Assembly (NCBI GenBank): GCA_018266765.1
Contig: JAFDZU010000010.1
Location: 4,916-68,915 of the forward strand
Length of the DNA: 64,000 nucleotides
Origin: Bacteroidota bacterium
GTDB taxonomy: Bacteria; Bacteroidota; Ignavibacteria; Kapaibacteriales; UBA961
Reading direction: 5' to 3'
Part shown: in pieces, positions 1 through 64,000 of the stretch
Numbering within the stretch: position 1 is the stretch's first letter
How the letters are laid out: every line of letters starts with the position of its first letter
The notes under the pieces: generated by a model
Database searches by the model: none
Seen by the model: the letters and a program-made list of their open reading frames with translations, nothing else
Told to the model about the DNA's origin: nothing
Position numbers and translations under genes: made by a program

Positions 1-2086
1 TGCAAGTTCAAGTGGTACAGCCAGATCACTCCAACTTCAAAATCCTGCGGCTACCTTTTTTACATCGTTTAAAGCCGGAGCACAAACAGCAGATATTACA
101 TATACGATGCCTACAGCATTACCTGCAATCAATGGATTTATGCAAACAAATAATACAGGAACATTGTCATGGCAAGCAATCCCTTCCGGTCAAAGTGTAG
201 TAACAGGGGTGGGAACAGCTACTCGTGTAGCATTTTGGAATGCATCGTCACAACTTAGTTCAAACGCAAATCTTTACTGGGATGATGCAAACAGTCGTTT
301 AGGAATCGGCTTGACAGCCCCTGTGCAACCATTACAAGTAAAAGGAAATACATTACTTTCGGCTATTAGTGGCACTGCTCCTCAACTTCAATTAGAAAAT
401 CCAGCCGGAACTTTCAAATCTACATTTCAGGCAGGTGCACAATCATCAAATATAAATTATTTACTTCCTTTAACATTACCTGCATCTTCAGGGTATCTTC
501 TCTCAAATGCAACTGGAAATCTTAATTGGCAAGCAATTCCCTTCGGAGAAAATTTAATTACAGGCGTAGGTGTTGCTACTCGGATTGCATTTTGGAATAG
601 TTCATCAGCTTTAGGTTCAAACTCAAATTTATTCTGGGATAACACTAATAGCCGGATGGGAATTAATGAAGTATTGCCAACTCAACCACTCCATGTAAAA
701 GGGAATGTACTCGTTGCAGCAAGTGGTGGTACGGCAAGTCAGCTTCAACTTCAAGAACCTGGTGGTGTTTTTTCAAGTACATTTAAATCGGCTGCTCAAG
801 TTACTGCAATAGATTATACACTTCCTGGACTAAAACCTGTTGCTAATCAAGTATTAACGGTTACTAACGTTACGGGAACCAATGTAACATTGGATTGGGT
901 AAGTTCAGGCGCAGGTTCAGGCTGGACATTAACAGGAAACGGAGGAACAACACCAGGCACAAACTATATTGGAACAACTGATAATAAGGCATTTGAAATT
1001 CATATCAATGAAACTGATGCTGCAAATCAAGGAAGTAAGCGAGTAATGCGTTTTGAGCCAACCGCTTCAAGCGCTAATATCATCTCAGGATTCCAAGCAA
1101 ACTCTGTTACAGCAGGTAAAGTTGGTGCTGTAATTAGTGGTGGTGGAGTCAATGGAAGTATTAATTCAGTAACCGATGATTATGGAGTTATTGGTGGTGG
1201 AACAGGGAATGTTGCCGGTAGAAAATCATCAATTGGTGGTGGTGAAACTAATATAGCAACAGGTATTAAAAGCACAATTTCGGGTGGTGAAACAAATACT
1301 GCTTCCGGGATAACAAGTGTTATAGGTGGCGGTAGTAATAATTCAGCTTTAGGGGATTCGAGTTCAATTTTAGGTGGAAGAAGTAATACTACTTCAGGAA
1401 AATACGCCTCGGTCTTAGGTGGAATTGGATTAAAACTCGGAGCAAAAAGTGTTGGTTATAGCGGGCAATCAGGCGTTACTCAAACAGATATTAGCGGAAC
1501 TTCAAATATTGCATATTTTGGGGATGTAAATTTGTGGATTGGAAATACAAACAGTTCTGCAGGCGAGTTACGTTTCTACGAGCCAAATAGTTCCTCAACA
1601 TATGCAGGAACTAATTATACTTCATTCAAAGCTGCAACTCAGAATACTGATATTATTTACACTCTTCCACTTGTTCCCGGGAATATTAATGATGTTCTCC
1701 ATAATGATGGGTCAGGTAATTTACTTTGGTCGAATCCCATTTCAGGTGGTAATCTGGCTTATAGTACAAATTCTCCAAATGCTTATGCCGCAAATCAAAA
1801 TAATTTGTCCCTTGGACTGACTAACTATACTGTTTTTCGTATAAGTGCTACCGGAGCGATTAATCTGACAGGTATTGATGCTACAGGTGTTAATGATGGT
1901 AAATTGTGTGTTTTGATTAACGTGGGTAATAATGCAATTACACTCCAAAATGATAATGCCGGTTCAACAGCAACTAACCGTTTTCGTATTAAAGGTGGTG
2001 CAAACTTAGTGTTAAATGCCGACGAGGTTGTACAATTGATGTATGATGCTACAACAGGTCGTTGGAGACCAATTGCTACTTATTAA
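1..2086 (+). CDS. 5'-partial giant secreted repeat protein. It has three ~120-aa tandem repeats, then a G-rich Hep_Hag/YadA-head-like block (GGxTNxAxGxxSxIxGG, seven or more copies, aa ~340-450 of the ORF).
   Basis: The reading frame is open from nt 2. The translation of nt 2-106 (…QLQNPAATFFTSFKAGAQTADITYTMP…) continues the internal repeat QLQLENPAGTFKSTFQAGAQSSNINYLLP, so the gene starts upstream of the window. The repeat unit TGVGxATRxAFWNxSSxLxSNxNLxWD is seen three times, and the motif YTLP…GNLxW four times. Confidence 0.6.
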   Translation, partial: ASSSGTARSLQLQNPAATFFTSFKAGAQTADITYTMPTALPAINGFMQTNNTGTLSWQAIPSGQSVVTGVGTATRVAFWNASSQLSSNANLYWDDANSRLGIGLTAPVQPLQVKGNTLLSAISGTAPQLQLENPAGTFKSTFQAGAQSSNINYLLPLTLPASSGYLLSNATGNLNWQAIPFGENLITGVGVATRIAFWNSSSALGSNSNLFWDNTNSRMGINEVLPTQPLHVKGNVLVAASGGTASQLQLQEPGGVFSSTFKSAAQVTAIDYTLPGLKPVANQVLTVTNVTGTNVTLDWVSSGAGSGWTLTGNGGTTPGTNYIGTTDNKAFEIHINETDAANQGSKRVMRFEPTASSANIISGFQANSVTAGKVGAVISGGGVNGSINSVTDDYGVIGGGTGNVAGRKSSIGGGETNIATGIKSTISGGETNTASGITSVIGGGSNNSALGDSSSILGGRSNTTSGKYASVLGGIGLKLGAKSVGYSGQSGVTQTDISGTSNIAYFGDVNLWIGNTNSSAGELRFYEPNSSSTYAGTNYTSFKAATQNTDIIYTLPLVPGNINDVLHNDGSGNLLWSNPISGGNLAYSTNSPNAYAANQNNLSLGLTNYTVFRISATGAINLTGIDATGVNDGKLCVLINVGNNAITLQNDNAGSTATNRFRIKGGANLVLNADEVVQLMYDATTGRWRPIATY

Positions 2087-2146
2087 ACTTTAACATTTTA
2101 GATGTTTGAGTAAAATAATAATTCTCCACCATTAAAAATTATTACT

Positions 2147-2827
2147 ATGAAAAATTATAAAGTTCTGATTATTATACTAGGTTTATTTAATATCTGTGGA
2201 TTTACAAATGCTCAAATTACCGGTAGTTTACGTTCAGAATATCGTTTGTCATTTTTAAATCCCGGTGTTCAGAATTCATGGCTTATACTTGCACCTCCAT
2301 CGGATTTATCCGGTCAATATTCTCTTACCTTGCCAATTCCACCTTTGGTAGATGGTTATATTCTTAAAATTGACAAGCAAGGAGTAATCTCTCCTTATAG
2401 AATGGATTATTTTGCTCCAATGGCCGAATTTGAACAAGTAAAGAAAGAAAACGTATTACTGAAAGAACAAGTTCAACAACTAGAAATTCGTTTGGCACAA
2501 CTCGAAATAGCTGTTCAATCTGCTGTTACAGGTAAAACAAGAACGGCACAAAGGGGTGGTGACTTCCCGATGATTAATCGTAATGAACCTAATCCTTTTT
2601 CAGAAAGTACCATAATTTCATACTACATACCGGAAACAGTTAATAAAGCTGAACTTATAATAGACTGTTCAACCGACGGAAAGCAAATGATGAAAATTCC
2701 TCTTACAGCCAGAGGTTTCAATTCCATTACAATTTTTGGCAAGGATTTAGTTACAGGTACGTATGTATTTTATCTTATTGCTGACGGACAAGTATTTGGA
2801 TCACAACAAATGATTGTTATAAAATAA
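2147..2827 (+). CDS. Small secreted coiled-coil protein with a T9SS C-terminal sorting domain.
   Basis: Signal peptide MKNYKVLIIILGLFNICGFTNAQ. Heptad coiled coil (EQVKKENVLLKEQVQQLEIRLAQLEIAVQ). C-terminal ~80 aa NPFSESTIISYYIP…TYVFYLIADGQ…MIVIK fits the Por_Secre_tail pattern. It shares the YSLTLPIPPLVDGYIL module with the upstream adhesin. Confidence 0.7.
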   Translation: MKNYKVLIIILGLFNICGFTNAQITGSLRSEYRLSFLNPGVQNSWLILAPPSDLSGQYSLTLPIPPLVDGYILKIDKQGVISPYRMDYFAPMAEFEQVKKENVLLKEQVQQLEIRLAQLEIAVQSAVTGKTRTAQRGGDFPMINRNEPNPFSESTIISYYIPETVNKAELIIDCSTDGKQMMKIPLTARGFNSITIFGKDLVTGTYVFYLIADGQVFGSQQMIVIK

Positions 2828-2859
2828 AAAACAATACAATTTATTCCTTATTGATTAGA

Positions 2860-5601
2860 ATGAACGCACGAATCATTATAACGTTAAAACTTCTTCTACT
2901 GGTGTTATTATTAACTCCTTTGGGAGTAAGTGCGCAAATTTTTACTAATAAAGGTGCGATTGTAACCGGTATGAACGGTAGTACAGTCTGGATAAATGGA
3001 ACATTATGTAATATTTCATCAGGACAAATTACCTTCAATGGTTCTTCTTTGTTACAAGTTAATGGGGAAATCCAAGTACAGTCAGGTGAACTTAAACTTT
3101 TGGATGCATCGAATGCTGTTGCAACTGAGAATTGTATCGTTTTTCCAAATTCTCAAGTATTGCGATATGGCAATGGCACATTAAATGTTTATAAACTTTA
3201 TACTAATAGAGGATTGTTAGATAATAAGGGAACAGTCGAAATTGGTAATACAACTTTTCCGGCAACAGTAAAACAGAATTTTCATAACGACTCAACCGCA
3301 ACTTTTCTTAATAACGGGATGGTGCGTTTTCTTGCTGATAGCGGACGATTTTCTAATTACCAAAGTAATATTACTAAAGTAAATAACGACGGTGGAATTA
3401 TCGAGATGAGAGGCGTATATAATCGCTTTACTGAAGGTAATGGCGCACAACCATTTCTTGGAGATAATAATTCTACTGCACTTGGTTCACGATGGAACTT
3501 TCGTATTGGTGGTTTAGTTCGGTACGCACATGCTACTGATTCTCAGATTGTTCAATCTCGATATTTCTATGACCTTGAAATGGATAATGTTGCTCGCAAA
3601 CTAATTCCAACGGATGTTTATGTAGGTAATGGCTATACTGTTACACCTACATCCGGCATTAGAAAATATGTAGGTACTTTCCATTATGATGGTGATAATA
3701 CTCAATATATTTATCCCGAAAATGGAGTAAATCCTCTCACAGACCGCTACTATAATTTAGATTTATTAGTAAGCAACCAATCTAAAAAAAGTAAAAAGCA
3801 TTTAGATACAAATCTCATAACTCGTCTTGATGCAGTTCTTACGAGTGATAGTTTAGCCCCACTGTATGTGGATGGACAAATGCACTTAGGAGATTTAGGT
3901 CTCGATACTTCTATCACGTTTGGTACAATAGATATACGAAATAATGGTTTGGTTTCTATGGGAACTCGTCCGGCAGTAGTTCATGCAAATGTAACTGTTA
4001 GTCCGGGTACGTTTCAATCTCCGATTGGTGCAGGTGATGTTCACGTAGCAAGTACTGCAACGTTACAACTTGCAGCGACTAATGGTGTTTTACGTTTAGC
4101 ACAAGCTACAAACCTTTTTGTAACCGGTGATTTTGTCAATAAAGGTAATGGAACAAATTTATTTGCAAATCCAACATCAACAGTTACTTTCAATGGTACA
4201 GCCGGGCAAGAAATAGAAAGAACTACTGATACCAATGGCTACGGAAATGTAACTACTATTCGTGAGAAAAATGCTCTTCGTGGTAATGTATTTATGACAG
4301 GAAATTTAAGAGTTGAAGCCGGAAATATTAATATGTTTGGCGATACTCTTACCATGATTGATTCTAAAAAATCAGCATCATACGTTGGTGGACTAGAAGA
4401 AGTTGTAGGAGCAATGAGAAGATTGAATCTTCCAACAGGAACTGAACCATTTACTTTTAATAATGTTAATACTACGGTTGCTTTTATCTCAGAAAAAGAA
4501 ACTGTACCACCTGATATGACATTCACTGTTACTCCAAAAGCAAGTCCAACTAATCCGGCACTTCAATTTATTGATACAACTGATGCTAACCGTAGGATAA
4601 TTTTGGCTTTTTCCGGCTCAAATGATTGGGAGGCAACTGTTCGAGCGGGCTATAAAGTGAATGAAATCGGTTCAAAAGTTGATGAAACTCACCTCGAATT
4701 TTTTGAAGCAACTGTAGATACTGCTAAAAATATTAATACCTCACTTTTGAATCCATCAAATCAATATTCGAGGAAATTAGCTACTGCTTCTTCTATGGGA
4801 TATGTAGAATTGTCGGGTGTTCGTCCTTTTAAGCCATTGTCTCCTTATCCTCCGCCATCATTATTTGCATCAGGAAATGATTTGTTATTACGGTATTCAC
4901 CCGGAAATCCCTATTTGATTCTCTCGGCACGAGTGTTGCTTGAAGGACCTTATCGGGATGGTACGATGGCATTTGATTTACGGACATTAAATCTAATAGA
5001 CTCAATTGCACCGAATATTGCTCCTTATAATTTAGATTCTAACCGTCTCTTTGAAAAAGTACGAATAATACCTGATTCGATTGTAGATTGGGCTACAGTT
5101 GAAATTCGTTCTCAATTGTCAGGTGGAACTCGTGTATTTCGTAATTGTTTTTTACGCTCTGATGGTATGTTAGTGGATTTAGACGGTAAAAGTGCAGTTA
5201 CTTTGCCAATTTCACAACCCGGAGATTATTATATTGTGGTACGTCACAGAAATCACCTTGCAGTTATGACTTCTGCTCCGGTTACATTAAAACAAAAAAC
5301 TACTAATCAAACAGGTCTTCAAACGGTTGACTTGTCTAATGAAAATATTGTTCTTGGTGGAGTTGATGCATTAAAAGCAATAGCTCGGCGACCAGATAAC
5401 TCGATAATTTATGGTATGCCGGCAGGTGACTATAATACTAATGGGGTTATTGATAATTTAGATTATGATAGAATTTGGGTATGGAGAGACTACGAAGGAT
5501 ATTGGAATGAAGATACTGATCTTAATGGAATTGTAACTACTAAAGATTTTAATGTAAGCTGGAACAACGCTAACATGAAAAAGAAAACAGTAGTTCCTTA
5601 A
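2860..5601 (+). CDS. Large secreted protein, probably beta-helix/pectate-lyase-like, with no recognisable T9SS tail.
   Basis: The ORF-track start at 2851 is TTG; ATG 2860 gives the signal peptide MNARIIITLKLLLLVLLLTPLGVSAQ. N/G/T-rich repeats (ITFNGSSLLQVNGEIQVQSG) are typical of beta-helical passengers. The C-terminus …NMKKKTVVP lacks a T9SS C-terminal domain (CTD). Confidence 0.6.
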   Translation: MNARIIITLKLLLLVLLLTPLGVSAQIFTNKGAIVTGMNGSTVWINGTLCNISSGQITFNGSSLLQVNGEIQVQSGELKLLDASNAVATENCIVFPNSQVLRYGNGTLNVYKLYTNRGLLDNKGTVEIGNTTFPATVKQNFHNDSTATFLNNGMVRFLADSGRFSNYQSNITKVNNDGGIIEMRGVYNRFTEGNGAQPFLGDNNSTALGSRWNFRIGGLVRYAHATDSQIVQSRYFYDLEMDNVARKLIPTDVYVGNGYTVTPTSGIRKYVGTFHYDGDNTQYIYPENGVNPLTDRYYNLDLLVSNQSKKSKKHLDTNLITRLDAVLTSDSLAPLYVDGQMHLGDLGLDTSITFGTIDIRNNGLVSMGTRPAVVHANVTVSPGTFQSPIGAGDVHVASTATLQLAATNGVLRLAQATNLFVTGDFVNKGNGTNLFANPTSTVTFNGTAGQEIERTTDTNGYGNVTTIREKNALRGNVFMTGNLRVEAGNINMFGDTLTMIDSKKSASYVGGLEEVVGAMRRLNLPTGTEPFTFNNVNTTVAFISEKETVPPDMTFTVTPKASPTNPALQFIDTTDANRRIILAFSGSNDWEATVRAGYKVNEIGSKVDETHLEFFEATVDTAKNINTSLLNPSNQYSRKLATASSMGYVELSGVRPFKPLSPYPPPSLFASGNDLLLRYSPGNPYLILSARVLLEGPYRDGTMAFDLRTLNLIDSIAPNIAPYNLDSNRLFEKVRIIPDSIVDWATVEIRSQLSGGTRVFRNCFLRSDGMLVDLDGKSAVTLPISQPGDYYIVVRHRNHLAVMTSAPVTLKQKTTNQTGLQTVDLSNENIVLGGVDALKAIARRPDNSIIYGMPAGDYNTNGVIDNLDYDRIWVWRDYEGYWNEDTDLNGIVTTKDFNVSWNNANMKKKTVVP

Positions 5602-5641
5602 TTGGAATTTAGAGTAAAGTGGAAGTAAAAATAATATACAA

Positions 5642-6922
5642 ATGAATATAAGAATTTCATATTTTATTGTGGTAATTGCGGTATTGTGCTTGCAGACACT
5701 ATCGGCTTTTGCTGTTTCAACAAATGAAATCGCGATAGCTACAATTGTCAATCCTTTACTTGAAAAAGATAATGAATTGCAATTTTCGGTAAACGTTACC
5801 CGCACTACTGATGAATGGGTTCGATGGGCTAATGGTACTTTCCAAATTGAATTATTCGGTGGGGGAATTAACTATCATAACTTAGGCATAGAACTTTTAC
5901 CCGATTCTACTGATTTAAATTTAAAGTATTATACTATTACTCCTCGAATTGTAACTTTAGAACTTGTTCCCGGCTCAAAAATTACAAAAGACAGAATTAG
6001 TATTACTGTTTTGGGACCTAAGGATTATTCTCAAGCTCATGAGGTTATTTTAGATACAGCAAAACCTCTTAAAGTTGGTCGTTTTCGTGTTTTTACGTTG
6101 GATAACAGTCCTTTCCCTTTACAAGTAACTATTGACTGGGCAACGCCTGTACTATATTATCAAACAACGGCTTATAAGCTATTGAATGACAGTATCCCAT
6201 GGCATTTTGGTGATAATAATATAGAAATGAGAAATAAAATTCTCTATAAATCAACCCAACGCCCGGGAATTCCGATTATGCAATTATCTCTTTGTGACAG
6301 TACTCATTACGAAGGTCAAAAAATTGTCCGGTTAAGTTGGTCTACTAATGGTGAACGTAATAGCTTTGGATTTGACATTATGCGTGCTTTGCTACCTTTT
6401 GGTGAAACTGACCCAAGTAAACTTACTTATACAAAAATAGCTTCATTCCCAAACTCTGGGCATGGTACAACATTTAAGCCTTATAGTTATGGTCCTTATT
6501 ATGATACTGTTGAAACACGTGGTGAAAAATATTTTTACAAAATCATAAGCATGTCATCTGAAAATGTACCAAATTTAGATACGAGTGGAAAAGTTATCGA
6601 GAGCTATTGCTCGGTAGATATACCGTATGCTGTTATAGTTCAAGCTGCTCCTCGTCAAAATCCTTTTAGTGAAGGTACGATAATTGATTATAAACTTGAT
6701 GATGATGTTTATTTAACAGTTAAAATTTATGATCCTATCGGACAAGAAGTAGAAACATTAGTTGATAATCAATTCCGTAAAATTGGATTCCATGATGTAA
6801 ATTTTGAGGCATCAAAATTTGCCGTTCAGGGTATGTACGAAGCAGTATTCACTGCCCATCCGATAAATGATAATTCAGTTGAATTATCACGAGCTGTCGT
6901 TAAATTACAATTAGTTCGCTAA
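5642..6922 (+). CDS. Secreted protein with a T9SS C-terminal sorting domain.
   Basis: Signal peptide …VLCLQTLSAFA. C-terminus NPFSEGTIIDYKLDDDVYLTVKIYDPIGQEVETLVDN…GMYEAVFTA…VKLQLVR is a Por_Secre_tail-like CTD. Confidence 0.7.
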   Translation: MNIRISYFIVVIAVLCLQTLSAFAVSTNEIAIATIVNPLLEKDNELQFSVNVTRTTDEWVRWANGTFQIELFGGGINYHNLGIELLPDSTDLNLKYYTITPRIVTLELVPGSKITKDRISITVLGPKDYSQAHEVILDTAKPLKVGRFRVFTLDNSPFPLQVTIDWATPVLYYQTTAYKLLNDSIPWHFGDNNIEMRNKILYKSTQRPGIPIMQLSLCDSTHYEGQKIVRLSWSTNGERNSFGFDIMRALLPFGETDPSKLTYTKIASFPNSGHGTTFKPYSYGPYYDTVETRGEKYFYKIISMSSENVPNLDTSGKVIESYCSVDIPYAVIVQAAPRQNPFSEGTIIDYKLDDDVYLTVKIYDPIGQEVETLVDNQFRKIGFHDVNFEASKFAVQGMYEAVFTAHPINDNSVELSRAVVKLQLVR

Positions 6923-6933
6923 AGAAAATTATT

Positions 6934-8415
6934 GTGAATATTCTATTCTCCATATTGAGTTTTATTGTAAAGAGTAACAGAAGTTTATTACTATCAATAC
7001 TTGTGCTCTTATGTTTGGTCTCATTTCCAGCAACTACATTTGCCCAGTCTTCAATTGGTGAATTTCGAGAAATCCGAGTATTGCCAAGTTTGGATACTTC
7101 AGTTCGCATTCGTAGAAATGGAACATGGTGGTTTGGTGCTATGGTTGGTGGAATGGGAAACTATTATCTAGGCTCACTAAATGTACCAAGACTTGGACCT
7201 GATCCCAAAAATGGAGTTGTAGAGATTACATCCGGTGACGGAAGTGGATTGTATGCAGGTCTATTATTACAATTTCAACCACTTAACTCGTATTTTGGAG
7301 GTGGACTAAGAGTAGCTCTTGCAGATAGAAGGGTGAGTTATGGTTCTACTGAAATATTGAGTAGCCCGGCAATTAATCCAAATGAAACAGATTCATCATT
7401 AAACTATCTGTCCAAAGCTATCAATAATTATATTGCAATTTCTCCTGAAATTCGGTTTAATCTTGCGTCTGAAGGACTTCACCTTCTTGGAGGATTAGAT
7501 TTGGAATTATTAGTTTCGTCAAATGCAAGCTCAGGAAGAAATTTTAAAAATGTTGCTAACATCACTCACTTACAAGTAGACACCAATTATAAACCTAATC
7601 CGGTTCGTTTTGGTGGGCACATTGGAATTGGGTTAGATATCTTTTCTGCTTCTTTATCGTCAGGATTGCGATTTAGATTGTGTCCTTATATAACACTTAA
7701 CTCAGGAACTATTGTAACAAGTAGTTTAAATTCTTCTTGGAATACTATTTTTGCTCGATTTGGAATGGATTTTAAATTTGGTTTTGATGAAATAAAAGAA
7801 ACTATTTTGCCGTTCGACCCGACCTATATAGAACCACCTCATTCATTAGCAAGTATCCAATGGGAAAAGGGAATTTCTGTTCCGGGGTTACAACGTCCAG
7901 AAAGATTAGCAGTTGCTGATATTTCTCTCGGTGCTATCGAAGCACCTCCGGTTGATGTACCTGTTGAAGTATCTTTACCTCCAACAGATGAAGTTAAACC
8001 TCTTGTTAATCCAACAATTACAGCAGAAGAAACTACCAAACCTGTATTAACTGAAAAAAAAGTACCGAAAATTACACCCGGAAAAACTGAAATTTTCTAT
8101 TTCTCGACTTCAACTTCACTTAGCATTCCCCCAAATGCAAATTCTTATTTAGATGGATTAGCAGATTACCTCAAATCAAATCCAGGTGCGACTGTTGAAA
8201 TAGTTGGACACACTGACAACCAAGGAACGGAAGCCGAACTTCAACAACTATCAATGGACCGTGCCCTTCAAGTGAGAACTTATTTACAAAAGAAGGGAAT
8301 TCCACTTCGTCGCCTTTATGCTTCTGGTAAGTCTTCTTTTAGTAGTATTGCAAGTAACAGAACAGAAGCAGGAAGAAAGCGCAACCGCCGCGTAGAAATA
8401 GTTGTTAATCCATAA
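6934..8415 (+). CDS. OmpA-family outer-membrane protein: N-terminal beta-barrel-like region, Pro/Thr/Glu linker and C-terminal OmpA/MotB peptidoglycan-binding domain. Possibly a PorP/SprF-type adaptor for the upstream cargo.
   Basis: GTG start. Signal peptide …LVSFPATTFAQ. C-terminus TVEIVGHTDNQGTEAELQQLSMDRALQVRTYLQKKGIPLRRL…RRVEIVV is the OmpA_C-like motif (TD-N-G…N..LS..RA). The PorP/SprF idea rests on position only. Confidence 0.7.
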   Translation: MNILFSILSFIVKSNRSLLLSILVLLCLVSFPATTFAQSSIGEFREIRVLPSLDTSVRIRRNGTWWFGAMVGGMGNYYLGSLNVPRLGPDPKNGVVEITSGDGSGLYAGLLLQFQPLNSYFGGGLRVALADRRVSYGSTEILSSPAINPNETDSSLNYLSKAINNYIAISPEIRFNLASEGLHLLGGLDLELLVSSNASSGRNFKNVANITHLQVDTNYKPNPVRFGGHIGIGLDIFSASLSSGLRFRLCPYITLNSGTIVTSSLNSSWNTIFARFGMDFKFGFDEIKETILPFDPTYIEPPHSLASIQWEKGISVPGLQRPERLAVADISLGAIEAPPVDVPVEVSLPPTDEVKPLVNPTITAEETTKPVLTEKKVPKITPGKTEIFYFSTSTSLSIPPNANSYLDGLADYLKSNPGATVEIVGHTDNQGTEAELQQLSMDRALQVRTYLQKKGIPLRRLYASGKSSFSSIASNRTEAGRKRNRRVEIVVNP

Positions 8416-8529
8416 CCACACTTTTCGTAAATTGTAACCGAAATTGTTCTTTCCTAATAAGAAATTATTATTTGTTGTGCTTAATTGTTAATTTAGTAAA
8501 AAAAATATTTACTTTGAGTAAGGATTGTA

Positions 8530-8916
8530 ATGAATAGTGAACCCGAACTTATTTGTGTGATTGAAGATAATGTTTCTATTAGAAAATTATATGAAGTTAT
8601 TCTAAAAAAAAACGACTATACAGTTGTTGAATTTGAAGAGGGTAATAAAGCTGTAGAATGGCTTTCTACACATAATCCATTAGCAGTAATTTGTGATGAT
8701 TTACTACCTGATTCAAGCGGAAAAGAAATTATTACTTCATTAAGAAATTTTTCTCATGGTAAGGTTCTACCAGTAATTATTGTTACAGGTTTTGCCCATG
8801 CAACAGATCGCGAACGATATTTAGCAATGGGATTTGACGGCTATATTTCAAAACCAATCAATACATCTTCTTTTGTTGAAGAGCTCCGTCATTTTATTGA
8901 TTCCAAAAAAAAGTAG
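8530..8916 (+). CDS. Stand-alone response-regulator receiver domain (CheY-like).
   Basis: 128 aa. Acidic pocket/phospho-Asp context IEDN…VICDDLLPDSSG, conserved T (VTGFA) and K (YISKP). No output domain. Confidence 0.8.
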   Translation: MNSEPELICVIEDNVSIRKLYEVILKKNDYTVVEFEEGNKAVEWLSTHNPLAVICDDLLPDSSGKEIITSLRNFSHGKVLPVIIVTGFAHATDRERYLAMGFDGYISKPINTSSFVEELRHFIDSKKK

Positions 8917-8969
8917 ATTATTAATATTTAAATAACCTTCATTTATTCAGAATAATTATATAATAGCGT

Positions 8970-11147
8970 ATGAATGCTTCTTACGATTCTATAATCAAAA
9001 ACACAGCAGAACAAAAGAAAACTTCTATATTTCAGTTTTCCAAAACCTATCCTGCTTTTATTGCATTAGTTATTGGATTAGTACTAAGTATTCTTATTTG
9101 GAACTATGTAAGTGAAACTGTTCGAACAGACCGTGAAGCCGCCTTCGATAAGGCCGCTTCATCAGTCATGAATCGCTTGCAAACCGCGTATGACCGTCAA
9201 TACCAAATCCTGAATTCATTTGAAAGATTATATAAAAATTCAGTGCAAGTAGTTCGGGGAGTATTTGAACTCTATGGTTCGATTCCGACAAGTTCATACC
9301 CTTCTATATTGAGTGTTTCATATGTTCCTTCGGTTAAAGCAAAAGAAAAAGAAGAATTTGTTTATTATGCTCGTTCAGAACGCTACTTTGACTACGTAAT
9401 TCATCCTCAAGGTGACCGTGATTATTATTATCCTATTGAGTATATAGTACCACTTGATAAAAATTTACACCGAAGTGGTTTTGATTTAGCAACCCAACCA
9501 GAAGCAGCACAAACAATTGAACTAGCTCAAAAAAATGAAGGAATTTTTTGTTCACCTTTTTATAATGTCCGTCCTGATACAATGGGGTTTTTGTTGTTGT
9601 TTAATGTTCAAAAAAAGATAACAGACCCAGTTGAAATTGCTCTTAAAGGAGATAAAATTGACGGAGTTGTAATGGTTGAATTAGATGCTAAAAGTTTTTT
9701 TAATAGTGCTATTACAAATAACCCTGCTTCAGGTGATACAAGTATTACATTTGAATGCTTTGATAAAACTACTGGTTCGCAAAGTATCTTTGCTTCGACT
9801 AATAGAAATATTCAACCGGAACATCCACTTTTAGTTGAAGATAGAAAATTTGAAATTGCTAATCGTGAAATTCATGTTCAATTTGCAACTGTTCCTAATT
9901 TTGGAGGTCAATTTCAAGGAATATTACCTCTTATTGCTTTGCTTGGCGGTGTTGTTACTAGCTTTATAGGGTTTGGTTTTGTTCTTTCGATTGTTACAGC
10001 CCGCGCTCGCGCATTAGATATTGCAGATAAAATGACTCGCTCTCAGCGCAGAATAGTTGAATCTTCTCAAGATATTATTGCTGTAATGGATTTAAGTGGT
10101 TCTTGGAAATCTTTGAGTCCTGCCGTGAAATCTGTTCTTCAATACTCTGAGGCAGAATTAGTAGGAAAAACCATCTATGATAGTTTTTATAGCGATAATG
10201 ATGCTAAAAAATTACATGACGAATTAGAATCTGCTAAAGATGAAGTTGGTGTTATGTTTGACGTTCAGACTATCACAAAATCCGAAGAAATTCGATGGTT
10301 AAGTTGGAATCTTACAGTATCTCGTGCTGATGGTTTGATTTATGCTGTAGGACGTGATATAACACTCCAAAAAACTGCAGAAGCGCAATTTAAGCTTAAA
10401 AATAAACAAGTACAGCTTGCCGAACAAGCCGCACTTGAAGGGAGCGAATTTAAATCAAAATTTATGAGGGATTTAAGCCATAACTTGAGAAATGCTCTCA
10501 CAGGTACTATGGGATTCTTGCAATTACTTTCGTCTAAAGCTTATTCAAACGATGAAGAGAGACATGTTTTTATTAAAACTGCAGAAGAAAGCTCTGAGCA
10601 ATTGTTTACCTTCGTTACTGATATTATAGATATAGCTGGTGACCAAGAAGCGACAGGAGTATTTGAACGTGAAAGAGTATTGTTTTCTTCAATCACTTCA
10701 AAAGTGCAAGAACAACTTAATGCTCAAAATCCAAATAAGAATGCAGAGATCAGTATTATTATAAATAAAAAAGGTGAAGATCCTATCGCCCTTGTGTATG
10801 AAGATTTATTTGTAGAATCATTAGTAAATACATACCTTGCACTCTCGGGTGGATTATTAAAATGCACTTTAGATATATCGGTTCGAGCAAATACGTATGA
10901 TAATCTTGTTGAAATAGAAATTCTTTCTACACCAGACTCTGATATAGCTGATGCTATCAAAAATTATAAAAATGATTCTACCCATTTAGTTGAAGCATTA
11001 ACTAAAGACAAAAATGATGTTATGTTTAATCTTGGATTGGCGGCTAGTGCATTAAGGAGATTAAATGGTGGATTGATGATTGATTCTTTAGGAGCAGGTG
11101 AACAAAATGTAGCAATGATTACGGTTCCACTAGCTAAAACTAAATAA
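8970..11147 (+). CDS. Sensor histidine kinase: TM, periplasmic CHASE domain, TM, PAS, HisKA and an atypical HATPase domain.
   Basis: Two TM segments (FIALVIGLVLSILIW; ILPLIALLGGVVTSFIGFGFVLSIV). Between them, SVSYVPSVKAKEKEEFVYYARSE…YYYPIEYIVPLDKNLHRSGFDLATQPEAAQTIELAQKNEG matches the CHASE pattern. H-box FMRDLSHNLRNALTGTMGFLQLL. G2-like FNLGLAASALRRLNGGLMIDSLGAGE. I could not recognise the G1 DxGxG box. Confidence 0.75.
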   Translation: MNASYDSIIKNTAEQKKTSIFQFSKTYPAFIALVIGLVLSILIWNYVSETVRTDREAAFDKAASSVMNRLQTAYDRQYQILNSFERLYKNSVQVVRGVFELYGSIPTSSYPSILSVSYVPSVKAKEKEEFVYYARSERYFDYVIHPQGDRDYYYPIEYIVPLDKNLHRSGFDLATQPEAAQTIELAQKNEGIFCSPFYNVRPDTMGFLLLFNVQKKITDPVEIALKGDKIDGVVMVELDAKSFFNSAITNNPASGDTSITFECFDKTTGSQSIFASTNRNIQPEHPLLVEDRKFEIANREIHVQFATVPNFGGQFQGILPLIALLGGVVTSFIGFGFVLSIVTARARALDIADKMTRSQRRIVESSQDIIAVMDLSGSWKSLSPAVKSVLQYSEAELVGKTIYDSFYSDNDAKKLHDELESAKDEVGVMFDVQTITKSEEIRWLSWNLTVSRADGLIYAVGRDITLQKTAEAQFKLKNKQVQLAEQAALEGSEFKSKFMRDLSHNLRNALTGTMGFLQLLSSKAYSNDEERHVFIKTAEESSEQLFTFVTDIIDIAGDQEATGVFERERVLFSSITSKVQEQLNAQNPNKNAEISIIINKKGEDPIALVYEDLFVESLVNTYLALSGGLLKCTLDISVRANTYDNLVEIEILSTPDSDIADAIKNYKNDSTHLVEALTKDKNDVMFNLGLAASALRRLNGGLMIDSLGAGEQNVAMITVPLAKTK

Positions 11148-11171
11148 TTCAAGTGGTAAGTAAATAAAATA

Positions 11172-11214
11172 AAAACGCCTTTCGGGATTTCAAACGAAGG
11201 GCGTTTTCTTTTTC
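11172..11214 (+). terminator. Rho-independent terminator after the kinase gene.
   Basis: AAACGCCTTTCG…CGAAGGGCGTTT inverted repeat, followed by TTCTTTTTC. Confidence 0.6.
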
Positions 11215-11378
11215 ATTATAATTAGAAATCATGTTTTTAGGATAATTATATAAATTGTTCCATGACTATAAAATATAAACTCAAAATTTTTTTCACAAGA
11301 AATACACGATAAAATTCGTCATAGAGTTGATAATGTAGATTATAATTACTTACTTGAACGATAATGAAGGGATAGTTT

Positions 11379-12023
11379 ATGGAAATGAATGATAAAAATC
11401 CCGCCTCGCGAAATATGGGCGGAAAACTAAAAAATCTATATAATTCTTATATTCGTACTGAAGATATTCAAGGAAAACAAGCTATGAATGACGATACACT
11501 CGAACTCCACCATGAGTCGAACATTGACTCAACTGAACATCAAAATAATGATAGTTCTTTGCACGAAAAAATTATTGCACTCGAAAAAGAACGTGATGAA
11601 ATGCGCGAACAAGCTCTGAGACGCACAGCAGAATTAGAAAATTTTCGCAGACGTACCATTAAAGAAAAACAGGAACTTACAGAATATGCAAACCAACATT
11701 TGCTGTTTAAAATGCTGCCGGTTATTGACGATTTACATTCAGCACTCAATGCAGCGCAGAAAAATACTGATTACCAAAGTTTACTTGAAGGTGTTGAAAT
11801 GATTTATAAAAAAGCAGTTAAAATTTTTGAAGATTCAGGAGTACTTGTAATTGAATCATCACTCGGAGAGCCGTTTAATGTCGATGTTCACGAAGCATTG
11901 GCACACTTACCTTCCGATACTCCCGAAGGGCATATTATTCAGGAAGTACAACGCGGCTATCTCTTCAGAGATAAAGTATTACGCCATACTAAAGTAATTA
12001 CATCAGCAGGACAACCTGAATAA
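11379..12023 (+). CDS. grpE: Nucleotide exchange factor GrpE.
   Basis: Coiled-coil N-region, then RRRTIKEKQELTEYANQHLLFKMLPVIDDL and the C-terminal beta domain FNVDVHEALAHLPSD…IIQEVQRGYLFRDKVLRHTKV. SD-like GAAGGGA upstream. Confidence 0.85.
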   Translation: MEMNDKNPASRNMGGKLKNLYNSYIRTEDIQGKQAMNDDTLELHHESNIDSTEHQNNDSSLHEKIIALEKERDEMREQALRRTAELENFRRRTIKEKQELTEYANQHLLFKMLPVIDDLHSALNAAQKNTDYQSLLEGVEMIYKKAVKIFEDSGVLVIESSLGEPFNVDVHEALAHLPSDTPEGHIIQEVQRGYLFRDKVLRHTKVITSAGQPE

Positions 12024-12053
12024 AAGAAATATGTATAACTTACTATAAAATAT

Positions 12054-13205
12054 ATGAGTAAATCTGATTATTATGATGTTTTAGGTATAAATAAATCTTC
12101 TTCGATAGATGATGTAAAAAGTGCATACCGAAAACTAGCAATGCAATATCATCCCGACAGAAATCCGGACAATAAAGAAGCTGAAGAAAAATTTAAAGAA
12201 GCAACGGAAGCATATGAAGTATTAAGTGATGCAAATAAACGTTCTCGATATGACCAATTTGGACATCAAGGTATCAGAGGCGGTCAGGATTTTCATCAAT
12301 ATCAAAATGTAAATGATATCTTTAGTGCTTTCGGAGATATGTTTAGCGGTAGCAGTATTTTTGATCAATTTTTTGGTGGAGGTCAGCAAAGACGTAATAC
12401 TTCGATGGGAGAACCCGGAAGTGATATACGAATACGACTGCCACTTACACTCGAAGAAATTGCTGATGGTACAAAAAAGAAATTAAATATCAAACGAATG
12501 GTGGTCTGTGAGCCATGTGGAGGCAAAGGTGCGAAACCTGGTAGCGGAATAAGTTCATGTTCAAGTTGTAATGGAACTGGGGAAATTAGACAAGTATCTC
12601 GTTCAGTTTTCGGACAATTTGTGAATATCGCACCTTGTGCAGCGTGTGGAGGTTCAGGGCAGATTATTAAAGAGCCCTGTGTTAGTTGTAATGGTGAAGG
12701 GCGTATAAAGGGTGAGACAACAGAAGAACTAACAATTCCAGCTGGAGTAAGCACCGGAAATTTTATTCCACTGCGTGGAAGAGGTAATGCCGGTAGAAGA
12801 GGTGGTCACCCCGGTGATGCTAATGTAATATTTGAAGAATTGGAACATGAACATTTTATTCGTCAAAATGATGATATTATTTCCGAACTTATTGTCAGTT
12901 TTCCTGAAGCAATATTAGGAGCTGAGATAGAAGTTCAGACTATTAATGGGTTCGGTGAAATTGAAATCAAAGCAGGAACACAGCCGGGAACAGAAATTCG
13001 ATTGCGTGGAAAAGGAATTCAACATTTAAATGAAAAGGGAAGAGGCGACCAAATCGTGAGAGTAAATATTCACGTTCCTAATTCACTATCAACCAAAGAA
13101 AAAACATTGATTAAAGAACTTGCTGATTGTGAAAATTTTTCACCTAATCGCGATGAGAAAAAAGGGAAGGATTTCTTTGACAGAGTGAAAGAAGCATTTT
13201 TATAA
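12054..13205 (+). CDS. dnaJ: Chaperone DnaJ.
   Basis: J-domain YYDVLGINKSSSIDDVKSAYRKLAMQYHPDRNP, G/F region, and four CxxCxGxG zinc-finger repeats (CEPCGGKG, CSSCNGTG, CAACGGSG, CVSCNGEG). Confidence 0.9.
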   Translation: MSKSDYYDVLGINKSSSIDDVKSAYRKLAMQYHPDRNPDNKEAEEKFKEATEAYEVLSDANKRSRYDQFGHQGIRGGQDFHQYQNVNDIFSAFGDMFSGSSIFDQFFGGGQQRRNTSMGEPGSDIRIRLPLTLEEIADGTKKKLNIKRMVVCEPCGGKGAKPGSGISSCSSCNGTGEIRQVSRSVFGQFVNIAPCAACGGSGQIIKEPCVSCNGEGRIKGETTEELTIPAGVSTGNFIPLRGRGNAGRRGGHPGDANVIFEELEHEHFIRQNDDIISELIVSFPEAILGAEIEVQTINGFGEIEIKAGTQPGTEIRLRGKGIQHLNEKGRGDQIVRVNIHVPNSLSTKEKTLIKELADCENFSPNRDEKKGKDFFDRVKEAFL

Positions 13206-13231
13206 TCAATTGAAAATTAATTTTTAGGTGT

Positions 13232-13747
13232 ATGGGCAAAGCATCTTTCATTAATCGTTTACAAGAAGTTTTCGGTGTAACGAAAAATGAAGTTATTGCT
13301 ATGATTTTGATGGTTAGTGGTTTGGCAGTTGGTGTAGTAATCCGTTATAATCCTTTTACATCAATTCACCCTGCTGAATATGATACTACGCTTTCACAAA
13401 AAGTGTATTTGATTTTGGATAGTATTGCTGAATCTGAAAATCGGACATTTTCAGAAGCTGATGAACAAACAAATCCAATTATTGGTCAAGGTGATACAGT
13501 AAGAGCAATGGCTCGCTATACGAGTAAAAGAAAAGAATTACCTAAGAATAAAATAAATATAGCGATTGCATTGAAGGCAGAGCTAATGCGACTGCCGGGT
13601 GTCGGTGAGAAAATGGCTGAAAAAATTCTCGAGCACAGGAAGATAACTCCATTTACATCAACACAAGATTTGATGAATGTAAAAGGAATCGGAAAAAAGA
13701 AATTCGAAAAAATTGAACCATACATTATTTTTGAAAAAAAGAAGTAA
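13232..13747 (+). CDS. ComEA-like membrane-anchored tandem helix-hairpin-helix DNA-binding protein.
   Basis: N-terminal TM (VIAMILMVSGLAVGVVI) and C-terminal HhH pairs LMRLPGVGEKMAEKILEHRK and LMNVKGIGKKKFEKIEPYI. Confidence 0.65.
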   Translation: MGKASFINRLQEVFGVTKNEVIAMILMVSGLAVGVVIRYNPFTSIHPAEYDTTLSQKVYLILDSIAESENRTFSEADEQTNPIIGQGDTVRAMARYTSKRKELPKNKINIAIALKAELMRLPGVGEKMAEKILEHRKITPFTSTQDLMNVKGIGKKKFEKIEPYIIFEKKK

Positions 13748-13791
13748 AAAATCCGTCAAGGAAATCGTCCACAAATTGAATTTCTAATGAT

Positions 13792-14703
13792 ATGCAAGCA
13801 ATCCTGACTATTTATCTTAGGAGCGACCGTACTCAAATTACCATTATTCAGCAAACAACTAAAGGATTTGAACTTAGTTATATAAAGTCCATTCCAGAAT
13901 ATGTTGATTCGGATGGTGATGTGTTTATGTTTTTAAAAAAAATAGAGTTACTTAGGCGAGAAATAATAGTTCATTATGATAAAATAAGAATATGTTTTCC
14001 TACCGAGAATATATTTGTTCACCAATTTCCTGCTGTAAAATCTAGTAATCAAGATGGTCTCAAGCAACTGCTTGAGTTAGAAATTCGCCAAGCATATCCT
14101 CAGCATTCCCTTGAAGATTATCACTCTATTGTATTACCTTTAACTCCAAAATTAGATGGCTCGGAAATGATGATTGCATTGATGATTGAAAAAGAGCAAC
14201 TCATAGTAGCCAATCAAATTTCTGAAATTTTTGATCTTAGGTGTGAGAACGTATATATTAGTCATTTTGCTGCACATGGTGCATTACTTTATAATTATCC
14301 TGAGCAAACAGAAAATACTATCATTGTAATTGGAATTCAGAATAGATTTGCAGACATAAGTGTACTCAAGAAAGGGGTTCTTGCATATTATGGTATTGTA
14401 CCTTATAATTTTAAAGATGAAGTTGGTAAAATATTTGATAAAGAAATTGAAAAGCTCCTTTCAGAATATATTCCATTTGCTGATTCAGCTTTTATTTTCG
14501 GTCCGGGACTTACCAGCGAAATTCTCTCACTAATCAGTGAAATATTACCATTGCCAATTCAACGCCTCAATCCTTTTCGAATGATGACTACCAAATTAAG
14601 TAGTTCTGACCGTGAGTATTGTACCAAAGCTGCACACCTTTTTCCTCCTAGTGTAGGTACTTCACTACCTGAAATTCAATCAGAAGATATGATTAAACTG
14701 TAA
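13792..14703 (+). CDS. Hypothetical protein, possibly a degenerate PilM/FtsA-like actin-fold protein.
   Basis: The order of secondary-structure-like segments resembles PilM (N-terminal beta strands ILTIYLRSDRTQITIIQ; central EMMIALMIEKEQLIVANQISEIFDLRCENVYIS; TIIVIGIQNRFADISVLKKGVLAYYGIVPYNF). The phosphate-1 DxGxxxxK-type motif is not conserved. The call is weak. Confidence 0.35.
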   Translation: MQAILTIYLRSDRTQITIIQQTTKGFELSYIKSIPEYVDSDGDVFMFLKKIELLRREIIVHYDKIRICFPTENIFVHQFPAVKSSNQDGLKQLLELEIRQAYPQHSLEDYHSIVLPLTPKLDGSEMMIALMIEKEQLIVANQISEIFDLRCENVYISHFAAHGALLYNYPEQTENTIIVIGIQNRFADISVLKKGVLAYYGIVPYNFKDEVGKIFDKEIEKLLSEYIPFADSAFIFGPGLTSEILSLISEILPLPIQRLNPFRMMTTKLSSSDREYCTKAAHLFPPSVGTSLPEIQSEDMIKL

Positions 14704-14880
14704 AATATCACGATGTTTGATGGTTATTCATAGTTCACCATTATAAAAAATTACCTTCTCTATGAAAAATAGAGTGTAAAGATTCCTCCAGAAAAGTTAT
14801 TTTTGAATAAGTTTAATGCGTCAAATTAATTTGGTGTGTATCTAATTTTAATAGTTCAACCGACTAAATACGAGCCAATT

Positions 14881-17334
14881 ATGCCTCAAAATCCTATTCC
14901 TAGCAAAGAAATCGAATCCTCAATTCAGAAATTTTGGGATGTAGTAAAATTATCAGGAGAATTGATAATTTCATTGCAAGAAGATAATGCTTCGCTTGCC
15001 CAAAAAGTAGCAGGGATTGAAGACTTGTTTGATGGAAAAAAAGTTGAATATGCTGCTTTAACCAATAGACTATCAGAACTTCAAACTCAGATTGAAGGTT
15101 ATCAAGCTCGTATTCAAAAAGTAAGTATTCAAGAAGCTCAGCAAAAGGATTTATTAGATTCTCTCGAAGAAAAAAACCGTAAAATAAAAGAGATTACAAA
15201 TGAAAAGAATGCTTTAGAAACTGAAAAATTAACATTAGTACAAACTGTAGAATCTTTACAAGAAGCTGTAATTAATCATGAACATTCTCTACGTCGAATT
15301 GAATTATTAGAACAAGAAAAGCAGGAATTGACTGGGCATTTGGATGAGATGAAGGAGTTTGAACAAAATAGGGAAATGATTCAGAAAGAACTTGCAAGAC
15401 GGAACGTAGAAGTAAATACTCGAATAAATGAAGCTCAACAATATAAGAATCAAATTGCTGAAATTGAAGATAAACTTTTTGAAATCCCAAAGTTAAAAGA
15501 GGAAATCGAGAAACTAATTACTTCGCTTTCGACTATCACCGAACAACGCGATAAATTGCTCCAAACTCATGAGCAAGCCGCTGAATTTACTAAAAACTAC
15601 GAAGACTTACAATCCAAATTACAAGAATATTCAAACCAAATTCTCGAATCTCAAAATCAAAAAGAGACAGACGACTCAACTATAGCAGAAGCTTTTGAAC
15701 GAATTACTGACCTTGAAAACAAACTAAATTCCGAACGATCTACTCAAGCTCGCCTCCATGTAGAGTTGCGCTCTGCTCGTGATTATGAAGAGCAAATTGC
15801 CAGACATTTAGGAGCGTTGGATGAATATTCATCCCAAATATTAGAACTAAAGAAGCAGAAATCTCTAACTGAACAATTGTTTGCAGAGGCGCAATCAGCG
15901 ATGCTTGCCGCACAAGCCGCTTTTGAAGTCGAAAAATCAAGTAACTGGGATTTGTCTGAAAAATATCAAATTCTTTCAGGACAATTAGTTACAGCTCAAA
16001 GTGAACTTGAAAAGCAATTAAATAGATTTAATTCTCTCGATGAAATACATAAAACCACAGATAAAAATTATAAAGAATTAAAAGAAGCGACTGAGCTTGC
16101 TCAAATCCAAACAAGTGAATATTTAACTGCTAAAAATGAAGCAGAACATCAATTAGAAAATGAAAAGGAACAAAGAACAGCAATTGAAGCTACAATTGCA
16201 ACTCTTAATTCTGAGTTAAGTCATTCAAAAAAAGAAGTATTGGAATTGCAAGGTGAAATTGAGAAAACTATTCTAACCAAAGCTGAAATAGAAGAAAAAG
16301 TAATTGAAATTCAAGGTAATTACGATTCTCTAAAATCAACCTTTGAATCGTTAAATAAAGAATTAATTGCCACCAAGAAAGAATCTGATAATTTACACAA
16401 TGAACTAGAAAAAATTGCATTAGCCAAGGCAGACGCTGAAGAAAAATTACGTGAAGCAATTGAAAAACAAACAACTTCAGAAATAAGTAATGATTTGTCC
16501 GGAAAAGAGCTAATTGCATATAAAAAGGAAATCACTGAATTACAAAGTGAACTCGAAAAAATTGCTTTGGCAAAAGCAGACACAGAGGAGAAATTACAAG
16601 AAGAGATTGATCTTCATAAGATTTCAGAATCAAAATTTAAAGAAATTAGCAAAGAACTTTTAGAATCGAAAAAAGAAAGTAAACACTTACAAGATGAATT
16701 AGAAAAATTAGCTTTAGCCAAAGTAGGAATTGAGGAAAAAATTCTTGAAGAAACTGAACTTCGTAAAACTCTAACGAAAAAATTAGAACAAGCATTAGAA
16801 GAAAAATCATTGTTGACAAAAGAATTACACGTTAAAGTGGAACAAGAAGAGTTGGGTAGTAACGAACTGTTGGCAGAAATTACTCGAACAAAAGAAGAAG
16901 TTAAATCTTTACGGAAAAAGCTGGCAATAGAAGAAGAAGAGAAAACTCAGCAAGATCTAATAATTCAACAATATAAAGAAGCGTATGATGCAGCAGACCG
17001 GATTCATCAATATAACAAAAGTCTTGAACGAGAACGAGATGAATTAACAATTGAATTAAGTAAAGTGCGACAAGCACTTTATAATTCTAATGAACAGATG
17101 CAAAAAAACGAGAATGAACTATTATCTCGTATCGAAATTTTAAATAAAGAATTAGCTGTCACTCAAACTGAAGATAAAGTACTAAAAACACTTTCTGTAA
17201 AAAAGGGTAAAAACATACCTATAATTGAACCTATTGTAGAAATACCAGCAATAGAAGATAAAAAAGCTGTAGTTGTCAACAAAATAGGGGATATTCTTGC
17301 AAGATTAGAAGAAGCATTACACCAACCAGAATAG
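14881..17334 (+). CDS. Long coiled-coil protein (~818 aa) with internal ~49-aa tandem repeats.
   Basis: The ORF-track start at 14836 is GTG; the first ATG is 14881 (MPQNPIPSK…). The protein is almost entirely E/K/L/Q heptads. It carries three copies of ELEKIALAKADAEEKL-like units. Confidence 0.7.
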   Translation: MPQNPIPSKEIESSIQKFWDVVKLSGELIISLQEDNASLAQKVAGIEDLFDGKKVEYAALTNRLSELQTQIEGYQARIQKVSIQEAQQKDLLDSLEEKNRKIKEITNEKNALETEKLTLVQTVESLQEAVINHEHSLRRIELLEQEKQELTGHLDEMKEFEQNREMIQKELARRNVEVNTRINEAQQYKNQIAEIEDKLFEIPKLKEEIEKLITSLSTITEQRDKLLQTHEQAAEFTKNYEDLQSKLQEYSNQILESQNQKETDDSTIAEAFERITDLENKLNSERSTQARLHVELRSARDYEEQIARHLGALDEYSSQILELKKQKSLTEQLFAEAQSAMLAAQAAFEVEKSSNWDLSEKYQILSGQLVTAQSELEKQLNRFNSLDEIHKTTDKNYKELKEATELAQIQTSEYLTAKNEAEHQLENEKEQRTAIEATIATLNSELSHSKKEVLELQGEIEKTILTKAEIEEKVIEIQGNYDSLKSTFESLNKELIATKKESDNLHNELEKIALAKADAEEKLREAIEKQTTSEISNDLSGKELIAYKKEITELQSELEKIALAKADTEEKLQEEIDLHKISESKFKEISKELLESKKESKHLQDELEKLALAKVGIEEKILEETELRKTLTKKLEQALEEKSLLTKELHVKVEQEELGSNELLAEITRTKEEVKSLRKKLAIEEEEKTQQDLIIQQYKEAYDAADRIHQYNKSLERERDELTIELSKVRQALYNSNEQMQKNENELLSRIEILNKELAVTQTEDKVLKTLSVKKGKNIPIIEPIVEIPAIEDKKAVVVNKIGDILARLEEALHQPE
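16400..16765 (+). repeat. Three imperfect ~147-bp tandem coding repeats inside the coiled-coil gene.
   Basis: gaactagaaaaaattgcattagccaaggcagacgctgaagaaaaatta (16402), gaactcgaaaaaattgctttggcaaaagcagacacagaggagaaatta (16549) and gaattagaaaaattagctttagccaaagtaggaattgaggaaaaaatt (16695). Confidence 0.7.
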
Positions 17335-17470
17335 AAAATTTTGCATCATTTAACTTTGTAAACAAAGCAAATTACTTATACCAAAAAATAATTTGTAACT
17401 TTTTTTTAGGGTACGGTGTCTGTAGATTTGAACGCCGAAACTATAATTAACTGATTTTTGGAGAAATGCC

Positions 17471-18034
17471 ATGTCGCTGTCAGTCCGAAAGCCGAATGAA
17501 GACGATTTGCGAGAAGCTGCCGACGAATTACGTTCGGGAAGCGCGGTGGCATTTCAGTTTCTCTACAAAGAGTATTCTCACAGCGTTTATCGGTTTTGTT
17601 TTAGAATGGTTGGTGATTCGGTAGCAGCACAAGATGCATTTCAAGAGACATTTATGAAGGTGTATGAACACCATCAAGAGTTTAGAGGGGACAATTTTGC
17701 GGCTTGGTTATTTACAATTGCCCGGAGGGTATGTCTTAACCATCTTCGTTCTAAAAAAGACCATGCGATTTTCGATGAAGAAGAGCATGGTTCAAATTCT
17801 CTCTTTCCGGTAAATGATATAGGTATGCAACTTTGCGTTAATAATGCACTTATGCTCCTACCGCTACAGCTTCGAGAAGCTGTAATCCTTCGTGAATACG
17901 AAGGATATTCTTATCAAGAAATAGCATTAATAGTTAGTATTGATATTTCACTTGCAAAAGTTCGGGTACATCGAGCCAGATTACTTCTTCGTAAATTATT
18001 AGCACCTGTTATGCAGGAATGGTATGAATCTTAA
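17471..18034 (+). CDS. ECF-type RNA polymerase sigma-70 family factor.
   Basis: Region 2 FQFLYKEYSHSVYRFCFRMVGDSVAAQDAFQETFMKVY. Region 4 HTH YSYQEIALIVSIDISLAKVRVHRARLLLRK. 187 aa. Confidence 0.8.
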   Translation: MSLSVRKPNEDDLREAADELRSGSAVAFQFLYKEYSHSVYRFCFRMVGDSVAAQDAFQETFMKVYEHHQEFRGDNFAAWLFTIARRVCLNHLRSKKDHAIFDEEEHGSNSLFPVNDIGMQLCVNNALMLLPLQLREAVILREYEGYSYQEIALIVSIDISLAKVRVHRARLLLRKLLAPVMQEWYES

Positions 18035-19427
18035 TCTTCTTATATCGAAATATGTAGATGGTGACCTCACAATAGAGGAAGACCAGCTATTGCGTTGCCT
18101 GCTGAGCGAAGATTCAGCAGCGAAAGAAGCATTTGATGCCGCTACAGCGTTACACCTAACTATGCTCGAAGACGAAGATAGTATTAGTATTCCTAATGAT
18201 TTTCTTTTGGAAACAGAAGCATTTATCACAATGAAATTTGCTACTGATGAAGCAATTGCAAAAGCTCTTCTACGAGAAAATAACATAAAAAACTTCAAAA
18301 ATAATTTAAGAAAATTAAGTTCAGTTGTTGTTGCTTTACTCTTTATATTTACTGTACCTTTTAGTGATTTGTTTTTACAAAGAAAATCTAATTTTGCAGA
18401 GAATACACAACAAATAGTTGATTCACAAAATGAAGCTTCTTTACAATCCTTTCATTTCTCAAATAGTAAAAGTAACAGAAATGGACAGATAACTCGTTTC
18501 TCATTAAGAAAACAAGATGTTTCAGCTTCGATGAATAACAGGTTATTGGCAGATAAAAACGTAAATATTGAATCGAATGCAGTTGAAACAATCAGCATTG
18601 AAACTCCATTTCTTACAAAAGATGCACCGAAGCCATTACCATCGGTTGTGTTGGCTTCGAGGAATGCACAATATTCTACTCTAGATTATAATAGTGGTAC
18701 TTTTGCTCAACAGTTCAATAGTAGTGGTATCTCACAGTCTAATTCCACTATTTATCAAACAAGTACTCATGCGGACCAACCGTTAAATAGTGAACAAACA
18801 GAAATTCAAGCTAAAAATACAGAGATTCAAGTAAATACTTTTTTATCAAATAAAGTTGCTAATAATCGAGATAATGCTATTTCAACGACAGCAATTTCTC
18901 AAAGTATTTCCTATTCACTCAATGAAAAAAGTAAAGTAGGTGTTGAAATCGGTTATAATGGATATTCTTACCGAGGTGGTGGAATAGTTCTTGTCCCTCG
19001 TGGAACAAGTTCTGTACTTTCCAAATCTACCATTCTAAGTATGGATGGGCCTGAAAGTGGAATTCCCGGAAAAGATTTAAATCCGATTGCCGAGAAAGCT
19101 TCTCAGAGCAAAGCCGAAGGATTTGAAGAAAAAAATGTTGAATACTCGATTGATAAAACTATGTATTGGGGAGCGGCTTTCTATGAATATATGATTTTTA
19201 ACAAAGGAAATATTTCTGTGAATGGTCGTATTGGTGCCGGTGGTTCAAATGATGGTGCGATGGCATTTACTCGCGCATTTGCTCGGTATGATGTTGTGAA
19301 AGGTGTTTCCTTAACTGTCGGTGCTGAGGCAAATGCTTTTATGGTAAATATGCAGACTCTTCCCAATGATAAAGAATCGATAAATTCAGGAATATCATTG
19401 GTCTACGGTATGCAAATAAAATTCTGA
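18024..19427 (+). CDS. Putative anti-sigma factor, translationally coupled to the sigma gene. It has a single TM and a large periplasmic region whose C-terminus looks like an OMP beta-barrel.
   Basis: Its start overlaps the sigma stop by 11 nt. N-terminal anti-sigma-like helix YVDGDLTIEEDQLLRCLLSEDSAAKEAF. TM LSSVVVALLFIFTVPF. C-terminal alternating hydrophobic pattern ending …GISLVYGMQIKF (terminal Phe). Confidence 0.5.
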   Translation: MNLNLLISKYVDGDLTIEEDQLLRCLLSEDSAAKEAFDAATALHLTMLEDEDSISIPNDFLLETEAFITMKFATDEAIAKALLRENNIKNFKNNLRKLSSVVVALLFIFTVPFSDLFLQRKSNFAENTQQIVDSQNEASLQSFHFSNSKSNRNGQITRFSLRKQDVSASMNNRLLADKNVNIESNAVETISIETPFLTKDAPKPLPSVVLASRNAQYSTLDYNSGTFAQQFNSSGISQSNSTIYQTSTHADQPLNSEQTEIQAKNTEIQVNTFLSNKVANNRDNAISTTAISQSISYSLNEKSKVGVEIGYNGYSYRGGGIVLVPRGTSSVLSKSTILSMDGPESGIPGKDLNPIAEKASQSKAEGFEEKNVEYSIDKTMYWGAAFYEYMIFNKGNISVNGRIGAGGSNDGAMAFTRAFARYDVVKGVSLTVGAEANAFMVNMQTLPNDKESINSGISLVYGMQIKF

Positions 19428-19560
19428 ACCTAAAGTAAAAGTGTTAAAAATCTGTAAAGTTTTTGTGTCTTTAAAAAATTAAAGTTTGGCAACATACAGT
19501 AAATCTTCTTATTTTCGGATAATGTTAAATAATGTATTATATGTTTTATTGGAGTTATAT

Positions 19561-21654
19561 ATGAAAAATTCGTTTCTTGTTCCTATTTTATCCGTTGGAT
19601 TACTGCTTGGCTCAGTTTCTTCCAGTATCGCCCAACGAACAGATAAAATTCCTGCTACAAATCTAAATACTCAAGTATTAGTTCGAGATGTGCACACACC
19701 AACACATAAATATGTTCCAAATTCTCCCGACGAAAGCACTCCTATTGCACCTTTTTCCCAAAAAGAAATTAAAAAAATCACTAAAAACACTGGTAACTCT
19801 GTTTTAGGTGGTGATAAAAAAATCAATGTAAACCTGCCGGGAGTTAAAGTTGGCTATACTTATTATGATTTCCAAACCAATAATTCAATGCCCGAACGCC
19901 TTGCATTATTCTCTGATGGAAATGATAAATATATTCAAATGTTTTGGATGGCTTCATTAGATAGCTCTAAAGAAGGAGCAACTGGTCAGTTACCAATTGT
20001 TGGATTTAATAATCAACGTGGCGCACACTATGCTTTTGTAGATGTATCAAAACCAGATGCACCTGCAAGTCAATATGAATGGAAAAAAATGGCTGCTGAA
20101 AAAAATGGTGGTACTGCAGAACGTCGTGGGTGGCCTTCAATTGTTCAATTTAAAAATGGAAGTGTCGGAACTCCTTCACACACACCTGTTGATTTCTTTA
20201 AAAGCCCTGATGTAGGTGATGAAAACTTTACAAGAACAACGGTTGACCAAACTACTTCTACTTGGCCAAGAGCTGCAATAGACGGTCAAGATATTGTTCA
20301 TGTTATTTATAATACTAATGCTTCGACTAATTCAGATGCCACACAAAACTTTACATGCTACCGTCGCTCGACTGATAAAGGAAAAACATGGGAAGCTGAA
20401 AAGATACTTACAAATGCTGCTTTTGACGGTAATTTTCCGCGTGGTGGTGGTGGTGATTCCTATGCAATTGCCGCACGAGACAATAATGTAGTAATATTGT
20501 ATGGTGAATATCCTTCTGAAAGAGCACTATATCGCAAATCTACTGATAATGGAGTAACTTGGAGTGCACCTCTCTTGGTATTAAATCGTTCCTTCCCTGG
20601 AAAAGATACAACAGTTGTTAGTGGAAATACTGTGCATTTAACATCAGAAGTTAGTATAGTAAGTGGTGAACAATTTGATGTAATTATTGATTCGGAAGGT
20701 AAAGCTCATTTTGCATTTAATTTAACACAGGCATATTTAACAAGTTCCGGAACAAAAAGTGTAATAAACGGTAAAGATAGTATAACTAATAGAAGTGATA
20801 CAATCAATTATTTAGATCAGCTATCTGACTATAAAGATGCAAATTTAGGAATCCTTTATTATAAAGAAGGCGATCAATTCCTTTATTATATTGCTCGCCC
20901 GGCATCCATTAATTGGGATGGAGCAGGAACTGTGGTAAGTCGTAGAGCAAGTTCTGGTATTAGCCGTTATCCTCAATTAGGCATAGATGACAAAGATAAT
21001 ATATATATGACCTTTACCTCAGTTAAAAGTGGCGATACGAAGCCAGTTATGGTAGATAATTCTTCTCCTCGTGATGGAGTGCCTGATATTCAGGTTGATG
21101 GTTTAATGGGGCATATTTATGTTACCCATCGTCTAAAAGGTGATAATCCTAATTGGTCATTACCGAAAGATATAACACCTGCCGGAGTAGATTGTCTTTT
21201 TGGAACATTATGTAATACAGTAGCTGATGGTAGAATGTATATCGGTTATTCGGCAGATAATACTCCTGGCGATCGTGTTACCAATACGGAGCTTCCAACA
21301 GAACAAACTGAGATTTATGTATATCCATTTCCAACAACTGAATTAAACCCTATTCCACCGGTTGGAGTACAAGAAGAAGCCGAGGCAAATGACGGGCTTG
21401 CACTTACAGCACAACCAAATCCAACGAATGGCTTAACGGTATTTGCTTTTACAGCACCTCAAAACGGCAATGCTAAAGTAACTCTTACAAATGGTCTTGG
21501 AATGAATGTAGCAATTCTTTATAATGGAATGCTAACAGCCGGAACAACACAAAGTGTTAATTTTAACGCTCAAAATCTTTCTTCAGGTGCATACTATGCA
21601 ACTTTTGAAATCAATGGACGGAAAATTACAAAGATGGTATCAATCATAAAATAA
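19561..21654 (+). CDS. Secreted BNR/Asp-box repeat protein (sialidase-like beta-propeller) with a T9SS C-terminal sorting domain.
   Basis: The ORF track begins at 19486; ATG 19561 gives the signal peptide MKNSFLVPILSVGLLLGSVSSSIAQ with GGAG upstream. Asp-boxes STDKGKTWE and STDNGVTWS. CTD …TAQPNPTNGLTVFAFTAP…VTLTNGLGMNVAILYNG…SSGAYYATFEINGRKITKMVSIIK. Confidence 0.7.
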   Translation: MKNSFLVPILSVGLLLGSVSSSIAQRTDKIPATNLNTQVLVRDVHTPTHKYVPNSPDESTPIAPFSQKEIKKITKNTGNSVLGGDKKINVNLPGVKVGYTYYDFQTNNSMPERLALFSDGNDKYIQMFWMASLDSSKEGATGQLPIVGFNNQRGAHYAFVDVSKPDAPASQYEWKKMAAEKNGGTAERRGWPSIVQFKNGSVGTPSHTPVDFFKSPDVGDENFTRTTVDQTTSTWPRAAIDGQDIVHVIYNTNASTNSDATQNFTCYRRSTDKGKTWEAEKILTNAAFDGNFPRGGGGDSYAIAARDNNVVILYGEYPSERALYRKSTDNGVTWSAPLLVLNRSFPGKDTTVVSGNTVHLTSEVSIVSGEQFDVIIDSEGKAHFAFNLTQAYLTSSGTKSVINGKDSITNRSDTINYLDQLSDYKDANLGILYYKEGDQFLYYIARPASINWDGAGTVVSRRASSGISRYPQLGIDDKDNIYMTFTSVKSGDTKPVMVDNSSPRDGVPDIQVDGLMGHIYVTHRLKGDNPNWSLPKDITPAGVDCLFGTLCNTVADGRMYIGYSADNTPGDRVTNTELPTEQTEIYVYPFPTTELNPIPPVGVQEEAEANDGLALTAQPNPTNGLTVFAFTAPQNGNAKVTLTNGLGMNVAILYNGMLTAGTTQSVNFNAQNLSSGAYYATFEINGRKITKMVSIIK

Positions 21655-21889
21655 ACAAATCTATTACGCATAGGGCAGACACAAGCCGAAACAAGTGGCT
21701 GCCCCAAGCGCACAAACTTTGATTCCAACATCGAATTTGTACACCCCTCATAAATGCATTTTTATCTGAAATAATTGATTGGTATTCAGTAAAGAATAAT
21801 TTTTCTGAATTTGTGCTATAGATGTGTGGAATTATCAATAATACAATACAGTTATAATATTTATTTATACAGTTTTTAGGGAGAATGAT

Positions 21890-24800
21890 ATGAAACGTAA
21901 TCTACTTCTTATGATTATGATTATGATGACTATTCCAATAGTCGCTTCTGCGGGTATAACAGGAGTTTTATCGGGTAAGGTCGTAGATGAAAAAGGAAAA
22001 GCTATCGGCGGGGCATCTATCCGTATAGTCGGAACAAACCGTGGAGGTAATTCTAAACTCAATGGTTCTTTTATTATTTCTAACATAAATGCAGGAAGTT
22101 ATGATGTCTTAGTAAAATTTGTTAACTATAAGGATTATACAACTTCTGTAAGAATCTCTGCTGACCAAACAACTGAAATTACTGTTAAAATGGTGGAATC
22201 AGTCATACAAACTAAAGAGGTTGTTGTAATAGATCATTTATATGAAAAATTAGTTGATAAAGGTAAAGTTGGTTCAATCAGAAGTAGTACCGGAGAAGAA
22301 AATACAAAAATTGCTCGTGAAACAGTTCAACAAGCTGTTGCCCTCAAAGCAGGTGTTCAAGCAACCGGAGGGGGATTTGAAATTCGTGGTAGCCGTTCCA
22401 ATGAAACTCAAATTAGAGTAGATGGACTTGATATGGGTGATCAATTTACCGGAGGATTCGGTAACGCTGGATTCAATCTAACTCCAACTGTAAGTAGTTT
22501 TGCTGTTGAAGAGGTACAAGTATTAACCGGTGGATTCTCTGCCGAATATGGAAATGCATTAGGTGGCGTTGTGAATACTGTGGTTAAAACCGGAAGTACT
22601 GATAGATACGAAGGATTTGCCAGATGGAGAACAGATGCACCTACATTATTTGGAAAAGCAGGAAACGGAATTCAGTTAATGGGTAAGAATGAAAATACCT
22701 ATGAACTTGGAGTTGGCGGACCTATCCCAGCTTTAACAGGTTCAAGCTTTTATTTAACGGGAAAATATGCGTATCAAAAATATGGTGGAAATGGATTAGG
22801 GGTTTTTGACCCATGGGGAAATAATTTAGGACAGATTGGAAATACTCAGACTTGGGTGAAAAATATAACCGGACGATTAAAATTTTATTTTGACAACATA
22901 TCTTTAAATATAGGTGGTCAGTTAGGACTATCCCAACGCGAAAGAGGTTCGTGGGGGTGGCTTTATGCGAATGACTATGGAGTAACGAATCTTCGAAATG
23001 AAGGCGGACGCATAGTTGGTGATACTAATTATGTTCGTGAAGGAATAGCAAAACCGGCAGTTGTTAACGCTAATGTTAGTAACTTATTTGTATCAATAAA
23101 TCATGTGTTAAGTAATGAAACTTTTTATGAATTTAAAGTTTCGACAAATATTAATACAAGTGACGTTTCTAAACGCAGTAACTTTAATGATCCTTCACTC
23201 TTGGGTGGGTTTGAAGTTTATACTCCTGCTGATAATTATGCTTCAGAATTTGACCCAAATAATCCTTTCCAAATGATAGCAGGTCATGATAGAGCTATAG
23301 ATATATTTCAATCTTTACCAAAAACTGTACCGACTGTAGATGGATATGCAAGTAATGACTATTTACAAAGAAATCATATTACCGGGTATATTGAAGGACC
23401 TGCAGATGCGACCGGAACTCAAAACCCCTATGGACTTGCGGGCTACTTTAATCAGCATGGTAACGATAGGAATTTTGATTTCCGCCGTTCTACTTTCCTT
23501 CAATTCGATGGTAATTTTAATACAATTATCAATGCTGGTGATACGAGTGCTGTAAAACATTTTATTAAAGCAGGTTTTGAATTGAGGACATTTACATTGA
23601 AACGTCATCAAAATAGTTTACCTTGGGATGGCAATGCATTTTACGATGTTTATACTGATGAATTTGGTGGAAATCCCTATGCAGATAATGCAATAGCCAA
23701 AAGCATTACAGAACAACCTAAAAAACCACTTTCAGGTGCAATTTATGTACAAGACCAAATGAGTTACAAAGGAATCATTATTAATCCTGGTTTGAGATTT
23801 GACTTTACAGACCCTAATTCTACATATCGTTTGCCAAGTACATACTTTACACCTATTACTTCAGATAGCGGATTTGCAAAAACTACGTTAAAATATCAAG
23901 TAAGTCCCCGTATTACAGTAGCTTATCCGGTTACAGATCGTTCGATACTTAATATTAGTTATGGTATTTATTTCCAGATGCCGGTTTTGAGTCAATTGTA
24001 TGATGCTTTTAACACAGACAGATTACGTGCCGGTTCGATTCTTGGTAATCCACAATTACCAGCACAACGTACAAATCAATATCAAGTAGCTTATAATCTT
24101 CAACTCACCGATGATTTTGCTTTTGATGTTACTGCTTACTACAAAGATAACTACAATCAAACAGGTTTAGTCCATGTGTATGCTATTCCAGATTCTTATG
24201 ATGAATATAGTGTATCTGAATATGGAAATAGTAGAGGTATAGAAATTACATTTAAAAAACGCCCTACGAATAATATTGGACTAAATTTAAATTATACACT
24301 TTCTTCAACTACTGCAACTTCTTCAGCAACTGAAGATAACTATAATCGCCCAGTAGACCCTTATACAAATAAAACGGCATTTCCGCTTTCAGAATTCCCT
24401 TATTCTAATGACCGTCGTCATCAACTGACCGGAATAGTCGATTTTGTTTGGGCCAGAGAAGAAGGACCGGGAATTGGTGGAATCAAACCTTTGGAAAATG
24501 TTAATTTAAACTTTACAACACGTTTTCAAACTGGAACTCCCTATACACGATATAGTCCAAAAGGTGTAGCAATTAGTGATTTTAATTCTGAACGTCAGCC
24601 ATCTTCATGGCAAACTGATATGCGTTTTACAAAGGCATTTCCTCTAAAAGATTGGTTTGGAGAAGGTTTCAGCAAAACAACCCTTGAATTTTTTGTGGAT
24701 GTATTAAATCTCTTTAATAGAACAGACTTTACAAGTGTGTATGCAAGAAGTGGTGATCCCGACCAAGATAATAGCTCCTATAACCGTGCACTTGGTGACT

Positions 24801-25045
24801 TTAGTGCAACTGTATATTATAAAACCGCTTCTCTGATCAATGCAACTACTTATCGATCTGACCAATATGATCGTTTCGGAAATCGACTGTACACTCCTCA
24901 AGCTGACTTTAATAATGATGGACAAGTGACTCAACTTGAGAAGTATCAATCCTATTTGAGTTTTGTAAATACTGCTCAAGCTCGAAGAGCTGCGAATTAT
25001 CAAGCTCCAAGACAAGTGTTTTTTGGCTTTATGATTCGCTTCTAA
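21890..25045 (+). CDS. TonB-dependent outer-membrane receptor with an N-terminal carboxypeptidase-regulatory-like domain.
   Basis: Signal peptide. CarbopepD_reg-like GVLSGKVVDEKGKAIGGASIRIVG…GSYDVLVKFVNYKDY. Plug-like EIRGSRSNETQIRVDGLDMGD. 1051 aa, ending in the beta-barrel terminal …FGFMIRF. Confidence 0.8.
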   Translation: MKRNLLLMIMIMMTIPIVASAGITGVLSGKVVDEKGKAIGGASIRIVGTNRGGNSKLNGSFIISNINAGSYDVLVKFVNYKDYTTSVRISADQTTEITVKMVESVIQTKEVVVIDHLYEKLVDKGKVGSIRSSTGEENTKIARETVQQAVALKAGVQATGGGFEIRGSRSNETQIRVDGLDMGDQFTGGFGNAGFNLTPTVSSFAVEEVQVLTGGFSAEYGNALGGVVNTVVKTGSTDRYEGFARWRTDAPTLFGKAGNGIQLMGKNENTYELGVGGPIPALTGSSFYLTGKYAYQKYGGNGLGVFDPWGNNLGQIGNTQTWVKNITGRLKFYFDNISLNIGGQLGLSQRERGSWGWLYANDYGVTNLRNEGGRIVGDTNYVREGIAKPAVVNANVSNLFVSINHVLSNETFYEFKVSTNINTSDVSKRSNFNDPSLLGGFEVYTPADNYASEFDPNNPFQMIAGHDRAIDIFQSLPKTVPTVDGYASNDYLQRNHITGYIEGPADATGTQNPYGLAGYFNQHGNDRNFDFRRSTFLQFDGNFNTIINAGDTSAVKHFIKAGFELRTFTLKRHQNSLPWDGNAFYDVYTDEFGGNPYADNAIAKSITEQPKKPLSGAIYVQDQMSYKGIIINPGLRFDFTDPNSTYRLPSTYFTPITSDSGFAKTTLKYQVSPRITVAYPVTDRSILNISYGIYFQMPVLSQLYDAFNTDRLRAGSILGNPQLPAQRTNQYQVAYNLQLTDDFAFDVTAYYKDNYNQTGLVHVYAIPDSYDEYSVSEYGNSRGIEITFKKRPTNNIGLNLNYTLSSTTATSSATEDNYNRPVDPYTNKTAFPLSEFPYSNDRRHQLTGIVDFVWAREEGPGIGGIKPLENVNLNFTTRFQTGTPYTRYSPKGVAISDFNSERQPSSWQTDMRFTKAFPLKDWFGEGFSKTTLEFFVDVLNLFNRTDFTSVYARSGDPDQDNSSYNRALGDFSATVYYKTASLINATTYRSDQYDRFGNRLYTPQADFNNDGQVTQLEKYQSYLSFVNTAQARRAANYQAPRQVFFGFMIRF

Positions 25046-25094
25046 TCCACTTTCATTTGAAAATAATATTTTTTTTACAGAGAGGAACATCTCA

Positions 25095-28000
25095 ATGAAA
25101 TTACAAATCAAAATTATGGTATTCGTGCTAATGCTCCTAAGTATTACTACTTATATGCAAGCTCGAACCAAAGATCAGGTTAAAGGTAAGAAACAGGAAG
25201 GTGCTGAAATTTTACGCGCTGCAACTGGTACGTATGACCTTCAAAAAAATAAAGTTAGTAGGATAGAATTATTTAATACTAATTATGGAATGATTGGTCA
25301 TGATGTCCAAAAAAGTTTAGGAGGCGGAATTTGGCCTAGAGGTTCACAAAATCAATACATTTATGGTGGTGGTATCTGGTTTGCCGCTAAGAAGCTTACA
25401 ACTAAAGGAGATACCACGAGACTAGTAGAAATCGGATATAATCCAAATTCAGGAGCTTCATGGTTTGCACCCGGTATGATAGAAGATGGAGACGAAGCAC
25501 AGGATGCATTTCGAAATAAATATCGAATTTATTTTTCTACCGATTTCCGCCCAGATGGTGTTCCGTTTAATCCTGCAGATGGTCCTAATTGGCCAATTTG
25601 GGACAGTAGCCCTGATAAATTAGATACTCTTAAAAAAGACAGATATTTAGGATATTATGTTGACGATATTGATTCAAGAAATAAACGTATAAATCCTAAA
25701 GGTCCTGCATTTATTTCCGGTGAAGACATATTTACAGTTTTTAAAGATACTGATTTAAATAGATTCGAAGGTGGAGTTGGAACACGACGTAGCCAAGGAT
25801 TTCCTTTAAGACTTCAATATGAACAAATAATATATTCTTGGGGTTTTGGTGATTATCGTGATTTTATGTTTATCAAATACTATATAATTAATAAATCTAA
25901 AGATACACTTTTAGATTGTTGGGCGGCGTCTGCATTTGATATGGATATTGCACCTACTACAAACACTCAAAATGGAGCCGGAAATGATCATACTCGTTTC
26001 TACGATGAAGACGATACTTTGAATTTAGCTGTTCAGTGGTCAGACGGTAATCAAGGAGAAAGTAGGAAGGGGTTTGGATATATTGGATTTGATTTTTTAG
26101 AGAGTCCGGCTTTAAGTACTAATAATTATATAAGACATGACAAAAAATACTATAGTGGTAAAGAACAATTAGGATTAGTTTCATTTCGAAATTGGACTAT
26201 AGACAATGATCCGAAAGACAACGGAGATAGATATGATTTTATGTCTCAAAAGAATCAAAAAGATGGAGATAATGGAGCCGGAGACAAGAGATTCCTTATG
26301 TCTACCGGCCCCTTTAATTTACGACCTAATGATACAGCACGCGTTGTTGTAGGATTAATAATGGCTAATACAGTAAAAGGTGGAGATGCTAATGGTACTA
26401 CAGCAGATTTAGAGGAACTTATTCGTAAAGACAAATTTGCGCAAAAAGTGTATGATGATAATTTCCGTGCTCCGATTCCTCCGGATGCAGGACCAGTTAC
26501 TTGGAAACCACTCAATAATGCTATGAGTATTTCTTGGGACAGTACTTCAGAAATGTCATATGATGCATTAGAAGAAGGGCTGGATTTCTTGGGATACCGT
26601 TTATATAGAGCAAGAAGAGAAGATTTAGATTCATTTGATGTTGACCAAAGAGGCGCACCTATCAATCGTGGTCCTCTCGGTTGGAAACAAATTGGTCAGT
26701 GGCAAATGCTGCTACCTTTTTTCAAATCTTTGGTTCAGGCAGGGGATGAAAGAGATTCTCCTTATTTTGATTCTCTAGTTTCAATAACGAAAATTGATTC
26801 GTTTACTTTTACAGTCCGTAGATCTCCAAACAATGTAACTGTTAATAACCCTTATGGTGTAGGTGTGTGGGGAAATTATTTCAGATCATTACCTCCGGCA
26901 CAATTACAAAATATTTTAACAGGACGTATTGATGTTTCAAGAGCTTTGGTTACATCGCCTCCAACTACAATACAAGGGCTAATGGGATTATTAAAAGATG
27001 GTACTGCAACCATAACATTCCCAGATATAGAACCAGATACTAATGTACGTAAAAGAATTAGAAAAGAAGTGATAGCTCCATATATGGATAGTATAACAAA
27101 TCATAGAACTTTTATTGACCTAGGTGATGATGATAAAGATGGAGTGATAAATGAAGATCCTAATCCTGTCAAAACTGAAAAATTACTCAATAATGTGGAT
27201 TATTATTATCGTTTATTAGCGTACGATGAAGGTGATTTCAAACAATTCAGTCCTAAGAAAGTGAATGTAGGAATTTCTGAACTTAATCAACAGAAAGTGT
27301 ATCCTTATGCCGCTCCAGCTGGTGCAAATAATTCAGAAGTTCAGGTTATTTCAGTAGATAGTGGAGCAATGGGCGGATTATATAATTTTAAATTTAAAGT
27401 ACTTGACCAAGACAGATTTAATCAACTATTTACAAATAGTGATAATGAAGGGCATGAGCTTGAGTTGGAATTCCAACCGTCTTGGGGAGTTATAGCTTAT
27501 CCGGCAGCAACTGTAGCCGCCCCAAATCCTCCAAGATATGGTCTCTATCAAAGAACTATTACATTAAAAGATAAAACAAATGGTCAGTTACTATTTACTG
27601 GCTCAACTTTTCTTGAACCGGTTCTTTGCAGTACACCAATATTAAAGCTTTTTACAGAAAATGCGGCTACTTATGTACAAGCTGATACTGCTCAAAAAGA
27701 TTCAATTAGTGGTCAAGTAAGTACCTTTGGAGTTCCAACTGATAAAGGTAAGCTTTTGCGTGTAGGATCCTTTACTACAGATAAAACAAGTAGTGGTTCT
27801 ACTTGCTATAGCAGTCTTTTAGATAATAACGCAAAGCAAACACTTGGTTTCTCATTTGATTACGGCATTCAGCAGCAGGGAGGTTTGTTTCGTTTAGATA
27901 CTTTATATATTTCAAATAACACTTCTGGTACTAAAACACCTATCAGTATAACCGAAGGTGGATTTAGAACTGTAGCTCAAATTGATACAATATTTACTGC

Positions 28001-29066
28001 GGCAGGTGGATTATTAGTTTATAGAGGGTTCAATAATGGTGCCGCACAATATGAGCTTGAATTCCTTGAAGGCGGAGATACAACTTTGACAGTAGCAACA
28101 GATGAAGCCGGTACGACTACAAAGCAATTTCCTGTTAAATATTTGAATGTTCGAGTCCATAATAAAATTACTTATAAGAGATTAAATGAAAATGGGGATT
28201 CGGTTAATGTAACGTATCCTAAAGAAGTTGCTTTTGCTCAACAAGATCCTGCTTCATTTAATGTTGACCTACCTCTGACACCAGCTATGTATGTTCCGAT
28301 AGGTTCTTATAATTTAGCTGCTTTTGGATGGATGAATGGACGAGTGTATGAAGTAAATGGAAGTACAACAGCAACTAATGGAGGATTAGCCCGAAAGAAA
28401 CAAACACGTGGCTTGTTAGGTCAACAAAATCGTTATTATCTAAGTTCGATAGTAGGAAGCGATACCCTAGATTTTACACATACATTTGAAGTATCAGGTG
28501 GAGAGATTGTTTTAGATTATGTCAACAAAGGGTATCGTAATAGACTTAATCAAATAGGTGTTAGAAATGAAGATCCTGCATTCAGTTATGGAAATGATTT
28601 TAAATCGGGTGATAAAATCGAAGTAGATATAACCGGTGGTGCTGTAGGATTTCCTTTACCCGGTGCTAAAGTAACTGCAAAAGTAGTTACCAGTATTCCA
28701 AAACTTGATCAATATACAGATAATTTACTTGATCAAGTAAAAGTAGTACCTAATCCATATTACATAACAAATCAAGCTCAAAGATCTCCTTATGATGCAA
28801 AAATATATTTTACAAAATTGCCCAGACAGTGTACAATTTCAATTTATACTGTAACCGGTGAACTTGTAAAAAAACTAGAGCATAATGAATTTACTTCTCC
28901 AGCTCCCGATAAATATGCAGTAGAAATATGGGACTTGTTAAGTACCAATCGTCAGCGTGTTGCGAGTCAAACGTTAATTGCTAAAATTGAGACTCCGAAT
29001 GGTGCAAGTACTATTCAAAAATTCTCTTTAGTTGTTGGTAGTTTCCGATTAATACCAACAGACTAA
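25095..29066 (+). CDS. Very large (1323 aa) secreted protein with a T9SS C-terminal sorting domain; function unknown.
   Basis: Signal peptide MKLQIKIMVFVLMLLSITTYMQA. C-terminus VVPNPYYIT…KIYFTKLPRQCTISIYTVTGELVKKLEH…VEIWDLLSTNRQRVASQTLIAKIETPNGASTIQKFSLVV fits the CTD pattern. It lies directly downstream of the TonB-dependent receptor. Confidence 0.6.
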   Translation: MKLQIKIMVFVLMLLSITTYMQARTKDQVKGKKQEGAEILRAATGTYDLQKNKVSRIELFNTNYGMIGHDVQKSLGGGIWPRGSQNQYIYGGGIWFAAKKLTTKGDTTRLVEIGYNPNSGASWFAPGMIEDGDEAQDAFRNKYRIYFSTDFRPDGVPFNPADGPNWPIWDSSPDKLDTLKKDRYLGYYVDDIDSRNKRINPKGPAFISGEDIFTVFKDTDLNRFEGGVGTRRSQGFPLRLQYEQIIYSWGFGDYRDFMFIKYYIINKSKDTLLDCWAASAFDMDIAPTTNTQNGAGNDHTRFYDEDDTLNLAVQWSDGNQGESRKGFGYIGFDFLESPALSTNNYIRHDKKYYSGKEQLGLVSFRNWTIDNDPKDNGDRYDFMSQKNQKDGDNGAGDKRFLMSTGPFNLRPNDTARVVVGLIMANTVKGGDANGTTADLEELIRKDKFAQKVYDDNFRAPIPPDAGPVTWKPLNNAMSISWDSTSEMSYDALEEGLDFLGYRLYRARREDLDSFDVDQRGAPINRGPLGWKQIGQWQMLLPFFKSLVQAGDERDSPYFDSLVSITKIDSFTFTVRRSPNNVTVNNPYGVGVWGNYFRSLPPAQLQNILTGRIDVSRALVTSPPTTIQGLMGLLKDGTATITFPDIEPDTNVRKRIRKEVIAPYMDSITNHRTFIDLGDDDKDGVINEDPNPVKTEKLLNNVDYYYRLLAYDEGDFKQFSPKKVNVGISELNQQKVYPYAAPAGANNSEVQVISVDSGAMGGLYNFKFKVLDQDRFNQLFTNSDNEGHELELEFQPSWGVIAYPAATVAAPNPPRYGLYQRTITLKDKTNGQLLFTGSTFLEPVLCSTPILKLFTENAATYVQADTAQKDSISGQVSTFGVPTDKGKLLRVGSFTTDKTSSGSTCYSSLLDNNAKQTLGFSFDYGIQQQGGLFRLDTLYISNNTSGTKTPISITEGGFRTVAQIDTIFTAAGGLLVYRGFNNGAAQYELEFLEGGDTTLTVATDEAGTTTKQFPVKYLNVRVHNKITYKRLNENGDSVNVTYPKEVAFAQQDPASFNVDLPLTPAMYVPIGSYNLAAFGWMNGRVYEVNGSTTATNGGLARKKQTRGLLGQQNRYYLSSIVGSDTLDFTHTFEVSGGEIVLDYVNKGYRNRLNQIGVRNEDPAFSYGNDFKSGDKIEVDITGGAVGFPLPGAKVTAKVVTSIPKLDQYTDNLLDQVKVVPNPYYITNQAQRSPYDAKIYFTKLPRQCTISIYTVTGELVKKLEHNEFTSPAPDKYAVEIWDLLSTNRQRVASQTLIAKIETPNGASTIQKFSLVVGSFRLIPTD

Positions 29067-29080
29067 ATTATTTAACCTCA

Positions 29081-29120
29081 GAAAGAGACCTTTTAGCATA
29101 CAAAAAAGGTCTCTTCTCGA
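29081..29120 (+). terminator. Hairpin terminator after the 1323-aa gene.
   Basis: AAAGAGACCTTTT agcatac AAAAAGGTCTCTT, a ~13-bp stem. Confidence 0.6.
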
Positions 29121-29177
29121 AGAAAATTTAAAATAACAACTTAATCTTCAATAAAAGAAAAACTTAGGAGATATATA

Positions 29178-30251
29178 ATGAAAAGAATAATACGGAGTTT
29201 ATTGACTGTTTCTATTGGAATCTTGTTGACGACAACTGTGCTTTTTGCAGTAGATACACAGTCCGAGGGGTCTTCAGCAGGAGATTTCCGAAAAGTTGGT
29301 GCTGCAGGGTCTCAATTTCTTAAAATAGGGGTAGGAGCAAGAGCATCCGGAATGGCTGGTGCTTATGGAAGTGTTGGAAATGATATTTCGTCACTATATT
29401 GGAATGCTGCAGGAATAGCAGATATAAAAGATATTGCAGGTAGTTTTTCTTACACTTCATGGTTTGCAGGTTTTTCTCATAATTTTGTTGGAGGTTGCAT
29501 ACCTTTAAGTGATAAATACAGAGCCGCATTTAGTATTACTTCATTTACCAGTGATCAAATTCCGATCACAACTATAGAAAAAGATCAGGGAACCGGAGCA
29601 AAATATAGTGTATCAGATTTTGCTATTGGTTTATCATTCGGAGGATATATTACAGACCAATTCTCATTTGGAACAACATTGAAATATATCCAAAATGCTT
29701 TCTCAACAGTATCAGCAAGTGGTATTGCTTTTGATGTGGGTACTATTTATAAAACCGGATTTCAAGGTACGAAAATTGGATTTTCTATTCATAATCTTGG
29801 CGGACAACAAAATTATACGGGACAAGACCTTAATCGTACAGGTAAATTAGTACCTGAACAATATGCAAGTCCATCAGACCTACAATTATTAAGTAGTCCT
29901 TATAATTTACCTCTAACTTTCCGTGCAAGTATATCTACAGATGTAATGAGTTTTATTAATGGTGAATCTATTACTCCTTCTGACGCAGACCATAAATGGA
30001 TTGCCTGTGTTGATTTTGAAACACTTTCAGATACTCCAGAACAATTTTCAATTGGTACTGAATATGTGTGGAAAAATTTTATAGCAATTCGTGGAGGGTA
30101 TCGTTTTGGACATGATACTTTTAATGTAGCTGGTGGTGTTGGACTTAAATATATAAGTGGTGGTTTTGACGGTCAAATTGATTATTCAATAAGCCCTGCT
30201 CAGAATCTTGGGTTAGTGAATCGCTTTACACTTTCAGTCAGAGTTCCATAA
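29178..30251 (+). CDS. Outer-membrane beta-barrel protein, PorV/LptO-like (FadL-fold T9SS shuttle family).
   Basis: Signal peptide. N-terminal FRKVGAAGSQFLKIGVGARASGMAGAYGSVGNDISSLYWNAAGIA resembles the PorV hallmark (PFL.I..DARA.GMG..G.A…D.S….WNPA). G/Y/F-rich alternating strands. C-terminal …RFTLSVRVP. The call is from memory of the family. Confidence 0.5.
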   Translation: MKRIIRSLLTVSIGILLTTTVLFAVDTQSEGSSAGDFRKVGAAGSQFLKIGVGARASGMAGAYGSVGNDISSLYWNAAGIADIKDIAGSFSYTSWFAGFSHNFVGGCIPLSDKYRAAFSITSFTSDQIPITTIEKDQGTGAKYSVSDFAIGLSFGGYITDQFSFGTTLKYIQNAFSTVSASGIAFDVGTIYKTGFQGTKIGFSIHNLGGQQNYTGQDLNRTGKLVPEQYASPSDLQLLSSPYNLPLTFRASISTDVMSFINGESITPSDADHKWIACVDFETLSDTPEQFSIGTEYVWKNFIAIRGGYRFGHDTFNVAGGVGLKYISGGFDGQIDYSISPAQNLGLVNRFTLSVRVP

Positions 30252-30300
30252 GTAATTTGATGTTAGTATCGTATTGCATCTAAGAATGCAAATATCTTAT

Positions 30301-30335
30301 AAATTGCCGTTGGATATTTCATTCAACGGCAATTT
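30301..30335 (+). terminator. Rho-independent terminator after the PorV-like gene.
   Basis: Perfect 12-bp inverted repeat AAATTGCCGTTG…CAACGGCAATTT, followed by GTATTTTAAT. Confidence 0.7.
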
Positions 30336-30377
30336 GTATTTTAATCAGTAATTTTTTGAATTATCTAAATATGATTT

Positions 30378-31820
30378 ATGAAACTTCAATTATCGCTTAT
30401 GACTGGGTTGATAGTGTTGTTTACAAACTTATCAACGGAAGCAAAGAACATCCCTTTCACAATTGATGGAGCTCAATTCCAATACGATAATACTCATGAT
30501 TTATGGGAATTTTATTATTCATTTCCAGATACCGCTCTTCGATATATACAAATAACAGATAGCAAAAAATATATTGGTTCATTACATATTACTGTTCAAA
30601 TTAATTCAATATCCTCTGGAATTGTTGAAAAAAAAGAATGGATAGTTGATAATTATTCCGATACAATTATTCGTTCACATAATCGAAATTTAATTGGACA
30701 AAAATCATTTATTCTCTTACCCGGACAATATAGTGTCGACGTTGAAATTAATGATATGAATGATACAGCTTCTCGTGCTAAAACTTCACTGCAGTTGCTT
30801 ATTAAGTCCTTTGTAAAAAATTCAATCGCAATCAGTGATATAGAACTTGCAACACAAATATTATCACAACAATCAAATAACCTTGTAAATTTAAATCCTT
30901 CATTTTTAAAAAATACTTTATTTGTCGTTCCGAATCCTAATCATGAGTTTATTGGTACAGCGCCAGTTCTTTCGGTTTACTCTGAAATTTATAATGCCAA
31001 AATATACGCCAGAGATAGTATTCGTATCGAATATAAAATTATCGATGGCGCAAAACGAGAACAGTTTATTGCGCAATTTTATCGTGTTGTTATTTCTGAT
31101 GGTCAAGTAGAAACAACATCCTTACCATTAGACGGCTTGGCAAGTGGTGTCTATTACCTACAACTTAGTGTACAATCTATCCACAATTCAGTAGATAAAG
31201 CTACAGCATTAAAGAAATTTTATGTCCTTAATCCAGAAATGCCGGTAGAACTTGCCCCGACATTGAGCGAAGATGAATTGTTTCATATCAGTGAGTTTGC
31301 AACACTTTCAGAAGAACGAGTTGAAGAAGAATTTACAAAAGCAAAAGTATTAGCTTCTCAAGCTGAAGTACAATTGTATGAATCTTTATCAGAGAATGTA
31401 GCCAAGCAAAAATTTTTGTATCGTTTTTGGAAAGAACGTGACCCAAAACCAGAAACTCCTGAAAATGAAAAATTGGATGATTTTCGTAAAGCAATCAAAC
31501 ATGCAAATACTTATTATTCAAACATTTTAATTAAAGAAGGTTGGAAAAGCGATCCTGGAAGAGTTCTACTCAAATATGGATTTCCATCACAAATAGACCG
31601 TCATTCTCAGAATAGTGAAACCAAACCATATGAAGAATGGTTTTATAATAATATACAGGGTGGAATATCCTTCCAATTCGTTGATTTAAAAGGATATGGG
31701 AATTATATTCAAGTGAATTCTAATGCAATCGGTGAATCACGAAATGAAAAATGGTTTGAACAATATGTAAAAATGTTTGAATCTAAAACTGATGAAGAAA
31801 TGATATCAACTCCACGGTAA
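30378..31820 (+). CDS. Secreted GWxTD-domain protein.
   Basis: Signal peptide. The C-terminal region IKEGWKSDPGRVLLKYGFPSQIDRH…YEEWFY matches the GWxTD-domain signature seen in Bacteroidota-type genomes. Confidence 0.55.
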   Translation: MKLQLSLMTGLIVLFTNLSTEAKNIPFTIDGAQFQYDNTHDLWEFYYSFPDTALRYIQITDSKKYIGSLHITVQINSISSGIVEKKEWIVDNYSDTIIRSHNRNLIGQKSFILLPGQYSVDVEINDMNDTASRAKTSLQLLIKSFVKNSIAISDIELATQILSQQSNNLVNLNPSFLKNTLFVVPNPNHEFIGTAPVLSVYSEIYNAKIYARDSIRIEYKIIDGAKREQFIAQFYRVVISDGQVETTSLPLDGLASGVYYLQLSVQSIHNSVDKATALKKFYVLNPEMPVELAPTLSEDELFHISEFATLSEERVEEEFTKAKVLASQAEVQLYESLSENVAKQKFLYRFWKERDPKPETPENEKLDDFRKAIKHANTYYSNILIKEGWKSDPGRVLLKYGFPSQIDRHSQNSETKPYEEWFYNNIQGGISFQFVDLKGYGNYIQVNSNAIGESRNEKWFEQYVKMFESKTDEEMISTPR

Positions 31821-31830
31821 GTAGTTATCA

Positions 31831-32709
31831 ATGAAAAAACTTGGCAACTATGCTCTCTCTCTTGTTTTACGTGGTATTGGTGTGATTAGTAGTTTAATTC
31901 CACATCAATTACTACAAAAATTGGGCTGGGTATTAGGTTTTATTTTACGAGTTGTAAGTAAAAAAAGATATAAAATTACTCTAATCAATTTACAATTAGC
32001 ATTCCCGGAAAAAACTACAATATGGCATCAGAAAACTGCTCGTGATTCTTATCGAAATCTCGGGATTGTTCTCGCTGAAATACTTTCTTTCCCACACTTA
32101 AACAATTCAAAATTAGAAAAGCTTATTCGCTTTAAAAATATAGAATTGTTACAAAATGCATATTCTTGTAATAAAGGTTTACTGCTTTTATCGGGACATT
32201 ATGGAAATTGGGAATTACTTGCCTATTCCGCCGGTTTATTATCAAATATTTCAATAAATGTAGTTGCTATTCAACAGCATAATCATTATGCAGATGAATA
32301 CATTACTCGTTTTCGCACTCGACATAATAATGCTGTAATCCCAACTGCTAATGCAGCAAAAAAAATAGTGCAAACTCTTCTAAATCACAAAGCAGTGGCA
32401 ATGCTCGCTGATCAAGCCGCAGATGGTACTAAAGATATTTTTATAGAGTTTTTTGGTCGTCCTGCCGCTACGTATGAAGCACCGGCTGCACTTGCTCTGA
32501 AATTCGGAGTTCCAATAATAATTGGTTTTGCTAAACGAAATGATGATGGTATCTATTATGTTGAATTGGAAGAAATCACCCATGATGATTTAGAATATTC
32601 TAAAGATGGAATTATTGAGCTAACTAAACGTCATGTAAGGGCACTCGAACAAGCAATTCTCGAAAAACCTCATTTATGGGCATGGCAACATAATCGTTGG
32701 AAACAATGA
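31831..32709 (+). CDS. Lipid A biosynthesis (Kdo2-lipid IVA) acyltransferase, LpxL/HtrB family.
   Basis: Lip_A_acyltrans layout with the catalytic HxxxxE motif LLLLSGHYGNWELL, and downstream MLADQAADG…IEFFGRPAAT. Confidence 0.7.
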   Translation: MKKLGNYALSLVLRGIGVISSLIPHQLLQKLGWVLGFILRVVSKKRYKITLINLQLAFPEKTTIWHQKTARDSYRNLGIVLAEILSFPHLNNSKLEKLIRFKNIELLQNAYSCNKGLLLLSGHYGNWELLAYSAGLLSNISINVVAIQQHNHYADEYITRFRTRHNNAVIPTANAAKKIVQTLLNHKAVAMLADQAADGTKDIFIEFFGRPAATYEAPAALALKFGVPIIIGFAKRNDDGIYYVELEEITHDDLEYSKDGIIELTKRHVRALEQAILEKPHLWAWQHNRWKQ

Positions 32710-33746
32710 ACTTTACAGATTTAAAACATATAGCAATTATTCAAACTGCTTTTTTGGGTGATGTTGCTCTTACTCTTCCACTTGCTGACGAAATTAGACG
32801 ACTTAATCCTACGATAGAAATTACATTTGTGACAACACCTACAGCTTTAACACTCGCTGAAAGTTCGCTTTCAATTAATAATGTTTTGACATTCGATAAA
32901 CGAAAATCCCAAAAGGGTTTAAGAGGTATTCTAAGTCTTACTGAAGAGTTACAGTTTCTTGATGTAGATTGTATTATAGCACCGCATCGTTCACTCCGTA
33001 CTTCTTTGCTTACGTATTTTACGCGACCAAAATGTTCAGTAGGATTTTCACGAAATGCCTTGTCTTTTTTATATTCTAAAACTGTAGAATATCCTGCAGA
33101 ACTACACGAAGTAGAAAGAAATATTATGCTTCTAAGTGTTTTTGATGATGTTCAGAATCAAATAAAACAAGAAATAGAACCGCCAAAAATTAAAATAAGT
33201 ATCCATGATTTAGAGATAATTGACCAAAAAATTAGAGAAAACAAACTCCATGCACCAATAATTGCACTTGCTCCCGGATCAGTTTGGGCAACGAAACGCT
33301 GGTGTGAGGAGTATTACATTTTAACTGCACAATCTCTACTTGAAAAAGGATATTCGTGCGTGTTTATCGGGGGAAATGAAGATCGTTATTTATGTAGCCG
33401 TTTAGCTTTAGCTTCGGGAGCCGTTTCAATCGCTGGTGAAACATCTATTGTACAATCAATCGCTCTGCTTTCAAAATGCTCTGCTTTACTTACAAACGAT
33501 TCAGCCCCAACCCATTTGGCTTGGATAGCAGGTTGCCCGACTGCTACTATATTTGGTGCAACTTCTCCTAAATTTGGATTTGCACCACGTGGAGATTCAA
33601 GCGTCGTTCTTCAAAACGATACTCTTGGCTGTCGCCCTTGTGCTATCCATGGCGGAAATCGCTGTCCGCTTGGTACTCTTGAATGTATGAAATCGGTTAG
33701 ACCGGAACGTGTTTCACTTACAATCGAGAGCATTGTAGCAAAGTAG
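32706..33746 (+). CDS. ADP-heptose:LPS heptosyltransferase (glycosyltransferase family 9).
   Basis: The ORF-track start at 32697 is TTG. ATG 32706 overlaps the lpxL-family stop as ATGA. N-terminus MNFTDLKHIAIIQTAFLGDVALTLPL is the classic GT9 start (…IRLSALGDV…). C-terminal GxxSAPTHLAWIAG. Confidence 0.7.
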   Translation: MNFTDLKHIAIIQTAFLGDVALTLPLADEIRRLNPTIEITFVTTPTALTLAESSLSINNVLTFDKRKSQKGLRGILSLTEELQFLDVDCIIAPHRSLRTSLLTYFTRPKCSVGFSRNALSFLYSKTVEYPAELHEVERNIMLLSVFDDVQNQIKQEIEPPKIKISIHDLEIIDQKIRENKLHAPIIALAPGSVWATKRWCEEYYILTAQSLLEKGYSCVFIGGNEDRYLCSRLALASGAVSIAGETSIVQSIALLSKCSALLTNDSAPTHLAWIAGCPTATIFGATSPKFGFAPRGDSSVVLQNDTLGCRPCAIHGGNRCPLGTLECMKSVRPERVSLTIESIVAK

Positions 33747-33838
33747 TTTCCTGAAAAAGCAACTATAAAACGCTGAAAATTTTGTAATTTGCTATATGAA
33801 AATATATAATCACGACAAATTATTCTTGTAATATCTCA

Positions 33839-34612
33839 ATGAAAAACGTTCCTAAATTATCTCCCAATAGAAAAAATAACTCAAAATCTGAGAAAGAACA
33901 AGGTGTACGTATCAATAAATATCTGGCTGATGCTGGGATTTGCTCTCGCCGTGCGGCTGAAGACCTTGTACGTCAAGGTGTTGTTAAAATTAATAAAGAG
34001 GTTGTCTCAGACCTTGGGAGACGAGTACTTACAAGTGACTTTGTTACGGTAAGAGGTGAACCTGTAACAATTTACAAAAATTTAATATATATCTTACTCA
34101 ATAAACCAAAAGACTATATTACAACAACAAGCGATGAAAAGGGTCGTAAAACAGTCATGGATATTGTTCGGAAGCGTGACCGAATATTTCCGGTCGGACG
34201 ACTCGACCGCAATACAACAGGAGCGTTACTACTTACCAATGACGGTGACCTTGCTTACCGACTGACTCACCCAAGTTTTGAAGTTCCAAGGGTCTATAAT
34301 GTCGTTTTAGACAAAAAAATTGAACTTGATGATGCTCGAAAAATTAGCGAAGGAATAGAACTTGAAGACGGAGTAACTTCGCCGTGTGAAGTATTAGTAC
34401 AACCTACAGATCGCTCGCATATTACTCTCGAATTACACGAAGGGCGCAACCGCGAAGTTCGTCGAATATTCGAATCATTAGGATATGAAGTAAAACGACT
34501 TGACCGCAAGAGTTTTGCAACACTTTCAACACGTGGATTGGCTCGTGGAGAATATAGACATTTGACACGAGGGGAAATTTTACAATTAAGATTGTCAATC
34601 GGTTTGGAGTAA
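33839..34612 (+). CDS. rRNA pseudouridine synthase, RsuA/RluB family, with an S4 domain.
   Basis: S4 motif RINKYLADAGICSRRAAEDLVRQGVVKIN. Catalytic motif FPVGRLDRNTTGALLLTNDG. Basic N-terminal tail. Confidence 0.8.
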   Translation: MKNVPKLSPNRKNNSKSEKEQGVRINKYLADAGICSRRAAEDLVRQGVVKINKEVVSDLGRRVLTSDFVTVRGEPVTIYKNLIYILLNKPKDYITTTSDEKGRKTVMDIVRKRDRIFPVGRLDRNTTGALLLTNDGDLAYRLTHPSFEVPRVYNVVLDKKIELDDARKISEGIELEDGVTSPCEVLVQPTDRSHITLELHEGRNREVRRIFESLGYEVKRLDRKSFATLSTRGLARGEYRHLTRGEILQLRLSIGLE

Positions 34613-34670
34613 TGGTATTGTTAAGTAATTACAATAATTAGAATTATAAAATTAGTTAATTGGAGCAACC

Positions 34671-35147
34671 ATGAAAATACTTTTCTCATTCATTTTCGTT
34701 TTTTTGTCGTTTTCGATAAATGTTAGTGCACAAGACAATCCACCTAAAGCAAATGCTCCGAGCGAAAATTTACCAAGTACAAGTGCACTTCCAAAAGAAA
34801 TTGTTAGTATGAGCACAGAATTTTTTAAGCTGATGATGGTTGGAAATACAGGAGAAGCATTTAAAAAATTACTTCAAAATAGCCCTATCGGTGATAAACC
34901 CGAGCAAATTAAACACCTTACCGACCAAGCAAAACGCGCAGAAGATATTTACGGCATAATGAAAGGATTTGAAAGGGTTGGCTCTGAATCCGTTGCTGAA
35001 TCTTATTTCCGTTTGCGTTATTTAGCATTACACGACAAATACCCAATGCGTTGGATTTTCACATTCTATAAATCTCCAATTAAAGGTTGGATAGCAGTGA
35101 ATGTGAAATTCGATGATGATTCTGAATATTTTTTCTCAAAAGAATAA
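34671..35147 (+). CDS. Small secreted hypothetical protein.
   Basis: Signal peptide MKILFSFIFVFLSFSINVSAQ; no recognisable domain. Confidence 0.45.
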   Translation: MKILFSFIFVFLSFSINVSAQDNPPKANAPSENLPSTSALPKEIVSMSTEFFKLMMVGNTGEAFKKLLQNSPIGDKPEQIKHLTDQAKRAEDIYGIMKGFERVGSESVAESYFRLRYLALHDKYPMRWIFTFYKSPIKGWIAVNVKFDDDSEYFFSKE

Positions 35148-35206
35148 AAAGACTTTATAATATCGTATTATTAAATAGAATATTATTATTAAATAAGGAG
35201 TTTACT

Positions 35207-35932
35207 ATGAAAACGGATAGACGTTCATTTTTAAGTACAGCAAGCATAGCAACAGCCGCATTTGCTGCTTCTTCACTTTCTGCTAAAGCAGTTCCGATTG
35301 ATGAAAAAGAACCAATGGGAAAACTCACCAAACACGAACTTCCTACATTACCATATAGTTATAATGCTTTAGAGCCGTTTATTGATGCGACCACAATGGA
35401 GATTCATCACTCCAAACATCATAAAGGTTATGTGGATGGACTTAATAAAGCTGAAATGGAACTAGCCAAAGCACGAGCTACCGGAGATTATTCGATGATT
35501 CAACATTGGTCAAAACAATCTGCTTTTCATGGTGGAGGGCATTTTCTTCATTCGCTTTTTTGGAGAATTATGGCTCCAAACGGTAAAGGTGGAGGAGGCG
35601 AACCTCAAGGAATATTGGCTGATAAAATCAAAGAAGATTTCGGAAGTTTCGATGCCTTTAAAAAACAATTTAGTTCTGCGGCAAGTTCAGTAGAAGGAAG
35701 TGGTTGGGGTTTGCTTCATTATCGCAAATCAGATAATCGTCTTATCATCGGACAAGCTGAAAATCAACACAAGCTATCGTCATGGGGAACAACACCAATT
35801 TTGGGAATTGATGTGTGGGAACACGCATATTATTTGAAATATCAGAATAAACGTGGAGATTATGTAGCCGCTTGGTGGAATGTTGTTAATTGGGGTGAAG
35901 TTGGGAAAAATCTTGAGATGATGATGAAGTAA
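35207..35932 (+). CDS. sod: Fe/Mn-family superoxide dismutase with a twin-arginine (Tat) signal peptide.
   Basis: TDRRSFLSTASIATAAFAAS Tat motif. Metal ligands in EIHHSKHHKGYV and GIDVWEHAYYL. Confidence 0.9.
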   Translation: MKTDRRSFLSTASIATAAFAASSLSAKAVPIDEKEPMGKLTKHELPTLPYSYNALEPFIDATTMEIHHSKHHKGYVDGLNKAEMELAKARATGDYSMIQHWSKQSAFHGGGHFLHSLFWRIMAPNGKGGGGEPQGILADKIKEDFGSFDAFKKQFSSAASSVEGSGWGLLHYRKSDNRLIIGQAENQHKLSSWGTTPILGIDVWEHAYYLKYQNKRGDYVAAWWNVVNWGEVGKNLEMMMK

Positions 35933-35995
35933 GATAGGAGGTGAAAATTATTCATAAATAATCTGAAATTCTAAAAAATATCTAATTTTAACTTT

Positions 35996-37438
35996 ATGTC
36001 GTCTCCTGAATTTAAACGTGATTTAAAGCTAATAGATGCCACTATGATTGTCGTTGGTTCGATGATTGGAAGTGGCATTTTTATTGTAAGTGCAGATATT
36101 GCTCGAAGTGTGGGTGGTGGTGGAATGCTACTGCTTGTCTGGGCAATAACGGGAATAGTAACGCTCATAGCCGCGCTTAGTTATGGTGAACTTGCCGGAA
36201 TGATGCCAAAAGCAGGCGGGCAGTATGTGTATCTACGCGAGGCATATAATCCGTTTGTGGGTTTTCTGTATGGCTGGACACTTTTTACAGTGATTCAAAC
36301 GGGAACAATTGCTGCAGTCGGAGTTGCTTTTGCAAAATATACAGGGATATTATTACCTGTTTTTAGTGAGAAAAATATATTGTTTACTATTGCAAGTTTA
36401 CCAATCTCTGCCGCACAACTTCTTTCAATTGTGAGTATTGCATTTCTGACGTGGTTGAATATTCGCGGAGTTCATGCGGGTAAAATTGTCCAAAATATCT
36501 TTACTTCAACAAAAGTAATTGCACTTATTGGATTGATATTACTTGGTATTTTTCTTGGTGCTAATGCAACTGCTTGGAATGCAAATTTCAGTGATTTTTG
36601 GTCGGTTGACTTAAGTAAATGGGATAGTATAGCACTTATCCCCACGGGTACTCCACTTACGTATGCACTCATAGCAGCAATCGGAACAGCAATGGTCGGC
36701 TCACTGTTTTCGAGTGATGCGTGGAATAATATTACATTCACTGCCGGTGAAGTGGTCAATCCAAAACGAACAATTCCTATGAGTTTAGCTCTTGGAACAG
36801 GAATAGTCACACTTCTCTATATTTTAGCAAATCTTGCCTATTTATTTGTTTTACCGGTAGTTGGAGATGCCGCTTCTTCTGATGTAATTGGACGAGGAAT
36901 TCAATTTGCTTCTACTGAAAGAGTGGGTGCAGCTGCAGCAGAAGTAATTTTCGGTGGCAAAGGTGCAATAATTATGGCTTCGCTTATTATGGTTTCAACA
37001 TTTGGCTGTAATAATGGACTGATATTATCGGGTGCAAGAGTATATTATGCTATGGCAAAAGACGGGCTTTTCTTCAAAAAAGCAGGTGAACTCAACGGAA
37101 ACAGCGTTCCTGCCGCCGCACTTGTCGTACAAGGAATCTGGGCTTCCGGGCTATGTTTATCGGGCAAATATGGAGCATTATTAGATTATGTTGTAACGGC
37201 AGTCTTGATATTTTATATTCTTACAATTGCCGGAATTTTCATTTTACGCCGTAAACAACCGAATGCAGAACGTCCTTATAAAGCATTTGGTTATCCATAT
37301 TTACCCGCTCTTTATATTCTGATTGCGACCGCAATTATTCTTGATTTAATAGTATTAAAATGGGATACAACAAAATGGGGATTAGCAATTATCCTTACAG
37401 GGATTCCCGTGTATTTTGTGTGGAATAGAAAGAGTTAA
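35996..37438 (+). CDS. APC-superfamily amino-acid permease.
   Basis: 12 predicted TM segments. N-terminal DATMIVVGSMIGSGIFIV…ALSYGELAGMMPKAGGQYVYL is typical of amino-acid/polyamine/organocation transporters. Confidence 0.8.
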   Translation: MSSPEFKRDLKLIDATMIVVGSMIGSGIFIVSADIARSVGGGGMLLLVWAITGIVTLIAALSYGELAGMMPKAGGQYVYLREAYNPFVGFLYGWTLFTVIQTGTIAAVGVAFAKYTGILLPVFSEKNILFTIASLPISAAQLLSIVSIAFLTWLNIRGVHAGKIVQNIFTSTKVIALIGLILLGIFLGANATAWNANFSDFWSVDLSKWDSIALIPTGTPLTYALIAAIGTAMVGSLFSSDAWNNITFTAGEVVNPKRTIPMSLALGTGIVTLLYILANLAYLFVLPVVGDAASSDVIGRGIQFASTERVGAAAAEVIFGGKGAIIMASLIMVSTFGCNNGLILSGARVYYAMAKDGLFFKKAGELNGNSVPAAALVVQGIWASGLCLSGKYGALLDYVVTAVLIFYILTIAGIFILRRKQPNAERPYKAFGYPYLPALYILIATAIILDLIVLKWDTTKWGLAIILTGIPVYFVWNRKS

Positions 37439-37599
37439 GAATTTAGTTTGTTATGTAAAGAGTAATTGAAATTCATGCTTAAGCAAATTGAAATTCAATA
37501 GATTAATTTTATTCAAGCCGCTCTACTTCTACAACTTTATGTAATTTTGCAATCAATGATAATTTTAAAACTCTCATTTTCTCAAGAAGGAGAAATCTT

Positions 37600-39750
37600 A
37601 TGAAACAATTCTGTACTTTTTTGTTGTGCGTATTCTTTGGGGCAATCGTAAGTGCTGAGGCACAATCTCCTAAAGATTTCGCAGTTATGATAAATGCTAC
37701 CACTCAAAAAACACCTAAGCCGAGCATTACAATAGGTTGGGAAAAAGATAAATTTGCTAAACATTATTCAGTATATCGCCGATTGCCGGGTGAATTTAGC
37801 TGGGGAAATGTTATGGCAGAGCTGGATTCTACAGTAACAAAATATACTGACAACTCAATTGAAATAGGCACTCAATACGAATATCAAATTCTCAAAAAAG
37901 CTGTACAAAACGATACAACCATTTATCTTGGAACAGGGTATGTAGTTTCAGGGATTGAAGTTCCACCTGCAGTTTTCCGCGGAAAAGTTTTACTGTTAAT
38001 TGACAGCACAATCGTTTCACCGTTGAGTAATGAAATCAATCGGTTGGAGAAGGATTTGAAATCTGAGGCATGGAGTGTTGTCCGCAGGTATGTTTCAAGA
38101 ACAGAAGCGTTCAACGGTCAAGCAGTGAAGAAAGTGAAGAGTATTATTCTTGAAGAATATAATAATGATAAAAAATATCTAAAATCCGTCTTACTGCTTG
38201 GTAGAGTTGCAGTTCCGTATTCAGGAAATCTCAACCCCGACGGGCATCCTGATCATTTGGGAGCTTGGCCTGCTGACTGCTATTATGGAGATATAGACGG
38301 AAATTGGACAGATAAATCTGTCAATAGTACGGTCGCCGGGCGTGCTCAAAACAAAAACATTCCTAACGACGGGAAATTTGACCAAACCGGATTCGACGAA
38401 GGGCTTACTCCGATTGCCATTGAATTACAAGTCGGCAGAGTGGATTTTTATGATATGCCGAGCTTTAGAGATACAGTCCTTCATAAAACACTTTTCGACT
38501 CAGAGCTTGCCTTATTAAAAAGATATTTAGATAAAAATCATGCGTACCGTTCCGGTGCGATGAATGTAAAAACTAAGGGATGGATAGCTGATAATTTTGG
38601 TTCGTATGGAGGTGATATGTTTGCTAATTCCGGCTGGCGGAATTTTTCGGCTTTGCTGAGTGATACGAATGTAAAAGCGGGAGATTATTTTACCGGAGTG
38701 GCTGATACAAATGTACTATGGGCTTATGGTTGTGGCGGTGGAAGTTTTACAAGTTGTGGTGGCGTTGGTTCAACCTCAGATTTTGTAGTTAAGCCCGTAA
38801 ACGCAGTATTTACAATGCTTTTCGGCAGTTATTTTGGTGATTGGGATTCACAAAATAACATTATGAGAGCAGTTCTTGCTTCGAAAGGTTCAGCTCTTTC
38901 ATGTTCATGGGCAGGCAGACCTCAGTGGTACTATCACAATATGGGGATGGGCGAGTCAATCGGCTATTCCACAGTACTTACTCAGAATAATTATGCAGAT
39001 TATATTTATCGCGGATTGTTTAATCAGCAATATCCAGATGGAGTTATTATACTTCCGTATGGAACACGTTGGGTTCATAATGCACTACTGGGAGATCCAA
39101 CTCTGAGAATGAATTTGAACAAAGGAGCGATTCCCAAACCGGATAATATCGAGCAACCATTACCCGTAAGTAGTGGAGAGGGAAGTTATATTCATTTAAA
39201 TTGGAATTATAATTCACCAAATGATGAAAAAAAAGTAGATGGGTATTTTATATATCGTCTTGATCCTCAATCAGGTAATTACATCCAAATCAATACTTCG
39301 ATACTAAAAGATGCTTCATATACTGACACAAATGTTGTAAAGGATAAATCCTATTCATACTTCGTGCGTGGGGTAGCATTATGTCATTCAGCTACTGGAA
39401 GTTATTATGATATGAGTGATAGTATTAGTATAAATAATATTCAAGTGCCTGTTGGTGTGGATGAAGGAAATCGAGCGATAGCAGGTTTAGAAAGTTCGCC
39501 GATTCCTGCTGTTCGTTATTCAGATATTCACTTTTCGTTAGAAAAAGCAGGAGAGGTTCAATTGGAAATAACTGATATTTCAGGTAATAAAGTTAATAAT
39601 TTAGGAACTCTGCATTATCAATTAGGTGAACAAACTATTCGTTGGGATTTGACTGATTCTCGCGGAAATCATGTAAGTGCAGGTATATATTTGCTCACAC
39701 TTACTCAAGACAAGCAATCAAAAACTATTAAAATAGTTGTAGCAAACTAA
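37600..39750 (+). CDS. Secreted peptidase-C25 (gingipain)-like protein with a T9SS C-terminal sorting domain.
   Basis: Signal peptide. The segment KVLLLIDSTIVSPL…YLKSVLLLGRVAVPY…DCYYGDIDGNW…VGRVDF follows the Peptidase_C25 pattern (LLIxD…LLvGd…sDxyYxxlDgd…GRlp). Possible catalytic Cys region AYGCGGGSFTSCGG. CTD …GEVQLEITDISGNKV…SAGIYLLTLTQDKQSKTIKIVVAN. Recalled from family knowledge, not searched. Confidence 0.45.
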   Translation: MKQFCTFLLCVFFGAIVSAEAQSPKDFAVMINATTQKTPKPSITIGWEKDKFAKHYSVYRRLPGEFSWGNVMAELDSTVTKYTDNSIEIGTQYEYQILKKAVQNDTTIYLGTGYVVSGIEVPPAVFRGKVLLLIDSTIVSPLSNEINRLEKDLKSEAWSVVRRYVSRTEAFNGQAVKKVKSIILEEYNNDKKYLKSVLLLGRVAVPYSGNLNPDGHPDHLGAWPADCYYGDIDGNWTDKSVNSTVAGRAQNKNIPNDGKFDQTGFDEGLTPIAIELQVGRVDFYDMPSFRDTVLHKTLFDSELALLKRYLDKNHAYRSGAMNVKTKGWIADNFGSYGGDMFANSGWRNFSALLSDTNVKAGDYFTGVADTNVLWAYGCGGGSFTSCGGVGSTSDFVVKPVNAVFTMLFGSYFGDWDSQNNIMRAVLASKGSALSCSWAGRPQWYYHNMGMGESIGYSTVLTQNNYADYIYRGLFNQQYPDGVIILPYGTRWVHNALLGDPTLRMNLNKGAIPKPDNIEQPLPVSSGEGSYIHLNWNYNSPNDEKKVDGYFIYRLDPQSGNYIQINTSILKDASYTDTNVVKDKSYSYFVRGVALCHSATGSYYDMSDSISINNIQVPVGVDEGNRAIAGLESSPIPAVRYSDIHFSLEKAGEVQLEITDISGNKVNNLGTLHYQLGEQTIRWDLTDSRGNHVSAGIYLLTLTQDKQSKTIKIVVAN

Positions 39751-40650
39751 ATGAATTCTAAGAGATTGCGGATTTTTCAAACGACGGTATTAGATTGGTA
39801 TATGGTTAATAAACGGGAGTTTCTTTGGCGCAAAGAAACTCCCGAGCCATTTATAACGCTTGTATCGGAAGTAATGCTCCAACAAACCCAAACTTCGAGA
39901 GTAGAAGAAAAATTACCTGAGTTTCTAATGCAATTCACTACCATAACAGCACTTGCAAATGCAAGTAACGCTGAAATCATTCGAGCATGGAAAGGTATGG
40001 GATATAATAATCGCGCTCTGCGACTTCGGGATGCCGCTCGTCGTATCTGCGAACTCCACAGTGGTACAATTCCTCAAACGCTTGATGACTTGCTTGCATT
40101 GCCCGGAATTGGTCGTTATACAGCAACTGCAATTATGGCTTTTAGTTATGGGTGTGATGTAGCGGCTGTAGATGTTAATATTCGCCGAGTATATTCTCGG
40201 TTGTTTTTTAAAATGGAAACAACATCGTCGGTAGCTTCGGAGAGTGAAATTAATAAACTTTCTGAACGTATATTTCCGAAAGGCCATGCTTCCGATTGGC
40301 ATCAAGCAATCATGGATATTGGCTCACGGTTCTGCACTGCAAAACGGCCTGATTGTTCAAATTGTCCGTTAATTTCAGATTGTCTTTCCGCCGGATTAAT
40401 GATAGAATACACTCCAACAAAACGAGCTGAACCGTCATACAAAAAAATCCCCCGAAGAATTTGGCGAGGGAAAATTGTGGATTTACTAAGACACACACAC
40501 TCTATGTCTTTTGAAACAATGATAGATTCATTATTCGGTGTAGAAGCAAATGACGATGACAGAAAATGGCTACTTGAAATTATCAGCATTCTCGAAAAAG
40601 ACTCAATGATTGTTCAAGATGGAAATACACTGCGACTAAAGGATAATTAA
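39751..40650 (+). CDS. mutY: HhH-GPD DNA glycosylase, MutY-like (A/G-specific adenine glycosylase catalytic domain), short form without an obvious NUDIX-like C-terminal domain.
   Basis: WYMVNKREFLWRKETPEPFITLVSEVMLQQTQ. HhH LPGIGRYTATAIMAF with no catalytic Lys, so monofunctional. Catalytic Asp in VDVNIRRV. 4Fe-4S loop CTAKRPDCSNCPLISDC. Only 299 aa. Confidence 0.65.
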   Translation: MNSKRLRIFQTTVLDWYMVNKREFLWRKETPEPFITLVSEVMLQQTQTSRVEEKLPEFLMQFTTITALANASNAEIIRAWKGMGYNNRALRLRDAARRICELHSGTIPQTLDDLLALPGIGRYTATAIMAFSYGCDVAAVDVNIRRVYSRLFFKMETTSSVASESEINKLSERIFPKGHASDWHQAIMDIGSRFCTAKRPDCSNCPLISDCLSAGLMIEYTPTKRAEPSYKKIPRRIWRGKIVDLLRHTHSMSFETMIDSLFGVEANDDDRKWLLEIISILEKDSMIVQDGNTLRLKDN

Positions 40651-40766
40651 TCAATCTAAATGGTGATAGGATAGTTACAGTTACAAGTAATAATTATGGA
40701 AACTTCATAGTTAGAATGTACTTGAAACTGATAAAAATAGAGCCGTCCATTCTTTAAAAACTAAAT

Positions 40767-40802
40767 AGCCCTAACAGACTGTATTATAATCTGTTTGGGC
40801 TA
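40767..40802. terminator. Bidirectional hairpin between convergent genes.
   Basis: AGCCCTAACAGACTG tattataat CTGTTTGGGCT (one mismatch). Confidence 0.5.
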
Positions 40803-40819
40803 CTTATCTTTGTTTTCTC

Positions 40820-42394
40820 TTAATGACTAACAATTATTGGTTTCATAATAGTCCCTTTTAAAGAGTGAATAACCGCAAAGTACATTCCACTTGCCAAGTG
40901 GGTAGCATCAATCTCAGCTTTACTGTTAATTACTTGCTGATTTGCGACTTCCATACCTATACTATTCATAATATGTAGCGATGTACCGTTTTCTATCCCC
41001 GATATTGTTACGGTTGTTGTTGTTGGGGTTGGATAGACAGAGATATTGTCATTAGGAATTAGTACTTGCTCCAAAACCCCTGTTGCTCTTGGGCGAAGGC
41101 GTGTGATTTGTATAGATGTTTCTTGTTCTTTCCCGTAAACTATACTGTTACAAACAAATACTACATCTCCATTTGGTGCTTCAGCAAAACTCATAATTCT
41201 ATTCATAAGATTTTTATCTCCTGTTGTATAATACCAATCACATTCACCTTCATCATTCAATTTTGCAATAATACCTAAATGAGCATCTGAATAATTAATT
41301 GAGCCGTCATCTTTAAAAGAATAGATTTCACCGGTAATAAAAAAACCGCCCGTATTTCCTTTTGTAATTTCAAAATAAAAGAATTTAAGGTTTTTTAATA
41401 GTTCAGGTTGTTTTTTCCATAATAAGTTTCCTTTAGTATCATATTTTGACGTAATAAATGTTCTATCACTGCTACCTTGCAAGATAAAATATGACCCATC
41501 AGTATTGATTGCAACATCTGCTTCATTTTCCGTATGAATGACTAAGCGATTTATAAATTCAAATTCATTTGTGTATCGAAGTAACGTAACACTCCTTGCA
41601 GTATCTAAAGGAAACAACCCCGAATTTACTATGGTAAATGAAGCACTATTATACGGTAATATGCCTCGTATTCTATTATACATATCCTTTTTATATTCAT
41701 TATTGAACGAAAGTGTATTCTGTATTTTTGTAAACGAAGTATCAATCGAGAAAATCGAAATGCTGTCGGATTTCTCTCTATTTACATACACTCTTGTGTC
41801 AGGAAAAATAGTATAAACAGGTCCATGAGGAAGTGACTTTGGTAAAAGGGTACGAGTTGATTTTTCTTCCTTGACAGTTCCATCCGGAGAAATAATGAAT
41901 CTAATTGGATATGTGTCATAAAACCGAAATTGGTCTATCTTTCCTTCGTAGCCATAGACAAGAATATCACCATTGGTAAGTTCCGAAATATTCTCAAATC
42001 GTATATAATACTTTGAGGTATCTTCAGGAAAATCTTCAGAAAATTTCCTGTTGATTGTCCATTCTATCGCACCACTACCATTAATTTTTGTAAGTAATCC
42101 CCCCCTATTATAGATATGGCTAGCATAATAGAAACTGCCATCAGAAGCCGCAAAAAAGTGATTGGTCGTTATATCATGCCACTCCGGCTTATACACTAAC
42201 TTTTGCCAAACAGAATCAACTTCTCCACCTATTGTTGTTTTGAAGACATTGTTACTCAGAATACGAGAACCGCTTTTACTTTTGTGAATGTTTGGAGCTA
42301 ATTCTTGGGCTCCCAATGAATGGATGCTGTTATTAATATCTACCGTTAGAGAAGATAACAGTACAACCAAAAAAATTACAATATTATTTTTCAT
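40820..42394 (-). CDS. Secreted protein with a T9SS C-terminal sorting domain.
   Basis: Signal peptide MKNNIVIFLVVLLSSLTV. C-terminus …ISVYPTPTTTTVTISGIENGTSLHIMNSIGMEVANQ…ASGMYFAVIHSLKGTIMKPIIVSH is a Por_Secre_tail pattern. Confidence 0.65.
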   Translation of the reverse strand: MKNNIVIFLVVLLSSLTVDINNSIHSLGAQELAPNIHKSKSGSRILSNNVFKTTIGGEVDSVWQKLVYKPEWHDITTNHFFAASDGSFYYASHIYNRGGLLTKINGSGAIEWTINRKFSEDFPEDTSKYYIRFENISELTNGDILVYGYEGKIDQFRFYDTYPIRFIISPDGTVKEEKSTRTLLPKSLPHGPVYTIFPDTRVYVNREKSDSISIFSIDTSFTKIQNTLSFNNEYKKDMYNRIRGILPYNSASFTIVNSGLFPLDTARSVTLLRYTNEFEFINRLVIHTENEADVAINTDGSYFILQGSSDRTFITSKYDTKGNLLWKKQPELLKNLKFFYFEITKGNTGGFFITGEIYSFKDDGSINYSDAHLGIIAKLNDEGECDWYYTTGDKNLMNRIMSFAEAPNGDVVFVCNSIVYGKEQETSIQITRLRPRATGVLEQVLIPNDNISVYPTPTTTTVTISGIENGTSLHIMNSIGMEVANQQVINSKAEIDATHLASGMYFAVIHSLKGTIMKPIIVSH

Positions 42395-42624
42395 AAAAAG
42401 TATGGAATAGTTAATTTAAACTTTATGGTCAAATCGGGTGTGTAGACTTATGTTACATGTTAAATTTTTATAAGATATTCCGTAGCGGCTGGTTTACAAA
42501 CCCACCGTACAGAATTTTATTACAAATTAAAGAATAATGATACCAACATTTGATTTTCACTTAATATATTTGATTCTATACTAAGTAGAATTTCAAGAAT
42601 TAATAACGAAACTTCATAGTATTG

Positions 42625-43488
42625 TTATTCCGGGCAGCTTAGAGAATAACAGCCGGTACGATGAACTATAGTACATCCGTCCGGAGCGGTAAATGAAGAA
42701 AACCCGGTACAAGATGTAGAGAAACCGTAAGATGTAGTTGTAGGATTACAAGTACGAACCTCTCCGGTTGAAACATCATAACACATCTGCCAAGTTTTGA
42801 TACAACATTTTGAAGATTCACAAGCCATCCTCCAAGTTCCGGCAAATGGGGATCCTGTTGATGATGTTAATTCAAGGAATTCATAACATTCAGCGGAATA
42901 TGATCGTACCACTGCAAAGCCAGAGCCGGACGCACATCCTGTTGAGCCGAGGCAATCATAGCTACTATTTCCTTGTCGAATATAATTTTTAAAAAAGTGT
43001 TTAGCTGCAAGAATGTGTCCATAAGGCCAGATAGATTCAGATATACTCTTCCATGTAGCTTTTTCAGCAGGAGTACCATTAATGGCTATGTTCTTAAAGT
43101 AGTCATAACAAGGATTAGCTATCTGATACTGATTGACTTCGACTTCATACGTAGTACCACACCATCTATACCTATATCCAAAACATACTTGACAGCCGAC
43201 AGATAAACCATCAATTGGTATATAGACAGTTGTACAAAGATCAGTATTAAGTGGAGAAGAATTTACTTGCGTCCAGGTAGTCCATGTACATCCAACTGTT
43301 GCAGGTCCACAGTCTTCTCCCTTTGCATTAGGAGAATAACTTAATGAAGAAATAAAGACTATAAGAAGTGCAAGCCAAATGGCTTTTCCTCCTAACTCTC
43401 TATGTAAACAAGAGGTTAAATTGCGTGGACTCGGGGGGGGGGGGGACAGTAACTGCATTCCACATATAAGCGGAACTACGGCGAACAT
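42625..43488 (-). CDS. Cysteine-rich secreted protein of unknown function, with a homopolymeric tract in its 5' coding region.
   Basis: ATG at 43488. Hydrophobic signal-like segment KAIWLALLIVFISSLSYSPNA, preceded by a 33-aa extension containing SPPPPSP, which is encoded by the G13/C13 tract. The mature part has ~19 Cys (DCGP, GCTW, KCCIK, SCPE…). No family recognised. Confidence 0.55.
   Translation of the reverse strand: MFAVVPLICGMQLLSPPPPSPRNLTSCLHRELGGKAIWLALLIVFISSLSYSPNAKGEDCGPATVGCTWTTWTQVNSSPLNTDLCTTVYIPIDGLSVGCQVCFGYRYRWCGTTYEVEVNQYQIANPCYDYFKNIAINGTPAEKATWKSISESIWPYGHILAAKHFFKNYIRQGNSSYDCLGSTGCASGSGFAVVRSYSAECYEFLELTSSTGSPFAGTWRMACESSKCCIKTWQMCYDVSTGEVRTCNPTTTSYGFSTSCTGFSSFTAPDGCTIVHRTGCYSLSCPE
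43433..43445 (-). repeat. Homopolymeric G13 tract (C13 on the coding strand). A candidate slipped-strand phase-variation switch.
   Basis: tcGGGGGGGGGGGGGacagt lies 14 codons into the ORF that starts at 43488. A length of 13 keeps the frame; +/-1 leads to a stop within ~10-15 codons. Confidence 0.75.
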
Positions 43489-43823
43489 TAGGGAGAAATT
43501 GCATAAAGCACTCCATAAATAATTAGTTAAAAAATAATACTATATTTATGTTAGGAAAACAATTCCAACAGACAACCCAAATTACTATTTAATTTTATTA
43601 CATGCAAGACCTTTGCTTAATAAAATTAATTATTCCAAAATGTTATTATCGGTTAAATATTTTCTGATTATTTAATTTTTGTTTAATTTGCAAGTAGGGT
43701 AGTGATAGGACGACCCTTACTCACAAAAAACGACGTTATCCTTCACGCGCTTAATTCTATATAAACTATTGATTTAATAATTTCGCTGTTACCGTGAGTT
43801 ATACAGCACAAGGAGAAATTATT

Positions 43824-44363
43824 ATGTCTAAAAATAGGCATCGTCTTTATGAAGGGAAAATAAAAGCATCCCTTCTTCTCAAAAATCTTCGCTCAGAAGA
43901 CCTTGAAACGGCACAACTATCTGCCCGCCGTTTTCAAATCCTCCCACAATATTCTGCTCTCGATAGTGAGTTAATTAATTTGCAGAGTAAAACTGTGCGG
44001 TTAAAACATGCTCTTGAGGTAATTGCACTCGAACATGGAGTTTCTGATTGGAGCAGGTTTAAGCGGAAAATTACCGAAGAAGACTGTTTGTATCCTCAAA
44101 CGTGGAGCGCGCATTTCAATACATGGTATGCAAACTACGACGAGGCGAAAGACCATCTCAATAAAGTGGGTGGATATTTACTTCGTTATCGGCAACACTA
44201 TTTTATTTGCGAAAATGGATATATCCAAGCGTTAGGTTTGGAAGAATTTCAAGCTGAATGGGAACGCATCGGCTATGATTGGGTAAAGCCCTCAGATATA
44301 CTATCGTGGAATGTATTATTCAAAGAAGCTGAAAAGCAATATTTGGCTCGAATGCCAAAGTAG
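43824..44363 (+). CDS. Hypothetical cytoplasmic protein (179 aa), divergent from the Cys-rich gene.
   Basis: The ORF track begins with GTG at 43794. ATG 43824 is preceded by AGGAG (caaggagaaattattATG). No signal peptide and no recognisable domain. Confidence 0.5.
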   Translation: MSKNRHRLYEGKIKASLLLKNLRSEDLETAQLSARRFQILPQYSALDSELINLQSKTVRLKHALEVIALEHGVSDWSRFKRKITEEDCLYPQTWSAHFNTWYANYDEAKDHLNKVGGYLLRYRQHYFICENGYIQALGLEEFQAEWERIGYDWVKPSDILSWNVLFKEAEKQYLARMPK

Positions 44364-44371
44364 ATATAAAA

Positions 44372-44410
44372 TGTAATGGTCGCAGAGGGTGTAATTCCTT
44401 AGCGACCATT
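44372..44410. terminator. Bidirectional terminator between convergent genes.
   Basis: AATGGTCGCagagggtgtaattccttaGCGACCATT, followed by TTGTTTTTATTTT. Confidence 0.65.
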
Positions 44411-44432
44411 TTGTTTTTATTTTGATGTTGAT

Positions 44433-46097
44433 TTATACTTGCAACACACCCGATTTCCAAACCTTTACTTCTGCATTATGAGAAGCAACTGCAAGTCCTC
44501 TCGAAACGATAAATCTTGTTTCCATTGGCGATATTATACCATCTACCCAAAGCTGTGAAGCCGCATAAAGTGGTTCTGTTTGCGCTGTATATTGGTCTTG
44601 AATTTCATTTAATAATTCTTTTTGTTCGGCTTCTGTTAATACTTTTCCAAGTTTTTTAAGGGAAGCAAGTTTAATTGTCAGTAGAGTTTTTGATGCTTGT
44701 GCGCCACCCATCACTGCTATTTGTGCAGATGGATAAGCGAATATAAGACGTGGGTCATACGCTTTTCCGCACATAGCATAATTTCCAGCTCCATAACTGT
44801 TTCCGACAATAAAAGTGAATTTGGGGACAACTGAATTTGAAACTGCATTGACCATTTTCGCACCGTCTTTTATGATTCCGCCTTGTTCGGCACGAGTTCC
44901 GACCATGAATCCTGTAACATCTTGAAAAAATACCAACGGAATACCTCGTTGATTACAATTCATGATAAATCGAGCTGCTTTATCTGCGCTTTCGGAATAG
45001 ATAACACCACCGATTTGCATTTCACCCGCACCAGACCGAACTATCTCACGATTATTAGCTACAATACCGACTGCCCAGCCATCAATACGAGCATAACCAC
45101 ATATTATAGTTTTGCCGTATTCAGCTTTGTACTCATCAAGTTCGGAGTTGTCGAGTATGCGAGCTAACAGTTCGTAAGTGCTATATGGTTTCGTTCGCTC
45201 TGAAGGAATAATTGAAAGTATTTCTTCTTCGGGGAATTTCGGCGGAACTGATGCCGACCGCTCAAAAATATTCTTTTGTCCTTTTGCCGGAGCAAACTTA
45301 CTGACCAAAGACCGAATCGTTTCGAGTGCTTCTTGGTCATTTTTTACTTTATAGTCTATTACTCCTGAAATAGATGCGTGCATTTCTGCGCCACCAAGTG
45401 GTTCAATGCCTGTTCTTTCACCGATTGCTGCCTCGACTAATGCAGGTCCGGCTAAAAATACACTTCCTGTTCCCTCTACAATAATTGCCTCATCACTCAT
45501 AATTGGTAAATATGCTCCGCCTGCAACACAAGGCCCCATAATAGCTGCAATTTGAGGCACACCCAAGCCGGATAACAGAGCATTGTTGCGAAATTGCCGT
45601 CCAAAATGTTCTTTATCAGGGAAAATTTCATCTTGCATCGGTAAAAATACACCTGCTGAATCCACCAGATAAATTATAGGAAGATGATTTTCAATGGCTA
45701 TTTCTTGCGCTCTCATATTTTTTTTTGCGGTCATCGGAAACCAAGCACCGGCTTTTACAGTTGCATCATTTGCAACAATCATACATTCGCGTCCGCTAAT
45801 TATTCCTATCCCACAAACGACACCTGCACTTGGTGCACCACCTTGATCGGCATACATATCATAAGCGGCAAAAAGTCCAATCTCTAGAAACTCTGAACTC
45901 TCGTCTGTTAGAAGTTCTATTCGTTCTCTTGCTGTCAATTTTCCTTTTGCTTTATGCTTTGCAATCGAGGATTTCCCGCCCCCAAGTTTAACTTTTGTAC
46001 CTTTGGCGGTAATGATTCGTAAGAGTTCAGAATTTACATCACGGTTTTTTTCCGTCGGAAGGTCAGATAGAAGAGGAGTGCCGATTTGTTTGGACAT
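44433..46097 (-). CDS. Acyl-CoA carboxylase carboxyltransferase subunit (propionyl-CoA carboxylase beta / methylmalonyl-CoA decarboxylase alpha family).
   Basis: 554 aa. Carboxyl_trans domain motifs …GGGKSSIAKHKAKGKLTARERIELL…, AGVVCGIGIISGRECMIVANDATVKAGA and GIVANNREIVRSGAG. Confidence 0.85.
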   Translation of the reverse strand: MSKQIGTPLLSDLPTEKNRDVNSELLRIITAKGTKVKLGGGKSSIAKHKAKGKLTARERIELLTDESSEFLEIGLFAAYDMYADQGGAPSAGVVCGIGIISGRECMIVANDATVKAGAWFPMTAKKNMRAQEIAIENHLPIIYLVDSAGVFLPMQDEIFPDKEHFGRQFRNNALLSGLGVPQIAAIMGPCVAGGAYLPIMSDEAIIVEGTGSVFLAGPALVEAAIGERTGIEPLGGAEMHASISGVIDYKVKNDQEALETIRSLVSKFAPAKGQKNIFERSASVPPKFPEEEILSIIPSERTKPYSTYELLARILDNSELDEYKAEYGKTIICGYARIDGWAVGIVANNREIVRSGAGEMQIGGVIYSESADKAARFIMNCNQRGIPLVFFQDVTGFMVGTRAEQGGIIKDGAKMVNAVSNSVVPKFTFIVGNSYGAGNYAMCGKAYDPRLIFAYPSAQIAVMGGAQASKTLLTIKLASLKKLGKVLTEAEQKELLNEIQDQYTAQTEPLYAASQLWVDGIISPMETRFIVSRGLAVASHNAEVKVWKSGVLQV

Positions 46098-46385
46098 AAT
46101 AAAATAGGTTTGAGGTTGAGTATGATTGTAAAAGTTTTAAAATTTATATTATTCTAAAACATTAGAAGAATTAAAAAAAATATGTTCTTCTTCTCAGTAT
46201 AAAAATCAGAATGCTAAATGATTTTAATATTGAGATAATTCTTTAATTAGTATTTGGTTGTTATAGATAATAATTGTATCTTAATAAATTCAAATTATAT
46301 AGAGTAAAGTAATATATAAATAATATTAAGTTCAAGCTGTATAATTGATTCTCATTTTATTTTTATAATATTCAGGGGTATAAAA

Positions 46386-46955
46386 ATGAAAACTATTCAA
46401 GAGAGAATAGAACACTTAAATAAACTTAGTAGTAAATTAAGCAAAAAATACGAAAAGTTAGAAGAAAAATATGAAAAATTGCGTAAAAAATCAGAACTCT
46501 TAAAAGAGCAGGCAATGCTTATTGACTCGGCTTACCAACACTTAAATTCTGAAATAGAACGAACAGATAAAATGGCTCATCGTGAAATAAATGTGATGGA
46601 TTATCCGGTTGAAAACACAGAAATTCATAGCAAAATTCAATCCTTCTTAATAGAGACCAACAGTGGGAACTCAAAAAAATTGGGGAGACCATTAGGTGCG
46701 AAAAATAAGAAGTCGAAAAAAAATGAGAATTCTAAAGTTAATATAGAACAACTACTTCCCAAAAAACGTGGAAGACCGTTAGGAGCTAAAAACAAGAGAA
46801 AAAGAAAAGTTAAACCTGAAGATTTGGTTGCAAAAATACCAAAACCACTCGGCAGACCACCCGGCTCGAAAAATAAAAAGAAGAAAAGACTCGGCAGACC
46901 AATTGGCTCAAAGAATAAAAAAACAATTCTTCGGGAAGAACATAATGGTGAATAA
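46386..46955 (+). CDS. Coiled-coil protein with four AT-hook-like GRP repeats; putative AT-rich-DNA-binding or nucleoid-associated protein.
   Basis: N-terminal heptads (LSKKYEKLEEKYEKLRKKSELLKEQ). The C-terminal half carries LGRPLGAKNKKSKK, RGRPLGAKNKRKRK, LGRPPGSKNKKKKR and LGRPIGSKNKK, which are AT-hook core (G)RP flanked by K/R. Confidence 0.6.
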   Translation: MKTIQERIEHLNKLSSKLSKKYEKLEEKYEKLRKKSELLKEQAMLIDSAYQHLNSEIERTDKMAHREINVMDYPVENTEIHSKIQSFLIETNSGNSKKLGRPLGAKNKKSKKNENSKVNIEQLLPKKRGRPLGAKNKRKRKVKPEDLVAKIPKPLGRPPGSKNKKKKRLGRPIGSKNKKTILREEHNGE

Positions 46956-47024
46956 GAATTTTAAGTGTTCTAAAGAATAACAGTTGCTGTTAATTCTAAA
47001 CTTAGATTTGTGTTTTTATTGTAT

Positions 47025-47576
47025 CTAATGGATTCTTAGTACTCGTTTTTTCAATAGTTTATCTGCTATCCAAAGTAAGGCAACTGAACAAAGCAAAAGT
47101 ATGAGTGAACTGAAGCTTTTTATGGGTAGAAATGATGCAAGAGTCATAAAAAAATCTGTAATAGAATGCCCGGATGTCACCAACCAATCAGAATAAGAGT
47201 GTATGATCAAATGAACTTCTGATGGTTTTGATTCAGCAGACTGGTGTTGCGGAATTGATGAAATCAATATCCCTAAACTTATGATTATGGATGCGGCTAC
47301 GAACCATTTCAGGCGGAATATTTCTAGATTTGAAAGTTTGAGATTCGCTTTTGGTAATGGCTCAGTCACAACTGTATTCATTAATTTTAATGAAAATTGA
47401 TGTGATGGCTCGAATATAGGACTACGTTCGAGAGTTTCTGTACATTCCTTGTGAAAATCTACTTCGGCACGGCATGTGGCACATTCTCGAAGATGAACTT
47501 CAATACGCTTCGCTTCACCTAGTTGAGCGGTGTTGTCAATATACTCGAAAATCTGTTCAAGCGATAAATGTTTCAT
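47025..47576 (-). CDS. Membrane anti-sigma factor (zinc-finger-type anti-sigma domain plus a single TM).
   Basis: Directly downstream of the ECF sigma gene on the same strand. N-terminal HLRECATCRAEVDFHKEC (HxxxCxxC-like). TM WFVAASIIISLGILISSIP. Confidence 0.6.
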   Translation of the reverse strand: MKHLSLEQIFEYIDNTAQLGEAKRIEVHLRECATCRAEVDFHKECTETLERSPIFEPSHQFSLKLMNTVVTEPLPKANLKLSNLEIFRLKWFVAASIIISLGILISSIPQHQSAESKPSEVHLIIHSYSDWLVTSGHSITDFFMTLASFLPIKSFSSLILLLCSVALLWIADKLLKKRVLRIH

Positions 47577-47603
47577 GATTCTATTTTTAAAATTTTAATT
47601 TAC

Positions 47604-48179
47604 TTACGTGAAATTAACCTTTTCAGGTAAGCGACGTGAAATAGCTTCACGAAGCATTAACCTACCACGAAAAAGACGTGTTTTTACAGTCCCGAGTGGC
47701 ATTCCGGTAATAGCTGTTATCTCGTCATACCGCATTTGCTGAACGAAAAAAAGAGTTAAAACTGACGAATACTCCACCGGTAAACGTTCTATTTCTCGGT
47801 AAATAACATTATTGTCTTCAGACTCTTCCATGAGTTCATCCGGTGAAGTTGCTTTAGATGCTATTTGCAGTTCAACGTTATTTATATCCTCACCCAGAGA
47901 TGTAAATGAAATATTACCTCTTTTTTCGAGAGCAGACGCGCAAACATTATAGACGATTCGGTAGAACCACGTAGCAAAATTTGCCTTTCCTTCGAAACTT
48001 CCAAGCGACCGAAACACCCGCAAAAAAGCATCCTGTAATGCTTCTTCGGCATCCTCACGGTTTTTCAGCATTCTCATTGCCAGTGTCATTGCTTTTGACT
48101 GATGACGATCAACAAGTATCGAAAATGCTCGGCGGTCACCCCTAAGGATTTTTTGAATTATTTCGTATTCTTTTATCAT
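47604..48179 (-). CDS. ECF-type RNA polymerase sigma factor.
   Basis: Region 2 FSILVDRHQSKAMTLAMRMLKNREDAEEALQDAFLRVF. Region 4 RYDEITAITGMPLGTVKTRLFRGRLMLRE. Confidence 0.8.
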   Translation of the reverse strand: MIKEYEIIQKILRGDRRAFSILVDRHQSKAMTLAMRMLKNREDAEEALQDAFLRVFRSLGSFEGKANFATWFYRIVYNVCASALEKRGNISFTSLGEDINNVELQIASKATSPDELMEESEDNNVIYREIERLPVEYSSVLTLFFVQQMRYDEITAITGMPLGTVKTRLFRGRLMLREAISRRLPEKVNFT

Positions 48180-48400
48180 TTAGAGTGACTTAATTCAACT
48201 ATATATAGATTGTTCGATTTACCAATAAATTTCATTTACTTTATTAGACCGGAAAATAATGATAAGAGTTTCAAATGTAAAATGATTTTCAAAATTTATT
48301 GAAAATTATAATTTTTTACTAAAACTGAAACCTAAAATACTTTTTTTCGGTCAAAGTAGGAAAGGTTATCAATTATTCAATTATTTAAAAAGAGGTAAAC

Positions 48401-48838
48401 ATGAATCATCCAGAAGAATTATTTGTTCCTATTATTGCAATTCTGTGTACATTCGGAATTCCGGGGTTTGTACTTTGGAAATACATCGAAGCACGCAATA
48501 AAGAGCGTATGGCAATAATCGAAAAAGGAATGGCGGCAGAAGAAATACGACAATTATTTAAAAGAGAACATCTTGAACGGAGAAATCCAAATCCACTTTC
48601 AAATTTGAAATGGGGATTATTGATTTTTTTTATTGGGATAGGGATTGTAGTTGGAATGAATACTAGTACATATTTATATAATGGATATTCATCCTATAAT
48701 TCTTATAATATGATACCCGCCGGAATTTTAATTGGTGGTGGTTTGGGGCTATTTATATATTATCTTATAGCCGCCAAAAAAGAGAAGGAAGCTAAAAAAG
48801 AAGAAATGAAAAATGTCACTCAATTAAAGCAAATGTAA
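48401..48838 (+). CDS. Small hypothetical membrane protein (2-3 TM).
   Basis: SD AAGAGGT upstream. TM segments PIIAILCTFGIPGFVLW, WGLLIFFIGIGIVVGM and IPAGILIGGGLGLFIYYLIAA. K/E-rich tail. Confidence 0.5.
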   Translation: MNHPEELFVPIIAILCTFGIPGFVLWKYIEARNKERMAIIEKGMAAEEIRQLFKREHLERRNPNPLSNLKWGLLIFFIGIGIVVGMNTSTYLYNGYSSYNSYNMIPAGILIGGGLGLFIYYLIAAKKEKEAKKEEMKNVTQLKQM

Positions 48839-48866
48839 AAGTATATGATGACGGTAAAAAACAATG

Positions 48867-48905
48867 TCAGCTCTTCCCTATATTTGAATCTGTGGGAAGA
48901 GCTGA
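48867..48905 (+). terminator. Rho-independent terminator.
   Basis: TCAGCTCTTCCC tatatttgaatctgt GGGAAGAGCTGA, followed by TTTAGTTTG. Confidence 0.65.
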
Positions 48906-49036
48906 TTTAGTTTGTAAAAATCTTAAAATGAATAACCATTAAACTCAAAATTTCTTGGCAGGATTTCCGTTAATGGCAGTTAAAAATTCAGAGAAACTTC
49001 TCTGGAAAACTTCCAATTAATTCTTCGAAAAACTGC

Positions 49037-50815
49037 ATGAATCTACTCTACTCTTATCTCAAACAATATTGGAAATTGGTACTGCTTGCCTTGGTGCTCG
49101 CTGCTTTCAACCAAGTATTCTCTCTTCTTGATCCTCTGATTTTTCGCCACGTGATAGACGATTATGCTACTAAATTCAAAGAGAAAACTCAAATGGAGTT
49201 TTTTATGGGAGTAGCTTCTTTGCTTGGTTTGGCTGTTGGTGCAGCATTTGTTTCTCGTGTTGCAAAGAATTTCCAAGATTATTTTATTAATACTATCACC
49301 CAAAAACTGGGTGCACAAATTTATGCAGACGGTTTGCGCCACTCACTTGAATTACCATATTCAGATTTTGAAGACCAACAAAGTGGCGAACTCTTAGGGA
49401 AACTCCAAAAAGTTCGCTCGGATGTAGAGCGAGTGATAAATGCTTCGATAAGTATGCTCTTTACAACACTCGTTGGTGTGATATTCGTAACGATTTATGC
49501 GTTTACCGTTAATTGGATGATAGTTCCATTATACTTTGGAGCAATTCCTATCATAGGATTCGTTAGTAATAAATTATCACAAAAAATAAAAAATGTCCAA
49601 AAAATTATTGTAGGTGAAACGACTGCTCTCGCTGGAGCTACTACAGAATCTCTTCGCAATATCGAATTAGTAAAAAGTCTAGGACTTGCCCAGCAAGAAA
49701 TCGGACGTTTAAATTCCACAACTGCTAAAATTCTCGTTCTCGAACTCAAAAAAGTGCGCTATATTCGCTCATTGAGTTTTGTGCAGGGAACGATGGTTAA
49801 TTTTATTCGAACCAGTATTCAATTCTTGATGTTATATCTTATTTTTTCACAACAAATTACCGTTGGTCAATTCTTTTCATTGTTTGTATATTCATTCTTT
49901 ATATTCGGGCCATTGCAGGAATTAGGAAGTATTATCAGTATTTACCGCGAAGCCGAGGTTTCTTTGAATAATTTTGATGAAATTCTCAAAAAACCCAAAG
50001 AACCTATCGCTGTAAATCCGATTCCGATTGATTCTATTGACACACTTGAGTTTAATTCAGTAACATTCAAGCATCAAAGTGCCTCGACTAATGCGCTCGA
50101 AGAAACTTCATTTAAAGTCAATAAAGGAGAGACAATTGCTTTTGTCGGGCCGTCGGGTTCGGGCAAAACTACTCTTGTCAAATTACTCGTTGGATTATAT
50201 CATCCGATTTCAGGGGAAATTCTTTATAATGGAGTGCAAGGTAAGGAAATAAACCTTGATAAATTACGTGAGAAGATTGGATTTGTATCTCAAGATGCAC
50301 AGCTTTTTTCGGGAACAATCCGTGAGAATTTATTGTTTGTGAATCCTAAAGCTACCGACGAAGATTGCCTCGAAGCACTTAGGAAAGCATCATGTCAGAA
50401 TCTATTAGAGCGTGCCGAAAAGGGCTTGGATTCAGTGATAGGAGAGGGCGGAGTAAAAGTTTCGGGTGGTGAAAAACAGCGGCTTTCGATAGCTCGCGCG
50501 CTGTTGCGTCAGCCGGATTTGTTAATTTGTGATGAGGCAACTTCTGCTCTTGATTCGCTGACCGAAGAGGAAATTACATCAACAATTCGTGAAATTTCTG
50601 CACAAAAGCATCTTATCACGATTTTGATTGCACACCGACTCTCAACGGTTATGCACGCCGACAGAATTTACGTTCTCGAACGCGGGCATAAGATTGAATC
50701 GGGTAAACACGAAGAACTGTTAGAGTTAAAGGGGTTGTATTACGCGATGTGGAGACAGCAAATCGGTGAGCGTGACGGTTTACGACTGACTATGAAGAAG
50801 TTTGAATTGAATTAG
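49037..50815 (+). CDS. ABC exporter with fused transmembrane and ATPase domains (MsbA/type I exporter-like).
   Basis: Six N-terminal TM segments. Walker A GPSGSGKTT. Signature VSGGEKQRLSIARAL. Walker B LLICDEATSALD. H-loop IAHRLST. Confidence 0.85.
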   Translation: MNLLYSYLKQYWKLVLLALVLAAFNQVFSLLDPLIFRHVIDDYATKFKEKTQMEFFMGVASLLGLAVGAAFVSRVAKNFQDYFINTITQKLGAQIYADGLRHSLELPYSDFEDQQSGELLGKLQKVRSDVERVINASISMLFTTLVGVIFVTIYAFTVNWMIVPLYFGAIPIIGFVSNKLSQKIKNVQKIIVGETTALAGATTESLRNIELVKSLGLAQQEIGRLNSTTAKILVLELKKVRYIRSLSFVQGTMVNFIRTSIQFLMLYLIFSQQITVGQFFSLFVYSFFIFGPLQELGSIISIYREAEVSLNNFDEILKKPKEPIAVNPIPIDSIDTLEFNSVTFKHQSASTNALEETSFKVNKGETIAFVGPSGSGKTTLVKLLVGLYHPISGEILYNGVQGKEINLDKLREKIGFVSQDAQLFSGTIRENLLFVNPKATDEDCLEALRKASCQNLLERAEKGLDSVIGEGGVKVSGGEKQRLSIARALLRQPDLLICDEATSALDSLTEEEITSTIREISAQKHLITILIAHRLSTVMHADRIYVLERGHKIESGKHEELLELKGLYYAMWRQQIGERDGLRLTMKKFELN

Positions 50816-50911
50816 TCTATGTTTATTAACCACATAGATACATAGGAAACATAGAGTTAGGTTTTCTTTTGTTTTAACTAGTAAGTAAAGTATATACACT
50901 TCAAAGAACTG

Positions 50912-51490
50912 ATGCAAATTTTTCGTTTAATAATATTCATGTTTTGCTATGTCATTCTATTCAATGACTTTTCAAGTAATAAGCATCCAAATGATAAAAT
51001 TTATTATATAATTGAACATCCTGAAAAACAGATTAATATAGAAAAAATCGAACTTGTAAATTTACCACCACCTCCTCCTTTTTATAGTTTTTATAACTTT
51101 ATTTTATTGGATACAACAAAAATATTCTATCATTCTAAATATATTGACTATACGGGAGATTGCCTTACGGACCATACAACACCTGTTGTAATTGATTTAA
51201 TTCCTGAAAATTTAATTGAAATAAAAATTGATAGTTTGAAACGATTTCTAGATAAAACAATTGCTACAAAACAAACAAGCAGTGCAATGAATTATATCAC
51301 AATCTCTTCACCATCAGATACTATAAAAAACAGAGCATTTACTATTATAACTGAATATAAAAACCAAAAAAAATTCCATCTTAATATTCGTAATTGGACA
51401 GAAGAAGAGCAATATGTACTTGACGCAAAAATGAGTAATAAGCCGTATCACCCTGATTCTGTGAAATGGAAAAATAGCTTTTATCCTTGA
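50912..51490 (+). CDS. Hypothetical protein with an N-terminal signal-anchor; low-complexity.
   Basis: MQIFRLIIFMFCYVILF. PPPPP tract. No recognisable domain. Confidence 0.4.
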   Translation: MQIFRLIIFMFCYVILFNDFSSNKHPNDKIYYIIEHPEKQINIEKIELVNLPPPPPFYSFYNFILLDTTKIFYHSKYIDYTGDCLTDHTTPVVIDLIPENLIEIKIDSLKRFLDKTIATKQTSSAMNYITISSPSDTIKNRAFTIITEYKNQKKFHLNIRNWTEEEQYVLDAKMSNKPYHPDSVKWKNSFYP

Positions 51491-51561
51491 CCAATTTACA
51501 TTGAAATCTACAAAAAATAAACTTTTTAACTCTCTACATTTAATAATAATTCAGATTCGTT

Positions 51562-51969
51562 ATGGTTCAAATAAATATAACTTACGAAGGCGATTTACAT
51601 TGCCGCCTTGTTCATGCGCCTTCCGGTGCTGTAATGGAAACAGATGCTCCAATTGATAACAACGGACGTGGTGAAAGCTTCTCTCCAACAGATATGGTTG
51701 CAGCGGCTCTCGGTTCGTGTATGGGAACTCTTATGGGAATTAAAGCTCGAGCAAGAGAATTAGACATTACGGGAACTACGATAACTGTTCAAAAAGAAAT
51801 GACGAATCAGCCCTTTCGCAAAATCGGGCGATTGATTGTAGATATTCTACTTCCACGAGAGTATAGCGAAGAAGAGATGGTAGTTCTCCGAAATGCCGCA
51901 CTGACCTGTCCGGTTATCAAAAGTATTAACCCGGATATTATCGTTGAAACTACATTTCGAACTTCGTAA
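51562..51969 (+). CDS. OsmC/Ohr-family peroxiredoxin-like protein.
   Basis: ETDAPIDNNGRGESFSPTDMVAAALGSCMGTLMGIKARARELDITG is the OsmC signature, including the conserved Cys. Confidence 0.8.
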   Translation: MVQINITYEGDLHCRLVHAPSGAVMETDAPIDNNGRGESFSPTDMVAAALGSCMGTLMGIKARARELDITGTTITVQKEMTNQPFRKIGRLIVDILLPREYSEEEMVVLRNAALTCPVIKSINPDIIVETTFRTS

Positions 51970-52010
51970 TTTCTCCTTAAAGTCATTTGTACTATTTTAT
52001 CTATAAATCC

Positions 52011-53426
52011 ATGAAAATTTTTTTCTTTATTTGTTTAGTATTCACTTCTCAAATTGCGTTTTCTCAATCAGTTTGGCAGAGCAAATCTTCGGGTTGGTTA
52101 TTAATTTCACCCGACCAACGAAAAGAGTGTTTTGCACTTAATGAAAACCTAAAAAATTACTTAAATAAAGCACGTAATGAACTTACATCAACCAAAGAAG
52201 TTCTTTCTCTTGCAAAAGCCAAAGGTTTTAAAGAATTCACCGAGCCATCGCAAGTAAAGCCGGGTGCTAAACTTTGGATTAATAATCGTGACCGAGCTGT
52301 TGCACTTGTTGTGGTGGGAAGTAATCCGATAGTTGCAGGGTCAAGGGTAATTGCCGCACACCACGACAGTCCGCGAATAGATATTAAAGCTCGACCTCTT
52401 TATGATGCAAGCGGTTATGCAATGCTCCAAACGATAATTTATGGTGGAATTAAAAAATATCAATGGGCAAATGTTCCGCTGATGATTATCGGAAGAGTTG
52501 ATACCAAAGACGGAAAAACAATCGAAGTTGCAATTGGTGATGATGCCGATGAGCCGGTGTTGATTATTCCTGATGCGGCACCTCATGTTGATGCACCGCT
52601 TCGGAATAGAACATATACAGGAGTTTTCGATGGTGAAGAACTTGACCCGATAATTGGCTCGATTCCTCAAGCAAAAGGGAATATAGCAAATCAGATAATG
52701 GCAATTCTTACAGAGCAATTTGGAATATCCGAAGAAGATTTTGTTAGTGCTGAGTTGAATCTCGTTCCGGCAACTTCGCCGCGTGATGTTGGGTTGGACA
52801 AAGGTTTAACAGCGGCGTATGGACAGGACGACCGTTTATGTTCTTTTGTAGCTGTCAATTCAATTTTGGAACTTTCCGGACAGCCGACTTTTACTTCAAT
52901 TGCTTATCTTACCGACAACGAAGAAACCGGAAGCATCAATAATACAGGAGCGCAATCAAGTTTTCTAAGTGGATTGTACGGACGACTGACGGAAGCGCAA
53001 CTTGATGCAAAATATAATGATAATGAAACTCGCAAAGCACTTCATAATGCACATGTTATTTCTGCTGATGTCAATGATGGCATTAGTCCGCTGTTTCCTT
53101 CGCTATCAGAGCCAAGTAATGCCGCACGTCTTGGTTTTGGTGTGGCAATTAAACGGTACGGACGTTCATTTGATGCTAATTCTGAATTCACTGCTCTTAT
53201 ACGCAAAATTTTAGATGATAATAGTATTCCTTGGCAAACAGCTTCGTATAAAGTAGAAAGCGGTGGAGGTGGAACTATCGGTGGGTTTATGTCCAAAGAA
53301 GATATGGAAGTCATTGATATAGGAATACCTATTCTTTCGATGCACTCAACGTATGAAATTTCATCAAAAGTAGATGTGTGGAATCTTAGTCGCTTTTTTA
53401 CAGCTTTTTATGTGTCCGGAAAATAA
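52011..53426 (+). CDS. M18-family aminopeptidase (aspartyl aminopeptidase-like) with an apparent signal peptide.
   Basis: The ORF-track start at 51987 is TTG; ATG 52011 gives MKIFFFICLVFTSQIAFSQ. VIAAHHDSPRIDIKARPL matches the M18 AHTDSP-L-K motif. C-terminal …IPILSMHSTYEISSKVDV. Confidence 0.6.
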   Translation: MKIFFFICLVFTSQIAFSQSVWQSKSSGWLLISPDQRKECFALNENLKNYLNKARNELTSTKEVLSLAKAKGFKEFTEPSQVKPGAKLWINNRDRAVALVVVGSNPIVAGSRVIAAHHDSPRIDIKARPLYDASGYAMLQTIIYGGIKKYQWANVPLMIIGRVDTKDGKTIEVAIGDDADEPVLIIPDAAPHVDAPLRNRTYTGVFDGEELDPIIGSIPQAKGNIANQIMAILTEQFGISEEDFVSAELNLVPATSPRDVGLDKGLTAAYGQDDRLCSFVAVNSILELSGQPTFTSIAYLTDNEETGSINNTGAQSSFLSGLYGRLTEAQLDAKYNDNETRKALHNAHVISADVNDGISPLFPSLSEPSNAARLGFGVAIKRYGRSFDANSEFTALIRKILDDNSIPWQTASYKVESGGGGTIGGFMSKEDMEVIDIGIPILSMHSTYEISSKVDVWNLSRFFTAFYVSGK

Positions 53427-53476
53427 ATAAATCTCAGTGTATTTTTTATTTAAAATAATAAGTAAAATAGTTTTAT

Positions 53477-53911
53477 TTATTTAATTTTAATTATTTCTGA
53501 TGTTTGAACTTGAGAAGAAAAATTAGATGAAGTTGTTTGAATATATGAGTTTGGTTTTACTTGTATGATTTTGATAGTCAGAACACCGGTTTTCGGAAAG
53601 TTAGGAGTTTTTTTGAGAGTTTCTTCTGTTGGTGTTAGTGTATAAGTGCAATCTTTAATCCACTCTATTTTATAGACTTGTTCGTTTTCTTTGTATGATT
53701 CAATTTGAATATTGCCATTTCTTTTGATTGTATAACCCTTTAAAGCGGGATTTAATATTTTGAATGTTCCATTTTTAAATTTAGAGCAATCTAAGGTTTT
53801 ATCACTTTTATCAAATGCGTTTAAATACGGGTTGTAGCTTATAATAATTCCAATTAAAATAATTGGAATTATTATAGTATTTACTTTTATTTTTTTCATT
53901 ATTATATTCAT
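53477..53911 (-). CDS. Small secreted hypothetical protein.
   Basis: N-terminal hydrophobic KIKVNTIIIPIILIGIIIS; no recognisable domain. Confidence 0.4.
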   Translation of the reverse strand: MNIIMKKIKVNTIIIPIILIGIIISYNPYLNAFDKSDKTLDCSKFKNGTFKILNPALKGYTIKRNGNIQIESYKENEQVYKIEWIKDCTYTLTPTEETLKKTPNFPKTGVLTIKIIQVKPNSYIQTTSSNFSSQVQTSEIIKIK

Positions 53912-53951
53912 TAAATCTATTTTTTTTCTGTAATAAATACTGAATACTATT

Positions 53952-56195
53952 TTACTTACGAATTACAGCAATTTTAGCTAAAGAACCGGAATTATTTAAA
54001 GTAGAATTTGCCTTTACAATATAAACACCTGTAGGTGCAAGTTCACCATTTTCTGTTCGTCCGTCCCAGACTGTACGACGACTTTTGGTATCCAATGCAC
54101 GAATTAGAGTGCCATCTACCGACAATATTCTAATTGAACTTTCTGCCGCTAATCCTTCTATAACTAATTCTCCGTCTGTTTCCGGTGCAAAGGGTTGTGG
54201 AAAACACACAATTGCATATTCTTCGAGTGGACGTTGTGAGAGTGTGGTCACTTCTGATAACCCGACTTCAGTACCGAAATATACTTTGCCACTAAGTTCA
54301 TCAACAGCAACAGATTTCACTTGATTGCTGATAAGCGGTGAGTTGGTTGCATTGATAATTCCAAGAACAGATGAGCCGTCATCATTAAGCACAAAAACAC
54401 CTTCGTTTGTTGCTACCCATTTATTATTCAAAGCATCGACAGCAATATCATTAATCACTTGATTTGATAATGAGTTAATTTTTTGGACAAATGGAAGTGA
54501 GTTGCGTTGAACTGTACTTGGGGTGAACATCACAGCGATACCGGAGGGAGTACCAATCCAAAGTGCGCCGTTTTTATCAACTACAATCGCATTTATTGCA
54601 TTATCAGGAAGAGCAGAATTAGAGCTTGTTACTTTACCCCAAATATCATCATCTTTAGCTGATAGAGTTGATTTTTCGTAAAAATAAACTAGTCCATCAC
54701 CATCACTGCTCCCAAGCCATTTTGTAGAAGAAAAATCTACAGAAATACTTTGAAATGTGTGCTTTGATACTACTGATTCGTTTGTAAATCCGAACCAATC
54801 TCCTTTTGTATTTTTCGCTACAAGTACCGGTGTAGGATTGTCATTTCTCAAATTAGTTATCCAAACAGTCCCATTGCGGTCAGATGCAGCTTCACCTGCG
54901 AGTATGAATGTTGGCACATCTTTGATTCCTGCTAATGATGAATTAGTTTCGTTAAATATAGTAATAACGCTATCATTTTCGATACGAGTAACACCACAGC
55001 CCCAACATCCTGCCCATGTACTTCCATCCGGTAATGAACTTATCCTAAAGTATCCATTTCCTTTCAGTTGAGGTTTTGTTGTAGTCGTAAAACTTGTCCA
55101 ATTTCCATTAGAATAAAGCGTAAACCCTTGGCTGTTATCATAATTAGTTGTACTCCAAAGCGAACCCTTAGTATCAACAGTAATATTTAAAAATAGATTT
55201 GATATAGGGGTGTTAAGTATGATTTTAGAAATTCCCGAACCGCGAATTATTCCCATTCCATTTAATTTATAAAATGGAAATACTAAATTACCTGATGTTG
55301 TGTGACCTGTAATCACATCCGGAGATTGAAGAAGTCTAACTACATTTCCATTTTCAGCTACAGAAAAGAGAGCATAACTATCCACATAATAGACAAGTTT
55401 ATTTGATGCAGAAATCGATGTTATTGCTCCCAAATCTGATAAGTTTGATAATCCTGGAATAGGTGTGATTACTCCTGAAGAGTATTTTACCATACCACTA
55501 GATTGAGCAATATATAAATCATTATTTAGGATTACCATTCCTATAACATTAGAGTTCGGAAATAATCCGTTGCTTGAGGTAATTGTATTCCATGCTTTCG
55601 GGTCTTTGAGAGATGGAGATGAGAGTGGGGCATAAGCAATTCCAAGTGGAGTCGCCGCCCAAATTGAATCGCGTAAAATATTAATTTTTAAAATAGGTGT
55701 GTTCTTTTCAAACGTGCCGAGTTTCTGAACATCATCACCGGGAGCATTATTTTCGTTGAAATCTATTAATCCAAAATCTCCGGCAACATAGACTTTATTT
55801 CCAACAAACAAAAAATCATTAATTCGCCGTCTTGTGAGTGTGGTTTGATAACGTATGTCTGTGATATGCTTAAAATTAAGATTCTTATCAATAATATCAA
55901 TTCCTCCGTCAAACATACCAACATATATTGATTTATTTATTGGATTATACGCAATAGCCGTTGCGTCCAAACTAAGAAGAGCATTTATATTTCTAAATTC
56001 AATAGTTTCTTTCGTTGTGGTATCATATCGAAAAACACCTCCTGAAGTTGCCACCCAAATATGTCCGGATTCATCCAAAGTTGCAGCACGAACATTGTTT
56101 AAAGAAGAATAGGTTTTCCAGTTATCGAGTCGTATTTGAGCAGAAACAGCGTAAGTAGAAACTATTAAAAATAGCAAACCAATAAGGTATTTCAT
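53952..56195 (-). CDS. Secreted two-component-regulator-propeller (Reg_prop/Y_Y_Y-like) beta-propeller protein with a T9SS C-terminal sorting domain.
   Basis: Signal peptide MKYLIGLLFLIVSTYAVSAQ. Repeated xWxxTxxGxxxx motifs (IWVATSGGVFRYD, IWAATPLGIAYA, LWIGTPSGIAVM, KWVATNEGVFVLN, VYFGTEVGLSEV). CTD …SSIRILSVDGTLIRAL…ELAPTGVYIVKANSTLNNSGSLAKIAVIRK. Confidence 0.65.
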   Translation of the reverse strand: MKYLIGLLFLIVSTYAVSAQIRLDNWKTYSSLNNVRAATLDESGHIWVATSGGVFRYDTTTKETIEFRNINALLSLDATAIAYNPINKSIYVGMFDGGIDIIDKNLNFKHITDIRYQTTLTRRRINDFLFVGNKVYVAGDFGLIDFNENNAPGDDVQKLGTFEKNTPILKINILRDSIWAATPLGIAYAPLSSPSLKDPKAWNTITSSNGLFPNSNVIGMVILNNDLYIAQSSGMVKYSSGVITPIPGLSNLSDLGAITSISASNKLVYYVDSYALFSVAENGNVVRLLQSPDVITGHTTSGNLVFPFYKLNGMGIIRGSGISKIILNTPISNLFLNITVDTKGSLWSTTNYDNSQGFTLYSNGNWTSFTTTTKPQLKGNGYFRISSLPDGSTWAGCWGCGVTRIENDSVITIFNETNSSLAGIKDVPTFILAGEAASDRNGTVWITNLRNDNPTPVLVAKNTKGDWFGFTNESVVSKHTFQSISVDFSSTKWLGSSDGDGLVYFYEKSTLSAKDDDIWGKVTSSNSALPDNAINAIVVDKNGALWIGTPSGIAVMFTPSTVQRNSLPFVQKINSLSNQVINDIAVDALNNKWVATNEGVFVLNDDGSSVLGIINATNSPLISNQVKSVAVDELSGKVYFGTEVGLSEVTTLSQRPLEEYAIVCFPQPFAPETDGELVIEGLAAESSIRILSVDGTLIRALDTKSRRTVWDGRTENGELAPTGVYIVKANSTLNNSGSLAKIAVIRK

Positions 56196-56371
56196 ATTGA
56201 TAGAAGTAAAATTGTGAGGAATTAAAAATAAAATAGTGGCGAATTATCTCACGCAACACTCCCCAAAATAATGAAAAAGATGAAAGTACAATTTGTTTTA
56301 ATTGAAAGTATAAAGCAAAATTCGCCTTTTTTTCATTAACTTTCAAAACTCAAATGAAATTTATTTTAGTT

Positions 56372-57514
56372 TTAGAGTAAATTCTCGAGAATTTTCTTGA
56401 TTTGATAGCCAGCAAAATCCCAATTAAGTCTTTGCTTGTATTCTAGAAAAGAGGAATGTGCAAGTTTATAATATTCTTCTGGGTTAGTAATTAATTGAGC
56501 AATATATTGACTGAATTCTTCTGGTGAATCCAGTTTGTCGAATAGTTGCCCGTTTTTTCCGTTTATAATCACTGATGGAATTCCACCTACAGTTGTACTG
56601 ATACATGGAAGTCCGAAAGAATTAGCTTCAGAAAATACAATTGGAGTACAATCAGCTATCGAAGGGAGAATTAAAAAATGAGATTCTATGAACAGTTTTC
56701 TTAATTTGATAACATCAGTTGGGTCTGATTTATTTAAAAATCCGATTAGGTTTACAAAATGCGGTAACTTAGTTGTAGTAGGAACACAACCAACTATATT
56801 TAATTCAGTTTTTATACCTTTGTTATGTAGATTTATCGCTGTATTCAAAGCGATATTTCCACCTTTGCGTTCCCAATCTACACCTAAAAATAATAGTTTA
56901 CATACATCATTTTTAACACGTTTTTCAATAAATTGTTCTATTTCACTTTCACTTGGCGGAACATCAATATTAGCACCGAATGGAACAACATAAACTTTAT
57001 CCGGAGAGGTGTTATACTCATTAATTGCACTTTGTGCTGCCCATTGCGAGCTATAAATAACCGCTGCGGAACGGTTCAAAGCAGACTGCTCTAATTGTTT
57101 AATATTACGAATCGTTGAGGTACTCAGATTTGAATATTCTTTATAGTAGTTATGCATCAATGGGAACGTTGCATCTGCTATAAATACTATAGGTTGTTTA
57201 CAATCTAATAAAGCGATTGGATACGCCCAAATTGCTAAAATAATATCCGGTTTTATTTTTTCAATTTGTTTTGAAATTTGAAGTGCATTATGAAGCACAA
57301 TAGCAGGTTCTGCTTGGCGGATGTGACGTTTTCTGAGAATTTCTCGATAAAAAAGCTGTTTAGCTTTATACAATAGACTGTTCTTTTCTGTAAGTGGTCC
57401 GACATATGAAATTTCTAAACCCTGTTTTTCTAATTCTTTTGCGATAGTATATCCGGTACCTGACCAACTATGGACTAACCGAGCGTCAAAAGTAGAAACA
57501 TAGGCGATTTTCAT
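56372..57514 (-). CDS. Glycosyltransferase family 4 (GT-B fold).
   Basis: C-terminal EANSFGLPCISTTVGGIPSVIINGKNGQLF matches the GT4 E-x7-E/GxP nucleotide-sugar motif region. N-terminal MKIAYVSTF. Confidence 0.75.
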   Translation of the reverse strand: MKIAYVSTFDARLVHSWSGTGYTIAKELEKQGLEISYVGPLTEKNSLLYKAKQLFYREILRKRHIRQAEPAIVLHNALQISKQIEKIKPDIILAIWAYPIALLDCKQPIVFIADATFPLMHNYYKEYSNLSTSTIRNIKQLEQSALNRSAAVIYSSQWAAQSAINEYNTSPDKVYVVPFGANIDVPPSESEIEQFIEKRVKNDVCKLLFLGVDWERKGGNIALNTAINLHNKGIKTELNIVGCVPTTTKLPHFVNLIGFLNKSDPTDVIKLRKLFIESHFLILPSIADCTPIVFSEANSFGLPCISTTVGGIPSVIINGKNGQLFDKLDSPEEFSQYIAQLITNPEEYYKLAHSSFLEYKQRLNWDFAGYQIKKILENLL

Positions 57515-57743
57515 AAGTGTAATAAATAAGGCGGCTTGTTTTTGTGAATTATTCAGAAATTTATTCTATTCCGTAAAGAGATGAGTTCGATAACACAATT
57601 AACGAAATGGAGTAACGGCGTTTGGGTTTTGCAAGTAGAGAGATAGAAGTGCAGTCGCTCCGCTCATTATTCTTATCGTAGAAATAAATATCGTAGTATT
57701 TTCACAATCATTGCCGCCAATATATAAAGTTTTTTATTTACAA

Positions 57744-59120
57744 TTAAATTGATTGTTTGCCCATTTCATCGTAAAATGCTGCTGTTGCAATTATTCCTTT
57801 TTCAAAATTATCAAGTAAGAAGTGTTCATCAGGAGAATGAGCATTTTCTGTTGAAAGTCCAAATCCCATTAAAACCGTGGGGGCATGAAGAATCGTATCA
57901 AATAATAGACATACAGGAATTGAACCACCTTCGCGTGTGAGAACCGGTTCTTTATTATATGCCTCTCGTAGTGCAACTCGTGCCGCATTCATACCCATTG
58001 AATCTCGAGGAGTAAGAACAGGATTTGCTCCATGATGATTAACAATTTCTACTTTAACAGTCGGTGGGGCTATAGTTTTTAAATACTCTTGAAATTTTTG
58101 AGCAATATCATCAGAATCTTGGTTTGGAACAAGGCGCATCGAAATTTTTGCCTTAGCAATAGAAGGAAGAACAGTTTTTGCACCTACACCTGTAAATCCA
58201 CCTAAGATTCCGTTTACGTCTAATGTCGGGCGTGCTGAAATTCTTTCTAAAGTTGAATAGCCAAACTCTCCGAACGTAAATGGAATTTCGAGTTGAGTTC
58301 GATATTCTTCTTCATCGAATGGAAGCGAAGCATAATCTGTGCGTTCTTCTTGTGTGAGTGGGAGAACGTCGTCGTAGAATCCGGGAATAGTTATTCTTCC
58401 GTAGCCGTCTTTTAATGTTGCAATCATATCACAGAGAGCATTCACCGGGTTTTGAACAGCTCCACCAAAACTACCCGAATGTAAATCACGGTTCGGCCCG
58501 GTAATAGTAACCTCCATATAACATAATCCACGTAAACCATAAACAAGCGAAGGTACTCCGGGAGCATAAATTGGTGTATCCGAAACGACAACGGTATCAC
58601 ATTTTAGCAAGTCTTGGTGGGTTCTTATAAATTCCTCAAGATGGACACTACCGATTTCTTCTTCTCCTTCTATCAATAATTTGACATTTACAGGTAATTC
58701 TCCATTCACTTTTAAATACGATTCTAATGCTTTAATATGAAGGAAAATTTGTCCTTTATCATCCGTTGCACCACGTGCAAAAACTTTTCCATCTCTGAAA
58801 GTTGGCTCAAATGGCGGATTTGTCCATAAATTCAGCGGGTCAACCGGCTGAACATCATAATGTCCATAAAAAAGAACAGTCGGCGCATTTGGTCTGGAGC
58901 ATTTATACTCCGCATAGACTATAGGATGACCTTTTGTCGGATAAATTGTAACATCATCAATTCCTGCAGCACGAATATGTTCAGCAACAAACGAAGCACA
59001 ATGAGCAACATCGGCTATATGTTCAGGAGCGGTCGAAACAGATGGAATTCGTAATAAATCGGCAAGTTCTTCAAGAAATCGAGATTTATTATTGAGAATG
59101 TAATTCTTAATATTGTTCAT
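57744..59120 (-). CDS. M20-family metallopeptidase/dipeptidase.
   Basis: The ORF-track start at 59165 is TTG; ATG 59120 gives MNNIKNYILNNKSRFLEELADLLRIPSVS. Metal-binding motifs FYGHYDVQPVD, GATDDKG and LIEGEEEIGS. Confidence 0.75.
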   Translation of the reverse strand: MNNIKNYILNNKSRFLEELADLLRIPSVSTAPEHIADVAHCASFVAEHIRAAGIDDVTIYPTKGHPIVYAEYKCSRPNAPTVLFYGHYDVQPVDPLNLWTNPPFEPTFRDGKVFARGATDDKGQIFLHIKALESYLKVNGELPVNVKLLIEGEEEIGSVHLEEFIRTHQDLLKCDTVVVSDTPIYAPGVPSLVYGLRGLCYMEVTITGPNRDLHSGSFGGAVQNPVNALCDMIATLKDGYGRITIPGFYDDVLPLTQEERTDYASLPFDEEEYRTQLEIPFTFGEFGYSTLERISARPTLDVNGILGGFTGVGAKTVLPSIAKAKISMRLVPNQDSDDIAQKFQEYLKTIAPPTVKVEIVNHHGANPVLTPRDSMGMNAARVALREAYNKEPVLTREGGSIPVCLLFDTILHAPTVLMGFGLSTENAHSPDEHFLLDNFEKGIIATAAFYDEMGKQSI

Positions 59121-59279
59121 AATTAAAGCAGTTATTATTTCTAAAATTGGTTGTTTAGTAGACAAAATTACGAATTATGAATTTAAATAACTATTAAAAC
59201 AAAAAATATAAACATCTATAAAGTACTACGATTTTTTGTTTATTGACTATAACGAGTATTATTGGTTTATTATTCTAAT

Positions 59280-60374
59280 TTATAATCTACTGCCGTCTTT
59301 ACCAAATAATAGTAAATGAGAGTAAAGAGTATAGAAAATAACTTTTTGACCTACACTTACTGTTGCAACAGAAGGAACCCTGCAACACTTCATATCTCCA
59401 TTTGTACTAAAATACAATAACGATTCGTGTCCAATATATTCAATTGCCTTAATTTCTGCTTCAATTTGAATGTTTTGATCGTTGGAACTCATAGTTAGAG
59501 AAAGGTCTTCCGGGCGAATTCCAATAGTTAGTTCAGTTCCATCTGCTGGAAGCATAGTTTTAAAATTATCTTTCGAAAACTGAAATGAAAATTGACTTGA
59601 ATTCTCATAGAAATGTAATGCTGGATTTTCTCGTATTATTCCATGAAATAAGTTAATTTGCGGACTTCCGATAAATGATGATACAAAAAGATTTGAGGGG
59701 TTACGGTACATTTCTGCAGGTGTTGAAATTTGCTGTATTTCACCCTGTTTCAAGACTGCAATTTTATCGCCCATCGTCATTGCTTCCGTTTGGTCGTGTG
59801 TAACATAAACAGCAGTTACACCAAGTTTTCGTTGCAATGCGATAATTTCTGAGCGCATTTGAACTCGCAGTTGAGCATCAAGATTCGAAAGAGGTTCATC
59901 AAACAAAAATATCCGAGGACTACGGATAATTGCCCTGCCTAAAGCTACTCGTTGTCGTTGTCCGCCAGAAAGTTCTTTTGGTTTACTTGAAAGAGCGTTA
60001 TCTAATCCGAGAATTTCAGCTACTTCTTGAACTTTTCGTTTAATTTCAGATTTGGACTCTTTGCGAATTGAAAGTGGAAATCCAATATTTTCACCAACAC
60101 TCAAATGAGGATACAGAGCATAATTTTGGAAAACCATACCAATATCACGGTTTTTAGGTGGCTCTTCATTCATTCTTTTCCCATCAAAGAGTAAATCACC
60201 CGAACTAATGGATTCTAATCCTGCAATCATCCGTAGTAGAGTACTTTTCCCACATCCTGATGGCCCAACTAAAACAAGAAACTCACCCGGCTGTACTTCA
60301 AGGGATACATTCTTTACTGCAACGGTTTTATTGTCGTATAGTTTAGTAATTGAAGATAGTTGCAGATGCGTCAT
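59280..60374 (-). CDS. ABC importer ATP-binding subunit, MalK/UgpC/PotA type, with a C-terminal TOBE-like domain.
   Basis: Walker A GPSGCGKST. Q-loop. Signature LSGGQRQRVALGRAI. Walker B IFLFDEPLSNLD. H VTHDQ. No adjacent permease or binding-protein genes. Confidence 0.85.
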   Translation of the reverse strand: MTHLQLSSITKLYDNKTVAVKNVSLEVQPGEFLVLVGPSGCGKSTLLRMIAGLESISSGDLLFDGKRMNEEPPKNRDIGMVFQNYALYPHLSVGENIGFPLSIRKESKSEIKRKVQEVAEILGLDNALSSKPKELSGGQRQRVALGRAIIRSPRIFLFDEPLSNLDAQLRVQMRSEIIALQRKLGVTAVYVTHDQTEAMTMGDKIAVLKQGEIQQISTPAEMYRNPSNLFVSSFIGSPQINLFHGIIRENPALHFYENSSQFSFQFSKDNFKTMLPADGTELTIGIRPEDLSLTMSSNDQNIQIEAEIKAIEYIGHESLLYFSTNGDMKCCRVPSVATVSVGQKVIFYTLYSHLLLFGKDGSRL

Positions 60375-60846
60375 TTTTGTTAATAAAGTCAGATAGCTGT
60401 AAAATATATATTTTATTTCTAGTATTCTTTGATTTTATTCCAAATATTATCAAACAAATATAGGGAATTTTATTGCATTTGCAGTTGATAGTCAAGGGAG
60501 TGATTTCGGTGAGTTTTAGACTTGGACTCTATTTTTTTTAGTGACTAATAATTGTAAAGAAATAAAAAATTTTGCTTAAAGTAAAATTTTGCTTGTCTTT
60601 TCCCTCTAAGCATGATAGATTTGTATTGAATTTTATTGAGCAGCATCAAAAAAATTCTGTATCCCGCATGTTTTTGAGTCTGTATTTTGTTTAACAGATT
60701 ATTTCTTGGCTTCAATAACGCTCTGCTTAATTACTTTTTTGCAGATAGGTTTTGAGTCATGGATATTCTATATTTCCTATCAATTAGGAAGAATAAACAT
60801 TCATTAAATAGAAAAACACATGATATGGGGTAAAAGAGGTAAGTAA

Positions 60847-61626
60847 ATGGCAAAAAAACAGTTACAGCAAGATTTGGCGGAGAAAGACAAGCGTTCTTTT
60901 TTATATAGCAAGTTGTTGACTATTCTTATAATAGTTGGAGGAATATTTGCCTTGTCATTCATGTGGAAGTCCAAACAGAGACTCCAAACGATTGAAATTG
61001 TAGGCATTAAAACTCTTACAGAGCACGAAATTCTTGAAAAAATCGGAATAGACAAAGACGAACATCCGTTTTTACGTGATATTCAGCTCGCTGAATTGCG
61101 GATTAAAATCAAACAACATCCTTTTGTTCGCTCTGCGACCGTGGCTCACGGTGATAATGGAAAAATTATTGTAACAATTGAAGAGCGACTTCCGGTCGCG
61201 GCTCTCAAAAGTTCGCAAGGTGAGTTACGATATATTGACCGCGATGGAGTCGTACTTCCGTATAGGTTGTTTTCAGTGGTAACCGATGTGCCGCTGGTAC
61301 ATGGGATTAATATTGATGGTAAGATTGACACAATGGTAGTGGGTGGACTGGTTAGAATTTTAAATCTGTTAGAGAATACTTCAAATGGTGAATTATACCA
61401 AGCTGTTTCAGAAGTATTTTACCAGCAAAATCAAAATTCTTACTATTTGCGTTCTACTGAGTCAGGAATTATGGTAAACATTGGATATCCTAAAAACTTG
61501 CAAGAAAAAATTGATTGTTTGATTCGGTTTTGGAAAAATGAATTTCCTAAAGTAAATAAACAAACAATTGAGTATATTGACCTTCGTTGGCAAGGACAAT
61601 TGATACTCAAAAAAAGAACTCAATAA
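60847..61626 (+). CDS. ftsQ: Cell-division protein FtsQ/DivIB (TM plus POTRA).
   Basis: TM LLTILIIVGGIFALSFMW. POTRA-like LQTIEIVGIKTLTEHEILEKIGID. Immediately upstream of ftsA-ftsZ. Confidence 0.6.
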   Translation: MAKKQLQQDLAEKDKRSFLYSKLLTILIIVGGIFALSFMWKSKQRLQTIEIVGIKTLTEHEILEKIGIDKDEHPFLRDIQLAELRIKIKQHPFVRSATVAHGDNGKIIVTIEERLPVAALKSSQGELRYIDRDGVVLPYRLFSVVTDVPLVHGINIDGKIDTMVVGGLVRILNLLENTSNGELYQAVSEVFYQQNQNSYYLRSTESGIMVNIGYPKNLQEKIDCLIRFWKNEFPKVNKQTIEYIDLRWQGQLILKKRTQ

Positions 61627-61682
61627 AAAAAAATATATAATAGTCATATTGAACAGACCGTTAAACCTAAGGTGCAATAGGC

Positions 61683-62945
61683 ATGAATCCAGACTTGAGT
61701 ATAAATAACGACGATATTATTGTTGGACTTGATATCGGGACATCGAAAGTATGTGTACTGATTGTAGCAACAGATTCTTCGCGCAAATCACTGAATATAT
61801 TGGGGGTTGGATTGGCTGATAGCGATGGACTTCGTCGTGGAGTTATCGTTAATATTGACAGAGCCGTACGTTCAATTCAACAAGCAGTTGCTATTGCCGA
61901 ACAGCAAGCAGGTATTAAAGTAAAGGATGTAGTTGTTGGAATTGCAGGCGACCACATTCACTCATTTGCAACCCGCAGTATCATTTCAATTTCAAACCCT
62001 ACTAAAGAAATTACCCATGCTGATGTTCAACGACTTTTAGATGAAGCTCGTAGAATTGCAATTCCTTCCGACCGCCGAATCTTACATGTTATACCCCAAG
62101 ATTATATTATAGATGGTCAAGATGGCATAACCGACCCTATTGGAATGAGTGGTGTACGTATGGAAGCAAATGTCCATATTGTTACTGCCCTAGTTACAGC
62201 AATGCAAAATATTCATCGATGCGTAGAACGAGCCGGCTTAACAGTTAGTGATTTAGTCTTAGAACCACTTGCAAGCAGTGAAGCTGTTCTTGATGATGAC
62301 GAAAAAGAAGTTGGGGTTGCATTGATTGACATTGGCGGAGGTACGACAGATGTAGCCGTTTTTGTTGAAGGAATTATCCGTCATACTTCAGTATTTGCAG
62401 TAGCAGGACATCAAGTAACCGATGATATTTGCAATGTGTTAGGAATACTTCATGTTCAAGCAGAGAGAATTAAAAGAGAGTACGGTCATGCACTCCAAGA
62501 AAGTATAATGCGTGACGAAGTTTTTATGATTCCCGGAATTGGTGGTCGTAAACCACTCGAAGTAACTAAAAGCTTGCTTTGCCAAGTGATTCAACCGCGA
62601 ATGGAAGAAATATTTGAGTTTGCATATGCAGAAATTAAAAAATCAGGTTATGCAGATCGGCTTTCAGCTGGTGTAATTGTGACAGGTGGAAGCGCATTAC
62701 TTAATGGAACGGACGAATTAGCTCATAATGTGATTGGTCGTCCGGTAAAAATTGGAATACCATCAGCAATGACGTATGGAGGACTTGCACCTGAAGTAGA
62801 AAGTCCAATGTTTGCTACGGCAGTCGGATTAGTGATGCACGGTTTACGTGCAAGGAAAGATAGTATTGATGAAGGAATTGATGATATCGCAACAAAAAAG
62901 CCGTCATTATTTCGCAAAGTCAAGTCTTTTTTTGAGGATTTGTAA
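61683..62945 (+). CDS. ftsA: Cell-division protein FtsA.
   Basis: DIIVGLDIGTSKVCVLI phosphate-1, IDIGGGTTDVAVF phosphate-2, and actin/HSP70 fold motifs. Confidence 0.9.
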   Translation: MNPDLSINNDDIIVGLDIGTSKVCVLIVATDSSRKSLNILGVGLADSDGLRRGVIVNIDRAVRSIQQAVAIAEQQAGIKVKDVVVGIAGDHIHSFATRSIISISNPTKEITHADVQRLLDEARRIAIPSDRRILHVIPQDYIIDGQDGITDPIGMSGVRMEANVHIVTALVTAMQNIHRCVERAGLTVSDLVLEPLASSEAVLDDDEKEVGVALIDIGGGTTDVAVFVEGIIRHTSVFAVAGHQVTDDICNVLGILHVQAERIKREYGHALQESIMRDEVFMIPGIGGRKPLEVTKSLLCQVIQPRMEEIFEFAYAEIKKSGYADRLSAGVIVTGGSALLNGTDELAHNVIGRPVKIGIPSAMTYGGLAPEVESPMFATAVGLVMHGLRARKDSIDEGIDDIATKKPSLFRKVKSFFEDL

Positions 62946-63043
62946 TTATTTTTGTGGATAGTTTGAGAATTTACTTATTTTGTCTAATAATTTTCTTTTT
63001 TATATTATGAACGTATTGTTTTCATTTAACCGTGGGGGGAAAA

Positions 63044-64000
63044 ATGATAGAATTTGATACAGTTGAAGAGCAGGGCGCAAAGATACGCGTCATAGGCGTT
63101 GGCGGCGGAGGCGGTAACGCTATTAACAGCATGATAACTCGAGGACTTGTAGGCGTTGATTTTGTTGCAGCCAATACCGATGCCCAAGACCTTGCACGCA
63201 ATCTTGCACCACATAAAATCCAACTTGGCAAGGAAACTACCCGAGGATTGGGAGCCGGAGCAAAACCCGAAATCGGGCAACGTTCAGCGGAAGAAGACAT
63301 TGACGAAATTCGAGAAGCACTTCTCGGTAGCGATATGGTGTTTGTGACAGCTGGAATGGGTGGTGGAACAGGTACTGGAGGAGCACCTGTTGTAGCACGT
63401 GTAGCTCGTGAACTCGGAGCTTTGGTCATTGGAATAGTAACCAAACCCTTCGATTGGGAGGCACGTCGCCGCTCAACCGAAGCCGAGGGTGGAATTAGCG
63501 AATTACGCAAACATGTCGATGCACTTATTACTATACCTAATCAAAAGTTAATGAGTATTATCACTCGTCAAACTTCCTTTAAAGATGCTTTTAATCGTGT
63601 AGATGATGTTCTTTATAATGCTACTCGCGGAATTGCAGATCTTATTTCTCATACCGGTGATGTGAATGTGGACTTTGCAGACGTTCGTACCATCATGAAA
63701 GATATGGGTGACGCACTTATGGGTATTGGTATCGCCAGCGGCGAACACAGAGCAATTGAAGCCGCTCAAAACGCACTCAATTCTCCTTTGCTCGAAGGTA
63801 TTTCTATCGCAGGCGCTCAAGGGTTGCTTGTTAATATTTGCGGAAGCTCTGATTTGGCTATGGTCGAAGTGCAAGATGCCGTTAAAATTATAGAAGAAGC
63901 TGCCGGACATGAAGTTAATTTGATATTTGGTATCGTTACCGATGAAAACATGGGCGATAAAATTATGCTCACAGTTGTTGCTACCGGTTTCAAATATGAG
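63044..64000 (+). CDS. ftsZ: Cell-division GTPase FtsZ, 3'-partial (continues beyond the window).
   Basis: MIEFDTVEEQGAKIRVIGVGGGGGNAINSMI; tubulin signature GGGTGTG in AGMGGGTGTGGAPVVA; T7 loop NVDFADV. The frame is open to nt 64000. Confidence 0.95.
   Translation, partial: MIEFDTVEEQGAKIRVIGVGGGGGNAINSMITRGLVGVDFVAANTDAQDLARNLAPHKIQLGKETTRGLGAGAKPEIGQRSAEEDIDEIREALLGSDMVFVTAGMGGGTGTGGAPVVARVARELGALVIGIVTKPFDWEARRRSTEAEGGISELRKHVDALITIPNQKLMSIITRQTSFKDAFNRVDDVLYNATRGIADLISHTGDVNVDFADVRTIMKDMGDALMGIGIASGEHRAIEAAQNALNSPLLEGISIAGAQGLLVNICGSSDLAMVEVQDAVKIIEEAAGHEVNLIFGIVTDENMGDKIMLTVVATGFKYE

Follow-up and report, generated by a model that had tools for sequence, protein, structure and literature searches.

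The window (the whole 64,000-nucleotide stretch of DNA analyzed) encodes a protein in which a predicted N-terminal helix is followed by four AT-hook-like units. Its gene is divergent from one for an acyl-CoA carboxyltransferase, from which it is separated by an AT-rich intergenic spacer, and it converges on two paired genes, for an ECF sigma and an anti-sigma. The protein is 100% identical to JST20_02360 (“hypothetical protein”; database entry P0001), an NCBI protein from a metagenome-assembled genome (MAG). Positions of all features are listed in Table 1.

Table 1. Features in and around the AT-hook gene, in window coordinates.
Feature	Position	Strand	Basis or remark
Acyl-CoA carboxyltransferase gene (Carboxyl_trans), 554 aa	44433–46097	-	Pfam PF01039, E = 2e-149
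Divergent intergenic spacer, carboxyltransferase/AT-hook genes	46098–46385		288 bp, 18.1% GC
Candidate AT-hook gene promoter, TTGGTT-17 nt-TATCTT	46254–46282	+	implies a leader of ~95 nt
Translation-initiation region, TCAGGGGTATAAAA	46366–46385	+	Shine-Dalgarno-like AGGGG; directly before ATG
AT-hook protein gene, 189 aa	46386–46955	+	ORF call, ATG start
Conserved N-terminal domain, residues 1–66	46386–46583	+	88% mean column identity, five members
Predicted single alpha-helix with zipper heptads, residues 4–71	46395–46598	+	AlphaFold2 and heptad table
AT-hook unit 1, LGRPLGAKNKKSKK	46680–46721	+	first Arg of RGRP core replaced by Leu; aligns with RGRP hooks of orthologs
AT-hook unit 2, RGRPLGAKNKRKRK	46767–46808	+	canonical RGRP core
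AT-hook unit 3, LGRPPGSKNKKKKR	46848–46889	+	motif and alignment
AT-hook unit 4, LGRPIGSKNKK	46890–46922	+	motif
zf-HC2 anti-sigma gene	47025–47576	-	convergent with AT-hook gene
ECF sigma gene	47604–48179	-	convergent with AT-hook gene

The gene, its family and its neighborhood

The AT-hook gene is real and under purifying selection, because dN/dS over its first 66 codons is only 0.04–0.13 in ortholog comparisons despite near-saturated synonymous sites. The reading frame is unbroken in five diverged genomes, and every length change is in-frame. The protein sequence shows no signal peptide or hydrophobic N-terminus, and the net charge of whole family proteins ranges from +20 to +32.

Five members of the family were found, namely the window protein and four orthologs. 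This count includes an exhaustive HMMER profile search of 1.84 billion representatives, in which the N-terminal domain matched this family only. All members come from Bacteroidota/Ignavibacteria-type MAGs or from unlabelled metagenome contigs, and the family therefore seems to lack a cultured host. The earlier note had called for a check of distribution and copy number; besides the family size, this gave a single locus per genome in the two species-representative genomes with the gene. Among the matches listed, a scan of metagenome contigs re-found only the contig of member P0002. Viral contigs contained no member, and the phage collection yielded a single weak, hook-only match. A word-indexed search with the N-terminal domain alignment returned nothing, known members included, which we ascribe to low-complexity words; the HMMER search supersedes it. 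Elsewhere, P0041 is a “helix plus hooks” orphan, and P0038 is a hook-only protein located in defence/mobile islands.

The AT-hook protein matched no family in searches of Pfam, NCBIfam, PDB sequences, PHROGs and PADLOC. The repeats thus do not belong to any known ribosomal or histone-like family as its basic tail, the outcome that the earlier note had named as refuting its interpretation. Matches to Spc7, SMC, ZorA and LmuB were dismissed as sub-threshold coiled-coil noise. A Foldseek comparison of the protein model with the PDB gave 0 matches, a lone helix plus disorder being uninformative as a query.

The AT-hook gene is divergent from the carboxyltransferase gene in all four loci that are long enough (the window, L001, L007 and L008), and the carboxyltransferase proteins of the compared loci are 90–95% identical, with 90–92% for L001, L007 and L008. 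As far as shown, the carboxyltransferase is a conserved syntenic partner of housekeeping type and not part of the AT-hook mechanism. The next upstream gene and a downstream deaminase-rhodanese-PPIase block are also conserved across related loci. Both members of the ECF sigma/anti-sigma pair reported beside the gene were confirmed. This pair adjoins the AT-hook gene in only two of five loci, the window and L003 (orthologs at 57% and 65% identity); no homologs occur in the 12–20 kb covered for each of L001, L007 and L008, in which the AT-hook gene is followed by an adenine deaminase. The genes around the AT-hook gene are ordinary, local GC content is unremarkable, and no tRNAs or integrase, transposase or other mobile-element genes are found nearby. 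With the synteny conserved, we rejected placement on an accessory island, and with it the “accessory patch” on which the protein had been supposed to act. The gene occupies an ordinary, conserved, core-like chromosomal position.

A predicted zipper helix and an array of AT-hooks

The N-terminal domain is the sole well-conserved part of the family. The AlphaFold2 model consists here of one helix, with pLDDT values of 91–98 to about residue 60. Leu or Ile occupies positions 4, 11, 18, 25, 32, 39, 46 and 53 (4+7n, eight heptads) in all five members, in keeping with the N-terminal heptad coiled coil noticed at first reading. The probability of Leu/Ile at 8/8 positions in one register is ~1e-5, given that 13 of the 66 residues are Leu or Ile. 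A 21-nt tandem repeat (46434–46480) has the length of exactly one heptad, which points to internal heptad duplication. From this model and register we infer a dimerization or oligomerization module. The residues at 8+7n are I/L, S, Y, Y, S/A, A and Y, and Ser, Tyr and Ala at “a” positions are unlike a textbook dimeric zipper. Almost all surface positions of the helix are conserved as well, at the column identity given in Table 1, which suggests an extra partner or function beyond dimerization.

All four AT-hook-like units quoted in the earlier note are present exactly in the ORF. Across all six frames of the 64 kb, the pattern GRPxGxK is confined to these units, so its four copies within 95 residues are not due to chance. 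The number of GRPxG[AS]KNK units is 4 in the window protein and 3–6 in each ortholog. The family hook consensus is (K/R)(K/R)RGRPPG(A/S)KNKK, with linkers of 14–42 residues, and the tail as a whole has low pLDDT (41–57 in AlphaFold2, predicted disorder) and 20–29% Lys+Arg. While the GRP, G, K and N positions of the hooks are invariant among the five members, the linkers vary in both length and sequence, as would be expected if the hooks were functional linear motifs within a disordered stretch. The invariant residues include G129, R130, P131, G133 and K135 in unit 2, and G156, R157, P158, P159, G160, K162 and N163 in unit 3. Units 3 and 4 are identical at 27/33 nt, indicating a tandem duplication.

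The published AT-hook core is Arg-Gly-Arg with Pro, to which the type-I subclass adds Gly-Ser-Lys-Asn-Lys (PMC4209074), and the family motif equals this. Every window hook is followed by G[AS]KNK(K/R) and has K/R-rich flanks, consistent with the type-I extension. The GRP tripeptide is found in 4/4 window units and 22/22 units of the five members. The full RGRP core is less frequent, with one of four in the window (the other three are LGRP) and 13 of 22 family-wide; the first core position of the non-RGRP hooks is L, I, M, V or Q. Binding of RGRP to the AATT minor groove is structurally established for HMGA1 (reviewed in PMC8476142). Both arginines of the palindromic Arg-Gly-Arg core enter the groove (PMC4209074, PMC8476142), and loss of the first Arg could weaken the LGRP hooks. 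The Pfam AT_hook model (PF02178) scored the peptide of hooks 3–4 at 8.5 bits (E = 2.9), below its cut-off of 17.4, and the other hook peptides were unlisted; as the model has only 13 positions, this is a weak negative, and the hook assignment rests on motif inspection.

The AT-rich spacer

The length and AT-richness of the spacer are as first described, although “almost entirely A/T” overstates a content of 82%, and “long A and T runs” overstates one A8, one A5 and one T5, with A/T-only stretches of up to 20 bp. For comparison, GC content is 35.8% in the window, and the host genome is 64% AT. The lowest-GC 288-bp stretch of the window (17.7%) begins 14 bp upstream of the spacer and overlaps it almost wholly. 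We rejected the idea that the spacer stands out as an AT island or is a favored substrate of the hooks, as it lies only 1.6 sd under the mean GC of intergenic regions ≥80 bp in the window (27.3%, sd 5.7%, n = 23), and its AATT density of 2.8 per 100 bp is mid-range among intergenic regions. Near-equal values occur at 59121–59279 (18.9% GC) and 48180–48400 (21.7%). The spacer belongs to the tail of the intergenic GC distribution and is not a separate class. Its orthologous counterparts, from at least 182 to 505 bp long, are AT-rich in five of five loci, with a GC fraction of 0.16–0.27 vs. 0.32–0.40 for the loci themselves.

In each of the five loci, a TTGGTn/TTTGTn-17 nt-TAATTT-like pair precedes the ATG by 97–105 nt, and its spacing is exactly 17 nt. 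Since the pattern was derived from these same sequences, only its positional conservation counts as evidence, and a generic promoter scanner did not call the candidate promoter in the window. We also considered a Bacteroidetes-type -7 element, TAnnTTTG, for the conserved TTTGG block, but this match is imperfect; a candidate sigma-70-like reading (-35, 17 nt, -10) appears to fit all five loci better. The sequence AGGGGTAT is invariant in the five loci despite saturated synonymous sites, and a Shine-Dalgarno-like 4-mer of any kind is found for only 15 of 48 window genes.

Two other roles for the spacer were rejected. It does not resemble a riboswitch, sRNA or structured leader, with no Rfam match at E ≤ 1 and no conserved structure in RNAalifold; a search of the whole window at Rfam gathering thresholds likewise gave no match there. 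Nor does it resemble a replication origin or DNA-unwinding element, as there are no DnaA-box-like sites and cumulative GC skew rises without a turn.

Proposed function and comparison with known systems

Canonical DNA binders with several AT-hooks are characteristic of chromatin in eukaryotes. We propose, with somewhat more confidence than doubt, that the window protein is a lineage-specific, cytoplasmic, zipper-dimerized, multivalent AT-hook architectural DNA binder. This retains the anatomy behind the DNA-binding regulator suggested in the earlier note, a hook array with an N-terminal self-association helix, and drops the action on an accessory patch. The helix of ~68 residues would pair two chains, possibly more, each bearing a disordered, strongly basic tail with 3–6 AT-hooks whose G-R-P cores would enter the minor groove of short A/T tracts. 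A dimer would then carry ~8 hooks on flexible linkers and could bind several AT tracts together. Such multivalent binding may bend or bridge DNA and alter promoter access, as HMGA and the tail of Myxococcus CarD do. Because sites abound in a genome of 64% AT, we would expect the protein to act generally, as a nucleoid-associated protein or a global modulator; a family of five members is unusually small for a general nucleoid protein. One plausible target is the AT-rich promoter and leader of the gene itself, which would make it autoregulated like hns, although an AATT density in the spacer that is not above that of other intergenic regions lends this no specific support. Dimerization, DNA binding, AT preference, global role and autoregulation are all what we infer for this protein.

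A more far-reaching and unlikely reading makes the protein the founding member of an undescribed bacterial chromatin protein class, that is, an H-NS-like bridging or silencing protein of an Ignavibacteria-like Bacteroidota clade that arose independently of H-NS, Lsr2, MvaT and Rok. Under it, the protein appears to have been assembled recently from duplications of the 21-nt heptad and of a hook unit of roughly 42 nt. If this reading is true, P0041 and P0038 point to wider, overlooked prokaryotic AT-hook arrays.

It is improbable that the protein is a xenogeneic silencer, an analogue of H-NS, Lsr2, MvaT or Rok that polymerizes on DNA above the host-average AT content and represses horizontally acquired genes. 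The layout, N-terminal oligomerization and then C-terminal AT-DNA binding, does match all four families (PMC8476142), AT-hook-like Q/RGR loops are used by H-NS and Lsr2 (PMC8476142, PMC4466236), and the literature searched describes no silencer family for this Bacteroidota/Ignavibacteria lineage. However, RGR-type motifs are reported from the silencers of high-GC hosts (PMC8476142), and they would discriminate poorly in a host of 64% AT, where a silencer role is unlikely to be selective. Hooks would meet sites nearly throughout such a genome, and this favors a general architectural protein over a discriminating silencer. Further points against silencing are the single predicted helix, with no second interface for head-to-tail filaments, the absence of an island or mobile element adjoining the gene, and the restriction of the family to five sequences. 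It was also absent from viral contigs, whereas homologs of H-NS and Lsr2 have been reported from plasmids and phages (PMC7074111, PMC8612146).

Local regulation of the divergent pair, the AT-hook gene and the carboxyltransferase gene, through AT tracts of their shared spacer is improbable too. Every locus that is long enough has the divergent layout and an AT-rich spacer (288, 289, 505 and about 303 bp), and there are conserved blocks within the spacer. General collinearity of closely related genomes explains the synteny equally well, however, and the blocks lie on the AT-hook-gene side and resemble that gene's own promoter and ribosome-binding site. In addition, AT-hooks have low sequence specificity, and nothing links the carboxyltransferase to such a regulator.

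We regard it as quite improbable that the partner of the basic tail is not AT-rich duplex DNA but a different polyanion, for example RNA, polyphosphate or a surface glycan, with the protein acting as an RNA chaperone or scaffold. The tail is highly basic and disordered, and extended AT-hooks can bind RNA, which we take in favor of this role. Heparin binding was the first known property of HbhA, whose layout is similar (PMC10665949). Conservation of the GRPxGxKN core, and not of overall charge, argues instead for minor-groove recognition, and the lack of a signal peptide or hydrophobic N-terminus also speaks against a polyanion binder.

That the protein serves as a CarD-like accessory factor at ECF sigma-dependent promoters, together with the neighboring pair, is very improbable. 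The ECF sigma/zf-HC2 pair lies 69 bp downstream in the window, and orthologs adjoin the gene in L003, but the pair is convergent and so not co-transcribed, it adjoins in two of five loci only, the Pfam search detected no CarD_TRCF RNAP-interacting domain, and no CarG-like gene was seen nearby. Lastly, that the ORF is spurious, or a functionless low-complexity translation of A-rich DNA, is scarcely credible: the coding strand is rich in A and in purines (AT skew 0.21, GC skew 0.18 over 46001–47000), short tandem duplications make up both protein halves and known families give no match, but the low dN/dS at saturated synonymous sites effectively refutes this, and the frame, kept in five diverged genomes notwithstanding length changes, and the conserved start region also oppose it.

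Compared with known systems, our favored architectural DNA binder shares single elements with several. Like bZIP proteins it has Leu at every seventh residue and a basic DNA-binding segment, with an inferred dimeric design. In bZIP proteins the basic region forms a helix continuous with the zipper, lies N-terminal to it and reads the major groove, whereas here it is C-terminal and disordered and would be expected to read the minor groove, the zipper begins at residue 4, and no bZIP Pfam match was obtained. Plant AHL proteins have the same type-I hook subtype, an RGR(P) core and then G-S-K-N-K (PMC4209074). They are eukaryotic and combine one or two hooks with a PPC/DUF296 domain, and no PPC was detected by Pfam in the AT-hook protein.

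In overall layout, H-NS, Lsr2, MvaT and Rok have N-terminal helical self-association and then C-terminal reading of AT-rich minor grooves (PMC8476142, PMC4466236). In these families the DNA-binding domain is folded and has a single hook-like loop, and there are two oligomerization interfaces, in contrast to one helix and a disordered array of 3–6 true hooks in the AT-hook family. The profile search for H-NS-like, MvaT or Lsr2 kin that the earlier note had suggested found no homology in Pfam, NCBIfam or PDB sequences, and the predicted disorder of the tail and the empty Foldseek result agree with this. HbhA of M. tuberculosis is a nucleoid-associated protein in which a coiled coil is followed by a short, basic C-terminal domain with repeats, and this domain is both required and sufficient to bind DNA (PMC10665949). 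HbhA binds DNA independently of sequence through AKKA/Lys-Pro-Ala (histone-H1-like) repeats, whereas the AT-hook family has GRP-core hooks and no homology to it. No AKKA repeats, Hc1 or Bac_DNA_binding matches were found in the AT-hook protein, which sets it apart from Hc1, from HU/Hlp proteins with basic C-terminal repeats and from HbhA.

HMGA proteins are small and monomeric, consisting solely of about three AT-hooks and a long acidic C-terminal tail, without a coiled coil, and one HMGA1 hook has a GSKNK extension. HMGA1 and HMGA2 resemble the AT-hook protein in having several RGRP hooks on a disordered basic chain, and a similar mode of binding to AATT-type tracts in the minor groove, with architectural effects, would be expected (PMC8476142, PMC2919716). 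The AT-hook family differs in its orphan zipper, 66 additional residues, and has no similarity to HMGA outside the hooks. Its acidic end is short (REEHNGE / QEENSED, 3–4 acidic residues) and limited to two of five members, the window protein and P0002.

The one bacterial case studied in depth, CarD, was for a long time regarded as restricted to myxobacteria, and in 2010 it and its Stigmatella ortholog were stated to be the sole prokaryotic proteins with domains like those of HMGA (PMC2919716). CarD of Myxococcus xanthus has four AT-hooks in a disordered C-terminal domain, which bind AT-rich minor grooves (PMC2919716, PMC6061681), and its N-terminal part, as proposed here for the helix, mediates protein-protein contacts. 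CarD differs in having an acidic region, in being myxobacterial and in its functional tie to ECF sigmas (PMC6061681); its CarD_TRCF RNAP/CarG-binding domain (PF02559) is absent from the AT-hook protein (Pfam and NCBIfam, E ≤ 1). In the window protein's family, the hook array is found in a different bacterial phylum and is fused to an orphan leucine zipper, which would mean that bacteria invented or acquired HMGA-like DNA binding independently in this case. If DNA is bound as predicted, the protein is a candidate nucleoid-associated or H-NS-like protein for a lineage for which the literature searched describes none. It would also represent a compact natural design, a dimerization helix plus a multivalent minor-groove binder, and show one way for short tandem duplications to give rise to a new DNA-binding protein. 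Judged by its sequence features, it is a member of none of these families; its tail is like that of HMGA and CarD, and its layout like that of H-NS and HbhA.

Reality and distribution of the AT-hook gene

The open reading frame described in the earlier note is present, the four hook-like peptides quoted from it are exact, and its product is identical to an NCBI entry from a metagenome-assembled genome (MAG), "hypothetical protein JST20_02360 [Bacteroidetes bacterium]" (P0001). Its orthologues include P0002, a 161-aa protein with 55% identity carried by three short metagenome contigs, and P0003, which has 180 aa and 45% identity and comes from a 50-kb contig. A scan of 185,579 species-representative genomes gave two more, a 320-aa protein from a groundwater MAG named "Ignavibacteriae bacterium" (locus L007) and a 291-aa protein from a MAG with the label "uncultured Chitinophagaceae" (locus L008), with a single locus in each of these two genomes. 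When 1.84 billion cluster representatives were searched exhaustively with a HMMER profile of the N-terminal 66 residues, P0002 and P0003 were the only family members recovered, besides three generic repeat or coiled-coil proteins (E ~1e-4). Collection scans gave no further members among the matches listed from metagenome contigs, nor in viral contigs. With the 66-column N-domain alignment as query, a word-indexed protein search gave 0 matches even though its database contains P0001–P0003; the word index seems to fail on low-complexity K/E/L words, so its negatives on such queries are not to be trusted.

Pairwise dN/dS over the first 66 codons is 0.04–0.13, with synonymous sites near saturation, which effectively excludes a spurious open reading frame, and every length difference among the orthologues is in frame. 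The gene is real, constrained, single-copy where this could be checked, and confined to a very narrow clade. Because Ignavibacteria belong to Bacteroidota in GTDB, the source labels Bacteroidetes and Ignavibacteriae are compatible; the window's Por_Secre_tail and PorZ genes agree with such a placement. Hosts of the family appear to be uncultured. The family is tiny, and its function is wholly inferred.

Coordinates of the AT-hook gene, its hook units, and neighboring features in the window.
Feature	Position	Strand	Description
Conserved hypothetical	43794-44363	+	179-189 aa (NRHRLYEGKIKASLLLKNLRS...); convergent with carboxyltransferase gene; same position in L007 and L008, 75% identity
Carboxyltransferase	44433-46097	-	554 aa; upstream, divergent; PF01039, E = 2e-149
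Spacer	46098-46385		288 bp, 18.1% GC vs. 35.8% for window
Candidate promoter of AT-hook gene	46254-46282		sigma-70-like pair
AT-hook gene	46386-46955	+	ATG start, 189 aa
AT-hook unit 1	46680-46721	+	LGRP core
AT-hook unit 2	46767-46808	+	sole full RGRP among the four window hooks
AT-hook unit 3	46848-46889	+	LGRP core; 27/33 nt identical to unit 4
AT-hook unit 4	46890-46922	+	LGRP core
zf-HC2 anti-sigma factor	47025-47576	-	downstream, convergent with AT-hook gene
ECF sigma factor	47604-48179	-	downstream, convergent with AT-hook gene

N-terminal helix and hook tail

The protein begins with a zipper-like helix that is under constraint; the disordered tail behind it carries an array of conserved hooks with a GRP core. 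Column identity over residues 1–66 averages 88% in the five members, and AlphaFold2 (with an alignment of three sequences only) predicts a single uninterrupted helix over residues 4–71, with mean pLDDT of 91–98 in the first 60 residues and a disordered remainder (41–57). All five members have Leu or Ile at positions 4, 11, 18, 25, 32, 39, 46, and 53, i.e., eight consecutive heptads, with I/L, S, Y, Y, S/A, A, and Y in order at heptad position +4. This is a leucine-zipper pattern; given 13 Leu/Ile per 66 residues, we calculate the chance of eight out of eight in one register as ~1e-5. The exposed helix faces are nearly invariant as well, which suggests that there may be an additional partner or a higher-order assembly.

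Family members carry 3–6 hooks with the consensus (K/R)(K/R)RGRPPG(A/S)KNKK, in which G-R-P, G, K, and N never vary, separated by linkers of 14–42 residues that are free in length and sequence. Lys and Arg make up 20–29% of the tails, and whole proteins have net charges of +20 to +32. The published AT-hook has an Arg-Gly-Arg core then Pro, and a "type-I" extension of Gly-Ser-Lys-Asn-Lys (PMC4209074). The tail unit would match both, with the caveat that the window hooks are mostly LGRP: RGRP occurs in 13 of 22 hooks family-wide and in one of four here, the other three having lost the first Arg. The Pfam AT_hook model (13 positions) scores 8.5 bits, below its threshold of 17.4, which leaves the motif itself as the basis for the assignment. 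Searches of Pfam, NCBIfam, PDB, PHROGs, and PADLOC, and Foldseek against PDB, matched no further family, fold, or structure, and GRPxGxK occurs nowhere else across the six reading frames of the 64 kb.

Short traces of tandem duplication are present in both halves of the gene. A 21-nt repeat (2.2 copies, 46434–46480), equal in length to one heptad, lies within the zipper and suggests that the helix may have grown via heptad duplication, while the match between hooks 3 and 4 (27 of 33 nt, 46848–46922) indicates a tandem duplication in the tail. Together they are consistent with a young gene born from repeats.

A tail-only search found small orphan proteins with 2–5 RGRPxGSKNK hooks scattered through metagenomes; prokaryotic hook arrays are therefore rare, yet not confined to the window family. 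P0041 (L011:780-1259, JGI 3300043613; 159 aa) has an Ala/Lys-rich, helix-like N-terminal segment, three RGRPPGSKNK hooks, and a C-terminal domain; it is possibly a convergent "helix plus AT-hooks" design from what looks like a high-GC organism, and one source mislabels it "septal ring factor EnvC." P0038 (L010:6001-6258, on a 101.5-kb contig of JGI 3300001199) consists of 85 aa with three RGRPxGSKNK hooks. Its neighbors encode a serine recombinase, a Prok-JAB/ThiF/Prok-E2_B trio, NYN, AAA_21, Pkinase, and MmeI_N, making its context a prokaryotic mobile or defense island around a hook-only protein. P0006 (ENA metagenome, 208 aa) has five KKRGRPKGSKNK units and then a CxxC...CxxC zinc-ribbon-like C-terminus, and P0004/P0005 ("viral metagenome," UniRef A0A6C0C547) have 2–3 hooks between unrelated N- and C-terminal segments. 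The hook tail also has a weak tblastn match in the 190-kb Microcystis phage Mel-JY01, where a hypothetical protein (PP395634.1:144414-144797) aligns with 60% of the query at 38.6% identity (E = 2e-3).

Spacer and candidate promoter

The earlier note described the spacer as nearly all A/T and as having long runs of A and of T. It is 82% A/T with A/T-only stretches of up to 20 bp, but the wording was generous in that the only homopolymers of at least 5 nt are A8, A5, and T5. The lowest-GC 288-bp stretch of the window (17.7%, from 46084) overlaps it almost wholly. Taking the longest non-overlapping ATG-ORFs as genes, the 23 intergenic regions of at least 80 bp average 27.3% GC (sd 5.7%), and the spacer's AATT density (2.8 per 100 bp) falls in the middle of the intergenic range; GC content thus varies continuously, and the spacer lies at the low end rather than in a class of its own. 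Very AT-rich regions also occur at 59121–59279 (18.9% GC) and at 48180–48400 (21.7%), both near the spacer value; the latter separates the divergent genes for the ECF sigma factor and a DUF6249 membrane protein.

Divergent spacers at four loci measure 288, 289, 505, and ~303 bp, and all are AT-rich (GC 0.18–0.27 vs. 0.36–0.41 for the locus; 0.16 vs. 0.32 for the truncated upstream stretch of L003, another orthologue locus). Alignment of the five upstream regions revealed a sigma-70-like pair 97–105 nt upstream of the ATG at every locus, TTGGTn or TTTGTn and then TAATTT, TATCTT, TAAATT, or TCACAT at exactly 17-nt spacing, as well as an invariant AGGGGTAT(A)AAAATG marking the start region. Because the promoter pattern was derived from these same five sequences, only its positional conservation counts as evidence; a generic promoter scanner did not call it. 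The spacer has no Rfam match, no conserved fold by RNAalifold, and no DnaA boxes, and cumulative GC skew does not turn there. Most simply, this is a divergent promoter region of the ordinary type with an A/T-rich leader of ~95 nt. Translation starts in Bacteroidota typically have A-rich leaders without structure, and only 15 of the 48 window genes have an SD-like 4-mer of any kind.

Proposed role and comparison with known systems

We favor, with moderate confidence, a dimeric or oligomeric architectural protein that binds AT tracts. The helix would pair two or more chains, and each hook would enter the minor groove of a short A/T tract, as in the solved structure of the HMGA1 RGRP core bound to AATT (reviewed in PMC8476142). 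With about eight hooks on flexible linkers, a dimer would bind avidly and multivalently, which could alter promoter access and make AT-rich DNA bend, loop, or form bridges. Autoregulation via the gene's own AT-rich promoter and leader is plausible, but the AATT density there is average.

A true xenogeneic silencer is unlikely. RGR-type motifs have been reported in silencers of high-GC hosts (PMC8476142), whereas this host genome is 64% AT, and we therefore rate selective silencing as less likely than a general role as a nucleoid-associated protein or global modulator. The accessory patch proposed in the earlier note is unsupported, since the neighborhood has no integrase, transposase, or tRNA and GC content around the gene is ordinary; carboxyltransferase synteny is conserved.

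That synteny bears on a further alternative, a local regulator of the divergent pair formed by the AT-hook and carboxyltransferase genes, which we consider improbable. The two genes are divergent in all four loci with a visible upstream neighbor (the window, L001, L007, and L008), and the carboxyltransferases are 90–95% identical vs. only 40–58% for the AT-hook proteins. The only Pfam signal in the conserved hypothetical protein beyond them is a sub-threshold Glyoxalase_8. Farther upstream, a 287-aa cysteine-rich ORF with a hydrophobic N-terminal segment and no Pfam match (42625–43488, minus strand) adjoins a 524-aa protein with a Por_Secre_tail (T9SS) domain (40820–42394). More doubtful still is a binder of RNA or another polyanion.

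A CarD-like cofactor of the ECF sigma factor is highly unlikely. The sigma/anti-sigma pair reported beside the gene is there, and L003 has an orthologous pair (57% identity for the anti-sigma factor, 65% for the sigma factor). Adenine deaminase, rhodanese, and PPIase genes lie downstream instead in L001, L007, and L008, with no homologue of the pair within 12–20 kb, and the adjacency looks incidental.

The hook-tail logic is common to HMGA and to the C-terminal domain of Myxococcus CarD (PMC2919716, PMC6061681), but the window family lacks the long acidic tail of the former and, in a profile search for known analogues, the CarD_TRCF domain of the latter. In 2010, CarD and its Stigmatella orthologue were called the only prokaryotic proteins with HMGA-like domains (PMC2919716). 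N-terminal oligomerization with C-terminal AT-DNA binding is the layout of H-NS-type silencers (PMC8476142), and a coiled coil with a basic repeat tail that of the mycobacterial nucleoid protein HbhA (PMC10665949); the family would share both layouts, but the same search found no folded DNA-binding domain of H-NS, Lsr2, MvaT, or Rok, and the tails have no AKKA repeats of the HbhA type. In bZIP proteins the basic and zipper parts stand in reverse order. We found no description in the literature of a zipper/AT-hook protein in Bacteroidota or Ignavibacteria. By analogy, the window protein may work like an HMGA/CarD tail joined to a self-association module of the H-NS or HbhA type. Architectural DNA binders with AT-hooks are an already known kind; the new part would be the putative orphan oligomerization module, in an architecture that is unusual for bacteria and easy to test experimentally in vitro.
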